Assembly (NCBI GenBank): GCA_963707855.1 | Contig: CAVPRQ010000013.1 | Coordinates: 327,301-391,300, forward strand | Source of the DNA: an uncultured Thermoleophilia bacterium | GTDB taxonomy: Bacteria; Actinomycetota; Thermoleophilia; UBA2241 | DNA length: 64,000 nucleotides | Direction: 5' to 3' | Part shown: positions 1 through 64,000 of the stretch, one piece after another | How positions within the stretch are numbered: position 1 is the stretch's first letter | Layout of the letters: every line of letters begins with the position of its first letter | Notes under the pieces: generated by a model | Database searches by the model: none | What the model saw: only the letters and a program-made list of their open reading frames with translations | Told to the model about the DNA's origin: nothing | Translations under genes and position numbers: made by a program

Positions 1-600
1 CCGATGTGTCGCGATGCCCACGTCCCGATCTGCCGCCCGCGGATCAGCACCCACACGCCGATGTTGATGCTGATGAAGAGGCCGAACAGAAGACTGGCGA
101 CGCCGCTGACGACCGTGCCGATCGTGCCGGCGGCGCCGCTGACCAGACTCCTGCGCCAGGCTCTTCACCCCGGACTCGACCTGGTCGACGCTGTCGCTCG
201 GTGCGGCCGTCGAGTCGAGCGCGTCCTGGATCGAGTCCGCCGCCGCCTGCAGGTTCTCCTTGATGGTCGGCACCTGGTCGACGAGGCCGTAGAGGACGAT
301 GACCGCGATCGCGACGGCCAGGAGGATGCACAGCACGACGACGAGGAGCGCGCCAGCCAGCGTGGGATGTGGTGCCGGCCAAGCCAGTCGACGACGGGCA
401 GGAAGGCGCCGCCGAGCAGGATCGCGAAGAGCGTCGCCAGCACCAGCAGCCGCGTCGCCGCCGCCAGCGCGAGGACCCCGAGGACGACGAGGGTGACGCC
501 GACGATGATCCAGCTCCAGCGACCCGCGTCCTTCGCCCAGGGCGGCACCGCGAAGGCGCTCGTCTCTTCGGCCGTCAGCGTCCCGACGGTGGCAGCCGCG
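1..600 (-). CDS. AI-2E family transporter, N-terminal part (frameshifted, start uncertain, runs off window)
   Basis: Hydrophobic helices WSWIIVGVTLVVLGVL, LPVVDWLGRHHIPRWLA, typical AI-2E N-terminus. Confidence 0.65.
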
Positions 601-853
601 CTGTCTCCCTCTCCGTCGCTCGGGATACCCCCGCACGATGGTGCCGTCGGGCCGCGCGATGCGCCATCGTAACCTTTCGGTCAGGACGCGCAAAGCGAGC
701 GACGCCCGATCGAGCCGCGCTCGCGGGGATGCTCGCATCGCCGGCGTCGCTGAGATATGGTCATGTACCCGTGACCGGTCCGGTAAGCTCTCCAGGGAGG
801 TCCCGGCGTGCCCAGGACGGATATCGAAGAAGCACCTGCAGCGGCGCTTCCGC

Positions 854-1369
854 GTGCGTCCCTTGCTTGTGCGCTTCGTGGTGAGCGCGCTGGCCCTCGC
901 GCTCACCGCCATCGTCGTCCCCAACGTCTACATGACCGGCGAGTACCGCATCCTCTCGTGGCTGCTGATCAGCGCGGTCTTCGGGCTCCTCGTCGCCTTC
1001 GTCAAGCCGCTCATCCAGCTCCTGCTGCTGCCCTTCATCTTCGTCTCGTACGGGCTCGTGGTCGTGCTCATCAACACCTGCGTACTGTGGGTGCTGGATC
1101 TCGTCTTCCCGACCCGCTTCCAGGTCGAGAGCCTCGTCTGGGCCCTCGTCGCCGGCGCCGTGAGCGGCGCCCTGGTCGGTCTGCTCGAGAACGTCCTGGG
1201 TCTGGCGCCGCCGATCGTGCAGGACGAGCCGCCGGAGCTCAGGGAGGAGATCGACCGGCGCGCTCTGAACGTCGTCGAGAAGACGGCGCTCGCCGTGACG
1301 GGTGACGCCTCGGCCTCGATCGGAAGGAGACGGCCACCGAGCCGGATCCGGACTGGCCGGAGGAGGTGA
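854..1369 (+). CDS. 4-TM phage-holin-like membrane protein (YvlD-like)
   Basis: VKPLIQLLLLPFIFVSYGLVVVLINT motif; four TM helices. Confidence 0.75.
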   Translation: MRPLLVRFVVSALALALTAIVVPNVYMTGEYRILSWLLISAVFGLLVAFVKPLIQLLLLPFIFVSYGLVVVLINTCVLWVLDLVFPTRFQVESLVWALVAGAVSGALVGLLENVLGLAPPIVQDEPPELREEIDRRALNVVEKTALAVTGDASASIGRRRPPSRIRTGRRR

Positions 1370-1373
1370 AGCC

Positions 1374-3107
<1,734 letters not shown>

Positions 3108-3180
3108 GGCTGCGCCTGTGCGTTGCGAGACGCCCCGGCGATCCTCGCCGAGGACGTTCGTGATGGCCGAGAAGCTCCTG

Positions 3181-4680
3181 TCAGACCCCTTCGAGCGCCG
3201 CCAGTCGCCCCGACCGGATCGCGGCGAGGAAGGTCTCGTAGTCGCGCTCGTTCTGGTCCGCGTAGCGCCGGGAGAAGTCGACGATCGCCTCGTCGAACTT
3301 GTCGCTCTTGCCGAGATATGCGGCGATCGCGACCGGGTCCCCTGAGCGCGCGTGGGCACGAGCCAGCGTCCACCCGCATTGGCGGGCGTAGAACGCCAGG
3401 CCGAGCGGCTTTATGGCCTCCACGTCGGCCGAGCCCTTCATGTCGCGCAGCTGGCGCCAGTACAGATAGCGGCCCTCCTGCACGCCCTTCGTCCATCCCA
3501 GGAAGATGTCGCTCGCGGCCTGCATCATCCGCTGGCCGTGGACGACGCGAGCGCCCGGCTGATGCCGGCTCTTCGGCAGGTGGTCTTCCAGCACCGACAG
3601 CGTCGCCTCCTTGACCTGCAGGAACAGCGGGTCCTGCTGGTCGCGCCCCTGGAGCAGGACGATGAAGGCCCGCGCGCCGACACTGCCGACGCCCACGACC
3701 TTGCGCGCCATGTCGACGATCTCGAAGCGCTCGAGAAGATGGCGGCGATCGGACTGGAGCGTCGCGCGGTAGGCGCGGAACTGCCGGCGGACCACGTGCT
3801 GGAGCTCGTCGGCCGAGATGCCGTACGTCGCCTGAAGATCGCGGGCGGGGATGACGACGGGGGGCTGGCTGACGATCCTGTACTTGCCGTCGACGAGCTC
3901 CGCGAGCTTGGCGAGGGCCTGCATGCTGTCGCGCGTCCGGGCCTTCTGCATGCCCTTCTCCAGGCGCCGGGCGTGCGTCTCGGGCGACGGCTGCCGGACC
4001 TGTACGGCGGGCGGTCGCTTCGTCGGCTTCTTCTTCGTCGCTCCGGCCGGCTTCTGCGTCTTGCCCTTCGCCGTCGCCGCAGTCGCGAACGCGCTGAGGG
4101 CCGCGGTCATGTCGGTGTCGGAGAGGCGCGCGTACCAGATGTCGAGGACGCGCGTCGCGGCGAACTCGGCCATGGCTTCGCGATAGGCGCCCGCCGCCGC
4201 GAGGGTCACGTCGCGCGTCTCGGCCTTGCTGAAGCCGTTGTGGCGCGCGGCGATCGTGAAACTCGCCGCCATTCGTTTGACGTCGTACTCGAACGGGCCG
4301 GGCAGCGTCTCGTCGAAGTCGTTGAGGTCGAAGAGGAGGGTGCGTTCCGGCGACGCGAAGACGCCGAAGTTCGAGAGGTGCGCGTCGCCGCAGAGCTGGA
4401 CGGTCAACCCTGCCCTGGGGGTGTCCTTGAGGTCGGCGGCCATGATCTTCGCCGCGCCCCGGAAGAACGTGAACGGAGAGACCATCATGCGCCCGTGACG
4501 CACGGGCACGAGATCGGCGTCGCGGGTGGCGTTCTGGGCCTCGAGCAGGGCGACGGGGTCGGGGCGGTCAGCGACCGGCTTCCACGTGGCGTGGTTCTCC
4601 GGCGCCGCCGTGGCGCGCGCCTGTTTGCCGAGCGCCCGGCGTTCGTCGAGGCTCAGGTGGACTATCTTCCTCGGTTCCAT
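3181..4680 (-). CDS. DUF2252 family kinase-like protein
   Basis: RHGRMMVSPFTFFRGAA, CGDAHLSNFG, FDLNDFDET, KVVGVGSVG. Confidence 0.9.
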   Translation of the reverse strand: MEPRKIVHLSLDERRALGKQARATAAPENHATWKPVADRPDPVALLEAQNATRDADLVPVRHGRMMVSPFTFFRGAAKIMAADLKDTPRAGLTVQLCGDAHLSNFGVFASPERTLLFDLNDFDETLPGPFEYDVKRMAASFTIAARHNGFSKAETRDVTLAAAGAYREAMAEFAATRVLDIWYARLSDTDMTAALSAFATAATAKGKTQKPAGATKKKPTKRPPAVQVRQPSPETHARRLEKGMQKARTRDSMQALAKLAELVDGKYRIVSQPPVVIPARDLQATYGISADELQHVVRRQFRAYRATLQSDRRHLLERFEIVDMARKVVGVGSVGARAFIVLLQGRDQQDPLFLQVKEATLSVLEDHLPKSRHQPGARVVHGQRMMQAASDIFLGWTKGVQEGRYLYWRQLRDMKGSADVEAIKPLGLAFYARQCGWTLARAHARSGDPVAIAAYLGKSDKFDEAIVDFSRRYADQNERDYETFLAAIRSGRLAALEGV

Positions 4681-4953
4681 GAGAGGGGACCTCCCCGGTC
4701 GGCCGTGTCCGCGTGCCGGGTACTCTACTCCCGGCCGCGTGTCTGAGGGTGGCCTGGGCCTCAGTCCTGCGCGCGCCTCAGGCGTCGGGGCCGATCTCGG
4801 CGCCGATCGCCGGCAGGTCATCGGAGTGAAGCCAGTCGTCGGCCGACGGAGGGCACGCCGCCCACATCCTGAGGGCGTAGCGCTGCGGGATCGCCCAGGT
4901 GCGCTTGGGAAGGCGACGGCGGCGGGCGCCGCCGGCGTCGGGGACGGTGCCGG

Positions 4954-5383
4954 TCACGGCTCGCAGGCGGCGCCCTTCTCGAAGCGCATCTTGCACATCG
5001 CGTACTCCTCGGGCACGGCGATCGGGTAGTCGCCGGTGAAGCAGGCGCGGCAGAACTGCGTCTCGGGGAGGCCGGTGCTGGCCTGGAGGCCTTCGAGCGT
5101 GAGGTAGTGCAGGGTGGTGGCGCCGACCTTGCGGCGGATCTCGTCGACCGTCATGTCGGCGGCGATGAGCTCGGCGCGGGTCGCCATGTCGATGCCGTAG
5201 AAGCAGGGCCACTTGATGGGCGGCGAGCTGATGCGCAGGTGGACCTCCCTGGCCCCGGCGCCCATCAGCATGTCGACGAGCTTGGTGGTCGTGTTGGCGC
5301 GCACGATCGAGTCGTCGACGACCACGAGGCGCTTGCCCCTGATGACCGAGGTGAGCGGGTTGAGCTTCATGCGGATGCCGCGC
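4954..5383 (-). pseudogene. purF: 5'-truncated duplicate of the purF 3' end (PRTase domain only)
   Basis: Colinear with 14473-14902 at constant offset 9519; about 15 substitutions counted by eye; VVVDDSIVR motif; no glutaminase domain. Confidence 0.9.
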
Positions 5384-5462
5384 ACCTTCGCGTCGTAGGC
5401 TTACCCCTGCAGCTTGCAGGTGGCGCGCGGGAAGCCGGGCAGGCGCCCCGTCCACGTGTCTC

Positions 5463-6608
5463 TCACGCCTGCCTCGCGGCCAGCGTCACCTCGACGCTGA
5501 GGGGCCGCCCGTCCCTCAGCAGGTCGACCGTGACCGTCTCACCGGGCTCGCGTTGGACGATCTGCGCGGCCAGTTCCTCGGAGCTCGCGATCGAGTGCCC
5601 GTCGATGGCGGTGATCACGTCGCCGCCCACGACGAACGGCTGTCCCTGCAGAAGCACCTCACGGCTGCCGCCGCGGATGTCGGCCTTGGCCGCGGGACTG
5701 CCGGGCGTCACGCGGACGACCAGGAGGCCGTGGTCCGCCTCGACGCCCAGCACGTGGGCCAGCTCGGCGGTCAGGCCGTGTCCTGAGGCGCCGAGGTAGG
5801 CGTAGCTGACTTCGCCCGTCGCCTTGAACTGGTCCATGACCCGCACGGCGGTCTCGATCGGGACGGCGAAGCCGAGACCCTGGCTGCCGCCCGATTGGGT
5901 CATGATCTGCGTGTTGACACCGATCACCTCGCCCGCGGAGTCGATCAGCGGTCCGCCAGAGTTGCCCGAGTTGATCGCCGCGTCCGTCTGGATGCCGTTC
6001 GGAATGACCATGCCGTTCGGCGACGTGAGGTTGCGGCCGGTGGCCGAGACGATGCCGGACGTGACCGTGAACGAGAGGCCCAAGGGGTTGCCGATGGCGG
6101 TCACCGGCTCGCCCACGCGCAGGCTCGCGGACTCGCCCAGCGGCAGCGGGTCGAGCGACGGCGCGTCCTCGGGGTCGATCTTGAGCAGTGCCACGTCGCT
6201 GTTCTCGTCGCTGCCGACGAGTTCGGCGCTCACCTGTGCGCTCGCCGGGTCCGTGCCGGACTGCGTCCTGAACACCACGACGATCGCCGAGGCGTCCCAC
6301 CCGTCCCTGGTCACGACGTGGGCGTTGGTGATGATGTCGCCCTCGCGCGACACGAGGAAGCCGGACCCCAAGCCCGACCCGCCTCCCGCCGCGTCGGCCT
6401 GCGGGAAACTGGCGCGCACCTCGACGACGCCCGCGGCGCTCTGCTCGAACACCTCCATGGGAGTCAGGGTGCCCCTCGACGCGGTGCTCTCGCCGCCGCC
6501 GCCGGCCGTCACGGCGACGACGCCGGTCACGATGAGGACCAGGGCGACGAGCGCGGCGATGAGCGCCCCGGCGAGGAGCAGCGCCACTCTGGATGTCGAT
6601 CTGCTCAC
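5463..6608 (-). CDS. HtrA/DegP-like serine protease with PDZ domain
   Basis: ITNAHVV, DVALLK, IQTDAAINSGNSGGPL; N-terminal TM helix. Confidence 0.92.
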   Translation of the reverse strand: MSRSTSRVALLLAGALIAALVALVLIVTGVVAVTAGGGGESTASRGTLTPMEVFEQSAAGVVEVRASFPQADAAGGGSGLGSGFLVSREGDIITNAHVVTRDGWDASAIVVVFRTQSGTDPASAQVSAELVGSDENSDVALLKIDPEDAPSLDPLPLGESASLRVGEPVTAIGNPLGLSFTVTSGIVSATGRNLTSPNGMVIPNGIQTDAAINSGNSGGPLIDSAGEVIGVNTQIMTQSGGSQGLGFAVPIETAVRVMDQFKATGEVSYAYLGASGHGLTAELAHVLGVEADHGLLVVRVTPGSPAAKADIRGGSREVLLQGQPFVVGGDVITAIDGHSIASSEELAAQIVQREPGETVTVDLLRDGRPLSVEVTLAARQA

Positions 6609-6690
6609 GCCGCCTCCTTCTCGTGCACGTCACAGGTCACATGCGTGCTGTAGCGGGCTCGTCGGGGCGGCGACAGCGTGCCGTCCGCCA

Positions 6691-8256
6691 TCAGAACGAC
6701 CAGAAGACGGGCACGACGAACGTGCCGACGAGGCCGAAGAGGAGCAGCAGGGGCAGACCGAGCTTCCAGTAGTCGCCAAAGCGGTACCCGGCCGGGTCCA
6801 TCACCATGAGGTTGCCCGGCGTGGCGACCGGGGTGATGAAGGCGGCGGCGGCGAACACGGCGACGGCCATCAGCACGGGCCGGCCGGAGACGCCCATGTC
6901 GGTGGCGGCCGCGAGGGCGATCGGAAACACGATGAGGGCCGTCGCCATGTTGCTGATCAGCTGGCCGAGCCCGGCGGTGATCACGAAGAGGCCGGCGAGC
7001 AGGGCGTAGGGCCCCGCGTCGCCGACGAGCGCGACGAGGCCGTCGGCGAGCTTGGTGGCGGCCCCGCTCTCGACCATGCCCGCGGAGAGCGCCATCATGC
7101 CCCCGACGAGGATGATCGTGGTCCAGTTGACGCCGCGATAGGCCTGCTCCACCGTGACGACGCGCAAGAGGACCATGGCAAGGGCCGCGAGCAGGCCCGC
7201 GACGGCGGCGGGCACCAGGCCGGTCGCGAGCAGGACGATCATGGCCGCGAGTACGGCGATCGCGCGCCACGCGCCCGGACCGAGCGGCACCGCCTGGCGC
7301 CGCACGAGCGCAGGCTCGTCGACGGCGATGACGTTCGGGTCCTGCAGGCCGTCCTCGAGAGCGTCCCAGGGGCCTCGGAGCAGCAGGGTGTCGCCGGCGC
7401 ACAGGTGCCACGCGCCATCCACGTCCTGGCCTTTGTGCTGAACGGCAGCCACGACCAGCTTGCCGCTCTCCGTAGTCATCCCCGGGTACACCGCGTCGCC
7501 GATGTAGTCCGAGCGCGGCGGGATCATCACTTCGGCGGCCCCGAGCTGCCTGGTCATGAGCGCGGGGTCGCCGCCGTCCTCGAGTCCATAATGCTCGGCG
7601 AGCACGGCGGCATGTCCGCTGAAGTCGCGCAGGGCCTGGCGGGGCCGGCGGGTCGGCAGAAGCCGGCCGCCAAGGAGGACGACGAGGACGACCGTCCCGG
7701 CGACGAGCGGCACGCCGGCGAGCGTGAAATCGAAGAGGCCGAAAGCCCCGAGCCCTGCTTCTTCCGCGTAGTCCGAGACCAGCAGGTTGACCGGTGAGCC
7801 GGTGAGGAGCAGCAGCGAGCCGGCGTGCGCGGCGAAGGCGAGCGGCATGAGCAGCTCTGACGGCGAGCGCCGCGCGCGCACGGCGATCACGACGCCCACC
7901 GGCACCAGCGCGGCTACGGCGCCGTTGACGCTGATGAGCGCCGTCAGGAGCGCCGCCAGCAGCATCACCAGCACCAGAAGCCGGCTGCGGCCTTCCCCGA
8001 CGCGCGCCATGACCTGCTCGCCCGCCCATGCCGTCACTCCCGTCGCGTCAAGGGCCTCGCTGACCACGAAGAGCGCGGCGATGAACAGCACCGTCGGGTC
8101 GCCGAAGCCCGCGAACGCCTGCTGGAGGTCGATCACCCCGGTCGCCCACAACGAGAGCGCCACGCCGAGGGCGACGATCGCCACCGGGACGCGGTCCCAG
8201 ATGAAGACGCCGACCGTCACCGCCAGGACGGCGAACGTGATGGCGGTGTCGCTCAC
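6691..8256 (-). CDS. SLC13 family permease with TrkA-C domain
   Basis: LLLTGSPVNL, LISNMATALI, TPVATPGNLMV, YRFGDYWKLG. Confidence 0.9.
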   Translation of the reverse strand: MSDTAITFAVLAVTVGVFIWDRVPVAIVALGVALSLWATGVIDLQQAFAGFGDPTVLFIAALFVVSEALDATGVTAWAGEQVMARVGEGRSRLLVLVMLLAALLTALISVNGAVAALVPVGVVIAVRARRSPSELLMPLAFAAHAGSLLLLTGSPVNLLVSDYAEEAGLGAFGLFDFTLAGVPLVAGTVVLVVLLGGRLLPTRRPRQALRDFSGHAAVLAEHYGLEDGGDPALMTRQLGAAEVMIPPRSDYIGDAVYPGMTTESGKLVVAAVQHKGQDVDGAWHLCAGDTLLLRGPWDALEDGLQDPNVIAVDEPALVRRQAVPLGPGAWRAIAVLAAMIVLLATGLVPAAVAGLLAALAMVLLRVVTVEQAYRGVNWTTIILVGGMMALSAGMVESGAATKLADGLVALVGDAGPYALLAGLFVITAGLGQLISNMATALIVFPIALAAATDMGVSGRPVLMAVAVFAAAAFITPVATPGNLMVMDPAGYRFGDYWKLGLPLLLLFGLVGTFVVPVFWSF

Positions 8257-8260
8257 AGGC

Positions 8261-9932
8261 CTACGTGCCGAGACCCCACGGGAGGCCGAGCAGATACCAG
8301 GCCAGGAAGAAGACGGTCCACGCGACGGTCAGGATGACGAAGAAGGGCAGCATCAGCGCGATGACCGTCCCTATGCCCGAGCGGCGGTCGTAGCGCGAGG
8401 CGAAGACCACGATGAGCGGGAAGTAGGCCATGATCGGCGTGACGATGTTCGAGGGCGAGTCGCCGACCCTGTAGGCGGCCAGGACCGCCTCGGGCGCTAT
8501 GCCAAGGCGCATGAAGAGCGGGATGAAGATCGGCGCGAGGAGCGCCCACTTGGCGATCGCCTGCGGCATGATGAAGTTGGACAGGAGCGAGACCACGATC
8601 ACCGCGACCAGAAGCCAGGCGCTCCCGATGTCGGCGCTCTCGACGAGGTCCCCCAGGCGGACGGCGGCAACCTGCGGGACGTTGGAGTAGTTGAAGTAGG
8701 CGATGAACTGGGCGATGAGCAGGAAGAGCAGGAGCAGCCCAGCCAGTCCGGCCCACGACTTGGTGACGGCGCCGATCACGTCGGTGCTGCTCTTGAGCGT
8801 GCCGGCGCCGCGGCCGTAGCCGAGGCCCGCCGCCAGGAAGAGCAGCGCGATGATCACGATCAGGCTGTCCATGAACGGCGACGTGCCGATGATGCTGCCC
8901 GTGTCGGGGTCGCGCAGCGGGCCGCCGGGCGGCGCGGTGAGCAGGGCGACGACGGCGACGGCCGCGAGCAGGCCGAGCCCGGCCCAGCGCAGCCCCCGCT
9001 TGTCGGCCTCGGGCGTGATCTCAGTGGTCTCCTCCGGCGCGTCGTCGCGCTCCTGGCCGGCCGGCGCCAGCGAGACGTCGTACGCGCCCAGGCGCGGCTC
9101 CACGAGGCGCGCGCTGACGAGCGAGAGGACGATGGTGACGAAGACCGTGGAGGCGATGCCGAACCAGAGGTTCGCGGTGAGGTCGATGGCGATCGATGGG
9201 TCGACGAGACCGATGGCCTCGTTCGTGATCTCGGTGAGGACCGCGTCGATGGGCGTGATCAGGAGGTTCACGCCGAAGCCGCCGGCGACGCCGGCGAAGG
9301 CGGCGGCGATGCCGGCCAGGGGGTGCCGCCCCACGCTCTTGAACGCCGCGGCGCCGAGGGGGATGAGCACGAGGTAGCCCGCGTCCGACGCGATGCTCGA
9401 GATGACGCCCAGGAACACGATGATGTACGTCAGGGCGCCGACGGACGAGACGGCGACCAGCTTACGGATGAGCGCCGCGATGAGTCCCGAGAGCCTCGGC
9501 TACGCCGACGCCGATCATCACGATGAGGATGATCCCCATTGCCGTGAAGCCCATGAAGTTGCTCACGAACGAGGTGAAGAGAAAGCGGATGCCGTCGGCC
9601 GAGAGCAGGCTCTGGACCTCGGCCGTCTCCGTGACGACGGCGTAGTCCTCCGCGTCGGCGCGCTCCCCCGGCAGCCTCTCCCCCGGCATCACCGAGCCGC
9701 CGATGTCGTACTCCTCGACCGCGACGGGGGGTGGCTTTATCACCTCGTAGGTGGCGCTTACGCCGGCCCACGCCAGGATCTGCGAGAGCACGATGATGAT
9801 GACGATGAGGGCGAGGAAGAGGAGGGCGGGATGTGGGACCTTGTTGCCCACCCGCTCGATCCCGTCGAGCATGCGCTGCAGGATGCCGCCCTTCGGCGCG
9901 TCCCGGGGCAGCGTTGCGGCGTCGTCACTCAT
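8261..9932 (-). CDS. AbgT family transporter (frameshifted)
   Basis: IERVGNKVPHP, GRHPLAGIAAAFAGVAGGF, AAYRVGDSPSNIVTP. Confidence 0.9.
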
Positions 9933-11329
9933 GCCTGTCCCCCTTCCGCGTGCGCGGCGCCCAGGCGCCCGAACAGATCGGCCTCGGCGAGCGTCGCCTT
10001 CTCGAACTCGTCGAGCAGCACACGCTCGTTCGGCCCGTGGATGTTGGCGTAGCCGTCGGTCGTGCCGACGAGCAGGATGTCGGCGTCGGGCACAGCGTGC
10101 GCCAGCGAACTGACCAGCGGGATCGAGCCGCCGCTGCCGACCATCACGGTCTCGGCGCCCCAGGCGGCGGACCACGCCGCGCGCGCCGCCTCGTAGGCCG
10201 GGCTGTCGGTGCGCGCGGCGAAGCCGTTGCCGGTCGCTCCGGCCGTCACCTCGAGCTGGATGCCGTACGGCAGCGCCGCGCGCAGGTGCTCCATCAGCGC
10301 GTCCTGCGCCTCGGCGGCGTCCTGCTCGGGGTGCACGCGCAGGTTCATGAGCGCGCGCGCGTACGGCGAGACCGCGTTGAGCGCGCCGTCCACGCTGGGC
10401 ACGTCGACGCCGATCACCGTGATGGCCGGTCCCGACCAGACGCGCGAGCCGAGGTCGCCGGAGCCGAAGAGCGGCAGGCCGGCCTCGACCTCCGCCAGCG
10501 AGCGGAACTCGTCCTCGGTGGGGCCGCCGCCGGGCCAGGGGTTCCGCAGGAGCCCCTTCACGGCGACGTCCCCGTTGGCGTCGTGCAGGGTCGACAGGGC
10601 GCGGATGAGCGCGAGGAGCGCGTCGGGCGCCGCGCCCCCGTACTGGCCGCTGTGCTTGCCTGACGCCAACGTGCGGACCTCGACGGTGACGTTTGCCATA
10701 CCGCGGAGCGCGACGGTGTGGGTCGGGACGCCGGCACGGACGCTGCCCATGTCGCCGATGACCATGACGTCGGCGGCGAAGAGCTCGGGGTGCTCCTCAG
10801 GGTACCCGAGCAGCGCGCCGCCGCCGACCTCCTCCTGGCCCTCGATGACCAGCCTGATACCCACCGGCGGACGTCCGTCCCAGGCGCGCAGGGCGCCCAC
10901 GTGGGCGAGGATGTTCGACTTGGTGTCGGCGGCGCCACGCCCGTACATCGCCCCGTCGCGGACGACGGGCTCGAAGGGCGCCGTGGTCCATTCGCTCTCG
11001 TCGCCGGCTCCCACGACGTCGTAGTGGCTGTAGAGGAGGACGGTCGGCGCGCCCTCCGGCGCCGGGCTGCCGCCGACCACGATCGGCGCCGTGTCCGGCA
11101 GTTCGATCGAGGCCAGGTCCTGACAGCCCGCGTCCCGGAACAGTCGAAGGACCGCCTCGTGGGCGCGCCGCAAGTCGGGCCGCGTGTGCTCGGGGTACCC
11201 TGCTTCGGAGATGGAGGGTATGGCAACGAGTTCGGCGAGCTCCTCCGTGAGCCGCGGCATCAGACCCCGCACCTTATCCGGCAGGGCAGGACCTGCACCG
11301 GCGGCCGGGTCGCGGACGTCGCTTGCCAT
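9929..11329 (-). CDS. M20 family metallo-dipeptidase
   Basis: YSHYDVV, GRGAADTK, EGQEE, HSGQYGG, IHGPNE. Confidence 0.9.
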   Translation of the reverse strand: MASDVRDPAAGAGPALPDKVRGLMPRLTEELAELVAIPSISEAGYPEHTRPDLRRAHEAVLRLFRDAGCQDLASIELPDTAPIVVGGSPAPEGAPTVLLYSHYDVVGAGDESEWTTAPFEPVVRDGAMYGRGAADTKSNILAHVGALRAWDGRPPVGIRLVIEGQEEVGGGALLGYPEEHPELFAADVMVIGDMGSVRAGVPTHTVALRGMANVTVEVRTLASGKHSGQYGGAAPDALLALIRALSTLHDANGDVAVKGLLRNPWPGGGPTEDEFRSLAEVEAGLPLFGSGDLGSRVWSGPAITVIGVDVPSVDGALNAVSPYARALMNLRVHPEQDAAEAQDALMEHLRAALPYGIQLEVTAGATGNGFAARTDSPAYEAARAAWSAAWGAETVMVGSGGSIPLVSSLAHAVPDADILLVGTTDGYANIHGPNERVLLDEFEKATLAEADLFGRLGAAHAEGGQA

Positions 11330-11552
11330 CGGTCGTCTCCTCGCGTCGGACCCAGGTCTCGGCCTGGGCGCTGGCCTCGGACGGCCGGTGGCGGCGCCTG
11401 CGTCGCGCGCGGACGGCAGCGCCAGAAGACGGACCGGCGCGACGGCCGTACATTGCCCCGAGGCGAATCGGGAGTGGTTTTACCCGCCTTGTCCTCAGTC
11501 TGTCAAGGGGAGGCGACGCTTGATCGGGCTGTCGCGGCGGCGCGAGGCCGGC

Positions 11553-12602
11553 TCAGGTCTCGGGCCGGGAGGCGAACAGGTCGAGCCCGAGGCGTCGTGA
11601 GAGGAAGCGCGCCGCGAGCTGCCCCTTGACGCTGTTGCCGGCGGCGTCGAGCGGCGGCGCGAAGGTCCCGAGCCCGCCCTTGCCGGGCGCGATGGTGACG
11701 ATGCCGCCGCCGATGCCGCTCTTGCCGGGCAGGCCGACGTCGTACAGCCAGTCTCCCGACGTCTCGTAGAGCCCGGCCGTCATCATGACGGCGAGCACGT
11801 GGTGGCACAGGGCCTGGTCGACGACCCGCTCGCCGGTCAGCGGGTTCACGCCGCCGTCGGCCAGCGTGGCGCCCATGACGGCGAGATCCTTCGCCGTCAC
11901 CGCCAGGCAGCTCTGTCGCGTGTAGAGGTCGAGCGCCTGGGCAGCGTCGAAGTAAAGGCGGCCGCGGCGCTCCAGCAACGCGGCGAGTTCGCGGTTACGG
12001 TGGTTGGTGGCCGAGGCCGACGCGTACGTCTCCTCGTCCAGCTCGAGCGGACGGCCGGCGAAGCGCGAGAGGCCGTCGCGGAGAGCCTGCCACTTCTCGT
12101 CGGGGGTCTGTCCGGGGATCAAGCTGGTGGTCGCGATGGCGCCGGGGTTCACCATCGGGTTCGTCCGGCCGTCGGCGCTCCGTTCGACGGCCTCGAGGGC
12201 GTTGAAGGGCAGTCCGGTCGCGTTCACCCCCAGCCGCTCGCGGGCTTCCTCGGCGCCGACCGCCTGGCAGACGAGGGCGAAGACGAAGGGCTTGGCGACA
12301 CTCATGATGGTGAACGGCGTCTCCACGTCCCCGGCCCCGTGCACGGCGCCGTTCGTGCCGACGACGCAGACGCCGAACGCCTTCCGACGCGCCCGCGCCA
12401 AGGCCGGGTAGACCTCGGAGTTGGCGCCCTCGTCGTTCGTGCGGAAACGCTCGTAGGCCGCGGTCACCTGGTCCTGGACCGCGGCGGGCTCCGGGAGCCG
12501 CCCGGTGGAGACGAAACCGGGATCGCCGCCCTCATCCTCGAGACGCGGCACGGGTTCCCGCGGCTGCGTCAGCCGCCGGTCATCCGACATCGAGTCAGTC
12601 AT
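11553..12602 (-). CDS. glsA: Glutaminase A
   Basis: TIMSVAKPF (SxxK), NPMVNPGAI, GLYETSG, PGKSGIGGG. Confidence 0.92.
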   Translation of the reverse strand: MTDSMSDDRRLTQPREPVPRLEDEGGDPGFVSTGRLPEPAAVQDQVTAAYERFRTNDEGANSEVYPALARARRKAFGVCVVGTNGAVHGAGDVETPFTIMSVAKPFVFALVCQAVGAEEARERLGVNATGLPFNALEAVERSADGRTNPMVNPGAIATTSLIPGQTPDEKWQALRDGLSRFAGRPLELDEETYASASATNHRNRELAALLERRGRLYFDAAQALDLYTRQSCLAVTAKDLAVMGATLADGGVNPLTGERVVDQALCHHVLAVMMTAGLYETSGDWLYDVGLPGKSGIGGGIVTIAPGKGGLGTFAPPLDAAGNSVKGQLAARFLSRRLGLDLFASRPET

Positions 12603-12683
12603 CGCGTTCCCTGCCTTCGTGGTCCCCGCGGCCCTGCGGGGTCTGCGCGCTTCGACGGCTGCCTGCCGACGCCCCGCGAGGAT

Positions 12684-13805
12684 CTACAGCGGATACCGAA
12701 GGATGGCGGCCAGCTCCCCGCCGTGCGCGAGGTCCTGCTTGCGGACCCCGAGCACGCGGGCGCCGGTGGCGAGCGCCCGCCGGGCGATCTCGTCGACGAC
12801 GCCGTGGGCGCCCGGCTCCCCCTCGTCCGCGAAGCGAACCGCGCCGTCCTCTTCGTCCACCACACCGGGGACGACCGCGTCGATGTCCACGAGGAGCACG
12901 GCCACGGCTCCCCGGGTGGCCGCGCGCGCCGCGACGGCGATGTCGGTCGTCGCGCGTCCCTGGTTCGTGCGGCGCTCGAACAGCGCGGCGAGCTCCGTGA
13001 GCTCCGCGGCGAACAGCTCGTCGAGCACGCCCCGCGCTGCCTGCGCGAGCTCGGCGTCGGTCAGCTTCTCGGGGTTGCCCTCGATGCCCCTCTGCGCGAG
13101 GAAGGGGTACGTGGTCACCGCGCGGTAGATGGCGTCGAGCGGGGGCGTCGCGGCGAGGATCAGCGGCGTCTCGCGGCCGGCGAGCAGGTCGCGCAGCGCC
13201 TGGTCGACCTGCCGCGCGTACTGCCGCATGCGCACCTTCTGGCCCTCCGAGCCCTGGAGGCGGCCGGAAGGTGCGCGGTCGGTGATCGATGCCTTTCTTA
13301 CGGCGCCGGCGACGTCCCTCGGCAGGTCGGGGACGTCCACCGTGTAGGCGGGTATGTCGGCCGACACTTCGACGAGGCGGACCGATCCCTGGGCGAGGGC
13401 GAGCACGAAGGCGGTCTGCGGGACGGTGATGCTGCGCAGGAGCGGCTTGAGGAAGAAGCGGTCGGAGGCGTGCGCCGCCTGCTCCAGGTTGTTCGGCAGG
13501 CGGAAGGTCGTCACGTGCGTCGGCGAGGCGAACAAGGCCAGGCTGTTCGCCTGATACCTCCAGAACGGTCCGTCGTCGGCGAGGTCGTCGAGCGCCTCCT
13601 GCACGGCGCTCAGAGCGTCGCGGCCGGCGCCGCGGGCGCGCAGCGCCTCGAGGCCCTCGCGCGCCAGGTTGCCGAAGGCGATGCGAGTGCGGTCGCCGCT
13701 CGCCCCGACCGGGTCCGTGGGGAGGTACAGGGAGAGACAGTGGGGGTCGCGCACCTCGGCCAGGGTCTCGAACTCGGCGCGCGACGGGATGTCGACGTGC
13801 AGCAT
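12684..13805 (-). CDS. Bacterial archaeo-eukaryotic release-factor-like (baeRF) protein
   Basis: CLSLYLPT N-terminus, FFLKPLLR, C-terminal LAAILRY. Confidence 0.75.
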   Translation of the reverse strand: MLHVDIPSRAEFETLAEVRDPHCLSLYLPTDPVGASGDRTRIAFGNLAREGLEALRARGAGRDALSAVQEALDDLADDGPFWRYQANSLALFASPTHVTTFRLPNNLEQAAHASDRFFLKPLLRSITVPQTAFVLALAQGSVRLVEVSADIPAYTVDVPDLPRDVAGAVRKASITDRAPSGRLQGSEGQKVRMRQYARQVDQALRDLLAGRETPLILAATPPLDAIYRAVTTYPFLAQRGIEGNPEKLTDAELAQAARGVLDELFAAELTELAALFERRTNQGRATTDIAVAARAATRGAVAVLLVDIDAVVPGVVDEEDGAVRFADEGEPGAHGVVDEIARRALATGARVLGVRKQDLAHGGELAAILRYPL

Positions 13806-14009
13806 GGGCGTGGCTCCTCGTGGAAGGTCTGGCGGTCGGCGTGCATCTACCCGCTCGGCCGGTCTTCGAGACCACGGCTCCTCGGCTCGCACCCGGGACG
13901 ACTGCGCTGGCGACGACGGGCGGGAGCAGCGTGCCCCAGAGGTCGCCCGTCATTGCCCCGCCCGCACCGTGAGCCGAGGCACATTCTCGCGGTGTCTGCC
14001 GCCGATGAC

Positions 14010-14037
14010 TCACAGAAACGTCACAGGGGACTCTCAG
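14010..14037 (+). promoter_or_regulatory. Triple direct repeat TC(A/T)CAG with 11-bp period; candidate OmpR-family box
   Basis: TCACAG 14010, TCACAG 14021, TCTCAG 14032; intergenic. Confidence 0.5.
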
Positions 14038-14073
14038 GTCAACGTGAGGCCGTTGGCACACAATGACGGCGGC

Positions 14074-14247
14074 ATGTACGGGCAGATCAGGAATCGCGAG
14101 CAGCTTGCGGGCACGCTCTTTGAAGCGGCCGACATGCCCTTCCCGCCCTACGTCACCCGCGGGGTCATGCGCCTCACGGAGGACGAGGCTGTCGCCTTTC
14201 TCTCCACCCTGCTGGACATCCGTCGGCTGCCAGAGCGGAACGCTTGA
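14074..14247 (+). CDS. Small hypothetical protein (57 aa)
   Basis: MYGQIRNREQLAG...PERNA; protein-like composition; TGATG overlap with next ORF. Confidence 0.45.
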   Translation: MYGQIRNREQLAGTLFEAADMPFPPYVTRGVMRLTEDEAVAFLSTLLDIRRLPERNA

Positions 14248-14411
14248 TGGACGCCAGGCGCGCTCGCCTCAGTCCCGCCGTCCGTGAGCTGCTTGAGCTG
14301 TGGGACGAGCAGCTCCTTTCCGTGTGGCTTGAGGCCCAAGTGAAGGACGAGTGGCAGGGGCATGCGCCGAGCGGGTCCATCTGGCCGGCCCCTGCGCCGA
14401 AGCCGTCCTAG
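14247..14411 (+). CDS. Small hypothetical protein (54 aa)
   Basis: MDARRARLSPAVRELLELWDEQLLSVWLEAQVKDEW...; starts within the stop of the previous ORF. Confidence 0.4.
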   Translation: MDARRARLSPAVRELLELWDEQLLSVWLEAQVKDEWQGHAPSGSIWPAPAPKPS

Positions 14412-14472
14412 CCAAGCGTCGGATCTCGGCAGGGGGGCCTGCCCGGCACCTCGGTGCCGAAAGCCGCGGCCG

Positions 14473-14902
14473 TCACGGCTCGCAGACGACGTCCTTCTCG
14501 AAGCGCATCTTGCACATCGCGTACTCCTCCGGCACGGCGATCGGGTAGTCGCCGGTGAAGCAGGCGCGGCAGAACTGCGTCTCGGGAAGGCCGGTGCTGG
14601 CCTGGAGGCCCTCGAGCGTGAGGTAGTGCAGGGTGGTGGCGCCGACCTTGCGGCGGATCTCGTCGACGCTCATGTTGGCGGCGATGAGCTCGGCGCGCGT
14701 CGCCATGTCGATGCCGTAGAAGCAGGGCCACTTGATGGGCGGCGAGCTGATGCGCAGGTGGACCTCTTTGGCCCCGGCGCCCATCAGCATGTCGACGAGC
14801 TTGGTGGTCGTGTTGGCGCGCACGATCGAGTCGTCGACGACCACGAGGCGCTTGCCCTTGATGACCGACGTCAGCGGGTTGAGCTTCATGCGGATGCCGC
14901 GC
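14473..14902. repeat. Second copy of the 430-bp direct repeat (purF 3' end)
   Basis: Matches 4954-5383 at about 96%. Confidence 0.9.
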
Positions 14903-15905
14903 TGGCGCAGGTCGTCGTCGGGCTGGATGAAGGTGCGGTAGACGTAGCGGTTCTTGATGAGGCCCTCGGCGTAGGGGATGCCGGCGGCGTTGGCGTAGCC
15001 GATCGCCGCCGGCATCCCCGTGTCGGGCACGGGGATCACGAGGTCGGCCTCGACCGGCGCCTCGAGGGCGAGGTGGCGGCCCATCTGCTGGCGCGCCTCG
15101 TGCAGGTTGCGCCCGGCCATCATGCTGTCGGGCCGGGCGAAGTAGATGAACTCGAAGATGCACAGGGCCGGGCGCGCGCCCTCGAGCTCGACGCGCGCGC
15201 TGCGCAGGCCGTGCTCGGCGTCGGCGATGACGATCTCGCCGGGCGCGATCTCGCGCTCGAACTGAGGCGCCGATGATGTCGAGCGCCGAGGTCTCGCTGC
15301 TGATCACCGGGTGGCCGTCGAAGCGGCCGAGGACGAGCGGCCGCACGCCGTACGGGTCGCGGAAGCCGACGAGAGCGTCGCCCGAGAGGACGGCGGCCGA
15401 GAAGGCGCCGCGGATCTTGCTGACGGCGGTGCGCACCGCGCCGAGCAGGTCGCCCTGGGCCTCGTGGGCGATGAGCGCGGTGATGACCTCGGTGTCGGTC
15501 GTCCCGGAGAACTTGACGCCCTGCGCGACGAGCTCGTCGCGCAGCTCCGTCGTGTTGACGAGGTTGCCGTTGTGGCCCAGGGCGATGACGTCGCCGTTGC
15601 GCGAGCGCACCAGCGGCTGCGAGTTCTGCCAGTGGGACGAGCCCGGTCGTCGAGTAGCGCACGTGGCCGATGGCGTGCTGGCCGGAGAGGCTCGTGAGCA
15701 TGCGCTCGTTGAAGACCTGCGAGACGAGGCCCAGGTCCTTGATCACGGTGACCTGGCCCTCGTCCGAGACCGCGATGCCGGCGCTCTCCTGGCCGCGGTG
15801 CTGCAGGGCGTAGAGGCCGAAGTAGGCGAGGCGGGCGACGTCGTGCCCGGGGGCGAAGACGCCGAAGACGCCACAGGCGTCGCGGACATGCATGTCGTCA
15901 GGCAA
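14473..15905 (-). CDS. purF: Amidophosphoribosyltransferase (frameshifted)
   Basis: [45 protein letters not shown]. Confidence 0.95.
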
Positions 15906-18218
15906 GTCGGTCGGGCAATGACTCGTAGGCGGCGCAGAGCGCGCTCACCGGGGCCGAGAACAGCTCGCTCCCCCGCATGGTACACCGCAGGGGCTCGCCG
16001 GTCACGACGCCCAGGCGCCGGTGCGGGACGTCGGCGAGCAGCGCCTCGAGCGCCTCGACGTCGTTCGGGGCGACCGTGACGACGACGCGCGTCGGCGCCT
16101 CGCCGAACAGGGCGAGGTCGGGCCGCCCGGCGGCGCCCTGCGGCTGCCCCGGCGCTGCGAGCAGCGCCTCGGGCAGCTCGATCTCGGCGCCGCGCCAGCG
16201 GCCCGCGCCGCCCTGCGTCGCCTCGGGGTCGCCGAAGCGCGCCCCGCCGTTGACGCCGCTGCCGATCGCGCACTCGGCGAGGGCGACGGCGAGGCCGCCC
16301 TCGGCGCAGTCGTGGGCGCTCTTGAGGAGGCGGCGCCCGATGGCGGCGCGCAGCGCCGCCTGCAGGCGCCGCTCGGCCTCGAGGTCGACGTCCGGCACGC
16401 GACCCTCGACCACGCCGTAGTGCACCTTCTGGTACTCCGAGCCGTCCATCCAGGCGCGCGTCGGGTCCCGAGCAGCAGGACGAGGTCGCCCTCGTCCTTG
16501 AAGCTGTGGTCGATGTGCACCGACACGTCGTCGTACAGGCCCAGCATGCCGACCATCGGCGTCGGGTAGATCGCGTTGCCGAAGCTCTCGTTGTAGAAGC
16601 TCACGTTGCCGCTGACGACCGGCGTGTCGAGCGCCTCGCAGGCCTCGGCCATGCCCTCGACCGCCTGCTCGAACTGCCAGTAGATCTCGCCCTTCTCGGG
16701 GTTGCCGAAGTTGAGGCAGTCGGTGACGGCGACCGGCAGCGCGCCGGCGCAGCTCAGGTTGCGCGCCGCCTCGGCGACCGTCGCCTTGGCGCCGCGGTAC
16801 GGGTCGAGGTAGCAGTGGCGGCCGTTGCAGTCGGTGGCGAAGGCGATGCCGCGGGTCGTGTCCTTGATGCGCAGCACGGCGGCGTCGCCGCCGGGGATCT
16901 GCACGGTGTTCGCCTGGACGATGTAGTCGTACTGCTCCCAGGCCCAGCGCTTGTCGGCGATGTTGGGCGCGGCGAGCAGCTCCGCCAGCGCCGCGCCGAG
17001 GTCGTCCGCCGGCGGATACGCGGCGTCGGTCACGGCGACCGGGTCGTCGACGATGTACGCCGGCTTGACCGACGGCGTGCGGACGACGGGCGACTCGTCG
17101 GCGAGCCGGCGCGCCGGGATGTCGCCGACCACCTCGCCGTGCCAGTGGATGCGCAGCATCTTCGAGTCGGTGACCTCGCCGATGACGGTGCAGTCGAGGT
17201 CCCAGCGCTCGCAGACCTCGCGCACCGCGTCGAGCTTGCGCCGGCTCGACGATGCTGAGCATGCGCTCCTGGCTCTCGCTGATCATGATCTCCCAGGGCT
17301 CCATGTCGGCCTCGCGCAGCGGCACGCGGTCGGCGTGGATGTCGAGGCCGACCATGCCCTTGCTCGCCATCTCGGAGCTCGAGCTGGTGAGGCCGGCGGC
17401 GCCGAGGTCCTGCATGCTCACGACCTGGTGGCCGTGCAGGAGCTCGAGGCAGGCCTCGATGAGCTTCTTCTCGGTGAACGGGTCGCCGACCTGGACCGAC
17501 GGGCGCTTCTCCTCGAGGGTCTCGTCGAACTCCTGGCTGGCGAGCACGCTGGCGCCGCCGATGCCGTCGCGGCCGGTCTTGTTGCCGATGAGCACGACGT
17601 GGTTGCCGATGCCGGCCGCCTTGGCGCGCACGATCTGGTCGGTGCGCAGGATGCCGGCCGCCATGGCGTTGACGAGGCAGTTGCCCTCGTAGCTGGGCTC
17701 GAAGTAGATCTCGCCGCAGACGGTCGGGATGCCGAGGCAGTTGCCGTAGTGGGCGATGCCGCCGACGACGCCGTCGAGCAGGTAGCGCTGGCGCGGCTCG
17801 TCGAGCTCGCCGAAGCGCAGCGAGTCGCACGAGACGATCGGCCGCGCCCCCATGGTGAAGATGTCGCGCACGATGCCGCCGACGCCGGTCGCGGCGCCCT
17901 GGAAGGGCTCGACCGCCGACGGGTGGTTGTGGCTCTCGACCTTCATCGCGATCGCCCAGCCGTCGCCGATGTCGATGATGCCGGCGTTCTCGCCCGGGCC
18001 CTGGAGGACGCGCGGCCCGCTGGTCGGGAAGCGCCCGAGGATGGGGCGCGAGTGCTTGTAGCTGCAGTGCTCGCTCCACATCAGCGAGTAGATGGCGAGC
18101 TCGACGTACGTCGGCTCGCCCCCCTGGATCTCGCAGATGTGGGCGTACTCCTCGGCGGTCAGGCCGAGCTTGACGGCGGCGTCGACGTCGGCGCGCCGGC
18201 TGACGTACTCGGCCGCGC

Positions 18219-18222
<4 letters not shown>
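15898..18222 (-). CDS. purL: FGAM synthase subunit PurL (frameshifted)
   Basis: [45 protein letters not shown]. Confidence 0.96.
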
Positions 18223-18956
<734 letters not shown>

Positions 18957-18964
18957 GGCTCGCC

Positions 18965-19219
18965 TCACCCCTCGTCGATGGCGAAGGTGAAGTCCTCGAT
19001 GATGGGGTTGGCGAGCAGCTTGCGGCACATCTCGTCGACCTCAGCCTCGGCCTGTGCGGCCGTCGTCCCCGCCGGCGGGTCGAGCTTGAACTCGATGAAC
19101 TTGCCGATGCGCACCGCGCTCACGCCCTCGAAGCCCAGGTTCGGAAGGGCCCGTTCGACCGTGGCGCCCTGGGGGTCGAGGATGCCCTGTTTGGGCGTGA
19201 TGTAGACGCGGACGTTCAT
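18965..19219 (-). CDS. purS: FGAM synthase subunit PurS
   Basis: [19 protein letters not shown]. Confidence 0.96.
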
Positions 19220-19401
19220 CGGTTCACCTGCCCGGGAGACGCTGTGGGGACGGGGTTCAGTCTACCGGAACGCGGCATGATGCGCGCCGCCCTGTCTTGG
19301 CCGCCGCCGGCAGGCCCGGGAGGTCGACGAACGCGCGGCCCGGCGACGGTACGGGGCTCGCGGGCGCGGGCGCTGCTCGCGCCGGCCCGGCCATCCGCCG
19401 C

Positions 19402-21225
19402 TCAGGCGGGCGCCGCGCCCACGTGCCTCAGGATGAACTCGACCGTGCGCCGGTCGTCGTCGACGCGGTGCTCCGTGCCGCTGATCTGGTGGCCTTCGTC
19501 GGGGTAGATGATCGCCTCGCACTCGACGCCGTTGGCGCGCACGCCTCGGCGACCTCATCGACCTGGCCGGGAGGGCAGCGCGGGTCGAGCGCGGCCGCCA
19601 TGATGAGCAGCGGCGCCTTGATGCGCTGCAGGTGGTTGATCGGCGAGTAGTACTCGAGGCGGGCTCGGTCGGTCGGTGAGGTCGCCGCTGTTCTCCCGGT
19701 CCCACCAGACCAGGTCGTCGCGCACCGCCGGGTCCTGTTGGGCGAAGATGAAGTCGAAGAAGGGCACGCCGGCGACGCCGCAGGCCCAGAGGTCGGGGAA
19801 CTGGGTGAGCAGCGCCATCGTGTGGAAGCCGCCCCAGCTGGCGCCGGTGCAGGCGATGCGCGCCGGGTCGCAGCCCTGCGCGACCAGGATACGCGTGGGC
19901 ACCGGCCACGTCCTGGATCTCGCCCTGGCCGACGAGGTAGCGGTTGGCGAGCTGCCAGGTGCGGCCGTAGCCGTCGCTGCCCCGGTAGTTGGGGTGGATG
20001 ACCATGCAGCCGGCGTCGAGGAACGCGTCGCGCAGCGGGTCCCACTCGTTGGAGTGATGCCACGTCGGGCCGCCGTGGATCGATCACCACGCCGGCGCCG
20101 TTGTGCCTGTCGGCCTGAAGAGCAGAGCGGGCACGTCGGCGAGCCGGTCGAGGCTGCGGTAGCGCACGTGCTCGCCCGTCGGTGGACTCGGTGCGTCGGC
20201 GAGGTCGTCGGGAAGGCCGTGCGTGAGGCGCGTCACGCGACCGTCCGCGAGCTCGACGCGGAAGAGGTCCGCTGGGCACGCCGGGTCCGCTGAGGACGAG
20301 GATCAGTGCGGTGCCGTCGGGCGTGAAGCGCGGGTGGTAGTGGTTGCCGCGGCCGGCGCTGAGTGTGCGTGACCTTGCGGTCGCGAGGTCGAGATGCCGG
20401 AGCGCCGTCTCGGCCTCGTGGTCGGCGAGGAAGACCAGGGCGCGGCCGTCCGGCGACCACACCGGGTGATGCGCGTCGCGGTCGCCGTCCCAGGCCCACT
20501 CGACCGTGTCGCGTCCCACGTCGTAGAGCCCGATGGCGTAGCGGTCGTCGAGCACGCCGGTGAAGGCGATGCGCTTGCCGTCGGGCGACCAGCGCGGGTG
20601 CCAGGCGAGGACCGGGTGGTCGCCGCCGATCGCGCGCATCTCGCCGCCGTCGACGTCGGCGATGAACACGGCCGCGTCCTGACCCTGGGTGTCGCACTGG
20701 AAGGCGATGTGGCGTCCGTCGGGCGACCAGTCCGGCGCCCAGTCGTTGAAGCAGTGGTCGGTCGAGCAGGCGGATGTCGCGCCGCGCGGGCTTACGGCGG
20801 CGGGCATGACGGCCGCCGCGTAGCTCTCCCCGTGGTCCATCGCGAACGCGAGCCGCGTGCCGTCCGGCGACAGGTCGAAGTCGAGCGAGATCGAGAGGCT
20901 CGGGGGTGTCGGGGAGCAGGTTCTCGAGCGTCGCCGTCGGCAGGTCGTAGCGGTAGATGTCGAAGCACTCCGAGCCGCGGTCGTCGCGCGCGAAGTAGAG
21001 GTAGCGGCCGTCGCGCGAGTACTTCGGGGCGCCGCAGGGGTCGTCGATCTCGACGAGGCGCCGTGGCGCCGCCCGTCCCCGGCTGTCGACGGTGAAGACC
21101 TGCCAGTCGCCGCCCTGGCGCCACTCGAAGGCGACCGTCTCGCCGTCGGGCGAGATGGAGAAGGCGCGTCCCTCGGCGGCGACCTCGGGGACCGCGGCGA
21201 GTCGTTCGATGAGCGTGCTGCCCAC
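19402..21225 (-). CDS. S9 family peptidase with TolB-like beta-propeller (several frameshifts)
   Basis: Repeated WSPDG; GASWGG nucleophile motif, DPRCP, YPDEGH. Confidence 0.85.
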
Positions 21226-21580
21226 GCTGGCCCCCCTTGGCGATGTCCGACGCTGCGTAGGATATCGCGGCGGGCGCCGGCGGTGCGCCGTGTCCGGCTG
21301 ATCGTCGCCGTCGCGGCCGATCGTCACCGTCGCCCCGGGTGCAACGTCACCGTGCCGAGTCGCCGCTTCATACCCAGGGTGCTTGACGGCGCCGGCGAAG
21401 CGCGCCCGGCGCGCCGCGGTCTCCACCGCCGGGCTGACGACGGCCGCTGTCGTGTCGTCTACAGTCACGGGGCCACGATCGCCAGCGGCGCTGACGCTCT
21501 CGCGTCCCACCGGTGATCAGGGTCACCCGGCTGCGGCCGGAAGGATGGATCGGTGACACCTGGTCCTGGGAGGCTCCGCC

Positions 21581-22268
21581 ATGGCTCATGCCGACACCGA
21601 CGAGGCCGCGGGCGCCTGCGTGGCGGCTCCCCCTCGACCGATCGCGTCGCCCCCCACCCCCATCCCTCCTGGGGGGCCGGCGGCCCGCGCCAGCGGGCCG
21701 CCGGCCGGGTCCTTCGCGGCGACGGCGGCCCCGTCCTTGCCGACGGCCGCCGCGCCCGCGCTCCTGCTCGAGCCCGACCCGCTGCTGCGACCGGTGGCCG
21801 AGAACGCCGTGCGGCAGCTCGGCTTCGAGCCGGGCTCGTCCCTGCGCCCGTTCTCTTCGTGAACCTCGGTGGTCTCAAGGGCTGCCCGTGGCGTTCCGCC
21901 CCGGAGGGCGCGATCGTCGTCGGCTACGTCGCGGGCCGTCCTCTCACCGCCGCGGCCCACTTCTTGCACGACTGCTGCGCGCAGGTGCTCGAGCTGCGCG
22001 GCACCGCGCGCGGTCCGCAGTTCACGGCGCTGATCCTCCCGCCCGCCCTCGCGACGGCACCGCTGACCGTGCGGGAGGCCGACGTCCTCGCGCTGGTGCT
22101 CGCCGGCGCGACCGATCGCGCTGGCCGCTGCCGCGCTCGGCGTCGCGCCGGCGACCATCCGCACGCACGCCCGCGCCCTGCTTCGCAAGGTCGGGGCGGC
22201 GGACAGACACGAGCTCCGGCGCCTCGATGTGCGGTCGCCCGCCGTCGCCGCCCCTCTGGGGGACCTGA
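21581..22268 (+). CDS. LuxR-type HTH regulator with degenerate receiver-like domain (frameshifted, end uncertain)
   Basis: GGAGG SD; LLLEPDPLLR; LTVREADVLALV...LGVAPATIRTHARALLRK. Confidence 0.65.
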
Positions 22269-22528
22269 TGGCCGCCCCGTTGGGGACCTGTGCGCCGCCC
22301 CGTTCGACCGCTCGTCTGCGGACGCCTACCCCGCTCTCCCGGCGTCCGCTGCGCCGTGGTCGCGGCGCCTCCGTCAGGTTTGCGCGCCTTCCCGCCGAGG
22401 TTCGCGCAGGATCACCCCGTGGTCGCACCCCGTCGCTCAGGGATAATGGGCCGGACCGAAGTACGGTCGCGAGCAGCGGCGCGGCGCGCGACGCGCCCGC
22501 CGACACGATCGACTGGGGTGGGGAAGCC

Positions 22529-23960
22529 ATGCAGGCCGTTCTCGAAGTCCTGACAGCCGACGAACAGGCGCAGGTGCACGAGCGCACGCTCAAGGTGCTG
22601 TGGGAGCACGGCATGCGCGTCGACCCGGACGAGGGGCGGCGCGCCCTGGCCGCCGCCGGCGCCCAGGTCGACGAGGCGACGCGCATGGTGCGCTTCCCCC
22701 GCGCGCTGGTCGAGGAGGCGCTCCGCCTCGCCCCGAAGCGGTTCTCCCTCGGGGGGCGCCGCGCCGGACTTCTCCTTCCCCCTCAACGCCGGCGGGTTCA
22801 CGCTGCTCGCCGACGGCGGGGCGACGACGCTGCTCGACCGCCGCACCGGCGAGCGCCGCGCCCCCACGCGCGAGGACTGGATCGAGGCGACGACCCTCAT
22901 CGACGCCTTCGACGACGTCGGCCTGTTCTGGTCGCTCTGCCACCACCCGTCCGACGACCAGGGTCTGCACGGGCTTCGTCGACTACCTGACGGACATGTT
23001 CGCGACCTTCGGCAAGCACGTCCAGGACTCGTTCGGCGAGCCGGCCGTCGCTCCGTGGGTCCTCGAGGTGCTCGACATCGTGTTCGGCGGCCGCGACGAG
23101 GTCCGGCGGCGCCACCCGTTCTCGTTCCTCATCACGCCGACCTCGCCGCTGATCATCGAGGCCGACTACACGGGCACGTGGCTGGCGATGCGCGGCTGGG
23201 ACATCCCGGTCGCCGTGATGCCCATGCCGCTCATGGGCGCGACGGCGCCCGGCAGCCGCCTGGGCACGGTCCTCACCGCCAACTGCGAGGTCATCGGGAC
23301 GCTGTGCCTGGTCCAGGCCGCCGCCCCGGGCACGCCGTTCATCTACGCGCCGGTGCTGGCGACCATGGACCCGCGGACGGGTCGCTACGGCGCCGGCGCG
23401 ATCGAGCAGGGCGCGATGAGCCTGGCGGCGATCGCCATGGCGCGCTACTACGGCCTGCCGGTGGAGGCCTCGGGATCGAGCACCGACGCCTTCGAGCCCG
23501 GCGCCCAGGCGGCCTACGAGAAGGCGGCGATGGGGCTCATGGTCACCATGGGCTGGCCGGACATCCTCGTCGGGCCGGGTCTGCTCGGCGGGGCCATCAT
23601 GCTGAGCTTCGAGCAGCTGGTCATCGACATCGAGATCTTCCGCCTCGCGCGTCAGGGCCGTGCCGGTGTGCCGGTCGCGCGACGAGCTCTGGCTCGACGA
23701 CGTCCTCACCCGCGTCGGCCCCGGAGGCACTTCATCGGCGAGCCCTCGACGCGGCGCAACATGCGCGCCGGCGAGTGGCTGCTGAGCGACTTCGGCAACC
23801 GCGACACGTTCGAGACGTGGCAGGCGGCCGGCGGGCTCAGCACGGTCGAGGCGGCGCGGGCCGGGTCGAGGAGATCCTCGCCGCGGAGCGCCCGCCGGGC
23901 CTCGACGAGGCGAAGCTGGGCGCCCTGCGCGCGCTGGCCAAGCGGGCGGCCGACGCCTGA
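22529..23960 (+). CDS. MttB-superfamily methyltransferase, non-pyrrolysine (frameshifted)
   Basis: VHERTLKVL, MGATAP, YYGLPVEASGSSTD (sense codon at Pyl-equivalent site), EQLVIDIEI. Confidence 0.88.
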
Positions 23961-24139
23961 ACCCGCGGCGGGCCGCCGACGGGCTCAGCCGCGGGGCGGC
24001 GAGCTCGGGCGCGCGCCGGACCGGGCGTGACCCGCCCCAGCCTCTGCGTGCCACGAGCCGCGTCTGTCGCGGGCGACGCGGTCGCGGCGTCGTACCGGCT
24101 GCCGCGGAACGGGGCGATCTCGGCCAGCGCGACGCCCTC

Positions 24140-25665
24140 CTATTGCTGGATGACGACGGTCATGCCGAGGGCGACGCGCTCGTAGAGGTCCTCGACGTCG
24201 GGGATGTGCATGCGGATGCAGCCGTGGGAGGCGTACGTCCCGATCGAGGCGTCGTCGGGGGTCCCGTGGATACCCACCGCCGGGGCGCTCGTCCCGATCC
24301 ACCGCGTGCCGAGCGGGTTCTCGATCCCCGGCGGGATAGGCTCGGCGTCCTTGGCCCACTCCGAGTCGGGCGGGTACCAGGTCGGGTCGACGATCATGCG
24401 GATCGACGGCGTAGGTCCCGGTGGGCGTCGGGTAGGCGCTCTGGCCGGCCGCGACCCGGTACGCCCGGACGAGCTTCCCGGCGCGGTAGAAGCGCAGCGT
24501 GAGCTCCGAAAGGTCGACGACGATGCGCCCGCTCAGCGCGTTCAGGGTCGCCCCGTCGACGCGGCCGTCGACGGGCAGGCTGAACCGCTCCTGGAACGAC
24601 TTCACCGCCGCTGCGGTGGCGGCGTCGTACGTGCCGGCTGAGGGTGCCGCCGTAGAAGCCGCGCACGCGCAGCAGGTCCTGCAGGTCGCGCACGTCCCTG
24701 CCGCGCGCGCCGCGCCAGAGCGCGGCGGCGCCGAACCGCTCGGTGCTGTCGACGACGAACACGCTGCGGGCCTTGGCCACGTTGCCGCCGCCGTCGGTCG
24801 CCGTGACCACGAGTGTGTGCTGGCCCTGGGCGAGGCGCTTGAGGCGGAGGCGCGCCGCGCCGGCTCCGCCGGCGACGCGCGCCGGCGCGCCGTCGATGAC
24901 CGCCGTCACCTCCGGCGCCGCCTCGAGGTCGGCGGCGCTCACGTTCACCGTGAGCGTCGCCCGGCGGACGGTCCTGGGCACGGTGTCGACCCAGAGCGTC
25001 GGCACCGTCGAATCGACGTAGGCGGCCAGCGCCTCCGCCGTCTGGTTGCCGGCGGCGTCGCGCGCCGTGAACAGCAGCGTCGCCGGTCCCGGCTCCAGGT
25101 CCGGGCGCAGGACGAACCGGCCGTCGGCGTCGGCGTAGGTGATCGCCAGCCGGGCGCCGCCCGTCACTTCGACGCGGGCGCGCGGCTCGGTCGCTCCCGT
25201 CACCTCGGGCGGCGACGTCGTCAGCGTCCCGTCGGCGGTGTCCGGGTCGAGCCGGATCGTCGGCGCCGTCGTGTCGACGGTGAACGCGAGGCGCTCGTCG
25301 AGGCGCCGGCGAAACAGGTTGGAGCTGTCGGCGCGCACGCGCACCGTGTGAGCGCCGTCCTGGAGTTCGATGCCCGCGATCGTCAGGAGCTCGCCATCCT
25401 GGTTCGACTGCGCGGTCACGTCGCGGTCGTCGAGAGTCACGCGCAGGCTCTCGAGACCGGTCAGGCCGTTCACGCGCAGCACGATGTCCGGCATCGCGTC
25501 GCCGACGAACCCGGCGCTGAGCGGCGGCTCGGCGGCGACGCTCGGCAGACCCACGAGCTCGTAGACGAAGCCCGCGGCGACGAGCACGACCAGCGCCGCA
25601 AGGACGTAGCCGGGCCAGCGGCGGGTGGAGCGCGAGCGGTAGATGCGGCGTTCGGTCGTCGCCAT
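24140..25665 (-). CDS. L,D-transpeptidase with Ig-like and peptidoglycan-binding domains (frameshifted)
   Basis: NPLGTRWIG, IHGT...SHGCIRM; FQERFSLPVDG. Confidence 0.88.
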
Positions 25666-25814
25666 GCGGTCGTCCTGGTCGGCGCGAGCAGGTGCAGCCC
25701 CGCGGTCGCGGAGCCTTCGGGCGTCTGGGGCGAGTATACCCGCGGCCGTCGCGCCCGGCCTCGAGCGGCGGCCGCGACGGCAGGAAATCGTCCCCGCGCG
25801 CGAAATGCCCCACC

Positions 25815-26582
25815 ATGGACGGGACACTCGACGAGCTCCTCGCCGACGTCGCGGCCGGCCGCCGCACGCCGGAGGACGCGGCGGCCGCGTTGCGCGACCT
25901 CGGCTACGTCGGCGTCGGCGACTTCGCCCGCCTCGACGTGGGCCGCGCCGCGCGCGCGGGCACGCCCGAGTTCGTCTACGCCGAGGCGAAGACGGTCGAG
26001 CAGCTCGTCGCCGTCGTCGATGCGTACCTGGAGCACAGGGACACGGTCCTCTGCAGCCGGACGAGCGCCGAACAGGCGGCGGCGGTCACGGAGCGGCACC
26101 CCGGCGCCGAGTACGACCCGCGCAGTCGCGTCCTCGTCGTGCGCCGGCCGGACGCCGCGCCGCCCGCGGCGCGCGGCGCGGCCGGCATCCTCGCCGCCGG
26201 CACCAGCGACGTCGCCGTCGCCGAGGAGGCGGCCGCCGTGTGCCGCGCCATGGGCGTGACCGTCGTCACCGCCTACGACGTCGGCGTCGCCGGCCTGCAT
26301 CGTCTGGCCGGCCCCCTCGACGAGATGCGCGCCGCCGGCGTCGCCGCGATCGTCGTCGCGGCGGGGATGGAGGGCGCGCTGCCGTCCGTCGTCGCCGGCC
26401 TCGTCGACGTGCCGGTGATCGGGCTTCCGACCTCAACGGGGTACGGCCTGGGCGGCCGCGGCGAGGCGGCGCTGCTCGGCATGCTGCAGAGCTGCAGCCC
26501 GGGACTCGTCGTCGTGAACATCGACAACGGCGTCGGCGCCGGCGCGACCGCGGCGCTGATCGCCCGGCGGGCGGCCGGGTGA
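25815..26582 (+). CDS. larB: Nickel pincer cofactor biosynthesis protein LarB (PurE-like)
   Basis: AGTSD, DVGVAGLHRL, AGMEGALPSV, PTSTGYG, VVNIDNG. Confidence 0.9.
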   Translation: MDGTLDELLADVAAGRRTPEDAAAALRDLGYVGVGDFARLDVGRAARAGTPEFVYAEAKTVEQLVAVVDAYLEHRDTVLCSRTSAEQAAAVTERHPGAEYDPRSRVLVVRRPDAAPPAARGAAGILAAGTSDVAVAEEAAAVCRAMGVTVVTAYDVGVAGLHRLAGPLDEMRAAGVAAIVVAAGMEGALPSVVAGLVDVPVIGLPTSTGYGLGGRGEAALLGMLQSCSPGLVVVNIDNGVGAGATAALIARRAAG

Positions 26583-26587
26583 GCCCG

Positions 26588-27044
26588 ATGCAGCGTCTGC
26601 CGTTCATCCTTCGCGACCACCGCGACCAGCTCCGTCAGCGCTGGCTCGCCGCGCTGGAGGACGTCGGCCGCCGGGGAGGACTACCGCGAGCTCATGGCAA
26701 GCCCCGTCGGCGACCGCTTCCTGCGCAAGTTCATCGACGACCTCATCGCGCTCAGTGAGGCCGAGGCGTACGAGCTGCCGGCGCTGCGCAGCCGGCTGCA
26801 CGAGGACGCGGCGCGCGAGGCCGAGTACCGCCTCGGCCTGGGCTTCGTCCGCCTCGATCTGGTCAAGGGCTGGCAGACGCTCAGCGCCGCCGTCATCGAC
26901 GTGCTCGAGGACGCCCTCGTGATGGGCGAGCTGCCGCCGCCGGGCGAGGTGCTGCTCGAGCTCAAGGCGTTCGGCACGCTCCTCGACCACATGGTCCGGA
27001 CGACGATGGGCGTGGCGCCGGCCGAGTCCGGCGCGGCCCTGTAG
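26588..27044 (+). CDS. Helical hypothetical protein, RsbRD-N-like (frameshifted)
   Basis: LRDHRDQLRQRW...; RLGLGF. Confidence 0.5.
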
Positions 27045-27091
27045 GGCGAGGGAGTTTACTCGCCGCCGCCCACTCGCTAGGCTTGCCCGCG

Positions 27092-28159
27092 ATGCTCAGA
27101 CTGGCGCTCATCTTCGGGGGACGCTCGGCGGAGCACGAGATCTCCCTCGCCTCGGCCCGGTTCGTCGCCGGCGCCCTGGACCCCGACAAGTACGAGGTCG
27201 TCCCCGTCGGCCTCTCGCGCGAGGGCCGCTGGCTGCGCCCGCGCGACCTCCAGGCGGCGCTGCACGACGGCCTCGAGTCGACGCCGTGCGACGACGTCGA
27301 CCTCGCCGTCGACCCTGCGCGCCCCGGCCTGCGGTCCGGCGACGACCTTCTGCCGCTCGACGTCGCCTTCCCCATCCTGCACGGCACGTTCGGCGAGGAC
27401 GGGACGATCCAGGGTCTGCTCGAGTGCGCCGGCCTGGCGTACGCCGGGGCCGGCGTGGCAGCGAGCGCGGTCGGCATGGACAAGGAGCTCATGAAGGCCG
27501 TGTTCGCCTCGGCCGGGCTTCCTCAGGTGGAGTACCTCGTCCTGCGCGGCGAGGGCTGTACCGGGGCGGCCGCGGTCGGCGCGGTCGAGGCGCGCCTGGA
27601 CTACCCCGTCTTCGTCAAGCCCTGCAATCTGGGGTCGAGCGTCGGCATGACCAAGGCGCACGACCGCGGCGAGCTGGGTCCTGCCCTCGAGCTGGCGGCG
27701 CGCTACGACCGCAAGGTGATCGTCGAGGCGGCGGTCGACGCGCGCGAGCTCGAGTGCGCCGTGCTCGGCAACGACGAGCCGCGCGCCTCCGTGCCGGGCG
27801 AGGTCGTCCCCGGCAACGAGTTCTACGACTACGAGGCCAAGTACACCGACGGCATGATGACCTTCACGATCCCCGCGGCGCTCGAGCCGGCGCGCACCCG
27901 GGAGGTCCGCGACCTCGCCGTGCGCGCCTTCGCGGCGATCGACTGCGCGGGCTACGCGCGCTGCGACTTCTTCGTCGAGCGTGCCACCGGGCACGTCATC
28001 GTCAACGAGATCAACACGATCCCGGGCATGACGGCCATGAGCGCCTTCCCGCGCCTGTGGGAGGCGACCGGCGTGGGCAACCGCGAGCTCGTCGACGAGA
28101 TCGTCGCCCTGGGACTGCAGCGGCACGCCGTGCGCCAGGATCTGCTCACCACGCACTGA
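27092..28159 (+). CDS. ddl: D-alanine--D-alanine ligase
   Basis: GGRSAEHEIS, LHGTFGEDG, GSSVG, FYDYEAKY, NEINTIPG. Confidence 0.95.
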   Translation: MLRLALIFGGRSAEHEISLASARFVAGALDPDKYEVVPVGLSREGRWLRPRDLQAALHDGLESTPCDDVDLAVDPARPGLRSGDDLLPLDVAFPILHGTFGEDGTIQGLLECAGLAYAGAGVAASAVGMDKELMKAVFASAGLPQVEYLVLRGEGCTGAAAVGAVEARLDYPVFVKPCNLGSSVGMTKAHDRGELGPALELAARYDRKVIVEAAVDARELECAVLGNDEPRASVPGEVVPGNEFYDYEAKYTDGMMTFTIPAALEPARTREVRDLAVRAFAAIDCAGYARCDFFVERATGHVIVNEINTIPGMTAMSAFPRLWEATGVGNRELVDEIVALGLQRHAVRQDLLTTH

Positions 28160-28197
28160 GGCGTGGCCGCGACGTCGCTTTGCGACGGACCTGCCCG

Positions 28198-28605
28198 CTA
28201 GTCCGTCGTGCGCGTGATGGTCGGGTTCTGCACGTCCTCGACCCAGTCGTCGAGGCCGGGGAGGTACGCGAGGTACTTGAAGAGGTACGTGTCGGCGTGG
28301 TGCTGGACGGTGACCGTGAACGTCTCGGTCCTGCCCCCGGTCGAGACCGAGAACGCGACCAGGTCGGCATCGTTCGCTTCGACGAGCCGGGCGGCCGCCT
28401 CGCGGGCGGCATCGACGCTGCCGGTCTCGACGTAGGTGCGCCTGGCCTCCGTGCCCGCGTCGGAGGCGTCGTCGCGGGCGTCTTGCTGGGCGGTGAAGAT
28501 GGCGAGGCCGTCGAGGAGCACCGCCATCACGATGGCGATGGCGAGGAAGACGTAGAGCGCTTCCCGGATGAGTCCTTCTTGCCGGCGCCGGCGCGGCGGC
28601 TGCAT
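28198..28605 (-). CDS. Tad/TadE-like pseudopilin-type membrane protein
   Basis: Basic leader RRRRQEG, then a TM helix and an Ala-rich helix. Confidence 0.45.
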   Translation of the reverse strand: MQPPRRRRQEGLIREALYVFLAIAIVMAVLLDGLAIFTAQQDARDDASDAGTEARRTYVETGSVDAAREAAARLVEANDADLVAFSVSTGGRTETFTVTVQHHADTYLFKYLAYLPGLDDWVEDVQNPTITRTTD

Positions 28606-28636
28606 CGCGGCCTCCTTTGAGGCGGGCTGGTTGGTG

Positions 28637-30362
28637 TCAGGTCTCACGTCTTCCCCCATCGTCGTCGGAGTCCTTCCCGGGGGCGACGGAAGAGGACCGC
28701 TCGCCGGTGCCGGGGAGCGGCAGGAGGCGCAGGCAGACGAGGGCGATGTCGTCGGCCGGCGGCTGCGCGGCGAATCGGCTCGCGCCGTCGAGGAGGGCGG
28801 CGACGACCTCCGCGGCCGGCCGGTCGTGGAGGCCGGCCAGGAGGTCGGGGATCGCGTCCTCGAAGAAGGCCCCACGCGCGTCACGCAGCTCCGTGATGCC
28901 GTCGGTGAAGAAGACGACGAGGTCGCCGGACGCGAGCTCGATGCACCTCGGACGGGTACGGGCTCAGGGCGACCTCGGGATCGACCCCGATCGCCGGCGC
29001 GGTGAGCATCAAGGGCCGCTCGACCGCGCCCGAGCGCACGACGAACGGCGCCGGGTGCCCGGCGGTCGCGAGCTCGAGCGTGCCGCGGCGCACGCCGGCC
29101 AGCGCGAAGAGCAGCGTGACGAAGCGCTCGGGGTCGAGCTCACCGAGCATGGCGTTGTGAACCTCCTGCAGCGCGGCGCCGGGGCGGGCGGGCCACGAGA
29201 GCGCGCCGCCGGCCACGGCGGCGCGCAGGGCGTACTTGACGACGACCGTCGTCGCCAGCGCGTCGACGCCTTTGCCGGCGACGTCGCCGATGACGACGGC
29301 GAGGTGGCCTCCCGTACGACTGTAGAAGTCGATGAAGTCCCCGCCACGGCCGGCGCCATGGCTGGCGGAGCGGTAGGCCACGGCGACGTCGAGGCCGGGC
29401 ACCTCGGGCGGATCGAGCGGCAGCAATCGCTCCTGAAGGCGCTGCGCGATGTCCGCCTGGGTGCGGTAGAGGAGCGCGTGCGCGAGCGCGACGCCGGCGC
29501 GCGCCGCGAGTGCCTCGAGCGCCGAGCGGCGTTCCCCGGCGTCCGGCAGCAGGACTCCGCGCACGAGAAGGGCGCCGAGCAGGCGGTCGTCGCCGACGAG
29601 CGGCACGGCGAGGACGCGGGCGGTCGCGGCTGGCGCCCGCGTCCTGAACGCCTCCTCGAGCACGGCGCGATCGTCGTCGCCCAGCTCCGCGGCCTCCAGT
29701 TGGCGGCGGCTCTCGAGGCGCACCGCGGTGACGTCGTCCGCGCCGGTCACCTCGCGAGCGCGGGACACCGCCTCCGCGAGGACGGACTCGGGGTCGAGTG
29801 AGAACAGCTCGCGCCCCCCGAGCAGCGCTTCCGCACGGAGGCGCTGCTCGGCATCCTGTCGTTCGCGGTCCGCCAGCGCCGTGAGGCGACGGGCCGTGGA
29901 GCGCGCGACGAGGCGCAGGCAGCGGACCTCGTCGGCGGTGTACTCCGACGGCCGGTCGCCGACCTCGATGAACCCCATCGATCCGCCGCCGGCCTCCATG
30001 GGCACGCAGGCGAAGCGTGAGAGGCGGAGCACACCGGTGGTCTCGGGCAGGCACTCGGCGCTGCCGGGGAGGTCGTTGCAGGCGAGCGGCGTGCCCGATT
30101 CGCACACGCGCCCGGGCGCTCCTTCGCCGAGCTCCCAGCGCAGGGGCGCGCCGGTCCAGCCCTCGGTCACGTCGAACCACTCGCCGGCGGTGACGGCTTC
30201 GCCGTCGAACAGGCCGGCGAGGCCGCGACGCGAGGCCGTCGCCGCGCAGGCGGCTTCGACGGCCGCACGGAGGGCGGCCTCGACCGACGCGGCGGCCTCG
30301 ACGGCGGCGAGGCCCTCGAGGGTGCCGAGGACGGAGTTGCGCGGGTCGATGTCGTCAGGCAT
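28637..30362 (-). CDS. GAF-domain PP2C/SpoIIE phosphatase (RsbU-like; frameshifted)
   Basis: GGDFID, IGDVAGKG, AGHP, FTDGITE, DDIA. Confidence 0.88.
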
Positions 30363-30423
30363 GCGCTGTCCTTCGCTTCAGGCTCGGGCACTCCTGCCGG
30401 GCCGGCGGTCGCGCCCGGGAGCC

Positions 30424-30967
30424 TCAGCGGCCGTGGCGGGCCGGGACCGCGGAGAGTGCCGCCTGCACGGCGAGCGCCCCCAGGGTGAGCACGATCGCCG
30501 TCGGGAGCGGCAGTCCGATGACGCCGGTGACCAGGAGCGAGCGCACCGGCCCACAGCAGGGTGGAGGGGATGATGGTGCGCACGAGCCGGCGACGAAAGC
30601 CGAGCCACGCCAGACGGCGGCGCATCGCCGACCCCCTCTCGTGGTCGTCGAGACAGGCCGAGCCCCGCTGGTGCAGGCGCGCCGTCAGGTCGGCGCCCTC
30701 GGGGTCGAAGAGGCGGCAGCGGAACGAAAGGCCGCCCGCGCTGCGCAGCGCGCCGCGCTGGGCGCGGGCGAAGTACTCCACGAGCGAGAAGAAGCGGTCG
30801 TCGTCCGAGAGCCGGCCGGTCTCGAGGCGCACGTCGAGAAAGAGGAGGTTCTCGGCGGGATCGAACTTGATCTCCGCCTGCCATCCGCGACGGTCGAAGA
30901 AGTTGCCCAGGAAGCGGTCCAGGTCCGCGGGAAGACGCTCGACGTCTGGTCGCCGCGTCGCGCTCAT
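30424..30967 (-). CDS. Hypothetical protein with C-terminal TM helices (frameshifted)
   Basis: Coding-like ORF MSATRRPDVERLPADLDRFLGNFF; hydrophobic C-terminus. Confidence 0.55.
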
Positions 30968-31068
30968 GCCGTGATTGTACCTTGCCCTCGGCCGGCGACT
31001 CCGGCCGATGAAGTAGAATGCGTTGTCCGTTCTGCGGTCATCCGCCGACTCGTGGAGGTACGCCGAGA

Positions 31069-32335
31069 GTGAAGATCGCGATCATCGGCCTCGGCTACGT
31101 GGGCCTTCCCCTGGCCATGGTGTTCGCCGACGCTGGGACCGAGGTCGTCGGCATCGAGGCCGTGCCCGAGCGGTGCGCCCAGATCAACGCCGGCGAGAGC
31201 TACATCCAGGATGTCTCCAGCGTCGACCTGAAGCGCGCGGTCGACGCCCGCCTCCTGCGCGCGTCACCGGACTACGCCGCGATCGAGGGCTGCGAGGCGG
31301 TCATCATCTGCCTGCCCACGCCGCTCAACGCCAACCGCGAGCCCGACCTGACGCTGGTGAAGGCCGCGACCACCGAAGCTGGCCGGCCACCTGCGGCGCG
31401 GCCAGCTCGTCACGCTCGAGAGCACGACCTACCCGGGAACGACCCGCGACGAGCTGGCGCCCATCCTCGAGGAGGGCTCGGGGCTTCGCGCCGGGGTCGA
31501 CTTCCACCTCGCCTTCTCGCCCGAGCGCATCGACCCCGGCCGCACCGACTTCACGACCAAGACCACCCCGAAGGTGATCGGCGGCCTCACCCCGGCCTGC
31601 ACGCAGAAGGCGCTCGACGTCTACGGCCCGGCCCTCGACCGGCTGGTCCCGGTGTCGACCCCCGAAGCCGCCGAGATGAGCAAGCTGCTCGAGAACATCT
31701 TCCGCAGCGTCAACATCGCCCTCATGAACGAGCTCGCCATGCTCTGCGACCGCATGGGGGTCGACGTCTGGGAGGTGATCGAGGCGGCGGCCACCAAGCC
31801 CTTCGGCTTCATGAAGTTCCAGCCGGGTCCCGGCCTCGGCGGGCACTGCATCCCCGTCGACCCGTTCTACCTCTCGTGGAAGGCGCGCGAGTTCGACTTC
31901 TGGACGGAGTTCATCGAGCTCGCCGGCAGGGTCAACGAGAACATGCCGTACTTCTGCGTCGAGAAGCTGCACCGGGCGCTCAACACGCGGCAGAAGAGCC
32001 TGAACGGGGCCAAGGTGCTCGTGCTCGGCGTCGCCTACAAGGCCGACATCGACGACCTGCGCGAGTCGCCGGGGCTCAAGGTGATCCGCAACCTGCGGAC
32101 GCACGGCGCCCAGGTCGCCTATCACGACCCCTACGTGCCCCGACTCGACGACTTCGGTCTCTCGTCGGTCGACATCGGCGACGGCCAGCCGTTCGCGGTC
32201 TACGACGCGGTGGTGATCGTCACGGCACACACCTCGATCGACTACCGTCGCGTGGTCCAGGAGGCGCAGCTCGTGGTCGACTTCCGCAACGCGACCGCCG
32301 GCATCCCGAGCGCCGGCAATGTCTGGAAGCTCTGA
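31069..32335 (+). CDS. UDP-N-acetylhexosamine 6-dehydrogenase, WbpA-like (frameshifted)
   Basis: GLGYVGLP, ESTTYPGTT, SPERIDPG, GGHCIPVDP. Confidence 0.92.
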
Positions 32336-32354
32336 TGAGGATGGTGACGTGCCC

Positions 32355-33380
32355 GTGAGCGACAAGGTCCGCGTCGGCGTGGTCGGTCTCGGCTACTGGG
32401 GACCGAACCTGGCGCGCAACTTCGACCGCCTGGCCGACGCCGAGCTCGCCTACTGCTGCGACCTCGACGGAGCCAATCTCGCCAAGGCGCGGGGGCTGTA
32501 CCCGAACGCCGTCGTCACCGACGACCTCGACGCCCTGCTGGGCGACGACGCCCTCGACGCGGTCGTCGTCGCCACCTCGGTGCCGACGCACTACGCGCTC
32601 GGCAAGCGCGCCCTCGAGGCCGGCAAGCACGCCTTCATCGAGAAGCCGATCGCGCTGCGCGCGGCCGACGCCCAGGACCTGCTTACCACGGCCGAGACCC
32701 GCGGCGTCAAGCTCATGGTCGGCCACCTCCTCGAGTACCACCCGGCGGTGGCCAAGATGAAGGAGCTCGTCGACGCCGGCGCCCTCGGCCGCGTCTTCTA
32801 CATCTACGCGAACCGCCTGAATCTGGGCAAGGTGCGCAAGGACGAGAACGCGCTCTGGAGCCTGGGGCCGCACGACATCTCGGTCATCAACTACCTGACC
32901 GGGGAGGAGCCCCAGGAGGTCTCGGCGCGCGGCGAGTGCTACCTGCAGGACGACGTCGAGGACGTCGTCTTCGGCTACATCCGCTACCCCAGCGGCATGG
33001 TAGGCCACCTCCACGTGAGCTGGCTCGACCCTCACAAGTCGCGCAAGATCACCGTCGTCGGCGAGAAGAAGATGGTCGTCTTCGACGACATGGAGTCCGA
33101 TCGCAAGGTGACGGTGTACGACAAGGGCGCCACGACGACGAGGACGCAGTTCGAGACGTACGGCGAGTTCGTCACCCTGCACTTCGGCGACATCCACATC
33201 CCGAAGATCGGCAACGACGAGCCCCTGCGCGTCGAGTGCCAGCACTTCGTCGACTGCATCCGTGAGGACAGGCAGCCGCGCAGCGACGGGCGCGACGCGC
33301 TCAACGTGGTGCGCGTGCTCGAGGCGATGGAGCGCAGCCTGCGCGAGGGCGGCCGGCCGGTGAAGACGACGGAGCTGTGA
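32355..33380 (+). CDS. Gfo/Idh/MocA oxidoreductase, WbpB-like
   Basis: GLGYWG, EKP, LGPHD. Confidence 0.88.
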   Translation: MSDKVRVGVVGLGYWGPNLARNFDRLADAELAYCCDLDGANLAKARGLYPNAVVTDDLDALLGDDALDAVVVATSVPTHYALGKRALEAGKHAFIEKPIALRAADAQDLLTTAETRGVKLMVGHLLEYHPAVAKMKELVDAGALGRVFYIYANRLNLGKVRKDENALWSLGPHDISVINYLTGEEPQEVSARGECYLQDDVEDVVFGYIRYPSGMVGHLHVSWLDPHKSRKITVVGEKKMVVFDDMESDRKVTVYDKGATTTRTQFETYGEFVTLHFGDIHIPKIGNDEPLRVECQHFVDCIREDRQPRSDGRDALNVVRVLEAMERSLREGGRPVKTTEL

Positions 33381-33440
33381 CGGCGGCTCGGCTTCGACCA
33401 GCCGCCCCGACCCGCCCGCTGACGCCCCGGGAGGTGCCCC

Positions 33441-34154
33441 ATGGCCCTGCATCCCTCTGACCTCGGCGTGAACCTGCTGCTCGGCGACGGGGTCGTCGTC
33501 GGCGAGGGCGTCACGTTCGGCGCCAACGTCATCGTGTTCGACGACACCGTCATCGGCGACGGGTGCTTCATCCAGGACGGCGCCGTTCTCGGCAAGGTGC
33601 CGAGCCTCTCGCCGTCCTCGACGGCGAAGCGCGGCGAGCTTGCGCCGCTGGTGCTCGGCGCCGGCTGCGTGATCAGCACCGGCGCCGTCGTCTACCGCGG
33701 CACGACGTTGGGTCCGGGCTGCATCCTCGGCGACTACGCCGGGGTGCGCGAGCGCTGCGTGCTGGGCGAGCGCGTGGTCGTCGGGCGCGGCAGCGTGGTC
33801 GAGAACGACACCTCCATCGGCGACCTCACGAAGATCCAGACCAACGTCTACATCACCGCCTACATGACGATCGAGGACCGCTGCTTCATCGCGCCCTGCG
33901 TGCAGACGACGAACGACAACTTCATGGGGCGCACCGAGAAGCGGCACGAGCTCATCAAGGGCGCGACGATCCGTCGCGGCGCCCGCGTCGGCGGCGGCGT
34001 CGTGCTCTGCCCCGGCATCGAGATCGGCGAAGAGGCGTTCATCGCCGCCGGCGCGGTCGTGACGAAGGACGCGCCGGCGAGGAAGGTCCTCATGGGCGTG
34101 CCGGCGCGCGTCGTGCGCGACGTCTCCGAGGACGAGCTGCTCGAGAACCAGTAG
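33441..34154 (+). CDS. Hexapeptide-repeat N-acetyltransferase, WbpD-like
   Basis: Left-handed beta-helix repeats, TTND, GAVVTKD, GVPAR. Confidence 0.88.
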   Translation: MALHPSDLGVNLLLGDGVVVGEGVTFGANVIVFDDTVIGDGCFIQDGAVLGKVPSLSPSSTAKRGELAPLVLGAGCVISTGAVVYRGTTLGPGCILGDYAGVRERCVLGERVVVGRGSVVENDTSIGDLTKIQTNVYITAYMTIEDRCFIAPCVQTTNDNFMGRTEKRHELIKGATIRRGARVGGGVVLCPGIEIGEEAFIAAGAVVTKDAPARKVLMGVPARVVRDVSEDELLENQ

Positions 34155-34173
34155 GCGGGTCCGACGGCCCGCA

Positions 34174-34219
34174 TGACGAACGGACGGGGGGCGCCGCACG
34201 GCGCCCCCGTCGTTCGTCA
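34174..34219. terminator. Long inverted repeat between convergent genes
   Basis: tgacgaacggacggggggcgccg / ggcgcccccgtcgttcgtca. Confidence 0.7.
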
Positions 34220-34281
34220 CTCTGTCGTCTCGGGTCTGCGGGGCGCCAGGCGCCGACCGGCTCACGCCACCGGCCGCGAGG

Positions 34282-35017
34282 TCAACGGACCTGGATGACC
34301 CTGCTCGGCCGCGAGGTGGTGGCAGCGTGCAGCGCGTCCGCGCGGGCGATGGCGAGCACCTTCCACTGGCCGGTTCTCTTGATCGACGTCCGCAGGACGA
34401 TCTTGGTGAAGATTGAGGTAGTTGAACGTCTTGCCCCAGCGGCTGAACTGGTACTTCCAGACGCCGTAGGTGTAGCGATAGAACCTGAACTTGACGACGT
34501 TCTTGAGTCCGGCGGGATGCCTCGGCTGGAGGTAGCAGAGGACCCGGAAGCGCTGCCCGCGCTGGACGCGAGCCGGGACCTTGGGCTGGCTCAAGTAGAC
34601 CTTCGGGGTGACGCTCACCGCCGCGCTGTCGGCGGCGTCGAGGCCGGTCGTCCCGAAGAAGCGCATCCGGTAGAAGGTCTTGTCGCGCGGCCGCACGACG
34701 AGGGTGTACGTCCCGGTGTAGTACGCCGGGACGTCGTCCAGTGTGGTGATGACGGCGACGCCCCACCACGGCCCCACGGCGGAGGCCCCTCTTTGGACGA
34801 GGATCGGCTGGCCGCCCACCGCCGTGATCGTGGTGGTGTTCATGAGCGTCCCGGTGAGGACGGACGAGCCGTTGTAGGGGATGACGTTGGGCGCCGCGAT
34901 CAGCGTCAAGGTCGTCGTGTCGGCTGCAGCGGCGGCTGGGAACAGGGCGAGCACGGCGAGCAGCGCGACGGCTGCCGTGGTCGCGAGCTTCATCCGCTTC
35001 CGCGTTCGCTGATCCAT
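34282..35017 (-). CDS. Secreted beta-rich hypothetical protein (frameshifted near C-terminus)
   Basis: Signal peptide ending PAAAAA; Ig-like composition. Confidence 0.65.
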
Positions 35018-35250
35018 TGATGTCCCTCCGGATTCCTCGGCGCGGCGCCGATGCGCCGCGTGCTCTCCTGGGCGATGGCCCTGACTCCATGCATTCGCCG
35101 TCGGCCGGCGGGCCCCTTGCCCGCGTCGCTCATCCAGACGAGGTTTGGACGCGGGAAACGTGGAAGGTGAGGAGATTCATCTCCGCCTGGCCGGGCGCGC
35201 GGTTCGGGAGGCGCAGGAGAAGGCGAGCGGAGCAGACAAAGGACGGCTGA

Positions 35251-35940
35251 ATGGACCACGACATGAAGACGAGCAAGCGATCCGCTGATACCGGCGCCGT
35301 GCGCTTCACGCGCAAGTGGTTCGTGGTGGGCGCCGGCGCGGTCGTCGCGGGGCTGGCCGGTATCGCCGCGCTGCTGCGTCGCGACGGCATAAGCCTCAAG
35401 GGCGCCGCGACCGCCCCCGAGAGCATGTTCGGCTCGTTCCCCGTGCGCAGCGTCGAGCGGCAGCCGCCGACGGAGGCGCCCGAGGACTGGGTCGTGACCG
35501 TGGACGGCCTCGTCGAGAAGCCGGTCACCATCGACCATGCCACTTGGCTGACCCTGGAGCGTTTCGACCAGACCGTCGACTTCCACTGCGTCGAGGGGTG
35601 GTCGGTCGACGACGTGCGGTGGGGCGGCGTCCGCCCGTCGGTCCTCCTTGACCTGGCCGGCATCCTCCCCGAGGCGACGCACGTGACCTTCCACGCGTCC
35701 GGCGGCGTCTACAAGGACGGCCTGCCGCTCGACCTCGTGCGCGACCCGCAGACGGTGCTCGCCGACCGGCTCAACGACGAGCCGCTGCCGCCCGCCCACG
35801 GCGGGCCCCTGCGGCTCGTCGTTCCCGACCAGCTCGCCTACAAGAGCGTGAAGTGGGTCGAGCGCCTCGAGGTCACCGACACGCAGATCGAGGGCTACTG
35901 GGAGGAGCGCGGCTACTCGGTCGACGCGCCGGTGGCGTAG
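35251..35940 (+). CDS. Molybdopterin-dependent oxidoreductase, sulfite-oxidase/MsrP family
   Basis: DFHCVEGWS, HGGPLRLVVP, YKSVKW, GYWEERGY. Confidence 0.9.
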   Translation: MDHDMKTSKRSADTGAVRFTRKWFVVGAGAVVAGLAGIAALLRRDGISLKGAATAPESMFGSFPVRSVERQPPTEAPEDWVVTVDGLVEKPVTIDHATWLTLERFDQTVDFHCVEGWSVDDVRWGGVRPSVLLDLAGILPEATHVTFHASGGVYKDGLPLDLVRDPQTVLADRLNDEPLPPAHGGPLRLVVPDQLAYKSVKWVERLEVTDTQIEGYWEERGYSVDAPVA

Positions 35941-35968
35941 CGGGCGCCGGCGGTCCGGTCGCCGCCGC

Positions 35969-36214
35969 TCAGATCACGCCGAGCGCCCAGAGCGCGATGA
36001 GGATCGCCGCGCCCGCGGCGACGACGATCGCGATGAGGGTGGCAGTGCTCGGCCCGCGGCCTTCGCGCGGCGCCTTCCAGCTCGGCTCGTTCTCGTGGTC
36101 GTGCAGCTGCTCGGCCGAGAGGTTCAGGTGGCCGCCGCCGTATGGCGGCGGCCCGAGCGTCCCACGGTTGGGGTGCGAGTATCGCTCGCCGGGCTCGTTG
36201 GCCTCAGGTGACAT
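35969..36214 (-). CDS. Small protein with C-terminal TM helix
   Basis: GAGGAGGA SD; hydrophobic tail LIAIVVAAGAAILIALWALGVI. Confidence 0.6.
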   Translation of the reverse strand: MSPEANEPGERYSHPNRGTLGPPPYGGGHLNLSAEQLHDHENEPSWKAPREGRGPSTATLIAIVVAAGAAILIALWALGVI

Positions 36215-36289
36215 GGCTCCTCCTCTTCCTGGCGCTCCGCGCCTCTCCCACAAGAGGCGTCGGGAAGGTCCGCGTCCATCACGTGGCCG

Positions 36290-37590
36290 TCAGCGGCGGT
36301 CTTCGAACCAGAGCACCTTGGGCGGCTCGCGCAGGCAGTGCAGGTGCCAGTTGGCCTGGCAGTAGGCGCCGACGCCTGGCAGGGCGACGATGTCGCCCTC
36401 CTCGAGTGGCGGCAGCGGAAGGTCCTCGGCGAAGATGTCCGGTCCCTCGTTGATGTGACTCGTGACGGTGTAGGTCCGTGTCGGCGGGGTGTCGGCGGCG
36501 CGACAGAGGACGACGTCCATCGGCTCCTTGTAGACGAAGGCGATGTTCATGATGTTCCAGCCGCAGTCGAGGCCGGCGAAGACGGCGCTGCCGTCGCCGG
36601 CCGCGCTGCGGTCCTCGACCGTCACGACCTCGGCGAGCAGCACGCCGGCGTCAGTCGTGAAGTACTCGCCGGGCTCGATCGCGACGGTGACACCGAGCGG
36701 CCCCAGGTGTCGCGCCAGGATCACCGCATACGCATCGAGGTCGAGGATCTCGGCGGTCACTCTCGTCCGGGCGGCGAGGCCGCCGCCCATGTTCACCTCG
36801 GCGATGGGGCAGCCGAGGTCCAGGAGGCGACGGGCGAGCGCGGCGACCGCGCGCCGTCGCCGCGTCGAACTGGTCCAGCCACGCCGATCGCAGCTGGTGG
36901 GCGAGGTGGGCGTGCACGGTGTCGATCGGTGAGGTCGTAGGACCGCGCGACGGCGACCGCCTCGTCGAGGCGCTCGGGGTAGACGCCGAACTTGGTCGGC
37001 GCCTCGCCGGAGTAGGCGTGCATCACGTCTGGCGGGGTCGACCGCGCTGACGCGCGGGTTCACCCGCAAGCCGATCGTCGTCCCCGGCGCCCGCCGGCCG
37101 TAGCGGTGGATCTGGCTGACGAGGTCGAGGTTCATATGCACGCCGCTGGCGAGGATGCGCTCGAGGTCACGGTCGCTGACGTTCGTGCCGGTGTAGCTGA
37201 TCTCGGAGGGCAGGAAGCCGTGGGCGAGGCCGTGCTCGACCTCGCCCGGCGAGCAGACGTCGAGGCCGACGGCCTCGGGCGAGCCCGGCGCGCCGAAGGC
37301 GCGGAAGCGGGCCAGGACCTCGGCTCGCGGTTCGCCTTGAGGGCGGCGCGGATGCGGTACGGGACGCCGGTCGCGGCGAGCGCGTCGCGCAGCGCGCACG
37401 ACGGTCTCGTCGACGCGCTCGAGGTCGTAGACGAAGAGCGGCGTGCCGTGCTCGCGCGCCAGCGCCTCGGCGTCGCGGCCCGCGATCCGCAGCCGCCCGT
37501 CGACGGCGCGCAGACCGGGGTGACTGCCACCAAGGACGTGAATCTGCGACCTGTGTGGCCGTCTGCGCGTATCTCCGGACGGGAAGGCAT
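36290..37590 (-). CDS. Fold-type III PLP decarboxylase, LysA-like (frameshifted)
   Basis: GTPLFVYD, ALKAN, SPGE, TKFG, NMGGG, IEPGEY, GAY. Confidence 0.8.
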
Positions 37591-37770
37591 GGCGTCAGTC
37601 TCTCGCGTCGCTCGGTGGCCGGGCAAGCCCGATCAGGTGACGTGTATGGCGGACGTCAAGCCGGGGTTAGCCCACGCGCGGTCCGGGGCAGGATGGCGGC
37701 GAATCCGGCAGCACCGCGTCTCGTGCGCGGTAGACTTGACGACGCTTGAGCCCAGCCAAGGAGGACCCCG

Positions 37771-37932
37771 ATGAAGTATCGCTGCACCGTGTGCGACTAC
37801 CTGTACGACCCCGAAGTCGGCGATCCCGAGGGCGGGATCGAGCCCGGCACCGCGTTCGAGGACATCCCCGACGACTGGGTCTGCCCCGAGTGCGGCGTCG
37901 AGAAGGACATGTTCGAGCCGGCCGAGGACTGA
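37771..37932 (+). CDS. Rubredoxin (53 aa; not in ORF track)
   Basis: AAGGAGG SD; [14 protein letters not shown]...DWVCPECG. Confidence 0.95.
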
Positions 37933-37949
37933 CGGGCCGCAGAGCTCTT

Positions 37950-38006
37950 GAGGCGCGCGGGGCGCGGCGCGGGAGCGCCGCGCCCCGCGCGCCTCGTTTC
38001 GTTCTT
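37950..38006 (+). terminator. Intrinsic terminator after rubredoxin
   Basis: About 20-bp GC stem followed by gtttcgttctt. Confidence 0.7.
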
Positions 38007-38073
38007 GCGCGCAGGCGCTCAGCACGGCGTCGGGCTGGCGTAGAATCAGGGCATCCGACGAGGCGAGGGAGCC

Positions 38074-38820
38074 ATGGGCGTGCTCGAACTGAAGAACGTG
38101 TCGCTCACGCTGGGCGGCAAGCCGATCCTGAACGACCTCACGGTCGACTTCTGGGAGGGGCACGTCCATGCCCTCGTCGGGCCGAACGGCGCCGGCAAGT
38201 CGACGCTCGCCAGCACGATCATGGGCCTGCCCGGCTACACCGACATCGCCGGCGAGATCCTGCTCGACGGCGAGCGCATCAACGACCTGACGGTCGACGA
38301 GCGCGCCCGCCGCGGCATCACGCTCGCCTGGCAGGAGCCGGCGCGCTTCGAGGGGCTGCGCGTCGACCGGTTCATCCTCGCCGGGGCGAAGGACAAGAGC
38401 ACGGACACGGCGCGCCGCGTACTCGTCCGGGTCGGGCTCGACCCGGACAAGTACATGAGGCGCGCCGTCGACCGCACCTTGTCAGGCGGCGAGCGCAAGC
38501 GCATCGAGCTGGCCTCGATCCTCTCCATGGAGCCGCGCATCGTCCTGATGGACGAGCCCGACTCCGGCATCGACGTCGAGGCCTTGACGCGCATCTTCGA
38601 CGCCCTCGCCGACTTCAAGGAGCGCGGCGCCACGGTGATCATGATCACCCACAGCCAGGAGGTGCTGAAGCACGCCGAGCACGCCTTCCTGATGTGCAAC
38701 GGCAGCATCCTCGACAAGGGGCCTGTGGGCCGCATCGACGGCTACTTCGCCGACCACTGCATCCCGTGCGACCACACCAACGTACCGGACGCGCGGGAGA
38801 TCGCGGGCGCGACGGCATGA
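38074..38820 (+). CDS. SufC-like ATPase (SmsC type)
   Basis: GPNGAGKS, WQEPARFEG, LSGGERKRIE, DEPDSGID; C-terminal CxxC. Confidence 0.88.
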   Translation: MGVLELKNVSLTLGGKPILNDLTVDFWEGHVHALVGPNGAGKSTLASTIMGLPGYTDIAGEILLDGERINDLTVDERARRGITLAWQEPARFEGLRVDRFILAGAKDKSTDTARRVLVRVGLDPDKYMRRAVDRTLSGGERKRIELASILSMEPRIVLMDEPDSGIDVEALTRIFDALADFKERGATVIMITHSQEVLKHAEHAFLMCNGSILDKGPVGRIDGYFADHCIPCDHTNVPDAREIAGATA

Positions 38821-39764
38821 GCCCGACGCCGCAGCAGGTCGAGACCGCGCGCGAGCTGCTCGCCAGCCTCGGCGACTTCGGCGGCCACGTCACCGGCGAC
38901 GACATCGCCCACCTCGAGGTGCACGGCAACGAGGTCGTCGGCGCCCACCTCGTCCCGGGCCTCGAGGTCGACGTCGACCAGCTCGACGACGGCATCAGGG
39001 CGCACATCCATCTGAAGAGGGGCGCGCGGATCGCGAAGCCCGTCCATCTCTGTTTCGGCATGCTGCCCGAGGAGGGACTGCAGCGCATCGTCATGGACGT
39101 CGAGGTCGAGGAGGACTCGTTCGCCTCGGTGCAGGCGCACTGCACCTTCCCGAACGCGGTCGACATCACGCACAAGATGGACGCCGTGGTGCGCATCGCG
39201 CCGGGCGCCGCCTACGAGTACTTCGAGCGGCACCTCCACGGGCGCGAGGGCGGCGTCCTCGTCGTGCCCAAGACCAAGGTCCAGGTCGGTGAAGGGGCGC
39301 GCTTCAAGACCGAGTTCGAGCTCATCAAGGGCCAGGCGGGCGTCATCGACTTCGACTACGACGTCGACTGCGACGCGTACAGCCTGCTCGACATGATCGC
39401 CCGCATCTGGGGCCGCGGGCACGACCGCATCACGATCCGCGAGACCGCTCGCCTCAACGGCGAGGACGCTCGCGCCGTCCTGCAGACCCACATCGCCGTC
39501 AAGGACGACGCCGTGGCCGACGTCTACAACTCGCTGGCCGCGAACGCCGCCGGGGCGCGGGGGCACGTCGACTGCAAGGAGATCGTGCAGGGTCGCGCCG
39601 TCGCGAAGGCGGTGCCGATCGTCGAGGTCAACCACCCGCGGGCGCACATCACGCACGAGGCCGCGATCGGCAGCGTCGACAGCAAGCAGCTGCAGACGCT
39701 GATGGCGCGCGGCCTCGACGAAGAGAAGGCCACCGACCTGATCATCGAGGGCCTTCTCGGCTGA
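38817..39764 (+). CDS. Short SufB/SufD-like scaffold (SmsB type)
   Basis: PVHLCFG, ARGHVDCKEI, THEAAIGSVD, LMARGL; ATGA overlap with previous gene. Confidence 0.88.
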   Translation: MSPTPQQVETARELLASLGDFGGHVTGDDIAHLEVHGNEVVGAHLVPGLEVDVDQLDDGIRAHIHLKRGARIAKPVHLCFGMLPEEGLQRIVMDVEVEEDSFASVQAHCTFPNAVDITHKMDAVVRIAPGAAYEYFERHLHGREGGVLVVPKTKVQVGEGARFKTEFELIKGQAGVIDFDYDVDCDAYSLLDMIARIWGRGHDRITIRETARLNGEDARAVLQTHIAVKDDAVADVYNSLAANAAGARGHVDCKEIVQGRAVAKAVPIVEVNHPRAHITHEAAIGSVDSKQLQTLMARGLDEEKATDLIIEGLLG

Positions 39765-39773
39765 CAGGCGCTG

Positions 39774-39920
39774 CTACTTCGCGAGGTCGACGGCGACGGC
39801 GAGGACGATCACCGCGACCCACAGGCCGCAGAGGATCGTCGTGCTGCTCAGGCGCAGCCGGGCGGGTTCGTCCGTCGGCTGACTCGGCCCCGGGTCGACG
39901 ACGTGATGGTCCGCGTTCAC
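39774..39920 (-). CDS. Small membrane protein (48 aa; not in ORF track)
   Basis: GAAGGGG SD, GTG start, ILCGLWVAVIVLAVAV TM, TAG stop. Confidence 0.45.
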   Translation of the reverse strand: MNADHHVVDPGPSQPTDEPARLRLSSTTILCGLWVAVIVLAVAVDLAK

Positions 39921-40205
39921 ACTGGCCCCTTCTCTTGCCCTGCTCCCTCATGCTTCCCATCGGCAGCGGGGCCACGACACTGAAGTATTCGTCAGATCTG
40001 GGGACGGTCCTGGCCTCCGAGCGAAGCGGGATGTTGAGGCCGAAGCCCTGATCTGTCGATAGAGGGAGCGGCGGCGCCGGTCCGAAGTGGAGGACGGAGG
40101 CGTCCGAACCTGTTCCTGGGACCGGCGCCGCCGACCATGTACCGGAGTCCCGCGCTCACGCCCTCGTCCGGCGCGGCGCCGGTCCGCCGACAGGGAGGCC
40201 CTCAC

Positions 40206-40613
40206 ATGCGTCGCACGATCACCCGGTCACGCCGGACACGCAGGCTGGCGTCTGCTTGTGTGCTCACTATCCTCGCGCTCGCCGCAACGATCGGCTTCGC
40301 CGGCTGCGGCGAGGAGGAGATCGCCAGCCCGACGAGCCAGATCGACATCGCCAAGGACATGTCCGTCAAGGCGAGCATCCGTTCCGTACAGACCGGCATC
40401 CAGGCTCACATCGCGACCACGAACGCGCTGCCGCCGAAGGCGACCAAGGACGTCCTCGGCGGCTTCGTCCAGCCTTGGCCGGAGAACCCGTGGACGAAGA
40501 CCGACATGACCGAAGGCACCGGCCCCGGCGACTACACCTACACGCCGGGAGCCGGCACGAGTTACTCACTCGTCGTCCACCTCTCCGGCGGGCGCGACTA
40601 CGTCGCACAATGA
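40206..40613 (+). CDS. Lipoprotein with pseudopilin-head-like domain
   Basis: Lipobox FAGC; WPENPWT...GPGDYTY motif. Confidence 0.7.
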   Translation: MRRTITRSRRTRRLASACVLTILALAATIGFAGCGEEEIASPTSQIDIAKDMSVKASIRSVQTGIQAHIATTNALPPKATKDVLGGFVQPWPENPWTKTDMTEGTGPGDYTYTPGAGTSYSLVVHLSGGRDYVAQ

Positions 40614-40738
40614 CGCGCGCTGGGGGCGGGGCGGCCGTCAGGCCGCCCGCGCCCCCCTCGCCCCGCCGCGCCCGCTCCCCTGATACAGTCCCGCCGAGAC
40701 TCCTCGCGTGGGTCTGAGACAGGAAGGGCGGTGACCAC

Positions 40739-42129
40739 GTGGCCGAGCCTAGGATCCCGACCCGCATGGGCGACGGGTTCATGGTCGAGATGACGCGCAG
40801 CGAGCTGCGCGCCGACATCGAGGCGGGCACGGCCGAAGGGGCCCGCAGGGCCAAGTGCCCGCCGCTCGGCGCCGACGAGCTCGACCACCTGCTCGACATC
40901 TACGCCTCGCCCGCCGCCTTCACCGCCGTCGACATCGGCGACCAGGTCGTCCTCAGCTGCGACGGGGGCGGCTCCAAGATGACCGGCACCGACCTTCAGG
41001 ACCTGCTCGAAAGCGAGCAGCGCCTCGGCCAGGACATCCTCGAGCTCTGGCACATCGAGTACAGCTACAAGGCGATCAAGACGATCCTGCCGTTCCAGCA
41101 GCAGCTCATGCAGAACGCGCAGCTCATGCTCACGGCGCCGATCCAGTACGGGGCGCAGCCCAACCTCGCCTTCTACTCCAAGCCGGACGGGCCCGCGGAC
41201 AACTGGTTCGAGCTGCTGCCGCAGGGCCGCATCGCCGAAGGCAAGGCGGCCGTCGAAGAGGCCATCGACTACGCGACCAAGGACTTCATCTACGTCAGCG
41301 ACGGCATGATGGAGGCCGGCGCCGACGGCATGGACTTCGACACCACCGGCGGCGCCGGCGACGCCGACTTCCTGAGCACGCTGCGCGCCGTCAAGCACGT
41401 GCGCGAGCGCTACCCCGAGGCCGGCATCGAGCTCGGCATGGCCGGCGAGTTCGTCATCGGCGTGCACGGCGAGCTCGAGTGGGAGGGCCGCCGGCTCGCC
41501 GGCATGTGGCCCAAGGAGCAGCTCGAGGTCGCCCAGGACGCCGGCGCCACCATCTTCGGCCCGGCGGTGAACATCCGCACCTCGAAGAGCTGCGCCTGGA
41601 ACATCGCCTTCGCGCTCACCGTCATCAAGCCGTGCATGGACGTCGGCGCGCATCCCCGTGCACCCCAACGTCGGCCAGGGCGTCGTCGGCGTGCCGGTCA
41701 ACGGCTACCCCGGCGAGGACGCTTCGTCGCGGGCGGCCAAGGCCTGCGTCGAGATCCTGCGCTGCGACGGGTTGTAGGTGGGCTCGGGTGACTCCAGGGG
41801 CATGGACGTCACCCACGCGCTCGCCGCGGGCATGGGCGGGATCCGCACGGCCGGAGACCTGGTCGCGAGGATGCAGATGTCGCGGGGCATGCGCCTGCAA
41901 GGAAGCGAAGGAGTACGTCGCCGGGAAGCTCGGCTGCACGGTCCGCGACCTGAGCGACAGCTACGCCATGGAGCAGCTGAGGGGCGAGAAGGGGCTGGGG
42001 AGGATCCTCGACCACTCGAACCTGCACCCCGGCGAGCCCAACGCGATGTACGCCAAGTTCCGCATCGCGGAGCTGCTCGGCATCCGCATCAACAGCGTCG
42101 AGCGGTTCAAGGAGCTGGCCGGGTTCTAG
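40739..42129 (+). CDS. mtbB: Dimethylamine:corrinoid methyltransferase MtbB with in-frame amber (pyrrolysine) codon at 41775-41777; two frameshifts
   Basis: TRMGDG, HIEYSYK, YGAQPN, FDTTGGAGD, GMAGEFVIGVHG, FGPAVN; CDGL-TAG-VGSGD; GIRTAGDLVARM, EAKEYVA, INSVERF. Confidence 0.92.
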
Positions 42130-42161
42130 CGGACCCACTCGCTCCTTGACGAGGAGACCAC

Positions 42162-43654
42162 ATGAGCAGCCACACGCCCGACATCGTGAGCATCCCGGCG
42201 CGGCCGGGGCAGGACCCGCTCGACGCGGCGCAGATCGAGCGGCTGCGACAGGCCACGCTGACGATCCTCGACGAGATCGGCGTGCACATGCCGTCGGCGC
42301 GCGCCCGGGAGATCCTCGCGAGTCACGGCGCCCGGGTCGGGGACGACGAGGTCGTGCGGATACCGCCGGACCTCGTCGTCAAGGCGATGTCGACCGCGCC
42401 GCGCTCGTTCGTGCTCGCCGGGCGCGAGGAGCGGCTCGACCTGCTCCTCGACGGGACCCGCTGCTACATCTGCACCGAGGGCGTGGGGACGAAGGTCGCC
42501 GACCCGGTGACGGGGGAGCTCCGTTCGTCGCGCAAGGACGACGTCGCCCTCATGGCGCGGATCTGCGACGCCCTGCCGCTGCTCTCGTTCTACTGGCCGC
42601 CCGTGAGCGCCCAGGACCACCTGCGCACGGCGCCGCTGCACGAGTGCCACGCGGGCCTGAGCAACACGCTCAAGCACGTGCGCGGGGCGACGACCGTGTA
42701 CCCGGAGCTCGCGAAGTACGTGGTCGAGATGGCGACCGTGGTGGCCGGCTCGGACGCGGAGCGTCGCCGCCGGCCACCGATCTGCGGCAACATCTGCACG
42801 ATCTCACCCCTGGCTCAGGATGGCCCTGGCCTGGAGTGCGCGCTCGCGTACGCCGAGGCCGGCCTCCCGTTCAGCTTCATGGCGATGCCGACGATGGGGT
42901 CCACGGCGCCGGCGACGGAGCTCGGCGCCATCGCCGTCGGCCGACGCCGAGGTCGTCAGCGGCATGGTGCTCGTGCAGCTCGCCAGCCCCGGCGCGCCCG
43001 TCTTCCACTCGTTCTTCGTCTCGCTCATGGACCCGCTCAGCGGGGGCTACATCTCGGAGGTCGAGGGGCAGGCGGAGCGCATCGCCGTCCAGCTCGCGCA
43101 CGCCTGGGGCGTGCCGAGCCTCGGCGGCGGGTCGGTGAGCGGCGACGCGACGGCGCCGGGCTGGCAGACCGGCGTGAGTGCGGGCATCGGCGCCGTCGCC
43201 GTGCCGCTCTTCGGGGCTGAGGTCTGCGGGTCGATCGCGACTCGAGGCCGGATCGACGATCCTGTATCCGGACAAGGTGATCCGCGACTGCGAGGCGCTG
43301 CTGCACGCGGCGGCGCTCGTCGGCCCGGCGGAGTTCGACGAGGAGGACCTGGCGCTCGACGTCATCCGCGCCGTCGGTCCGCGCGGCCACTACATGGCCC
43401 AGCGGCACACGCGCGAGCACCTCCGCGACCACCGCCTGCCGCTGTGGCTGACACACGCGGGGCGCGAGGCGGCGGCGGAGATGCGGCGGAGAGGCGGCGC
43501 GGAGGGCGGCCTGGAGCCGGCCCGCGCCGCCGCCATCGCCGAGTTCCGCCGCCTCGAGCGCGAGCATCATCCGGAGCCGCTCGCGCCCGACGTGCAGCGC
43601 GAGCTCGATGCGGTCGTGGCCGCGGCCGATCGCGAGGCGGAGAAGCTGGGCTGA
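42162..43654 (+). CDS. MttB-superfamily methyltransferase, non-pyrrolysine (frameshifted)
   Basis: TLTILDEIGV, NTLKHV, ISPL, MGSTAPAT, LALDVIRAVGPRGHY..QRHT. Confidence 0.88.
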
Positions 43655-43671
43655 GGCGGGGTCTGGCGCGC

Positions 43672-44151
43672 CTACGCCGCCGGCGGCTCCGGCGCGCGTC
43701 GCAGCATGAAGCCGACCATCGCCGTGGCGACGCCTATCGGCACCAGCAGGACGCCGACGAGCAGCGCCAGCATGAGCCCGACTCCGGTGGCGTACTCCCA
43801 CCCGAGCGCCTCGCGCGCCGCCGCCAGGGCCAGCATACAGACGGCGATACCCGCGAGCGCGACCAGGGCGCCGGAGAGAAGCGCGAGACGGTGCGGCCCC
43901 AGGGCGATCATCGCGACGCCCAGCGCCACGACGGCGACGGCGATGACCATCATCGGCGGCCCCCACGGCGTGCCGAGCCCGCCACCGATGTCGGCCGGCT
44001 TGGTGAGCGCGTAGCTGACTGCGCCGTCGACGCGGTCGTTCGCCCACGGCAGTAGCACCGCGGCGACGAGCAGCACGCCGGCGACGACGGTGATGACACC
44101 GTCGCCGGTCCAGTCACGGAGCGTCAGTCGTATCGTGCGCGTCGGAGGCAT
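43672..44151 (-). CDS. 4-TM membrane protein
   Basis: Four hydrophobic segments, LLPW motif. Confidence 0.65.
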   Translation of the reverse strand: MPPTRTIRLTLRDWTGDGVITVVAGVLLVAAVLLPWANDRVDGAVSYALTKPADIGGGLGTPWGPPMMVIAVAVVALGVAMIALGPHRLALLSGALVALAGIAVCMLALAAAREALGWEYATGVGLMLALLVGVLLVPIGVATAMVGFMLRRAPEPPAA

Positions 44152-44231
44152 CGCTCTCCCTGTGGCCGTTGCCAGCTTGTACCGTCCGCCGCCGGGGCGT
44201 CAAACCCTCGAGGGGATCACGCGTCGCCTGT

Positions 44232-45608
44232 TCAGGCGCCGATGAGCCTCTTCACCATCGTCGCGCGACGGCTCTGCTTGCCGGTGCGCTCCTCGTAGCT
44301 GTCGGCGCTGGCCATCGCCTTCATGGCGGCGTTCACCGCGAGCCAGCGGAGCGGCTCGGGTTCCCACAGCGGGGACTGGTGGCCGACCCAGGGCAGCGCC
44401 GTGAGCTCCGAGTCCTCGCCGAGGATGAGGTCGCGCAACGTGCGTCCGGCAAGGTTCGTCGTCCCGACGCCGTCGCCCACGTACCCGCCGGCCCAGGCGC
44501 GGCCCGACACGCGGTCGAGCCCGACCGAGCTGTACCAGTCGCGGGGGATGCCGATGGGGCCGCCCCAGGTGTGTGACACGTTGACCGGGCCCATCTGGGG
44601 GAAGAGGCGCCGGACGACGGCCTTGAGGGCCTCGAACACACCGGGCTCGTCGACGAAGTCGTCGTTGATGCGCGAACCAAGGTGGTACGGAGCGCCGCGA
44701 CCGCCGATGGCGAGGCGGTCGTCGTCTGTGCGCATCGCGTAGACGATCAGGAAGCGCCCGTCGTTGAAGGTCTCGTGCTGGCGCCACCCGACGGCGTCCC
44801 AGACGTCGGCGGTGAACGGTTCCGTGGCGATCATCAGCGAGTAGAGCGGCAGGACGACACGCTCGCATCCGGGCAGCTCGGCGGTGTAGCCCTCGGTGGC
44901 GCGCACGACGACCTCGGCGGTGACGGCGCCGACGGGCGTCTCGACGCGGCCGGCCGAGAGGCTGAGGGCGGGCGTGCGCTCGTAGATGGGCACGCCCAGG
45001 CGCTCGACGACGTCGGCGAGTCCGCGCGCCAGCCGCGCCGGATCGACGCAGGCGCAGTGCGGGGTGAAGTAGGCGCCGAGGCTGCCGGTCGCGGCGATCC
45101 GCGATCGCGCCTCCTCGGCGCTCAGCAGCCGGTAGTCCTCCTCGCCGAAGCCCCAGGAGCGCTCCCACTCGATCTCCTCGCGGGCGCGCTCGAGCTGGGG
45201 CACGTTGGAGGCCTGCACCAGGGCGCCGCCCTTGTGGAAGCGCGCGTCGATGCCCTCCTCGGCGGCGACGCGCCCCACCTCGTCGACGGTCTCGAACATC
45301 GCCCTCTGCATGGCGATCGCCGCCGCGCGCCCGTGACGCTTCGCGGTCGCCTCGCGCGAGCCGGCGAAGAACGACGAGCACCAGCCGCCGTTGCGTCCCG
45401 AGGCGCCGAAGCCGGCGATCTCGCGCTCGAGCACGGCGACGCGCAGGTGCGGGTCGGCCTTCTTGAGGTAGTAGGCGGTCCAGAGGCCGGTGTACCCAGC
45501 GCCGACGATGGCGACGTCCACATCCAGCGGACCTTCCAGGCCGGGTCGCGGGGTGAGCTCGCCGGGCACGCCGTCGAGCCAGAGACTGCGGGAACGGTAG
45601 TCGGTCAC
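44232..45608 (-). CDS. FAD-dependent oxidoreductase, DadA/PuuB family
   Basis: IVGAGYTGL, GASGRNGG, ATEGY, GYVGDGV. Confidence 0.9.
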   Translation of the reverse strand: MTDYRSRSLWLDGVPGELTPRPGLEGPLDVDVAIVGAGYTGLWTAYYLKKADPHLRVAVLEREIAGFGASGRNGGWCSSFFAGSREATAKRHGRAAAIAMQRAMFETVDEVGRVAAEEGIDARFHKGGALVQASNVPQLERAREEIEWERSWGFGEEDYRLLSAEEARSRIAATGSLGAYFTPHCACVDPARLARGLADVVERLGVPIYERTPALSLSAGRVETPVGAVTAEVVVRATEGYTAELPGCERVVLPLYSLMIATEPFTADVWDAVGWRQHETFNDGRFLIVYAMRTDDDRLAIGGRGAPYHLGSRINDDFVDEPGVFEALKAVVRRLFPQMGPVNVSHTWGGPIGIPRDWYSSVGLDRVSGRAWAGGYVGDGVGTTNLAGRTLRDLILGEDSELTALPWVGHQSPLWEPEPLRWLAVNAAMKAMASADSYEERTGKQSRRATMVKRLIGA

Positions 45609-45674
45609 GGTGCCCTCCTCGAGGACGCGATGGGCTGCCCAACGGGCATCCTACATCGCGCGGGCGAGGGGTCG

Positions 45675-46640
45675 TCAGGGCACAAGGACGATCTTGCCGG
45701 CGGCGGGCCCCTCGATGATCTCGCGGTGGGCCCGTGGCGCCTCCGCGAGCGGGAGCTCGCGGCCGACCACGGGCCGCAGGTCGCCGCCGGCGAGCCCGGC
45801 GGCGATGGCGGCGTACGCCTCGGCGAGGTCGCCCGGGGTGGCGTTCGGCAGGCGCATGGCGCGCACGTCGCCGTCGCGGTCCATGAGGTCACGCGGATCG
45901 ATCTCGACCCGCCCCCGACTGCCGACCACGACCACCCGTCCGCCCATGGAGAGCGCCCGCGGGTCGGCCCCGAGGTTGACGTTGGCGAGCAGCTCGACGA
46001 TGAGGTCCACGCCGCGCCCGGCGGTGAGCTCGACCGCGGCGGAGAGGTGGCCAGGTTCGTGGTGGTCGAGGACATGGTCGACGCCCTGGGCGGCGACGAG
46101 GGCGCGGCCGCCCTCGCTTCCGGCGGTCGCGATGACCCTGAGCCCGGCGGCGAGGGCGAACTGCACGGTCGCAAGCCCGACCCCGCCGCTCGCGCCGTGG
46201 ACGAGGACCGTCTCGCCGGCGACGGCGCGGCCGCGCTGGAACAGCGCTCGATACGCCGTCACGTACGGGACGCCGAGCGCCGCGCCCTCGGCGAAGCTCA
46301 TCTCGTCCGGCAGGCTGCGGACCTGCTCCGTCCTGCACACCGTCAGCTCCGCGTACGTGCCGCTGACAGACCCGGCGGTGTACACGCGCTGGCCGACCAC
46401 GCGCCGCCACGCGCCCCCGGGGCCAAGCGCGACGATCACGCCGCCGGCGTCCGACCCGGGCGTGTAGGGCAGGTCCGGGAGCTCACGGTACGTCCCGGAC
46501 CTGACGTAGGTGTCGACCGGGTTCACGCCGGCGGCGCCGACGCGCACGAGGACCTCCCCGGGTCCGGCCACCGGCTCGGGCGCGTCCTCGATGCGCAGGA
46601 CCTCTGGGGCGCCGAAATCGCGCACGCGGATCGCCTGCAT
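45675..46640 (-). CDS. NADPH:quinone reductase (MDR/zeta-crystallin family)
   Basis: GVNPVD, PGSDAGG, HGASGGVG, GKIVL. Confidence 0.9.
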   Translation of the reverse strand: MQAIRVRDFGAPEVLRIEDAPEPVAGPGEVLVRVGAAGVNPVDTYVRSGTYRELPDLPYTPGSDAGGVIVALGPGGAWRRVVGQRVYTAGSVSGTYAELTVCRTEQVRSLPDEMSFAEGAALGVPYVTAYRALFQRGRAVAGETVLVHGASGGVGLATVQFALAAGLRVIATAGSEGGRALVAAQGVDHVLDHHEPGHLSAAVELTAGRGVDLIVELLANVNLGADPRALSMGGRVVVVGSRGRVEIDPRDLMDRDGDVRAMRLPNATPGDLAEAYAAIAAGLAGGDLRPVVGRELPLAEAPRAHREIIEGPAAGKIVLVP

Positions 46641-46649
46641 GACGTCCTC

Positions 46650-47817
46650 TCAGGGCACCGTGAAGGTGAGCCCGTTGGCGAGATGCCCGATGATCCTGTA
46701 CGCCTGGCCGCCTTCGAGCTGCTCGTATGTGTAGTCCCCCGGCTGGTCCCCGGCCACCATGGGCTGTCCGGTGAACGGGTTCGTCGGCCACGGCGCGACG
46801 AACTGGCCGACGCCGCCGTCGGCCGTGACCTCCTCGACCGGCGGGTAGCTCCCGTTGTCGGTGGCCCAGTTCAGCACTCCCACCTGGATCTGGACGATGG
46901 CGTCGACGACCTGCTGGTCGTACTGGGCGGTATCGGTCCCGGTGGGCGAGGGCGTGGGAGACGCCGAGCCGGTCGGCGAAGCCGAGGGGCTCGGCGTCGG
47001 TGTCGGGACGGGCACCGGCGTCGGGGTGGGCCCGGCCTCCAGAGCGTCGACGCGCGCGAACTCGAGCGGGGCCCCTTCCTGGCCCATCGCCGAGAGCCGC
47101 AAGGTCAGGATGTCGCGCTCCTCGTCGTAGGTCAGCCGTGCCTCGACCATCCCCAGTTGCGACTGGGTGTCGGTGAACTTGAAGGTGAGCGCCTCGCCGT
47201 CGTGCGCCGCCGGGTACGTGCCGGTGAGCTCGAGGTCGGTGTCGTACATCGCCACGTCGAAGTCCCCGTCCTGCGACGTGATGACGAGTCCGCCGCCTTC
47301 TCCGCTGACCGGAGCCCAGCTGCCCACGAACTGCTCGCCGCTGTCGCGGAGGACGAAGGCCCAGAGAAGGACGAGGGCCAGGATCGCGACGGAGGCGGCG
47401 GCGAGCACGGCCCACAGGGTCGTGCGACGGTCGCCACCGCCCGACGGCGTGAGGGTCCGCGGCACGGGCGCGAACGGCGGCGCGGGAGGCGGCGGGGAGG
47501 CGGGCCCGCCGGCGGCGGGCGCGATCTCCGTGACCGCGGCATCGTCGGCGATGACCTGCGGTCGCGCGTCGCGTCCGCGGCGACGACCTCGGTCGGCGCG
47601 TCCCGCGGCGAGGACCTCGGTCGGCGCATCCTCCGCGGTCACGACCTCGGTCGGCGTGTCGTCCGGCGCCACGGCCGCTGGCTGGTTCAGCGGCGGCGTT
47701 GGGGTCGGCCTTCGATGTGGATGAGCGCGGCGGCTTGGCGGCGTCGGCCGCCGGCTTGCGCGGTCGTCTCGCTCCTCCGGCCGGCTTCTTGTTCGGCGGC
47801 TTCGCCTCGTCGGTCAT
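46650..47817 (-). CDS. Membrane-anchored modular protein with PTEV repeats, Pro/Thr linker and pseudopilin-head-like C-terminal domain (frameshifted)
   Basis: TM LAAASVAILALVLLWAFVL; PTPTP linker; WPTNPFT...PGDYTY. Confidence 0.7.
47585..47661. repeat. Three ~30-bp coding repeats (D-A/T-PTEV)
   Basis: gacctcggtcggcg occurs three times at ~30-bp spacing. Confidence 0.6.
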
Positions 47818-47959
47818 GCCGTCCCTCCCTGACATCCTCCGTCTGCGCCTCAGCGTACCGCGCCCGCGCTGAGGGCGCTACAGGTCGAGTCGCGGCCGAG
47901 GCGCGGACGGCGGCCCTCACGCGGGAGGCGTCGTCGCCCTCCGAGCTCGCGCGGAAGCC

Positions 47960-49280
47960 TCAGTCCGCCGCCTCGATCTGGGCCCACAGGTCGAAGAACG
48001 TGGGGCACGTCTTGCGCACGCAGGCGGGGTCTTCGATGACCACGCCGGGGACGCGGAGGCCGAGCACACTGAAGCTCATCGCGATGCGGTGGTCGCCGTG
48101 CGGGTCGATGGCGGCGCCGTGCGCCGGGCCCGGCAGGACACGAAGGTGAGTCCGGGCCCGACTCCGTGCGCACCCCGACCCGGCGCAGGCCCTCCTCCAC
48201 GGCGGCGATGCGGTCGGACTCCTTGAGGCGGACGTTGGCGATGCCCGTCATCGTGACCGGGGACGAGGCGAACGGCGCGATCGCGGCCAGGGTCATGAAC
48301 GTGTCGGGGATGTCGGCCATGTCGACGGCGAGGCCGGCGAGGGGCGCCGGCGCCGCAGGCGTCCCGGCGCCCCTCGCGACGCCATGAGGGCCTTCGACGG
48401 TGAGCCCCGATTCGTCGTCGGTCACGCGGCAGCCCATCGCCTCGAGGACGTCGACGAAGCGGACGTCGCCCTGCAGCCCGCCGCGGCGCCGCAGGCCCGG
48501 CACGGTCACCCGTCCGCCCGTGACCGCCGCGGCGGCGAAGAAGTACGACGCCGTCGAGGCATCCGGCTCCACGGCGTACGTCCGGGCACGATAGGTCGAT
48601 GGCCGCAGCCGGAAGGCGGCGTAGGCGTCGCGCTCGGCCTCGACCCCGAACTGCCCCATCATCGCCAGGGTCATGTCGACGTAGGGACGGCTGACAAGCC
48701 CGTCGACGGCGATCGTCAGAGGTCCGCGGGCGAGCGGCGCCGCCATGAGCAGGGCCGAGACGAACTGGCTCGAGACGTCCCCGGGCAGGCTGACGGTCCC
48801 GCCGGCGAGGCCGCCGGCGACGACCGTCACCGGGAGCGAGGTCGCGCCGGCCGGCTCGAAGACCGCTCCCTGGGCGCGCAGCGCCTCGAGGAGCGGCCCC
48901 ATCGGCCGGCGCCTGAGCTGTCCGGAGGCGTCGAGCGTGAAGCGGCCGTGACCGGCGGCGCAGGCGGCGAGCAGAAAGCGGGCCGCCGTGCCGGCGTCGG
49001 CGCACCAGACGGTCGCCGCCGAAGACGGGATGCGGCCGGCCGCCCCGCGCACGCGCAGGCGGCCGGCCGCGTCCTCGGAGATCTCGAACCCCAAGCTGCG
49101 CAACCCGTCGACGAAGGCCGCCGTGTCGTCCGCGACGAGCGCTCCGCGCAGGGTCGAGTCGCCATCCGCCAGGGCGGCGAGCAGCAGCGCCCGGTTGGTG
49201 ACGCTCTTCGAGCCGGGCACGCGGACGACGACGTCGAGGCCGGGCCGCGCCGGCGTTATCGCTCGCGGCGCGACGGTCAT
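47960..49280 (-). CDS. aroA: EPSP synthase (frameshifted near C-terminus)
   Basis: PGSKSVTNR, AGTAARF, RRPM, SSQFVS, RLKESDR, DHRIAM, KTCP. Confidence 0.95.
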
Positions 49281-49319
49281 CGCGCGCGTCCCCCGCGATC
49301 TCGGTGCACGCGCTTCGCC

Positions 49320-49677
49320 CTACAGCTCCGAGACCACGTAGTCGGCGAGGGCCTGGATCTGCGCCTCGGTAAGGTCGCCGGAGAACGACGGCATCCCGCC
49401 GCCGCCGCTCGCTGATCTGCTCGGCGATGCCGCCGACGTTGTCCTCGCCGCGAAGATCGGGGCCGTTGCCGCCGCTGCCGTCGGCTTGGTGGCAGCCGGC
49501 ACAGTTATCGGCGTAGAGCGCGGCGGGGTCGTCCGCGGCCTGCGTCGGCGTGCTCGCCGGCGAGGTCGCCGCCGGCGTCGAAGCAGGCGTCGTCTCATCG
49601 GTCGTCTCCTCGCCGCAGGCGGCGAGGCCGACCACGGCAGAGAGCACGAGGGCGAGCAGGAGCAGGTTGCGAAGCAT
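49320..49677 (-). CDS. Monoheme lipoprotein cytochrome c (frameshifted)
   Basis: Lipobox LAAC; CAGCH; distal GMPSF. Confidence 0.88.
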
Positions 49678-49895
49678 CGTACGTTCTCCCTTCTCGGGGT
49701 GGGCCGTCCCCCCTCCAGGGCCGGATCGACAGGCTCACTCTACAATGCCGGCCGCATCGAGGTGGGCGCGGGCGGCGTTGAGTCTCCGGACGAGAGGGCC
49801 AAGACCGGGAGACTGCTGATCGGGATATGGAGGCTCGTCGGACAGGGGATCGCCACCACGGGACTCCTCGCGCTGCCGCAGCGCGCCGGCGCCGC

Positions 49896-50666
49896 TCAGA
49901 GTGTCCCGGTGCCCGCCTTGACGAACTCGGTGACCGGCATGGTGGTCTGGTCGCCGCCGACCTTCGACTTGCCGGCGACCGTCATCACGAGGTGGCCGTC
50001 CGCGCCGCGCACGCGGAGCATCATCTTGAAGTCCTCGACCGCCGCCTCGAACAGCGGCGCGAACCATCTCGACCGCGGCCTTCTGCTGCGCATCGTCGCC
50101 GACCGCCTCAAGCTTGATCTCGAGCGCCTCGCCGTCGAGGTCGGTCTTCAGCGGCCCTACGCGCTGCTTGTCGGCGCCGACCATGGTGACCTCGATGCCG
50201 TCGTCGCCATGCTCGATCACGAGGCTGCCCTCGTCGCTCTTGACCGCGGTCCAGGTGCCGATGAACTCGTCACCGCCGCCGCCGCCGCGGAGGACGAAGA
50301 ACCAGACCGCGACGATGGCGACCACGCGCGACGGCGGCGCCGACGAGCACGAGCTTCGTCGCCTGGGAGAGGCCGCCGGACTTGGCCGGCTTGGCCTGCG
50401 GCATGGGGGTGCCGTACGGCGGTCATTCCTTCGGTCGCGCTGCCGAAGCCGGCAGGACCCGGCTCCACGCCGCCGTAGCTCGCGGCGCCGTACGCCGACG
50501 AGGCCGCGGCTTGCGAGGCGTACGGGCTGTAGCCCTCCGTGCCGTACGCGCTCTCCTCGCCGCCGCCCGCGTCCTCAGAGGGCGACTGCGCGACCGGAGC
50601 GCCGCAGAACCCGCACGTCCAGACGTCGTCGCGGATCTCCTTGCCGCAGTTGTTGCAGATGGCCAT
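49896..50666 (-). CDS. Zinc-ribbon membrane protein (frameshifted)
   Basis: CNNCG...CGFCG; TM followed by DEFIGTW domain. Confidence 0.7.
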
Positions 50667-50884
50667 GGCGTGCCCTCCGGGGTCGCGCCCCTCCAGCAGA
50701 GCGTGTCAGGGTGAAGTATCGGCCGAAGCGGCCGACCCTGTAGGGAATGAGCTTCGCGACGAGGGGCCCGGCCACCTGCGGCGCCGGGCCCCGGAAGCCT
50801 GGAACCGGAGCCTCCGGAAGCGCCCGGCGATCACCCTACGCATCGGCCTCGCGTCCCCAGCGCGTCGGCCGCTGCAGCCCGTCG

Positions 50885-51786
50885 TCAGGGCCGCGGCGGC
50901 TTGGGGGTCGCTGCGATCTCCAGGCCGATCAGGGTGCGGAAGGCATCGGGATCGTCGGTGTCGCGTTCGTCGACGAGGTACGTCTCGCTGAACCGGCCGG
51001 TCAGCGGCAGGTCGTGTTCGGCGACCCAGGCGATCAAGCAGGCCGACGTCGTGGACATCTCACCATACGGACCGGGGTGCACAGCGGTGGCGACCGTGGC
51101 GGGCGGTGTGTGGCGAACGGCGGCGGGAGTGTCTCGCCTGCGTGCGGAGAAGTCGACCGGCGCGCTCACCTCGACGCGGTAGTCGTGTGTCAGGTCGAAG
51201 TCGGCGAAGTAGGTGGCCGTCTCGCGGCCGAGCGGTTCCAGCCTGTGGGCGTCGAGGAGGCCGGCAAGTCGATCGAGCAGCCGGTCGACCGTCGCCTCAT
51301 GGGTCTCGTGCGTGCACTGCGCGGCACAGACGAGGTCGACGTGCGCCGCGACGTCACGCACGGCTATCTCCGTCGACAGACCTCGCGAAGGATCGGCGTT
51401 GATGTTCTCAGATGGTCGAGCAGCCGGTCGGTCGCGGCGAGCTCCTCGGCAAGGTGCAGCCTGCGTCGCGCAAGGAGCACGGGCAGCGGCGTCGCTTCAT
51501 CGGCGCGCAACGCTGCCGCCACGTCGCGGAGCGGCACGCCCACCGAGCGCAGCAGCCGGATCGTCTCGGCGGTGCGCACCTGCTGCAGGCTGTAGTAGCG
51601 GTAGTGGGTCTGCGGGTCGATGTGGGCGGGTCGCAGAAGCCCGTAGCGTTCGTACGTCTTCAACGCCTTGCGCGTCAGCTGGGTGAGGCGGGCGAAGACG
51701 CCGATCGGCAGACGGCGGTCTCCCGCGGGAGCGGGCTGCCGGGCTCGACTACCATGGACGTCTGGGAGCCGGTGCCGGTAGTCCAT
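50885..51786 (-). CDS. MerR family regulator with GyrI-like effector domain (BmrR/BltR type; frameshifted near 51365)
   Basis: IGVFARLT..LKTYERYGLLRPAHIDPQTHYRYYS; HPGPY, ETYL. Confidence 0.88.
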
Positions 51787-51882
51787 CGCCGGCCCGCGAT
51801 CTGGCGCCGCGATCTCGTAATGATGCCAAACGAGCGTCCACTGACCTGCCTAGGCTGGCTCGGGAACGTGACAGCTCCTCTG

Positions 51883-51913
51883 ATGCTACGCCTTCGGTCG
51901 GGGCCGAGGTCAA
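51883..51913 (-). promoter_or_regulatory. MerR-type promoter TTGACC-N19-TAGCAT
   Basis: 19-bp spacer containing dyad TCGG-N6-CCGA, upstream of the merR gene. Confidence 0.7.
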
Positions 51914-51920
51914 GCGCGAA

Positions 51921-51966
51921 GGCGGGCGGGGCGGGCGGCGTCGTGACGCCGCCCGCCCCGCCCGCC
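51921..51966 (-). terminator. Terminator hairpin after the flavoprotein gene
   Basis: Perfect ~21-bp GC stem ggcgggcggggcgggcggcgtc / gacgccgcccgccccgcccgcc. Confidence 0.75.
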
Positions 51967-51994
51967 AAACAGCCCAGGCACGGGAAGGCTAGGG

Positions 51995-53970
51995 CTACGC
52001 CTGCGTCGACTGCTCCTTCGCCGCCAGCACTGCCGCGTCGATCGCCGAGTCGACGTAGGCCTGGGAGCGGCGGTCGGTGTTGGCGAAGGTGATCTTGCCG
52101 AACGGCTTCGCGGCAACGTCGCCGGGCAAGGGGACCGTCGGGGTAGAACGCCTTGTCCCACGGCATGGCGTACTCGAACGAGTAGCCGTGCGCCCAGCGG
52201 TTGATCGGTGATCGCCTGGATGTCCTCGGCCGGGTCGAAGCCGGCGGAGCCCAGCGTGCGCGCCATGAGGTCGCGCATCTTCCGCTCCATGTCCTCGAAG
52301 CTCATCTTGTAGAGGTCCTGGCGGCCGACCTTCACGCCCTCGCGCGGCGGCATGCCCAACTCCGCCGGTGTGGCGTTCCAGTGCAGGAGGATCGGCTCGT
52401 CGGGGTCGCTCGGGTGTTCGTAGCCGCCCATGCTCACCGGCATGTCGAGGGAGAAGCCCAGCCAGAACGACCCCGGACCGACGGTGCGGACGTCCTGGAT
52501 CTTCAGCTTCTCGAAGGCGCGCCAGTTCGAGATCAGCGTGTTGGCGTAGACCAGCGGGATGCGGGTCATGTACTGGGCCGCCTGCTTCTGCTCATCGGGG
52601 TAGTCCTCGACGATGTAGGGCAGCATCGAGTACCAGCAGGCCATCACGGCGCCCTTGCCCTTGACGTTGCGCAGCTCGCCGTTCTGGACGTACGTGACCT
52701 CCACCCCGTCGTCGGTGTTGCGCACCTTCACGACGGGACTGCACAGTCGGATCCGCGTACGGTTCCCCGGATTGGTCGAGACGGGCGTAGTCGAGGCGCG
52801 CGAGCACCTGGTCCTCCATCGTGCGGCCGGGCAGGGCCTCGGGGACCAGCTGACGCACCAGCAGGCGAGGGATGCCATGACAGCCGTCGGGGAAGTGGTA
52901 GATGTAGGGTTCCTCCTCCCAGAACTGCTTCTCGGTCGGCGCGTTGTACTTGTAGGGCTTCGCCCAGCTGAGCCCCAGGCCGTCGAAGCCGGGATACCGT
53001 CGGCCCAGGCGTCGATGGCGCCGATGCCGTCGGCGCCGTAGCCCCAGTACCCGCTCGACGCCTTGGAAAGGTACTTCACGGCGTCGGGATCGACCTTGGC
53101 GAAGTCGGTCATCCACTGCGTGTAGGTGATCTCGCTCAGCTTCGCCCACTTCTCCTCCTGCGACATGCCGGGGAGCCAGTCCGCGGGGCTCTCGCTCAGC
53201 ATGGCGAGGTCCTTCTTGCCCTGCTCCGACATCGGGGCGTCCTTGAGGAAGTCGGGGTCGTATGCCGAGCATGTCGGGAGTCCTGATCGCGACATAGTCG
53301 CTGCCCCACGTCTCCTTGTCGAAGAAGGTGGCCGAGTTGACGAGCCCGAGCGTCTCGTAGAACTTCTGGTCGTAGTAGTCGAAGAAGGGCTCGAGCTTGA
53401 CGCCGATCTCGTCGAGGACGGCCTTCGCCCCCGGGCTGAAGGTCTTGGGATGGTCGATCGACTGCGTGCCGCCGTAGCCGATGATCGGCGGCCGAAGCGC
53501 CGCGACCACGGGCGTGTACTCGTTGCGCCGCGCGTGGCCGCCGAAGTCGTCGTGGTTCTCGAGTACCAGGACGCGGGCGTCGGGGTTGTCGCGGGCGTAC
53601 AGGTAGGCGGCGGCGAGGCCGCTGATGCCGGCGCCGACGACGACGAGGTCGTAGCTCTCGCCGGTGTCCTCGGCGTCCTTCTGGCCCTCCCAGAAGGTGC
53701 CGTCCCGCAGTGCGTGGGGGACCGCGTACGCGGGGTTGATGCTGCCCCGCAGCCCGGTCAGCGCCGGCGGATACGGCGCCCAGCGCCGCCGTCTCCAGCG
53801 TGCCCGTCTCCCCGCAGCCGGCCAGGACGGCCGCCAGATCCGCCGGCGACCGATCCGGCGAGGATGGCCCCGCCGACGGTGAGGGCGGCGCCGTCGAGGA
53901 AGTCGCGGCGCGTGATCTTGCGGTCCATCCCCAGTTCTCTGTCTCTCTTCGCGTCAGGCGACTCGGACAT
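51995..53970 (-). CDS. Tat-exported FAD oxidoreductase, spermidine dehydrogenase (SpdH)-like (several frameshifts)
   Basis: LGMDRKITRRDFLDG, YPPALTGLRG, VVVGAGISGL, ENHDDFGGHARRNE, HFPDG, RWAHGYSFEY, AYVDSAID. Confidence 0.85.
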
Positions 53971-53982
53971 CGCTCCCCCTTG

Positions 53983-54557
53983 TCAGTACGCATCGAAGAT
54001 CGTTGACGTGTGACGCCCGTCCGCCGGGGTCGTGCAGGCGGGACTGCGGGGGCCATTCCGGGATCGTCGGCGGAGGCGCGGTGGTCGCTCCGCGCCGGCC
54101 GATATCGCGGCGACGATGGTGAGGGCCAGCAGCAGAGCCACGGCCACCAGGGCGATCACTCTGGGCGCCACTCTCAGCGGGCGCGTGCGCCCGAGGAGCC
54201 TTCGTCTTGGCGGGCGCCGGTCGACGAACGGGACGGCGAGAAGGAGCACGACGAGCAGCGACGGCACCAGGACGGTGCCGACGCCTCGAAGCTGCCCTTG
54301 AAGTACTTGAGGAGCTGGAAGAGCCAGAGGAAGTACCACTCCGGCCGCGGGGTGAAGCCGGCGGCGTCGCGACTCGCGGTCTCCTCGAGCGGGGCCTTCG
54401 TCAGCGCCGCCACGACGATGAGGGCGATCAGCATGGCCAGGGCGACCGAGGCCTCGTAGACGAAGAGGTCGGGGAAGAAGCGCCTCTGGCTCGCGGCCGT
54501 GCCGTGGGTCTTGCAGCGGCTGCGCGTCGTGACGCCGCTGCTTGTCGGTCGTTGCAC
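53983..54557 (-). CDS. Cytochrome b6f/bc subunit IV (frameshifted, end uncertain)
   Basis: FFPD, PRPEWYFL, LAVPFVDR; no CxxCH. Confidence 0.85.
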
Positions 54558-55240
54558 TCACAGCGGTGTGGCGATGCCTTGACGGCGCACCATGGCGAAA
54601 TGGAGCAGCAGCCCGACACGAGGAGGGCCGGCAGGACGAAGACATGGGCGGCGTAGAAGCGCAGAAGGGTGAGGGCGCCGAGCTCGGGGCCGCCGCGCAG
54701 CAGGTCGGCGATGAAGGGGCCGACGAAGGGCACCGAGTCGGCCATGTTGATGCCGACGTTGGTCGCCCAGTACGCCTTCTGGTCCCAGGGCAGCAGGTAG
54801 CCGGTGAAGCCGAAGGCCAGCACCGTGATCAGCATCAGGACGCCGACCACCCAGTTGAGCTCGCGCGGCTTGCGGTAGGCGCCGTGCACGAACACCCTGA
54901 CCATGTGGACGAGGACGAGCCCGACCATGGCGTAGGCGCTCCAGCGGTGCAGGTTGCGGACGATCGAACCGAGCAGCAGAGAGCTCTCGATCCAGGCGAC
55001 GGACGCCCGCGCGTGATCGGGCGAGGGCACGTAGAAGAAGGCGAGGACGACGCCGGTCACGACGAGCACGACGAACGCGAAGAAGGTCATGCCGCCGAAG
55101 CAGTAGTACCAGGTGATGCCCTCCGGCACCGGCTTGCCGAGCACCCGGGCCAGCGGCCCGCGCACCTCGAGGCGCTCGTCGAGCGCGTCCAAGCTCCGCG
55201 CGAGCGGACCGGCGGCGGGTCGCTCCGCCGGGATGCTCAC
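54558..55240 (-). CDS. Cytochrome b6-type short cytochrome b (frameshifted near C-terminus)
   Basis: YYCFGG, RNLHRWSA, HMVRV, TGYLLPWDQ, AHVF, LHFAMVRRQGIATPL. Confidence 0.92.
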
Positions 55241-55796
55241 GACTTCGCCCTTCTCGCAGGCGGCCGACGTAGAGCACGCCGTCCTCCACCTTGACGTCGT
55301 AGCGATCGAGCGGACGCGGCGGGGGGCCGTCGGTGACCTCGCCGCTGTCGTCGTACACGGCGCCGTGGCAGGCGCAGAGGAACTCGCGTGACGTCGAGCT
55401 CCAGCTCAACGGACATCCGAGGTGCGTGCAGCGGGCGTCGAAGACGGTGAACGCGCCGCCGCCCTCGCACACCAGGAACACCGGCGTCTTCTGGTCCTCG
55501 GGTGGCAGGTAGGCGTCCGTCACTGTCCGAGTGAAGGTCGTCGGGACGACCGTACCGGCGACCGACAGATCGGGCTGCCCCGGCTCGCGCGGAGTCGATG
55601 CTGCCGACAGGGGTCCAGTCGGCGTTCTCGTCACGCGACGCGGAGGCAACGAACGGTGTCAGTCCGAGCACCCCGAGTATCGCCGCGACTGCGCCGGCGG
55701 CGAGACCCCGATCCATGCCAGGAAGCGCCTCCGGGTCATGGGCGGCTCGACGCGCGCAGCATCGGGGTTCTCGGCGTCATCGCCTTGTCGATCCAT
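55237..55796 (-). CDS. Rieske [2Fe-2S] protein (frameshifted)
   Basis: Tat motif MTRRRFL; CTHLGC and CACHG; GPPPRPL. Confidence 0.9.
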
Positions 55797-55855
55797 CGAG
55801 CCTCGCTTCCGCGCTCGTCCGGTGTTGGGGCGGGATTGCGGCCGGTGCGCCATTG

Positions 55856-55886
55856 AGGCTAGAGATGGCCCTAGGGGTCAGGTCAA
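55856..55886 (-). promoter_or_regulatory. MerR-type promoter TTGACC-N19-TAGCCT
   Basis: 19-bp spacer with palindrome CCCTAGGG, 60 bp upstream of the Rieske ATG. Confidence 0.72.
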
Positions 55887-56054
55887 GCAGGGGAGGGATG
55901 GAGTCGTCCCCGGCCGTCGCCAGAGCCCGTTTCAGGGTCTGCGATCAGAACTGGCGGCAGCGTCCCCGCGCGCTGCTGGTTGCGCGACGCCAAGAGCGGC
56001 TCGGCGGCAAGGATTGCGGGACCTGGGTTCAGCGCGCGGCAGAAACGGGCGGCG

Positions 56055-57360
56055 TCAGAACTCGAGCTTCTCCAGCCGCCCGAAGATGACCTCACGCCCG
56101 GCCATGTACTGGTCGGGGTCCATGGCGGCGTCGACCTCCTGCGGGCTCATCACGGCCATCGCCTCGGCGTTGCCCTTGATGAGCCCGCCGAAGTCGACGC
56201 CCTCGCGCCAGGCCTGCATGGCCGCGTCCTGGACGACGCGGTAGGCGTCGTCGCGCAGCATGCCCTTGTCGACGAGGGCGAGGAGGACGGCCCCGCTGAA
56301 GACGAGGCGCTGCGACTGGCCGAGGTTGGCCAGCATGCGCGCCTCGTCGACGACCAGGCCGTCAATCAGCTTCGTCGTCTTCTGCAGCATGTAGTCGAGC
56401 AGGATGCAGCGAGTCGGGGAAGACGATGCGCTCGGCCGAGCTGTGGCTGATGTCGCGCTCGTGCCAGAGGGCGACGTTCTCCATGCCGACCAGCGCGTTG
56501 CCGCGCAGCACGCGGGCGCAGCCGGCCATGCGCTCGCTGAGGATCGGGTTGCGCTTGTGCGGCATCGCCGAGGAGCCCTTCTGGCCCTTGCCGAAGGCCT
56601 CCTCGGCCTCGCGCACCTCGGTGCGCTGCAGGTGGCGGACCTCGACGGCGAACTTCTCGAGGCTCGCGCCGACGATCGCCAGGGCGCTCAGGAAGGCGGC
56701 GTGACGGTCGCGCTGCACGACCTGGTTCGAGATCGGCTCGAAGCCGATGCCGAGCTCGTCGCAGACGAGCTCCTCGACGCGCGGGTCGATGTTGTTGTAG
56801 GCGCCGACCGCGCCGCTCAGCTTGCCGACGGCGGCCAGCGTCGGTGACGCGGCGCAGGCGCTCGAGGTGGCGCTGCGACCTCGAAGGCCCACATGCCGAG
56901 CTTCATGCCGAAGGTGATCGGCTCGGCGTGGATGCCGTGCGTGCGGCCCACCTGGACCGTGTCGCGGAACTCGAAGGCGCGCCGCTTGAGGACGGTCCCG
57001 AGCTCGACGCAGGTCCTTCTCGAGGATCCCCCCGGCGCGCTTGATCTGCAGGGCGAGGCCGGTGTCGAGCATGTCGCTCGAGGTCATGCCGTAGTGGACG
57101 TACTTGCTGGCCTCGCCGACGTACTCGGCGACGTTGGTGAGGAAGGCGATGACGTCGTGGTTCGTCGTCGCCTCGATCTCGGCGACGCGGGCGACGTCGA
57201 ACGCCGCCTTCGCCTCGATCTCGGCGACCGCCCCGTCGGGCACCTTGCCGAGCTTGTTCCACGCCTTGACGGCGGCGATCTCGACCTCGAGCCAGGCCTG
57301 CATCTTCGCCTGCTCGGTCCACACGGCGCCCATCTCGGGCAGGGTGTAGCGCTCGATCAT
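56055..57360 (-). CDS. purB: Adenylosuccinate lyase (frameshifted)
   Basis: [36 protein letters not shown]. Confidence 0.96.
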
Positions 57361-57451
57361 GGTGCCCTCCGCGGCTCCGGGGCGGCCGCGCCGCGGCCGC
57401 AGGTCGGCGGTGACGCGGCGATTGTCTCACACCGATGTGACCGCCGGCCGC

Positions 57452-58720
57452 TCATGCCTCGTCGAACTCGAGGCGCGCCGCCGGGTCGTGCTCGCGGGGC
57501 TCGCGGACGAAGGCGATGCAGACGATGGCGAGGGCGGAGCTGACCGCCATCGCCAGCCAGGCGAGGTCGTACGAGCCGGTCGCGTCCACGATCGCGCCGA
57601 ATCCGGGCGGGCCGACGACGATGCCGACGTTGACGGCGGCCGCGGTCAGGCCGGCCACCTGGCCGGCCGCGGCGCGGCCGCCGATCTCGCCGGCCGCCGT
57701 CCCGAAGAGGCCGCCCCACCCGACCGCGGCGAGCCCCAGCAGCGTGACGACCGGGTACACGATCCAGCCGAGCTCTCCGTCGCCCAGAGCCAGGACGAGG
57801 CACATGACGAGCGCCAGCGCGGCCATCGCTATGAGCAACGGCCGCCGGCGGCCGCCGAGCAGCCGGTCACTGACGAGTCCACTGACCGGCTTGGCGACGG
57901 CCCCCGCGGCCTGCGCCAGGGCGAGCACGCCGCCGGCGGCGACGGCGGAGAGCAGGAAGTCGTCGGTCATGTACAGGATGAGCTGCGCCAGGACGGCGTA
58001 CTCGACGATGCCGAAGAAGAAGCCCATGGCGGCGAGGAGGCGGACGTCGCGGTGGCGCAGGAGTCCGCGAAAGGTACCGCGGGGCGGGCGCGCAGGAGCC
58101 AGTCCAGGCCCAGGGTCGCTTCGCAGGGGCTCGCTCGCGCCCGCCGCGCCCACATCGCCGGCGCGCGGGCTCCTGTATCCGACGATCACGAGCGCCGTCA
58201 CCGCGAATCCGGCGACGCCGACAGCCAGGAGACCGTACTGCCATCCCCAGCGCTCGGCGATGGAGGGCAGCATGAGGGCGGCGAGGATGCCGCTCGCGTT
58301 GATCGCCGTCTGGTTCACGCCGATCGCCGTCGCCCGCTCGGTGACCGGGAACCAGAGGACCACGGCCCGCACCGCCGACGGGTAGATGCAGCCGGCGCCG
58401 ATGCTCGACAGGGCGAGCAGGCCGAAGAGCACGGCGTACGAGGGTGCGAAGAACATCGCCATGATGCAGAGCGTCGCCGCCAGGGTGCCGAAGATGAGCA
58501 TGCTGCGCACGCCGACGCGGTCGACGAGCCAGCCCGCGGCGATCAGCGTCGGCACGTACGTGATCGCCGAGGCGCTCATGAGACCGCCCACCTGGGCGCT
58601 CGAGAGGTCGAAGGCGTCCTTGAGGTACGGCGAGAGAGCGCCGATGCTCAGCCGCGCGAGGTAGACGAGCAGGTACGAGAGCCAGACGACGCCGAGGATG
58701 AGAAAGCGGCGGCGCGACAC
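57452..58720 (-). CDS. MFS transporter
   Basis: GWLVDRVG, WFPVTERATA, SDRLLG; about 12 TM helices. Confidence 0.9.
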   Translation of the reverse strand: MSRRRFLILGVVWLSYLLVYLARLSIGALSPYLKDAFDLSSAQVGGLMSASAITYVPTLIAAGWLVDRVGVRSMLIFGTLAATLCIMAMFFAPSYAVLFGLLALSSIGAGCIYPSAVRAVVLWFPVTERATAIGVNQTAINASGILAALMLPSIAERWGWQYGLLAVGVAGFAVTALVIVGYRSPRAGDVGAAGASEPLRSDPGPGLAPARPPRGTFRGLLRHRDVRLLAAMGFFFGIVEYAVLAQLILYMTDDFLLSAVAAGGVLALAQAAGAVAKPVSGLVSDRLLGGRRRPLLIAMAALALVMCLVLALGDGELGWIVYPVVTLLGLAAVGWGGLFGTAAGEIGGRAAAGQVAGLTAAAVNVGIVVGPPGFGAIVDATGSYDLAWLAMAVSSALAIVCIAFVREPREHDPAARLEFDEA

Positions 58721-58735
58721 GTCGGGCGCCGCCGC

Positions 58736-59116
58736 TCAGCCGCGGAGCGCGATCGCCTCGATCTCGACCTTGACGTCCTTCGGCAGACGCGAGACCTCGA
58801 CCGTCGAGCGCGCCGGGTAGGGCGGGGTGAAGAACTCGGCGTAGACCTCGTTCACGGCGGCGAAGTCGTCCATGTTGGTGAGGAAGATCGTCGTCTTGAC
58901 GACGGCGTCCATGCTCAGTCCGGCCTCGGACAGCTGCGCCTTCATGTTCTCGAGTGCCTTGCGCGCCTGGTCGGGCGCGATGATGCCGGCGATCTTGCCC
59001 TCGTGGTCGAGCGGTATCTGCCCCGAGAGGAACACGAAGTCGCCGACGCCGAGGGCCGGCGAGTACGGGCCGATCGCGGGAGTGGCGGCGGCCGAAGCGA
59101 TGGTCTGCTTGTCCAT
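58736..59116 (-). CDS. RidA family enamine deaminase
   Basis: AIGPYS, SGQIP, VVKTT, PARS, VEIEAIA. Confidence 0.93.
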   Translation of the reverse strand: MDKQTIASAAATPAIGPYSPALGVGDFVFLSGQIPLDHEGKIAGIIAPDQARKALENMKAQLSEAGLSMDAVVKTTIFLTNMDDFAAVNEVYAEFFTPPYPARSTVEVSRLPKDVKVEIEAIALRG

Positions 59117-59171
59117 GAGCGGGTTCCTCCTGAGTCAGCGCGACAGGTTCCTCGGGTCCACGGTGCTCGTC

Positions 59172-59621
59172 CTACACGTCGAGGATCTTGGCGGCGAGGA
59201 TCGCGGCGTTGCGCGCGCCGTTGATGGCGACGCAGGCGACCGGCACGCCGGGCGGCATCTGGACGATGCTGAGCAGCGAGTCGAGGCCGCCGAGGTCGCT
59301 CGTCTTGATCGGCACGCCGATCACGGGCAGGTTGGTGTAGGCGGCGAGGACGCCGGGGAGCGCCGCCGCCTTGCCCGCCCCACCGATGATGACCTTGAGG
59401 CCGCGCGCCTGCGCCGTCCTCGCGTACTCCGCCACCTTGTCGGGCGTGCGATGCGCCGAAAGGACGTTGACCTCATAGCGGATGTGGCGCTCGTCGAGCT
59501 CGTCGCAGGCCTTCTGCATGACCTCGCGGTCGCTCTCACTGCCCATCACGATGCCGACGAGCGGAGGGCTCATGTCGATGCCCTGGAGCAGGGCTTCGAC
59601 TTCTGTGCTGGTCTTTTCCAC
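59172..59621 (-). CDS. purE: N5-CAIR mutase
   Basis: [30 protein letters not shown]. Confidence 0.95.
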
Positions 59622-59670
59622 CGTGCGCTCCTCTCGCGTGGGCGGTGTCGTGGGCGGTCGCGTGCGCGGT

Positions 59671-61008
<1,338 letters not shown>

Positions 61009-61162
61009 GCGCCCTCCTCCGTCCCCAGACTGTGCGCGCGACGCGTTCTTCGCGGCGCGCACGGAAGCGACCGGATCGGCCGGCGCGTCCCTCCGTCGGC
61101 GCCGGCCCACAACGCCCGTGAGTCTATCGGCGGCGCCGACGCCGCGTAAACGATGAGTGTCG

Positions 61163-61936
61163 TCAACCGACCCGCAGGCAGCGCATCGAGACGCTGCCGT
61201 GCTGGATGCCCTCGTGCAGGGTCGTCACTTGCTCGTCCTCCGCCTGGGTGGCGAGGACGTACAGCAGCGGCAAGTAGTGGTCCGGGGTGGGCGCGGCCAT
61301 GCGGCCGAGCGGATGCCGAAGGTAGTCGACGAGGTCCTGATGCCGGCGCTCGGCGACCGCGCCGGCGACGAACGCGTCGAACTCGACCGCCCAGTCGAAC
61401 GGCGCCGCGTCCTCGTCCCAGTCGATGGCCCGCAGGTTGTGGACGATGTTGCCGCTGCCCATGAGCAGGACGCCCTCGTCGCGCAGCGGGGCGAGGAGGC
61501 GGCCGAGGGCGTAATGGTCGGCCGCCGGCTCGGCGAGGTCGAGGCTCAGCTCGAGGACGGGGACGTCGGCCTCGGGCCAGACGCGGATGAGCGGCGCCCA
61601 GGCGGCGTGGTCCAGGCCGCGTTCCGCGGCCTTCACCACGCCGCCGGTCAGCTCGACGACACGCTGCGCGACGTCGGGCGCGCCGGGGGCCGGATACCGC
61701 TTCTGGTAGAGCACGTCGGGGAACCCGTAGAAGTCGTGGATCGTGACGTTGGTCGCGTCACTTCCGACAAAGAACCCGTGCGTCATCCAGTGAGCCGAGA
61801 CGACGAGGACCGCGCGCGGCTTCGCCAGCGCGGTCCCCAGCTTCTCGAGGTCACGGGTGTAGGCGTTGTCCGCGACGATGTTCATCGGCGAGCCGTGGCC
61901 GATGAAGATCGCCGGCTGTCGGGTGTCGGGGCGCAT
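61163..61936 (-). CDS. LigB-family extradiol dioxygenase (YgiD/DODA-like)
   Basis: GHGSPM, SAHW, HDFYGFP, GLDH, GSGNIVHNL, PDHYLP. Confidence 0.9.
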   Translation of the reverse strand: MRPDTRQPAIFIGHGSPMNIVADNAYTRDLEKLGTALAKPRAVLVVSAHWMTHGFFVGSDATNVTIHDFYGFPDVLYQKRYPAPGAPDVAQRVVELTGGVVKAAERGLDHAAWAPLIRVWPEADVPVLELSLDLAEPAADHYALGRLLAPLRDEGVLLMGSGNIVHNLRAIDWDEDAAPFDWAVEFDAFVAGAVAERRHQDLVDYLRHPLGRMAAPTPDHYLPLLYVLATQAEDEQVTTLHEGIQHGSVSMRCLRVG

Positions 61937-62111
61937 GCGCGGTGCTTGCCCCCGCGCTCATCTCGTCAAACGGGAGAACGAGCGCTGAGCGCGTGAGCGA
62001 TCCGGTCGAGGGCCGAGGAGACCGCCCGCCGGACAGCGCGCGCGACCGCACGCCGGCGGACGAGGCGCCCGTGGATCGCCGGGCAGACGCCGGCGGCGGG
62101 CGTGCTCACCG

Positions 62112-62716
62112 TCACTCTCCTTCGGCGAGGAGCCCGTAGATGCGTTTGCGCGCGTCGGCCAGGATCTCGAGCGTCTTCGCGACCATGTCGTCGGAGCCGC
62201 TCATCCCGACCTGCCTCGTCGCCACGGCGAGACCTCCGACGGCCTGACGCAGCTTCATGCGCGTCCCCGTCGGGCCTTCACCCGTCCACCAAGGCGGATT
62301 GCCCTCGCTGTCGCGCAGCTTGTCGGCCTCGGCCCTGCCTTCGTCGGTGAGCGCGTAGACGCGCTTTCCGTCCGCCTCTTCGCTCTTCACCAAGCCGCGG
62401 TCCTCGAACTCCTGCAGGGTCGGGTAGACCGAGCCCGGGCTCGGCCGCCAGGCGCCGCCGCTCAGCTCCTCGATACGCTGCATGATCTGGTAGCCGTGCA
62501 TCGGGCCCTCGGCGAGAGCGGCGAACACGGCTGCCTTGATCATCCCGCGCTTGGCGCGGCCGAACGGGCCGAAGCCGTGGTGGTGCGGCCCGTGGCGCTG
62601 ACCTCCCGGTCCGCAGCCTCCGCCGGCGCCGAAGCCCTCGCCGCGTCCCCGACCGGGGCCCTGCCCTTTCCCCGGGCCGTGGCGATGTCGCTCTTCATGT
62701 GCGCGTTGTCCGAACA
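62112..62716 (-). CDS. PadR family regulator with His/Gly-rich N-terminus
   Basis: PMHGYQIM, WRPSPGSVYPTL, YALTDEG, ARKRIY. Confidence 0.92.
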
Positions 62717-62744
62717 TGGGAACCTCCGTTGATGCGGTGTAACG

Positions 62745-62778
62745 CGATATATCGTAACACGTCACGCCGACATGTCAA
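62745..62778 (-). promoter_or_regulatory. padR promoter TTGACA-N16-TACGAT overlapped by palindrome CGATATATCG (candidate auto-operator)
   Basis: Perfect 10-bp palindrome 62745-62754; TTGACA at 62773-62778. Confidence 0.7.
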
Positions 62779-62809
62779 CAGAGGCTTCTTGATGGCCCAG
62801 GGCCTGGCC

Positions 62810-63405
62810 TCAGCTGGTCGCTCCATCGGAGTCTGCATCGGGACTGTCCACCTGCGGCTCAGTGAGGGCTTCCGTGACTTCCGCGACCTTCGCGGGGTCG
62901 GCGGCGGCAGCCTCGCCCTTGGTGGGCAGAGTGGTCTCGGCGGCCGTCGCGCCCCCGGGGAGCGTGGTCTCTGAGTCGCTCGCGGTCAAGATCGCTGTCT
63001 GGGACTCATCGGTCTGCATCTGGCGGACGCTCTCGACTGCGGGCTGCGTCGACGGACTGCTTCCGCTCGAGGGGCCTACGGCCGCTCCCGCCCCGGCCGT
63101 CTTCCATGGGCTCCACGCCACGAGGAGTCCCACGGCCGTTCCGGTCGCGAGTGCGAACAGCACCCAGGGCAGGATCGGCGCGTCGCGACCGTCGCCCCAT
63201 GCTCCGCGCATGTCGCCCGTCATTGGCAGCTTGCGGTCGTTCTGCCGGCCGTTCCAGGCGTGCGGCCAGGTTCCGGTGGACGGCGGGCCTGATGCCGTTC
63301 CCCGTCGCGTTGATCGTGTGCCGCCAGGCCGGCGACCGCCACGGTCATTGCCGCAAGGGACCCGACCAGGGCGATCACGATCCACAGGCTGACTTTGCGG
63401 GTCAT
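62810..63405 (-). CDS. Hypothetical membrane protein (frameshifted)
   Basis: AAGGAGG SD; signal-like N-terminus MTRKVSLWIVIAL; second TM segment. Confidence 0.55.
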
Positions 63406-63481
63406 CGCGTCCTCCTTGTCGTTAGCGAGCGGCGCGCGCCGCCGTTCGTGAAGGAAGCTAGCTTAGGTCGCTGGGCGCACG

Positions 63482-63509
63482 ATGAGACGTGGCTGTGAGC
63501 TGGCTGGGA
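63482..63509 (-). promoter_or_regulatory. Triple 11-bp-period repeat TCCCAG/TCACAG/TCTCAT; candidate OmpR-family box
   Basis: Resembles 14010-14037; followed 16 nt later by TAAGCT. Confidence 0.45.
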
Positions 63510-63579
63510 AGTGCACGCCCGCCCTTCCGGCTTCTGCCGCGCCGCCGTACAGCAAGGACTAGTCGCAGACCAGTCTGAC

Positions 63580-63832
63580 ATGAGGTGACCGTGGCGACAG
63601 CGACGGCGAGGTGCCCGCGCTGATCGAGCTGGTTCGCGGCTCGGCGTCGGAGTCGACGCACGGGCTCGCACAGTGGCGTTCGACGCTCTTGTGTCGCTGG
63701 CCCAGGAGCACGGGCTCACAAGCTACGACGCCGCGTACCTCGAAGTGGCGCTGCGTGTGGGAGCTCCGTTGGCGACTGTGGACGCCGGCCTGGCGCGCGC
63801 CGCGCGCGCCGCCGGCGTCCAGTGTTCCTTGA
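63580..63832 (+). pseudogene. Toxin-antitoxin remnant: Phd-like N-terminal fragment joined to PIN/VapC C-terminal fragment
   Basis: LAQEHGLTSYDAAYLEVA...LATVDAGL is a PIN C-terminus; N-terminal catalytic region missing. Confidence 0.7.
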
Positions 63833-63895
63833 AGACTGAGGCACGGCCCGGCGGTCTTCAGACCGCCCCGCCGCGCCGGAGCCGCGCGTCTGCCG

Positions 63896-64000
63896 CTACA
63901 CCGCCCCGCCGCGCCCGATGCTGCGCGGCAGGATGATCGTCTCGTCGCGTCCCGGGCCGGTGGCGATGAACTTCACCCGCGTCTTGGTGAACTCGGCGAT
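63896..64000 (-). CDS. purA: Adenylosuccinate synthetase C-terminus (partial)
   Basis: IAEFTKTRVKFIATGPGRDETI matches the PurA C-terminal pattern; purine gene context. Confidence 0.75.
   Translation of the reverse strand: MAEFTKTRVKFIATGPGRDETIILPRSIGRGGAV

What the first reader, a model, noticed from the sequence alone, without database searches (positions are those of the whole stretch)
40739..42129. Pyrrolysine-encoding dimethylamine methyltransferase (mtbB) in a high-GC, actinobacterium-like genome
Seen: after correcting a frameshift near 41650 the frame reads ...EILRCDGL-TAG(41775-41777)-VGSGDSRGMDVTHALAAGMGGIRTAGDLVARM, and MtbB-like sequence continues for about 115 more codons. Established: methanogen MtbB has pyrrolysine in the equivalent context (VDGI-O-IGVGD). 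Other disruptions in this window are indels, so a stop exactly at the catalytic Pyl site is unlikely to be an error. Inference: this organism uses an expanded genetic code and amine methylotrophy, unusual for this apparent lineage. The protein looks diverged from methanogen MtbB (shorter N-terminal region), so the substrate may differ from dimethylamine.
Basis: partly seen in the sequence, partly recalled or inferred. Interest (0 to 1): 0.92.

Follow-up and report, generated by a model that had tools for sequence, protein, structure and literature searches.

The report
Pyrrolysine methyltransferase gene in Thermoleophilia
This is a real gene for a pyrrolysine-containing, dimethylamine-type methyltransferase in an uncultured actinobacterium that carries the full machinery for the 22nd amino acid; its two frame breaks look like sequencing errors, and similar genes in Actinobacteria have been reported before.

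Summary
Window 40739-42129 (+) encodes an MtbB-family protein (Pfam PF09505, profile 4-462 of 463) with an in-frame TAG at 41775-41777. That TAG sits in the column where methanogen MtbB gene calls end.

The gene is broken by two single-base insertions (about 41643 and 41898), not one. Eight orthologues in the same genus are single frames with the same TAG. dN/dS is 0.06, and the essential rpoC of this assembly is in five pieces, so the breaks are most likely assembly errors.

The same contig carries pylB, pylC, pylD, tRNA-Pyl(CUA), pylSn and pylSc. The genome has 11 MtbB-family loci, each with one in-frame TAG (motif read directly at 9), and 7 MttB loci with a TAG at one conserved motif. It also has 10 corrinoid-protein hits and 2 RamA-type activator loci.

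Relatives are labelled Thermoleophilia. PylSc was found in 32 of 35 genomes of this family, 5 of 35 of a second family and 0 of 130 others sampled in the class.

This is not a first: PylRS in two Actinobacteria and Actinobacteriota genomes expressing Pyl-type mtbB are in print. My searches found no paper describing two further points. The window gene belongs to a well-supported paralogue clade separate from canonical MtbB, and it is paired with a non-Pyl MttB-family gene. Its substrate is untested.

The parts
40721..40728 (+). Putative ribosome-binding site AGGAAGGG, 10 nt upstream of the GTG start
   Evidence: Read directly from the sequence. This is an inference only.
40739..41642 (+). MtbB-family gene, first frame (GTG start; residues 1 to about 301)
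   Evidence: PF09505 profile 4-310, E 1.3e-95. 98% identical to the orthologue in G001.
41643..41643 (+). First extra base (+1 shift). It is absent from all 8 orthologues in the genus.
   Evidence: Singleton insertion column in the DNA alignment. One base is left out at 41643-41645 in contigs of two other metagenomes, X2 and X4.
41644..41897 (+). MtbB-family gene, second frame, which holds the Pyl codon
   Evidence: PF09505 profile 311-395, E 5e-32.
41775..41777 (+). In-frame TAG, the predicted pyrrolysine codon (codon 346 of the corrected frame)
   Evidence: Same codon in 8 of 8 orthologues. Invariant column in 16 of 16 family members. It is the column where the Methanolobus MtbB call ends.
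41898..41898 (+). Second extra base (+1 shift; the alignment places it at 41897 or 41898)
   Evidence: Singleton insertion column. One base is left out at 41898 in one contig of X2.
41899..42129 (+). MtbB-family gene, third frame, ending in a TAG stop at 42127-42129 with a TGA 11 codons further on
   Evidence: PF09505 profile 395-462, E 8.2e-17. Stop codons.
42162..43654 (+). Downstream partner: an MttB-superfamily gene with no Pyl codon, also split over three frames in this assembly
   Evidence: PF06253 pieces (rows C13:369504-370927). The orthologue in G005 is an intact 501-aa ORF with no TAG. It scores 291 bits against TIGR02369, below the 525-bit cut-off.

Best explanation
Window 40739-42129 is a working gene for a pyrrolysine-containing corrinoid methyltransferase of the MtbB (dimethylamine methyltransferase) family, in an uncultured anaerobic member of the class Thermoleophilia (Actinomycetota).

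Inferred mechanism: the UAG at 41775-41777 is read by Pyl-tRNA(CUA). That tRNA is charged by a split PylSn + PylSc synthetase with pyrrolysine made by PylBCD, all encoded about 220 kb away on the same contig. The resulting TIM-barrel enzyme of about 462 residues uses Pyl to bind and activate a methylated amine, and passes the methyl group to the Co(I) of a corrinoid protein. The genome has 10 corrinoid-protein hits and RamA-type reactivators. The methyl group would then go on to tetrahydrofolate and, in this genome, could feed acetyl-CoA synthase.

The two +1 frame breaks are errors of an unpolished assembly, not real lesions.

Shown here: family membership, the Pyl column, the Pyl machinery, conservation across the lineage, purifying selection, and indel breaks in another essential gene of the assembly. 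Inferred: translation of UAG as Pyl, the catalytic role, the methyl acceptor, and the substrate (dimethylamine or a related N-methyl amine).
For: Family membership
- The three pieces cover PF09505 positions 4-462 of 463.
- The G001 orthologue, 98% identical over the first 302 residues, scores 396.7 bits on the NCBIfam equivalog TIGR02368, whose cut-off is 369.1.

Pyl column
- The TAG aligns with the end of the Methanolobus-labelled P0217 and of P0190 and P0233.
- It is invariant in 16 of 16 sequences.
- The 9 own-genome rows with a TAG in the translated frame (9 of 11 loci) all show DG[LY]-TAG-[VA]GxGD. The TAGs of the window gene and C17:109860 lie in other frame pieces.

Pyl machinery on the same contig (C13)
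- pylB, 454.6 bits against a 348.2 cut-off.
- pylC in 3 pieces and pylD in 2 pieces.
- tRNA-Pyl with CUA anticodon; its cloverleaf has a 5-nt D loop, z = -4.1.
- pylSn, 121.5 bits against 51.15.
- pylSc, 316.1 bits against 178.15.

Frame breaks are artefacts
- After dropping two singleton columns, the gene is one frame with one stop at codon 346, like 8 of 8 orthologues.
- Against the nearest orthologue, dN/dS is 0.06. Downstream of the first break there are 21 synonymous and 2 non-synonymous differences.
- The essential rpoC is in 5 pieces; pylC, pylD and the neighbouring MttB gene are also split.
- In this gene, singleton indels occur in 3 of 4 few-contig, low-completeness assemblies (G000, G004, G008; not G001). 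They occur in 0 of 5 of the other assemblies.
- Contigs of two other metagenomes lack the extra bases.

Lineage-wide trait
- PF09505 is present in 23 of 24 other genomes of the family.
- PylSc is present in 32 of 35.

Fold
- AlphaFold model: pLDDT 86.6, pTM 0.90, with residue 346 on strand 344-347.
- Best structural matches are TIM-barrel methyltransferases: MetH N-terminal half Z 18.2, M. mazei methyltransferase 4ay7 Z 18.1, BHMT Z 16.9.

Pathway parts in the genome
- 10 corrinoid-protein hits.
- RACo/RamA-type activators at 2 loci.
- CdhC/ACS at C26:81727 and pterin-binding methyltransferases.
Against: - As assembled, the gene is not one open frame. No reads of the source sample were available: the best run held only 0.38 of the sampled words, so the extra bases are not directly shown to be errors.
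- No corrinoid-protein gene lies next to this copy. The nearest PF02607 hits are elsewhere in the genome.
- The gene sits in a clade separate from canonical MtbB and only just passes the equivalog cut-off, so dimethylamine specificity is doubtful.
- TAG also ends roughly 17-23% of long coding-like ORFs, including this gene itself. UAG is therefore ambiguous, and the efficiency of Pyl insertion is unknown.
- Nothing at the protein level was tested. RNA-library contigs overlap the gene, but the tool states this does not show transcription.
- CdhC was found in only 8 of 13 genomes of the genus and in 0 of the 3 best-quality ones, so the downstream fate of the methyl group is not uniform.
Confidence: 0.85

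Rival explanations
1. The gene encodes a Pyl-containing enzyme, but it is not a dimethylamine methyltransferase. It belongs to a Thermoleophilia-type paralogue radiation that acts on other N-methyl amines, possibly on the product of the adjacent non-Pyl MttB-family enzyme.
For: - The window gene and 6 other own paralogues fall in a clade with SH-aLRT 100 and a stem of 0.3 (31 of 61 rows). That clade is apart from the Methanolobus sequence, from own C20:133195 and from the G032 copy.
- Identity to canonical-type sequences is 41-49%.
- The TIGR02368 score is 396.7, against 504-658 for canonical-type copies.
- There is a 12-residue gap relative to canonical MtbB.
- Residues flanking the Pyl codon vary among paralogues: GDP, GDS, GDA, GDI.
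- The genome has 11 MtbB-family loci, more than one substrate would seem to need.
- By my reading of the coordinates, 7 of those 11 loci lie within about 2 kb of an MttB-family gene.
- The pairing with a non-Pyl MttB gene is kept in G005.
Against: - It still passes the equivalog cut-off for MtbB.
- The Pyl column and most invariant residues are shared with canonical MtbB.
- Methanosarcina also keeps several mtbB copies (recalled).
- No substrate information of any kind was obtained here.
- The tree is a quick, midpoint-rooted tree of N-terminal parts only, and the forks just below the root are weak (support 43).
Confidence: 0.35
2. This is a true pseudogene. The two frameshifts are real in this strain, and the copy is one decaying member of a large paralogue family.
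For: - The assembled sequence has two +1 shifts, and neither lies in a long homopolymer.
- With 11 paralogues, losing one copy would be tolerated.
- No source reads were available to check.
Against: - Downstream of the breaks the corrected frame shows 21 synonymous against 2 non-synonymous differences from the nearest orthologue.
- The same kind of break hits the essential rpoC (5 pieces), as well as pylC and pylD.
- Estimated completeness is 69% for only 28 contigs, which fits widespread indel errors.
Confidence: 0.08
3. UAG is an ordinary stop here. The locus yields a 345-residue protein, with or without a separate C-terminal piece, and no pyrrolysine is inserted.
For: - Public gene calls for this family mostly end at about 344-346 residues.
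- TAG is a common terminator in this genome.
Against: - A complete pyl gene set and a tRNA-Pyl are present.
- The 116 codons after the TAG are conserved under purifying selection and match the family profile through to its end.
- The TAG column is invariant in 16 of 16 sequences.
Confidence: 0.03

Closest known systems
MtbB, dimethylamine:corrinoid methyltransferase of Methanosarcinales (Pfam PF09505, NCBIfam TIGR02368)
   Same: Full-length match to the family profile, a single in-frame UAG in the same column and about the same length. The model is a TIM barrel of methyltransferase type; no MtbB structure is available to compare it with.
   Different: - Bacterial, high-GC host.
- 41-49% identity to canonical-type sequences.
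- Separate clade.
- A 12-residue gap and a 4-residue insertion.
- No adjacent mtbC-type corrinoid gene.
- The methyl acceptor cannot be coenzyme M as in methanogenesis (inference).
Pyl-encoding mttB and mtbB genes expressed by Actinobacteriota metagenome-assembled genomes (MAGs) in Stordalen Mire (PMC10805028), and the two Actinobacteria with PylRS in the survey of PMC9630628
   Same: Same phylum and the same kind of gene. The runs that hold related sequence are labelled wetland and sediment metagenomes.
   Different: I read passages only, and supplements are closed, so I cannot tell whether those genomes belong to this family. In the passages I read, neither paper mentions a paralogue radiation, a family-wide distribution or pairing with non-Pyl MttB genes.
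Bacterial Pyl users with a split PylSn + PylSc (Desulfitobacterium, Desulfosporosinus, Sporomusa, Acetohalobium, Bilophila, deltaproteobacterial symbionts)
   Same: pylSn and pylSc are separate genes, pylBCD and a single pylT are present. UAG is also still used as a stop.
   Different: - PylSc is only 53-55% identical to those of Desulfosporosinus and Sporomusa.
- The pyl genes are spread over about 11.7 kb, with unrelated genes between them and pylSc on the opposite strand.
- The set is dominated by MtbB-type genes (11) rather than MttB-type genes.
Non-Pyl MttB-superfamily methyltransferases for quaternary amines (MtgB, MtcB, MtpB, MtyB)
   Same: The downstream partner gene is an MttB-family member with no Pyl codon.
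   Different: Its substrate is unknown. It scores 291 bits on the trimethylamine equivalog, well under the 525-bit cut-off. No model for MtgB, MtcB or MtpB matched it at E <= 0.001 in NCBIfam.

Membership tests
MtbB / Dimeth_Pyl (PF09505; TIGR02368) | Sequence match over the whole family profile | tested here: met
   The three pieces cover profile positions 4-310, 311-395 and 395-462 of 463, with E 1.3e-95, 5e-32 and 8.2e-17.
MtbB / Dimeth_Pyl (PF09505; TIGR02368) | Score above NCBIfam's equivalog cut-off (369.1 bits) | tested here: inconclusive
   The intact G001 orthologue (98% identical over the first 302 residues) scores 396.7, just over the cut-off. The window's first piece alone scores 234.4. 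Canonical-type copies score 504-658.
MtbB / Dimeth_Pyl (PF09505; TIGR02368) | A single in-frame UAG at the pyrrolysine column | tested here: met
   The TAG at 41775-41777 aligns where the Methanolobus-labelled P0217 and also P0190 and P0233 end. The column is invariant in 16 of 16 sequences. The residue number of Pyl in M. barkeri MtbB1 is recalled only.
MtbB / Dimeth_Pyl (PF09505; TIGR02368) | One uninterrupted reading frame apart from the UAG | tested here: not met
   There are two +1 shifts in this assembly. All 8 orthologues lack these two insertions; 6 of the 8 are uninterrupted (G004 and G008 each carry their own singleton insertion). rpoC is also broken, so the shifts are probably artefacts.
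MtbB / Dimeth_Pyl (PF09505; TIGR02368) | TIM-barrel fold with Pyl inside the barrel | tested here: inconclusive
   The model (pLDDT 86.6) has residue 346 on a strand. Matches are generic or methyltransferase-type TIM barrels, Z up to 18.2. The PDB holds no MtbB structure, and the position of residue 346 relative to the cavity was not measured.
MtbB / Dimeth_Pyl (PF09505; TIGR02368) | Cognate corrinoid protein (MtbC) and a reductive activator (RamA) | tested here: met
   The genome has 10 PF02607 hits and RACo_C_ter at 2 loci. None is adjacent to this copy, and which one is the cognate partner is unknown.
MtbB / Dimeth_Pyl (PF09505; TIGR02368) | Dimethylamine-specific methyl transfer to a corrinoid protein | not testable with these tools
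   This needs an enzyme assay.
Pyrrolysine decoding system | PylRS present (PylSc catalytic domain, with or without PylSn) | tested here: met
   PylSc scores 316.1 bits against a 178.15 cut-off. PylSn scores 121.5 against 51.15.
Pyrrolysine decoding system | tRNA-Pyl with a CUA anticodon | tested here: met
   ARAGORN finds a tRNA-Pyl at C13:595724-595796, the only one in the genome. The cloverleaf fold has z = -4.1.
Pyrrolysine decoding system | Biosynthesis genes pylB, pylC and pylD | tested here: met
   pylB is over its cut-off. pylC (3 pieces) and pylD (2 pieces) each fall under their cut-offs because they are split, but together the pieces cover most of each profile.
Pyrrolysine decoding system | Pyl actually inserted at UAG | not testable with these tools
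   This needs proteomics.

The most novel reading that the evidence does not exclude
The window gene represents a separate, lineage-specific subfamily of pyrrolysine enzymes. Thermoleophilia of this family carry roughly ten diverged MtbB-like paralogues per genome, and many lie next to MttB-family genes that lack Pyl. Each paralogue may demethylate a different secondary or tertiary N-methyl amine rather than dimethylamine. Paired with the neighbouring enzyme, it could strip methyl groups in sequence from quaternary amines such as betaines. If so, pyrrolysine chemistry would extend well beyond the three classical methylamine substrates, and these bacteria would compete with methylotrophic methanogens in wetlands.
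Probability: 0.3. Interest if true: 0.75.

Novelty: new member of a known kind. Interest (0 to 1): 0.55.

Why it matters
Pyrrolysine use is rare, and most knowledge of it comes from methanogens and a few Firmicutes and Deltaproteobacteria. This work shows that a whole family of uncultured Thermoleophilia carries the complete system together with a large predicted Pyl-protein set: 11 MtbB-type and 7 MttB-type loci in this genome. The runs that hold related sequence are labelled wetland and sediment metagenomes.

Such bacteria could divert methylamines away from methane-producing archaea, which bears on wetland methane budgets. The diverged MtbB clade is a concrete, testable place to look for new substrates of Pyl enzymes, and no MtbB structure has yet been solved.

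There is also a practical lesson. Gene callers cut all of these genes at the TAG (most database entries are about 345 residues). Indel-rich long-read assemblies break them further, so this metabolism is systematically under-annotated.

Tried and rejected
Confirming the TAG and the frameshifts in source reads
- No run held more than 0.38 of the sampled words.
- Only assembled contigs of related populations could be laid on the stretch. They are no proof for this strain, and 126 further differences were not shown.
- Contigs from an RNA library (X15) overlapped 29 of 30 bins, but the tool states this does not show transcription. I do not count it as evidence of expression.

A solved MtbB structure for comparison
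- None exists by sequence search. The only hits were homeobox proteins at E 0.3-0.85, which is chance.
- Foldseek and VIA-align gave only TIM barrels. MtmB and MttB were not among the rows listed, which is no evidence that the folds differ.

Finding a named methanogen full-length MtbB
- The first protein search returned only close, truncated relatives.
- The second search, restricted to the C-terminal region, gave one Methanolobus-labelled truncated entry and three full-length unnamed homologues.
- I therefore used truncation points, not an annotated Pyl residue, to place the Pyl column.

A methylcobamide methyltransferase of the MtbA type
- PF01208 gave two hits of about 423 bits. These are probably uroporphyrinogen decarboxylase, so there is no clear MtbA.

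Pyl gene cluster contents
- Several ORFs I picked between the pyl genes had no Pfam match or matched unrelated families. Some were probably the wrong frame.

Explanations considered and rejected
- A misbinned Firmicutes contig. The contig is 641 kb at 69% GC, like the rest of the genome, and orthologues occur in 8 congeners.
- A truncated N-terminus. The family profile is covered from position 4.

Limits
- Stop-codon usage is a rough count from ORFs chosen by codon-position GC, and frameshifts distort it.
- Supplements of papers were closed and not seen. The lists of Pyl-bearing Actinobacteria in PMC9630628 and the genome taxonomy in PMC10805028 probably sit there, and they bear on how new the family-level finding is.
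- The statement that no paper describes Pyl in Thermoleophilia, or an MtbB paralogue radiation, rests on searches only.
Full report
**What is there**

The window is G000:C13:327301-391300. Between 40739 and 42129 on the + strand, three reading-frame pieces match Pfam PF09505 (Dimeth_Pyl). They cover profile positions 4-310, 311-395 and 395-462 of 463, with E 1.3e-95, 5e-32 and 8.2e-17. The middle piece contains TAG at 41775-41777 in the context EILRCDGL-TAG-VGSGDSRGMDV. The frame is broken twice, not once, and the N-terminus is complete. The difference from canonical MtbB is an internal gap of about 12 residues and a small C-terminal insertion.

**The frame breaks**

Eight orthologues in other genomes of the same genus are 87-98% identical in protein and 89-96.5% identical in DNA.

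- In a DNA alignment the window gene differs from all eight by two singleton one-base insertions, at about 41643 and about 41897/41898.
- With those two columns dropped, the gene is one frame with a single stop, TAG at codon 346, exactly as in all eight.
- Against the nearest orthologue there are 38 synonymous and 8 non-synonymous differences (dN/dS 0.06). Downstream of the first break the counts are 21 and 2. That does not fit a decaying pseudogene.
- The same assembly has its essential rpoC in five pieces, pylC in three and pylD in two. The neighbouring MttB-family gene is in three. Estimated completeness is 69% for only 28 contigs.
- In this gene, private one-base insertions occur in 3 of the 4 few-contig, low-completeness assemblies (G000, G004, G008; not G001). 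They occur in none of the other 5.
- Contigs of two unrelated metagenomes leave out one base at 41643-41645 (X2, X4) and at 41898 (X2).

I could not obtain reads of the source sample; the best run held 0.38 of the sampled words. The artefact reading is therefore strongly supported but not directly proven.

**The TAG is the pyrrolysine codon**

- Database gene calls for this family end just before this column. These include one labelled dimethylamine methyltransferase of Methanolobus (P0217, ending ...VDGI) and two others (P0190, P0233).
- The column is TAG in 16 of 16 full-length family members from eight genomes.
- In the own genome, the 9 rows that carry a TAG in the translated frame (9 of the 11 loci) show DG[LY]-TAG-[VA]GxGD. 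The window gene's TAG lies in its middle frame piece and has the same motif. The eleventh locus, C17:109649-110989, has its TAG only in a separate frame piece at C17:109860-110009.
- Of the 150 PF09505 matches listed for 25 related genomes, 136 have exactly one TAG inside.

**The decoding machinery**

All parts lie on the same contig, 223-234 kb downstream of the gene:

| Gene | Position on C13 |
|---|---|
| pylB | 591166-592185 |
| pylC | 592248-593416 |
| pylD | 593528-594375 |
| tRNA-Pyl (CUA) | 595724-595796 |
| pylSn | 598595-598855 |
| pylSc | 602117-602842, minus strand |

The tRNA is the only tRNA-Pyl among 55 tRNAs. It folds into a cloverleaf with a 5-nt D loop and an encoded CCA end.

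TAG is not reassigned genome-wide. It ends roughly 17-23% of long coding-like ORFs (a rough count). It is also the terminator of this very gene and of 2 of the 6 orthologues checked. UAG is therefore ambiguous, as in other Pyl users.

**Who carries it**

The closest PylSc relatives are in genomes titled Thermoleophilia bacterium, with a few titled Actinomycetota or Actinomycetes (66-89% identity). The next closest are Desulfosporosinus and Sporomusa, at 53-55%.

- In a sample of 201 genomes of the class, PylSc was found in 38. By family the counts are 32 of 35 in this family, 5 of 35 in a second family and 0 of 130 in ten others.
- PF09505 was found in 23 of 24 other genomes of this family and in 1 of 16 genomes from other families.
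- The runs that hold related sequence are labelled wetland and sediment metagenomes.

**Wider repertoire of this genome**

- 11 MtbB-family loci.
- About 35 MttB-family loci. Seven of them have a TAG in one conserved motif, PS[WF][VT]AG[LYA]-TAG-[AG]D, at profile position about 340.
- Two MtmB-family loci with no internal stop.
- Ten corrinoid-protein hits and two RamA-type activator loci.
- An acetyl-CoA synthase gene with a pterin-binding methyltransferase nearby on C26. CdhC was found in only 8 of 13 genomes of the genus.

**Which kind of MtbB**

I built a quick tree of 61 N-terminal parts.

- The window gene and six other own paralogues fall in a clade with SH-aLRT 100 and a stem of 0.3 (31 rows).
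- The Methanolobus sequence, the own copy at C20:133195 and the G032 copy from the second family lie outside that clade. They sit in another part of the tree, and the forks joining them near the root are weak (support 43).
- C20:133195 is followed by a Pyl-type MttB.
- The window gene is 54-63% identical to most own paralogues and 43% identical to C20:133195.
- Its orthologue scores 396.7 bits on the MtbB equivalog model (cut-off 369.1), against 504-658 for canonical-type copies.
- Residues next to the Pyl codon vary among paralogues: GDP, GDS, GDA, GDI.
- The gene directly downstream (42162-43654) is an MttB-family member with no Pyl codon. In G005 it is an intact 501-residue ORF, although there another gene lies between the two. 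It scores well under the trimethylamine equivalog cut-off.
- By my reading of the coordinates, 7 of the 11 MtbB loci lie within about 2 kb of an MttB-family gene.

All of this is compatible with a substrate other than dimethylamine, but nothing here tests that.

**Structure**

An AlphaFold model of the G001 orthologue has pLDDT 86.6 and pTM 0.90, with residue 346 on a β-strand. The best structural matches are TIM-barrel methyltransferases: the MetH N-terminal half (Z 18.2), an M. mazei methyltransferase, 4ay7 (Z 18.1), and BHMT (Z 16.9). No MtbB structure is in the PDB.

**What is already known**

- PMC9630628 (passages read) counted PylRS genes in 81 bacterial genomes, including two Actinobacteria.
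- PMC10805028 (passages read) reported that some Actinobacteriota genomes in a thawing-permafrost mire expressed Pyl-encoding mttB and mtbB.
- PMC7438021 (passages read) described anaerobic Thermoleophilia of the placeholder order UBA2241 from similar habitats, without mentioning Pyl.
- The only paper holding both 'Thermoleophilia' and 'pyrrolysine' is an unrelated soil survey, seen as a search listing only.

The existence of Pyl-type mtbB in Actinobacteria is therefore known. My searches found nothing on three points: near-universality in one Thermoleophilia family, the size of the MtbB radiation, and the pairing with non-Pyl MttB genes. Supplements were closed and may hold more.

**Verdict**

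This is a genuine Pyl-type MtbB-family gene in a genuine Pyl-using actinobacterium, broken only by assembly errors. It is a new member of a known kind. Interest is moderate, and rises if the diverged clade proves to have new substrates.

Noticed in passing
window 42162-43654: The MttB-superfamily gene directly downstream has no Pyl codon and is split over three frames in this assembly. Its G005 orthologue is an intact 501-aa ORF. Its substrate is unknown (291 bits against the 525-bit cut-off of the trimethylamine equivalog).
   Followed up: partly
window 22532-23862 (C13:349832-351162): A second MttB-family gene lies in the window, also in pieces (profile 28-102 and 190-466), with no internal stop listed.
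   Followed up: no
window 42127-42129: The MtbB gene's own terminator is TAG, with a TGA 11 codons further on. The same holds for the G001 and G012 orthologues, while 4 other orthologues end in TGA. One gene therefore uses UAG both as the Pyl codon and as its stop.
   Followed up: partly
G000:C13:240270-240367 and G000:C18:40924-41020: ARAGORN predicts two tRNA-Sec (UCA) genes, so the organism may use both selenocysteine and pyrrolysine. The sel genes were not searched.
   Followed up: no
proteins P0122, P0123, P0125 (alignment A1): These are full-length public MtbB homologues (466-468 aa) with Leu or Gln in the Pyl column. They may be non-Pyl variants or calls made under another reading. Their origin is unnamed.
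   Followed up: no
G000:C15:143230-144630: This Pyl-type MttB locus has a second in-frame TAG at about profile position 426, in addition to the one at the conserved motif. It could be a second Pyl codon, an error or a real truncation.
   Followed up: no
G000:C15:18193-22321: The essential rpoC gene is split into five pieces in this assembly. That is evidence of pervasive indel errors, which also explains the 69% completeness estimate.
   Followed up: yes
G000 contigs C1 and C27: These two contigs have 64.3% GC, against 69-72% for the rest. C27 carries a second, near-equal URO-D hit. They may be contamination or a mobile element.
   Followed up: no
G000:C26:81727-88829: An acetyl-CoA synthase (CdhC) gene, a RamA-type activator and a pterin-binding methyltransferase lie close together. 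CdhC was found in only 8 of 13 genomes of the genus and in 0 of the 3 best-quality ones.
   Followed up: partly
window 44232-45608 (-): A FAD-dependent amine oxidoreductase of the DAO family lies near the MtbB-MttB pair. Its best model is a putative aminophosphonate oxidoreductase, well under cut-off. An ORF lies at the corresponding position in G005, but it was not scanned. Any link to amine metabolism is speculative.
   Followed up: partly

Follow-up and report, generated by a model that had tools for sequence, protein, structure and literature searches.

Most descriptions of Rieske/cytochrome b complexes include a heme c partner. In Bacillus QcrABC, a Rieske protein and a short cytochrome b bearing a CxGG motif are accompanied by a separate subunit IV, which has a PEWY motif and is fused to a heme c domain. 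There are, to our knowledge, few cases in which another protein fills this role, and most were deduced from genome sequences; the haloarchaeal Nar system with its periplasmic cytochrome b is one. Its Rieske/cytb-Nar cluster is described as lacking a cytochrome c gene, with a periplasmic b-type cytochrome proposed to shuttle electrons from the Rieske protein (PMC3509893). The spermidine dehydrogenase SpdH of Pseudomonas aeruginosa (PaSpdH), an FAD enzyme, also holds heme b, which is described as surface exposed, bound by His54 and His562, and receiving electrons from FAD (PMC12564564). In the locus described here, the gene for an SpdH-like flavocytochrome b stands in an operon with those for a Rieske/cytochrome b complex. 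No description of such a pairing was found in a literature search, in line with the impression of an earlier, sequence-only reading of this DNA, and the arrangement seems to be undescribed.

The window, a 64,000-nucleotide stretch of a contig from an uncultured Thermoleophilia bacterium, holds the four genes of the operon on its minus strand. The Rieske [2Fe-2S] protein (approximately 55237 to 55796, placed by PF00355 and frameshift-aware alignment) is followed by a short cytochrome b of the b6 type (about 226 amino acids; 54558 to 55240; PF00033 and alignment to the intact L104 protein), a subunit IV-like protein with the PEWY motif (approximately 53954 to 54561; frameshift-aware alignment, with PF00032 found in intact orthologues), and an SpdH-family flavocytochrome b of about 655 amino acids (51996 to 53970; motifs, PF13450, and alignment). 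The TGA of the Rieske gene (55239 to 55237) overlaps the GTG start of the cytochrome b gene, and in the intact relatives G015 (L087) and L104 successive genes of the operon overlap by 4, 4, and 17 nucleotides. Overlaps of 4 and 17 nucleotides point to translational coupling. Thirty nucleotides past the operon stop codon lies a terminator-like hairpin on the minus strand (51921 to 51966), a perfect 21-bp GC stem with a folding energy of −64.9 kcal/mol (z, −5.5) that none of 200 shuffled sequences equaled. A consensus scan missed this hairpin because the scan requires a T-run, which the hairpin lacks. The consensus scan of 51300 to 56400 returned no sigma-70-like promoter site, and the only candidate is an unverified minus-strand pair picked out by eye (55856 to 55886), TTGACC at 55886 to 55881 and TAGCCT at 55861 to 55856, with a 19-nucleotide spacer. 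The sequence-only reading had described a tight run of a Rieske protein, cytochrome b, subunit IV, and Tat flavoprotein with one promoter and one terminator. The genes, their order, and the terminator were borne out, and the tight coupling is clear in the intact relatives. The promoter was not recovered, and the many frameshifts that the reading had crossed went unmentioned in it.

None of the four operon genes is an open frame in the window, and at least 13 frameshifts fall within 3.9 kb. In frameshift-aware alignments to the intact L104 proteins, the Rieske gene needed two shifts and one more at its 3′ end (at least three sites: near 55707, near 55587, and the 3′ end), the cytochrome b gene one (near 54617), the subunit IV gene three (near 54492, 54282, and 54100), and the flavoprotein gene seven. 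This density of breaks would fit a decaying pseudogene cluster with real frameshifts, and the contigs that restore the frames come from a strain about 96% identical to the window rather than from the same strain. These short-read contigs, from three sediment runs, carry one-base indels relative to the window at 52206, 52774, 52996, 53256 to 53271, and 53488/53502, which are the sites predicted by the frameshift-aware alignment. Such agreement indicates assembly errors and not decay. Against decay there is also the absence of internal stops from the frame-corrected proteins and the high identity of the corrected cytochrome b (85%) and SpdH-like protein (82%) to their intact L104 relatives. Frame switching likewise affects the housekeeping genes aroA, purB, and purD, as well as the small cytochrome c gene of the window, and the genome, 69% complete in 28 contigs, looks as expected of an error-rich long-read assembly. 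From these comparisons, the frameshifts in the four operon genes are most likely assembly errors, and we consider genuine decay very improbable. The splitting of all four genes in this way is a caution for automated annotation.

The window Rieske protein (PF00355; E = 8.6e-11) has a Tat motif, TRRRFLAW, and the cluster boxes CTHLGC and CACHGAVY, whose Cys and His columns are invariant in alignment A2. It fell below the cut-offs of the NCBIfam models for b6f iron-sulfur subunits. The window cytochrome b (PF00033; E = 2.3e-45) has four His heme ligands and the sequence YYCFGG. This is the CxGG motif, which is treated as a heme ci/cn site in the relevant part of a published survey (PMC5600118), and attachment of heme ci is predicted here from the motif. 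Subunit IV contains RPEWYFLW and extends at its C terminus into an additional helix and a Pro-rich tail; neither CxxCH nor a heme c domain is present. Its intact orthologues P0122 and L104:1454-2071 scored above the cut-off for PF00032, and neither has a PF00034 match or a CxxCH motif. With no cytochrome c gene in the operon either, the operon is devoid of c-type cytochrome, as had been proposed from the sequence along with the CxGG motif and the Ser-less second Rieske box.

Among NCBIfam models, the best for the window cytochrome b were ExtP and then cytochrome b6 (223 bits versus 325), both below cut-off. In the ExtP/ExtQ test (NF040969/NF040970), the ExtP score was 229 bits for the window protein and 252 bits for cytochrome b P0121 against a cut-off of 290, and the ExtQ score was 20.8 bits against a cut-off of 150. 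Actinobacterial QcrCAB (the bcc complex) is present in the same lineage, the QcrB of G015 scoring 534 bits against the NF050120 cut-off of 500, but it has an unsplit QcrB and a diheme c QcrC. On the same model, the window cytochrome b and P0121 reached only 124.5 and 135.8 bits; the Rieske protein scored 29 bits on a QcrCAB model with a cut-off of 275, and no QcrC was found in the operon. The Rieske boxes, four-helix cytochrome b, and separate PEWY subunit IV of the split b6f/Bacillus QcrABC type are all present, while the c-type cytochrome of that type, whether cytochrome f or the QcrC heme c domain, is not. The likeness to Bacillus QcrABC extends to the CxGG motif of the short cytochrome b and to a low-potential-type box II lacking Ser, and the same layout recurs in sister operons L128 to L130. 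Bacillus QcrABC and the sister complexes carry a heme c domain on subunit IV, whereas here that domain is missing and an FAD/heme b protein is encoded next. The module is best explained as an accessory, probably menaquinol-oxidizing Rieske/cytochrome b complex of the split type.

Haloarchaeal Rieske/cytb-Nar likewise has no cytochrome c gene, a low-potential-type Rieske protein, and a Tat-exported redox enzyme (PMC3509893). There, however, the enzyme is a molybdenum nitrate reductase with a separate b-type cytochrome, whereas here heme b and a catalytic FAD would share one polypeptide; that polypeptide has the amine oxidase fold, which is known for oxidation and not for reduction. In the anammox and planctomycete complexes, a bc-type operon combines the gene for a short cytochrome b with that for a large nucleotide-binding oxidoreductase (PMC5600118). 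Those partners, however, have FeS-binding cysteines and an NAD(P) domain, belong with another cytochrome b subfamily, are unrelated to SpdH, and have neither Tat export nor heme b.

The fourth gene encodes a protein with a Tat motif (ITRRDFLDG), a lipobox (LAGC), and an FAD fold (VVVGAGISG; PF13450, E = 4.8e-12). Its close intact relative P0002, 88% identical to the window across P0002 residues 332 to 519, aligned with the PaSpdH structures (PDB 7D9F to 7D9J) at E = 4e-135 (7D9I_A, 4.3e-135), residues 19 to 650 on residues 3 to 618, with an identity of about 45% as estimated by eye from the printed alignment. The kinship with SpdH proposed by the sequence-only reading therefore runs from end to end, and it includes the FAD fold, the N-terminal twin-arginine motif, and both heme b ligands. 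His54 and His562 of PaSpdH align with H86 and H592 of P0002, and both residues are found in the window, in AVPHALRDG and NRWAHGY, as they are in all 21 members of the clade and in 28 of the 29 others. Heme b binding and oxidation of spermidine or spermine by the window protein are predicted from its membership in the SpdH family. Relatives bear the name "spermidine dehydrogenase" through automatic annotation.

In contrast with PaSpdH, the protein has a lipobox Cys after its Tat signal, clade-specific residues around the heme ligands, and a gene that lies in a Rieske/cytochrome b operon. All 21 clade members have the lipobox Cys, versus 1 of the 29 others. Ten of 32 clade-specific residues fall within positions 597 to 635, just past the second heme ligand, and another, P85, adjoins the first. 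In the tree, the linked and co-occurring SpdH-like proteins form a single 19-row clade (SH-aLRT, 98), with linked rows on both of its sub-branches.

The gene order is conserved beyond the window. Six metagenome contigs carry an SpdH-like gene 83 to 100% identical to P0002, and five of them show the order Rieske, cytochrome b, subunit IV, SpdH-like; the sixth, L102, begins inside subunit IV. Two of the contigs, L104 and L105, are almost identical. G015, from another genus, has the same order intact with an SpdH-like protein only 58% identical, so that this contig is not alone in its synteny. Of 61 relatives, three (G000, G014, and G015) have an SpdH-like gene at E ≤ 1e-20, and the same three have a cytochrome b with 77% or higher identity to P0121, the next best being 55% identical. 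The two parts of the module are unlinked in G014. There, the SpdH-like gene shares a 4-kb contig with a divergent permease gene next to it, and the Rieske/cytochrome b operon, followed by a fur-like gene, is on a 3.3-kb contig. The verified linked cases all belong to a single family-level lineage and are not independent. No Rieske/cytochrome b complex was found near any of 80 distant SpdH loci or 7 SpdH loci of the same phylum. Beside six other same-phylum SpdH-like loci, a survey that left out two partial G088 matches found neither CxxCH proteins nor a recurring partner.

Sister lineages show what has been lost. In G063, G112, and G098, whose cytochrome b is 67 to 70% identical to P0121, subunit IV carries PF00034 (37 to 40 bits; cut-off, 21.3) and CxxCH, and the operons also hold NapC/NirT-like and MtrC-like multiheme proteins. 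In the clade of the window, the heme c domain and the multiheme cytochromes are gone and a flavocytochrome b gene follows. The comparative picture is that of a clean replacement, with the heme c domain lost and the flavocytochrome b gene next.

In the sister lineages, the C-terminal heme c domain of subunit IV takes electrons from the Rieske cluster. Here, the translationally coupled next gene would provide an enzyme of the SpdH family that is exported by Tat, anchored to lipid, and equipped with FAD and a bis-His heme b exposed at its surface, and this heme b would sit where heme c sat. Quinol electrons, arriving via the Qo site, and electrons from polyamine-like secondary amines, arriving via FAD, would meet at heme b and leave it for an acceptor of high potential, for instance an oxidase or a cytochrome in the membrane. 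That heme b of the SpdH-family enzyme has replaced heme c as the redox partner of the Rieske protein is our preferred reading, offered with somewhat less than even confidence. The clade-specific residues near both heme ligands speak for it; the unlinked genes of G014, the restriction to one family-level lineage, and the absence of the complex from the 80 and 7 other SpdH loci speak against it. A prediction of the complex between the Rieske head (P0120, residues 62 to 194) and the SpdH-like protein (P0123, residues 60 to 657), with heme and FAD included, scored 0.01 and 0.00 against a mark of 0.32 and carries no weight either way. No acceptor downstream of heme b was identified. The sequence-only reading had suggested the lipoprotein cytochrome c at 49320 to 49677 as the missing carrier, but its distribution does not follow that of the module: G005 and G012 have orthologues (66% and 54% identity) and no module, whereas the module-bearing G015 and G014 have only weak matches to other cytochromes and no orthologue, and the gene was absent from the related loci searched.

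More tentatively still, the SpdH-family flavocytochrome b could be a true third redox subunit in place of cytochrome c1, cytochrome f, or QcrC. No earlier bc-type complex would then have had a catalytic flavoenzyme as its Rieske partner, and extracytoplasmic amine oxidation would be wired directly to Q-cycle machinery, possibly reversibly. Such a role would also indicate which physiological electron partner, long sought, SpdH-type enzymes use in bacteria without soluble cytochrome c. The pairing may reveal how SpdH-type enzymes plug into respiration. If the contact between heme b and the Rieske protein is real, it would give a testable answer to the question of the electron acceptor of SpdH-type amine dehydrogenases in monoderm bacteria. 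It would also add a new module type to complex III diversity and provide a natural example of one heme shared between a substrate dehydrogenase and a Q-cycle enzyme.

The same observations can be read in other ways. The two parts may exchange no electrons directly, being neighbors by descent in a narrow lineage, perhaps co-regulated, each with its own acceptor. The unlinked genes of G014, the single family-level lineage of the verified loci, the solitary SpdH homologues elsewhere, and the other c-type cytochromes encoded in these genomes all fit such a view. We nevertheless judge it improbable, as the 4- and 17-nucleotide overlaps indicate translational coupling, the order is kept across 58% protein identity, the co-occurrence in 3 of 61 genomes is exact even where the genes are unlinked, and the c-heme parts have all been lost just where the flavocytochrome b is present. 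If electrons are exchanged, they could instead run from quinol through the Rieske protein and heme b to FAD and an external oxidant, as in haloarchaeal Rieske/cytb-Nar. This is the natural direction for Rieske/cytochrome b complexes, the patchy distribution of the module fits an accessory respiratory function, and precedents for service to exported reductases are given in the passages on the haloarchaeal Nar cluster (PMC3509893) and on Campylobacter Nap and Tor (PMC6195509). A reductase role is nonetheless quite unlikely for this enzyme, given that the characterized SpdH enzymes are all dehydrogenases, that imine reduction by menaquinol would be unfavorable, and that the neighboring genes suggest no candidate oxidant.

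The direction favored by the sequence-only reading was the opposite one, with amine oxidation feeding the quinone pool. A reverse Q cycle driven by proton motive force would then carry electrons from polyamine through FAD, heme b, and the Rieske protein to menaquinone. Acidithiobacillus ferrooxidans has two bc1 operons, one of which has reportedly been suggested to serve reverse flow, and with up to three Rieske/cytochrome b complexes in the present organisms (G015), one could be dedicated to that purpose. Menaquinol-type Rieske clusters usually lie above about +0.06 V versus SHE. The onset potential of PaSpdH on an electrode, reported as −0.14 V versus Ag/AgCl (PMC12564564), converts by our own calculation to about +0.06 V versus SHE. 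On this value, heme b appears to lie below the Rieske cluster; transfer from Rieske to heme b would then be slightly uphill and the reverse step downhill, which rather favors reverse flow. The known SpdH chemistry, amine oxidation with electrons leaving via heme b according to the same part of that report (PMC12564564), agrees with it. Reverse flow is mechanistically harder, however, because Rieske/cytochrome b complexes are quinol oxidases and their reversal needs proton motive force. By our bookkeeping it would cost energy without net gain over direct handover to a high-potential chain. Moreover, the sister complexes resemble outward-directed quinol oxidases with multiheme partners, and no sequence feature marks this complex as reverse running. 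We regard transfer of amine electrons to the quinone pool as unlikely. Of the earlier interpretation, the SpdH kinship, heme ligands, lack of cytochrome c, Rieske box, CxGG motif, and synteny stood; the promoter, the direction, and the cytochrome c carrier were not supported.

Two leads concerning the surroundings and ancestry of the module were followed and set aside. A polyamine link through the gene upstream of the G015 operon was not upheld: the protein belongs to the saccharopine dehydrogenase family and scored 164 bits against the 800-bit cut-off for carboxynorspermidine synthase, the family has 5 to 10 copies per genome, a close orthologue is common to G014 only, and no copy turned up beside the operon in either the window or the metagenome loci. 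An acidobacterial origin of the special cytochrome b had been suggested by one database name, but none of 301 sampled genomes of that phylum matched the cytochrome b at E ≤ 1e-70, and in the five acidobacterial genomes with SpdH-like genes the cytochrome b was at most 50% identical. As to the spread of the module itself, further contigs are probably linked, since SpdH and cytochrome b matches share the contig sizes 8266, 23706, 5177, and 4283 (unverified).

The module occupies 51996-55886 on the minus strand, where four genes were recognized by reading the sequence. The first encodes a Rieske protein with a twin-arginine motif (TRRRFLAW), box I CTHLGC and box II CACHGAVY; the second a short cytochrome b with YYCFGG and four His residues at the positions of both b-haem ligand pairs; the third a subunit IV-like protein that contains RPEWYFLW and lacks CxxCH; and the fourth a flavoprotein with ITRRDFLDG, the lipobox LAGC and the FAD motif VVVGAGISG. 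Frame segments of the Rieske protein, cytochrome b and flavoprotein matched the Pfam families PF00355 (E 8.6e-11), PF00033 (E 2.3e-45) and PF13450 (E 4.8e-12), respectively. The NCBIfam models nearest to the cytochrome b were ExtP (229 bits, cut-off 290) and cytochrome b6 (223 bits, cut-off 325), both below cut-off, and the actinobacterial QcrB model gave only 124.5 bits against a cut-off of 500. The haem ci site predicted in the sequence-only reading is consistent with the literature, as the CFGG of the window agrees with CxGG, given as the haem cn motif of cytochrome b in PMC5600118. The reported lack of Ser in Rieske box II was likewise confirmed: the window and the related metagenome contig L104 have Ala-x-Tyr there, and two relatives of the window's genome, G015 and G014, have Gly-x-Phe. 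According to PMC3509893, a low-potential cluster is to be expected where Gly and Phe fill both positions; the Ala/Tyr of the window is intermediate with respect to that pattern. The single terminator proposed for the operon is a real hairpin past its stop codon, and the single promoter was unconfirmed by a consensus scan. Immediately downstream on the same strand (50885-51786) lies a gene for a MerR-family regulator whose C-terminal part resembles an effector-binding domain; such a gene also lies downstream in the close contig L102 (2838-3695) and is absent from that position in L104 and G015.

None of the four module genes is a single open frame in the window. When the intact L104 proteins were aligned to the window DNA with frame changes permitted, two shifts were needed for the Rieske protein (plus one at the extreme end), one for cytochrome b, three for subunit IV and seven for the flavoprotein, a density of about 1 per 300 bases. 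The frame-corrected proteins contain no internal stops and are 85% (cytochrome b), 82% (flavoprotein) and 65-66% (Rieske protein and subunit IV) identical to those of L104. The housekeeping genes aroA, purB and purD (47850-49280, 56055-57360 and 59671-61110) each change frame amid otherwise well-conserved protein sequence, and indel errors seem to recur every few hundred bases or so throughout the window, resembling an unpolished long-read assembly. The source genome is assembled in 28 contigs with a completeness score of 69%. Comparison of public contigs with the stretch revealed a strain about 96% identical in three sediment runs of one study. Among the differences listed, its short-read contigs show, relative to the window, single-base indels at 52206, 52774 and 52996, a net one-base indel across 53256-53271 and a compensating pair at 53488/53502, with 27 more indel entries beyond these; the listed sites are those predicted by the frame-tolerant L104 alignment. 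Since independent short-read contigs carry indels at the predicted sites, the module frameshifts are most likely assembly errors. Real decay of the operon retains a small probability because the strain compared is not the window's own.

A search with the flavoprotein yielded 119 proteins at E <= 0.001 out of 364 candidates, most of which are about 640-660 aa long and many of which carry the name 'spermidine dehydrogenase' from automatic annotation; beyond the Rossmann motif, the family is covered by no NCBIfam model. P0002, a close intact relative, aligned over residues 19-650 with the solved Pseudomonas aeruginosa enzyme PaSpdH (7D9F-7D9J; E 4e-135). In PMC12564564, PaSpdH is described as containing FAD and a surface-exposed haem b liganded by His54 and His562. 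Spermine reduces the haem via FAD; in vitro the enzyme can pass electrons to cytochrome c, ferricyanide and DCPIP, and direct electron transfer to an electrode sets in at -0.14 V vs Ag/AgCl (PMC12564564). Counted on the alignment, the two ligands correspond to H86 and H592 of P0002, which are invariant in alignment A1 of SpdH-like proteins, and the window has them in AVPHALRDG and NRWAHGY. The alignment of P0002 with the PaSpdH structures and the retention of both predicted haem b ligands support the original designation of the flavoprotein as SpdH-like.

The order Rieske, cytochrome b, subunit IV, SpdH-like gene was found in all six close metagenome contigs (83-100% identical to P0002; one starts within subunit IV and two are near-copies of one another). 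G015, from the same family but another genus, has the four-gene operon intact, with consecutive overlaps of 4, 4 and 17 nt, the same as in L104. The synteny is thus shared beyond this contig. Only G015 and G014 carried an SpdH-like gene among 60 relatives of the window's genome. The G014 gene is on a 4-kb contig, adjoining a divergent permease gene, and its Rieske/cytochrome b/subunit IV operon, of the module's special type, is on a separate 3.3-kb contig, with a fur-like gene after it. When 61 genomes were searched with P0121, the G015 cytochrome b, matches of 100% (G015), 84% (the window's genome) and 77% (G014) were obtained, the next best being 55%. The special cytochrome b is thus found in precisely those three genomes, from three genera, that have the SpdH-like gene, and both are absent from twelve other genomes of the window's genus. 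Because related genomes are non-independent, this co-occurrence is a pattern and not a statistic. None of the 80 best among 580 confirmed distant genome loci (chiefly from Acidobacteriota, identity about 45%, flanks of up to 7 kb) had a Rieske, cytochrome b or subunit IV match beside the SpdH-like gene. Within the phylum, 7 of 400 sampled genomes, the window's own not counted, had an SpdH-like gene, and none of seven loci from six of them (G088 left out) had Rieske/cytochrome b neighbors. Directly upstream of the G015 operon (locus L087, 6594-8168) is a gene for a saccharopine dehydrogenase family protein, which matched carboxynorspermidine synthase weakly (164 bits, cut-off 800); this family has 5-10 copies per genome in all five genomes searched.

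In a tree of 45 SpdH-like proteins, all linked and co-occurring rows fell within one 19-row clade (SH-aLRT 98), both sub-branches of which include linked rows, and the unlinked G419 protein fell outside. Further SpdH and cytochrome b matches agree in the size of their longest contig (8266, 23706, 5177 and 4283), which suggests additional linked cases, one of them just beyond the clade. The haem ligand pair is present in 21 of 21 clade members and 28 of 29 others. Thirty-two residues are conserved in the clade and rare outside it; 10 of these are at positions 597-635, just past the second haem ligand, where an even spread would place about 2. A further clade-specific residue, P85, adjoins the first ligand. 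This clustering fits a remodelled haem face. The lipobox Cys, found in 21/21 clade members vs 1/29 outside, fits a flavoprotein anchored to a monoderm membrane at its outer face.

The special cytochrome b has its nearest other relatives (67-70% identity) in G063, G112 and G098, which belong to other classes of the same phylum and are not among the genomes with an SpdH-like gene in the sample of 400. Their operons (L128, L129 and L130, respectively) encode a NapC/NirT-like multihaem protein (PF03264), a Rieske protein, a 216-aa cytochrome b, a subunit IV with a fused C-terminal cytochrome c domain (PF00034, 37-40 bits, cut-off 21.3) and an MtrC-like multihaem protein. The layout is that of Bacillus QcrABC, and in these operons monoderm representatives of that phylum may have an outward electron-transfer module. 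In an alignment with the sister proteins, subunit IV of the window clade retains the membrane region with its additional C-terminal helix, then closes with a short Pro-rich tail in place of the CxxCH and Met-bearing stretch of the sisters. From this alignment and the sister operons, the cytochrome c missing from the module was lost secondarily, and the gene for the flavocytochrome b takes the exact place of the former haem c parts.

Rieske/cytochrome b complexes need a partner for the Rieske cluster and normally run forward, from quinol to Rieske and onward. Because the c-haems were all lost from a complex that is itself conserved, and because the sole redox protein remaining in the operon carries an exposed haem b, the haem b of the flavocytochrome would be the partner of the Rieske cluster. 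In the forward direction, electrons would pass from quinol to Rieske to haem b; the haem would then be a shared node, also fed by amine oxidation, and an acceptor beyond it must exist. The sister operons and, by analogy, the haloarchaeal Nar cluster, a precedent described in PMC3509893, suggest forward flow. The sequence-only reading had favored the reverse, from amine through haem b and Rieske to quinone, which agrees with the rather low potential reported for the PaSpdH haem b but requires energy input, and we consider it unlikely. Still less probable is a flavocytochrome acting as terminal reductase, the role with the weakest chemical basis of the three.

G015 has three distinct Rieske/cytochrome b complexes (loci L087, L097 and L101). 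One is a QcrC-QcrA-QcrB locus whose QcrB exceeds the actinobacterial model (534 bits, cut-off 500), and a second split complex has a Rieske box with Ser and a dihaem cytochrome c. Given these two, the lineage is probably actinobacterial, as initially assumed, and the SpdH-linked module is probably a third complex of accessory role. The window's genome has cytochrome bd, and the module's cytochrome b was the only one found in it. Since its haem-copper oxidase gene is at the extreme start of a contig, and the Qcr genes adjoin that gene in G015 and G012, its Qcr locus may have been lost in an assembly gap. G005 (97% completeness) gave no cytochrome b or haem-copper oxidase matches. The small monohaem lipoprotein cytochrome c at 49320-49677 on the minus strand (CAGCH, lipobox LAAC), once suggested as the missing carrier, is a real gene, also frameshifted. 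It did not hold up as specific to the module: orthologues occur in G005 and G012 (66% and 54% identity), both without the module, and none was found in G015 or G014, both with it.

No link of Rieske/cytochrome b with spermidine dehydrogenase was found in open-access papers and preprints, and the available portions of the SpdH haem and structure literature among them gave no sign of one. Rieske/cytochrome b modules with non-c partners are already known; the SpdH-type partner is new among them. In L109 (G440:C27, 6708-11338) the SpdH-like gene is split into two pieces about 2.6 kb apart with a 699-aa ORF on the same strand between them (7698-9797), which may reflect insertion or rearrangement. 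Downstream of the L104 operon, on the minus strand, are genes for a solute-binding protein (5118-6950) and for a protein that by eye resembles the trimethylamine methyltransferase (MttB) family (7271-8710).
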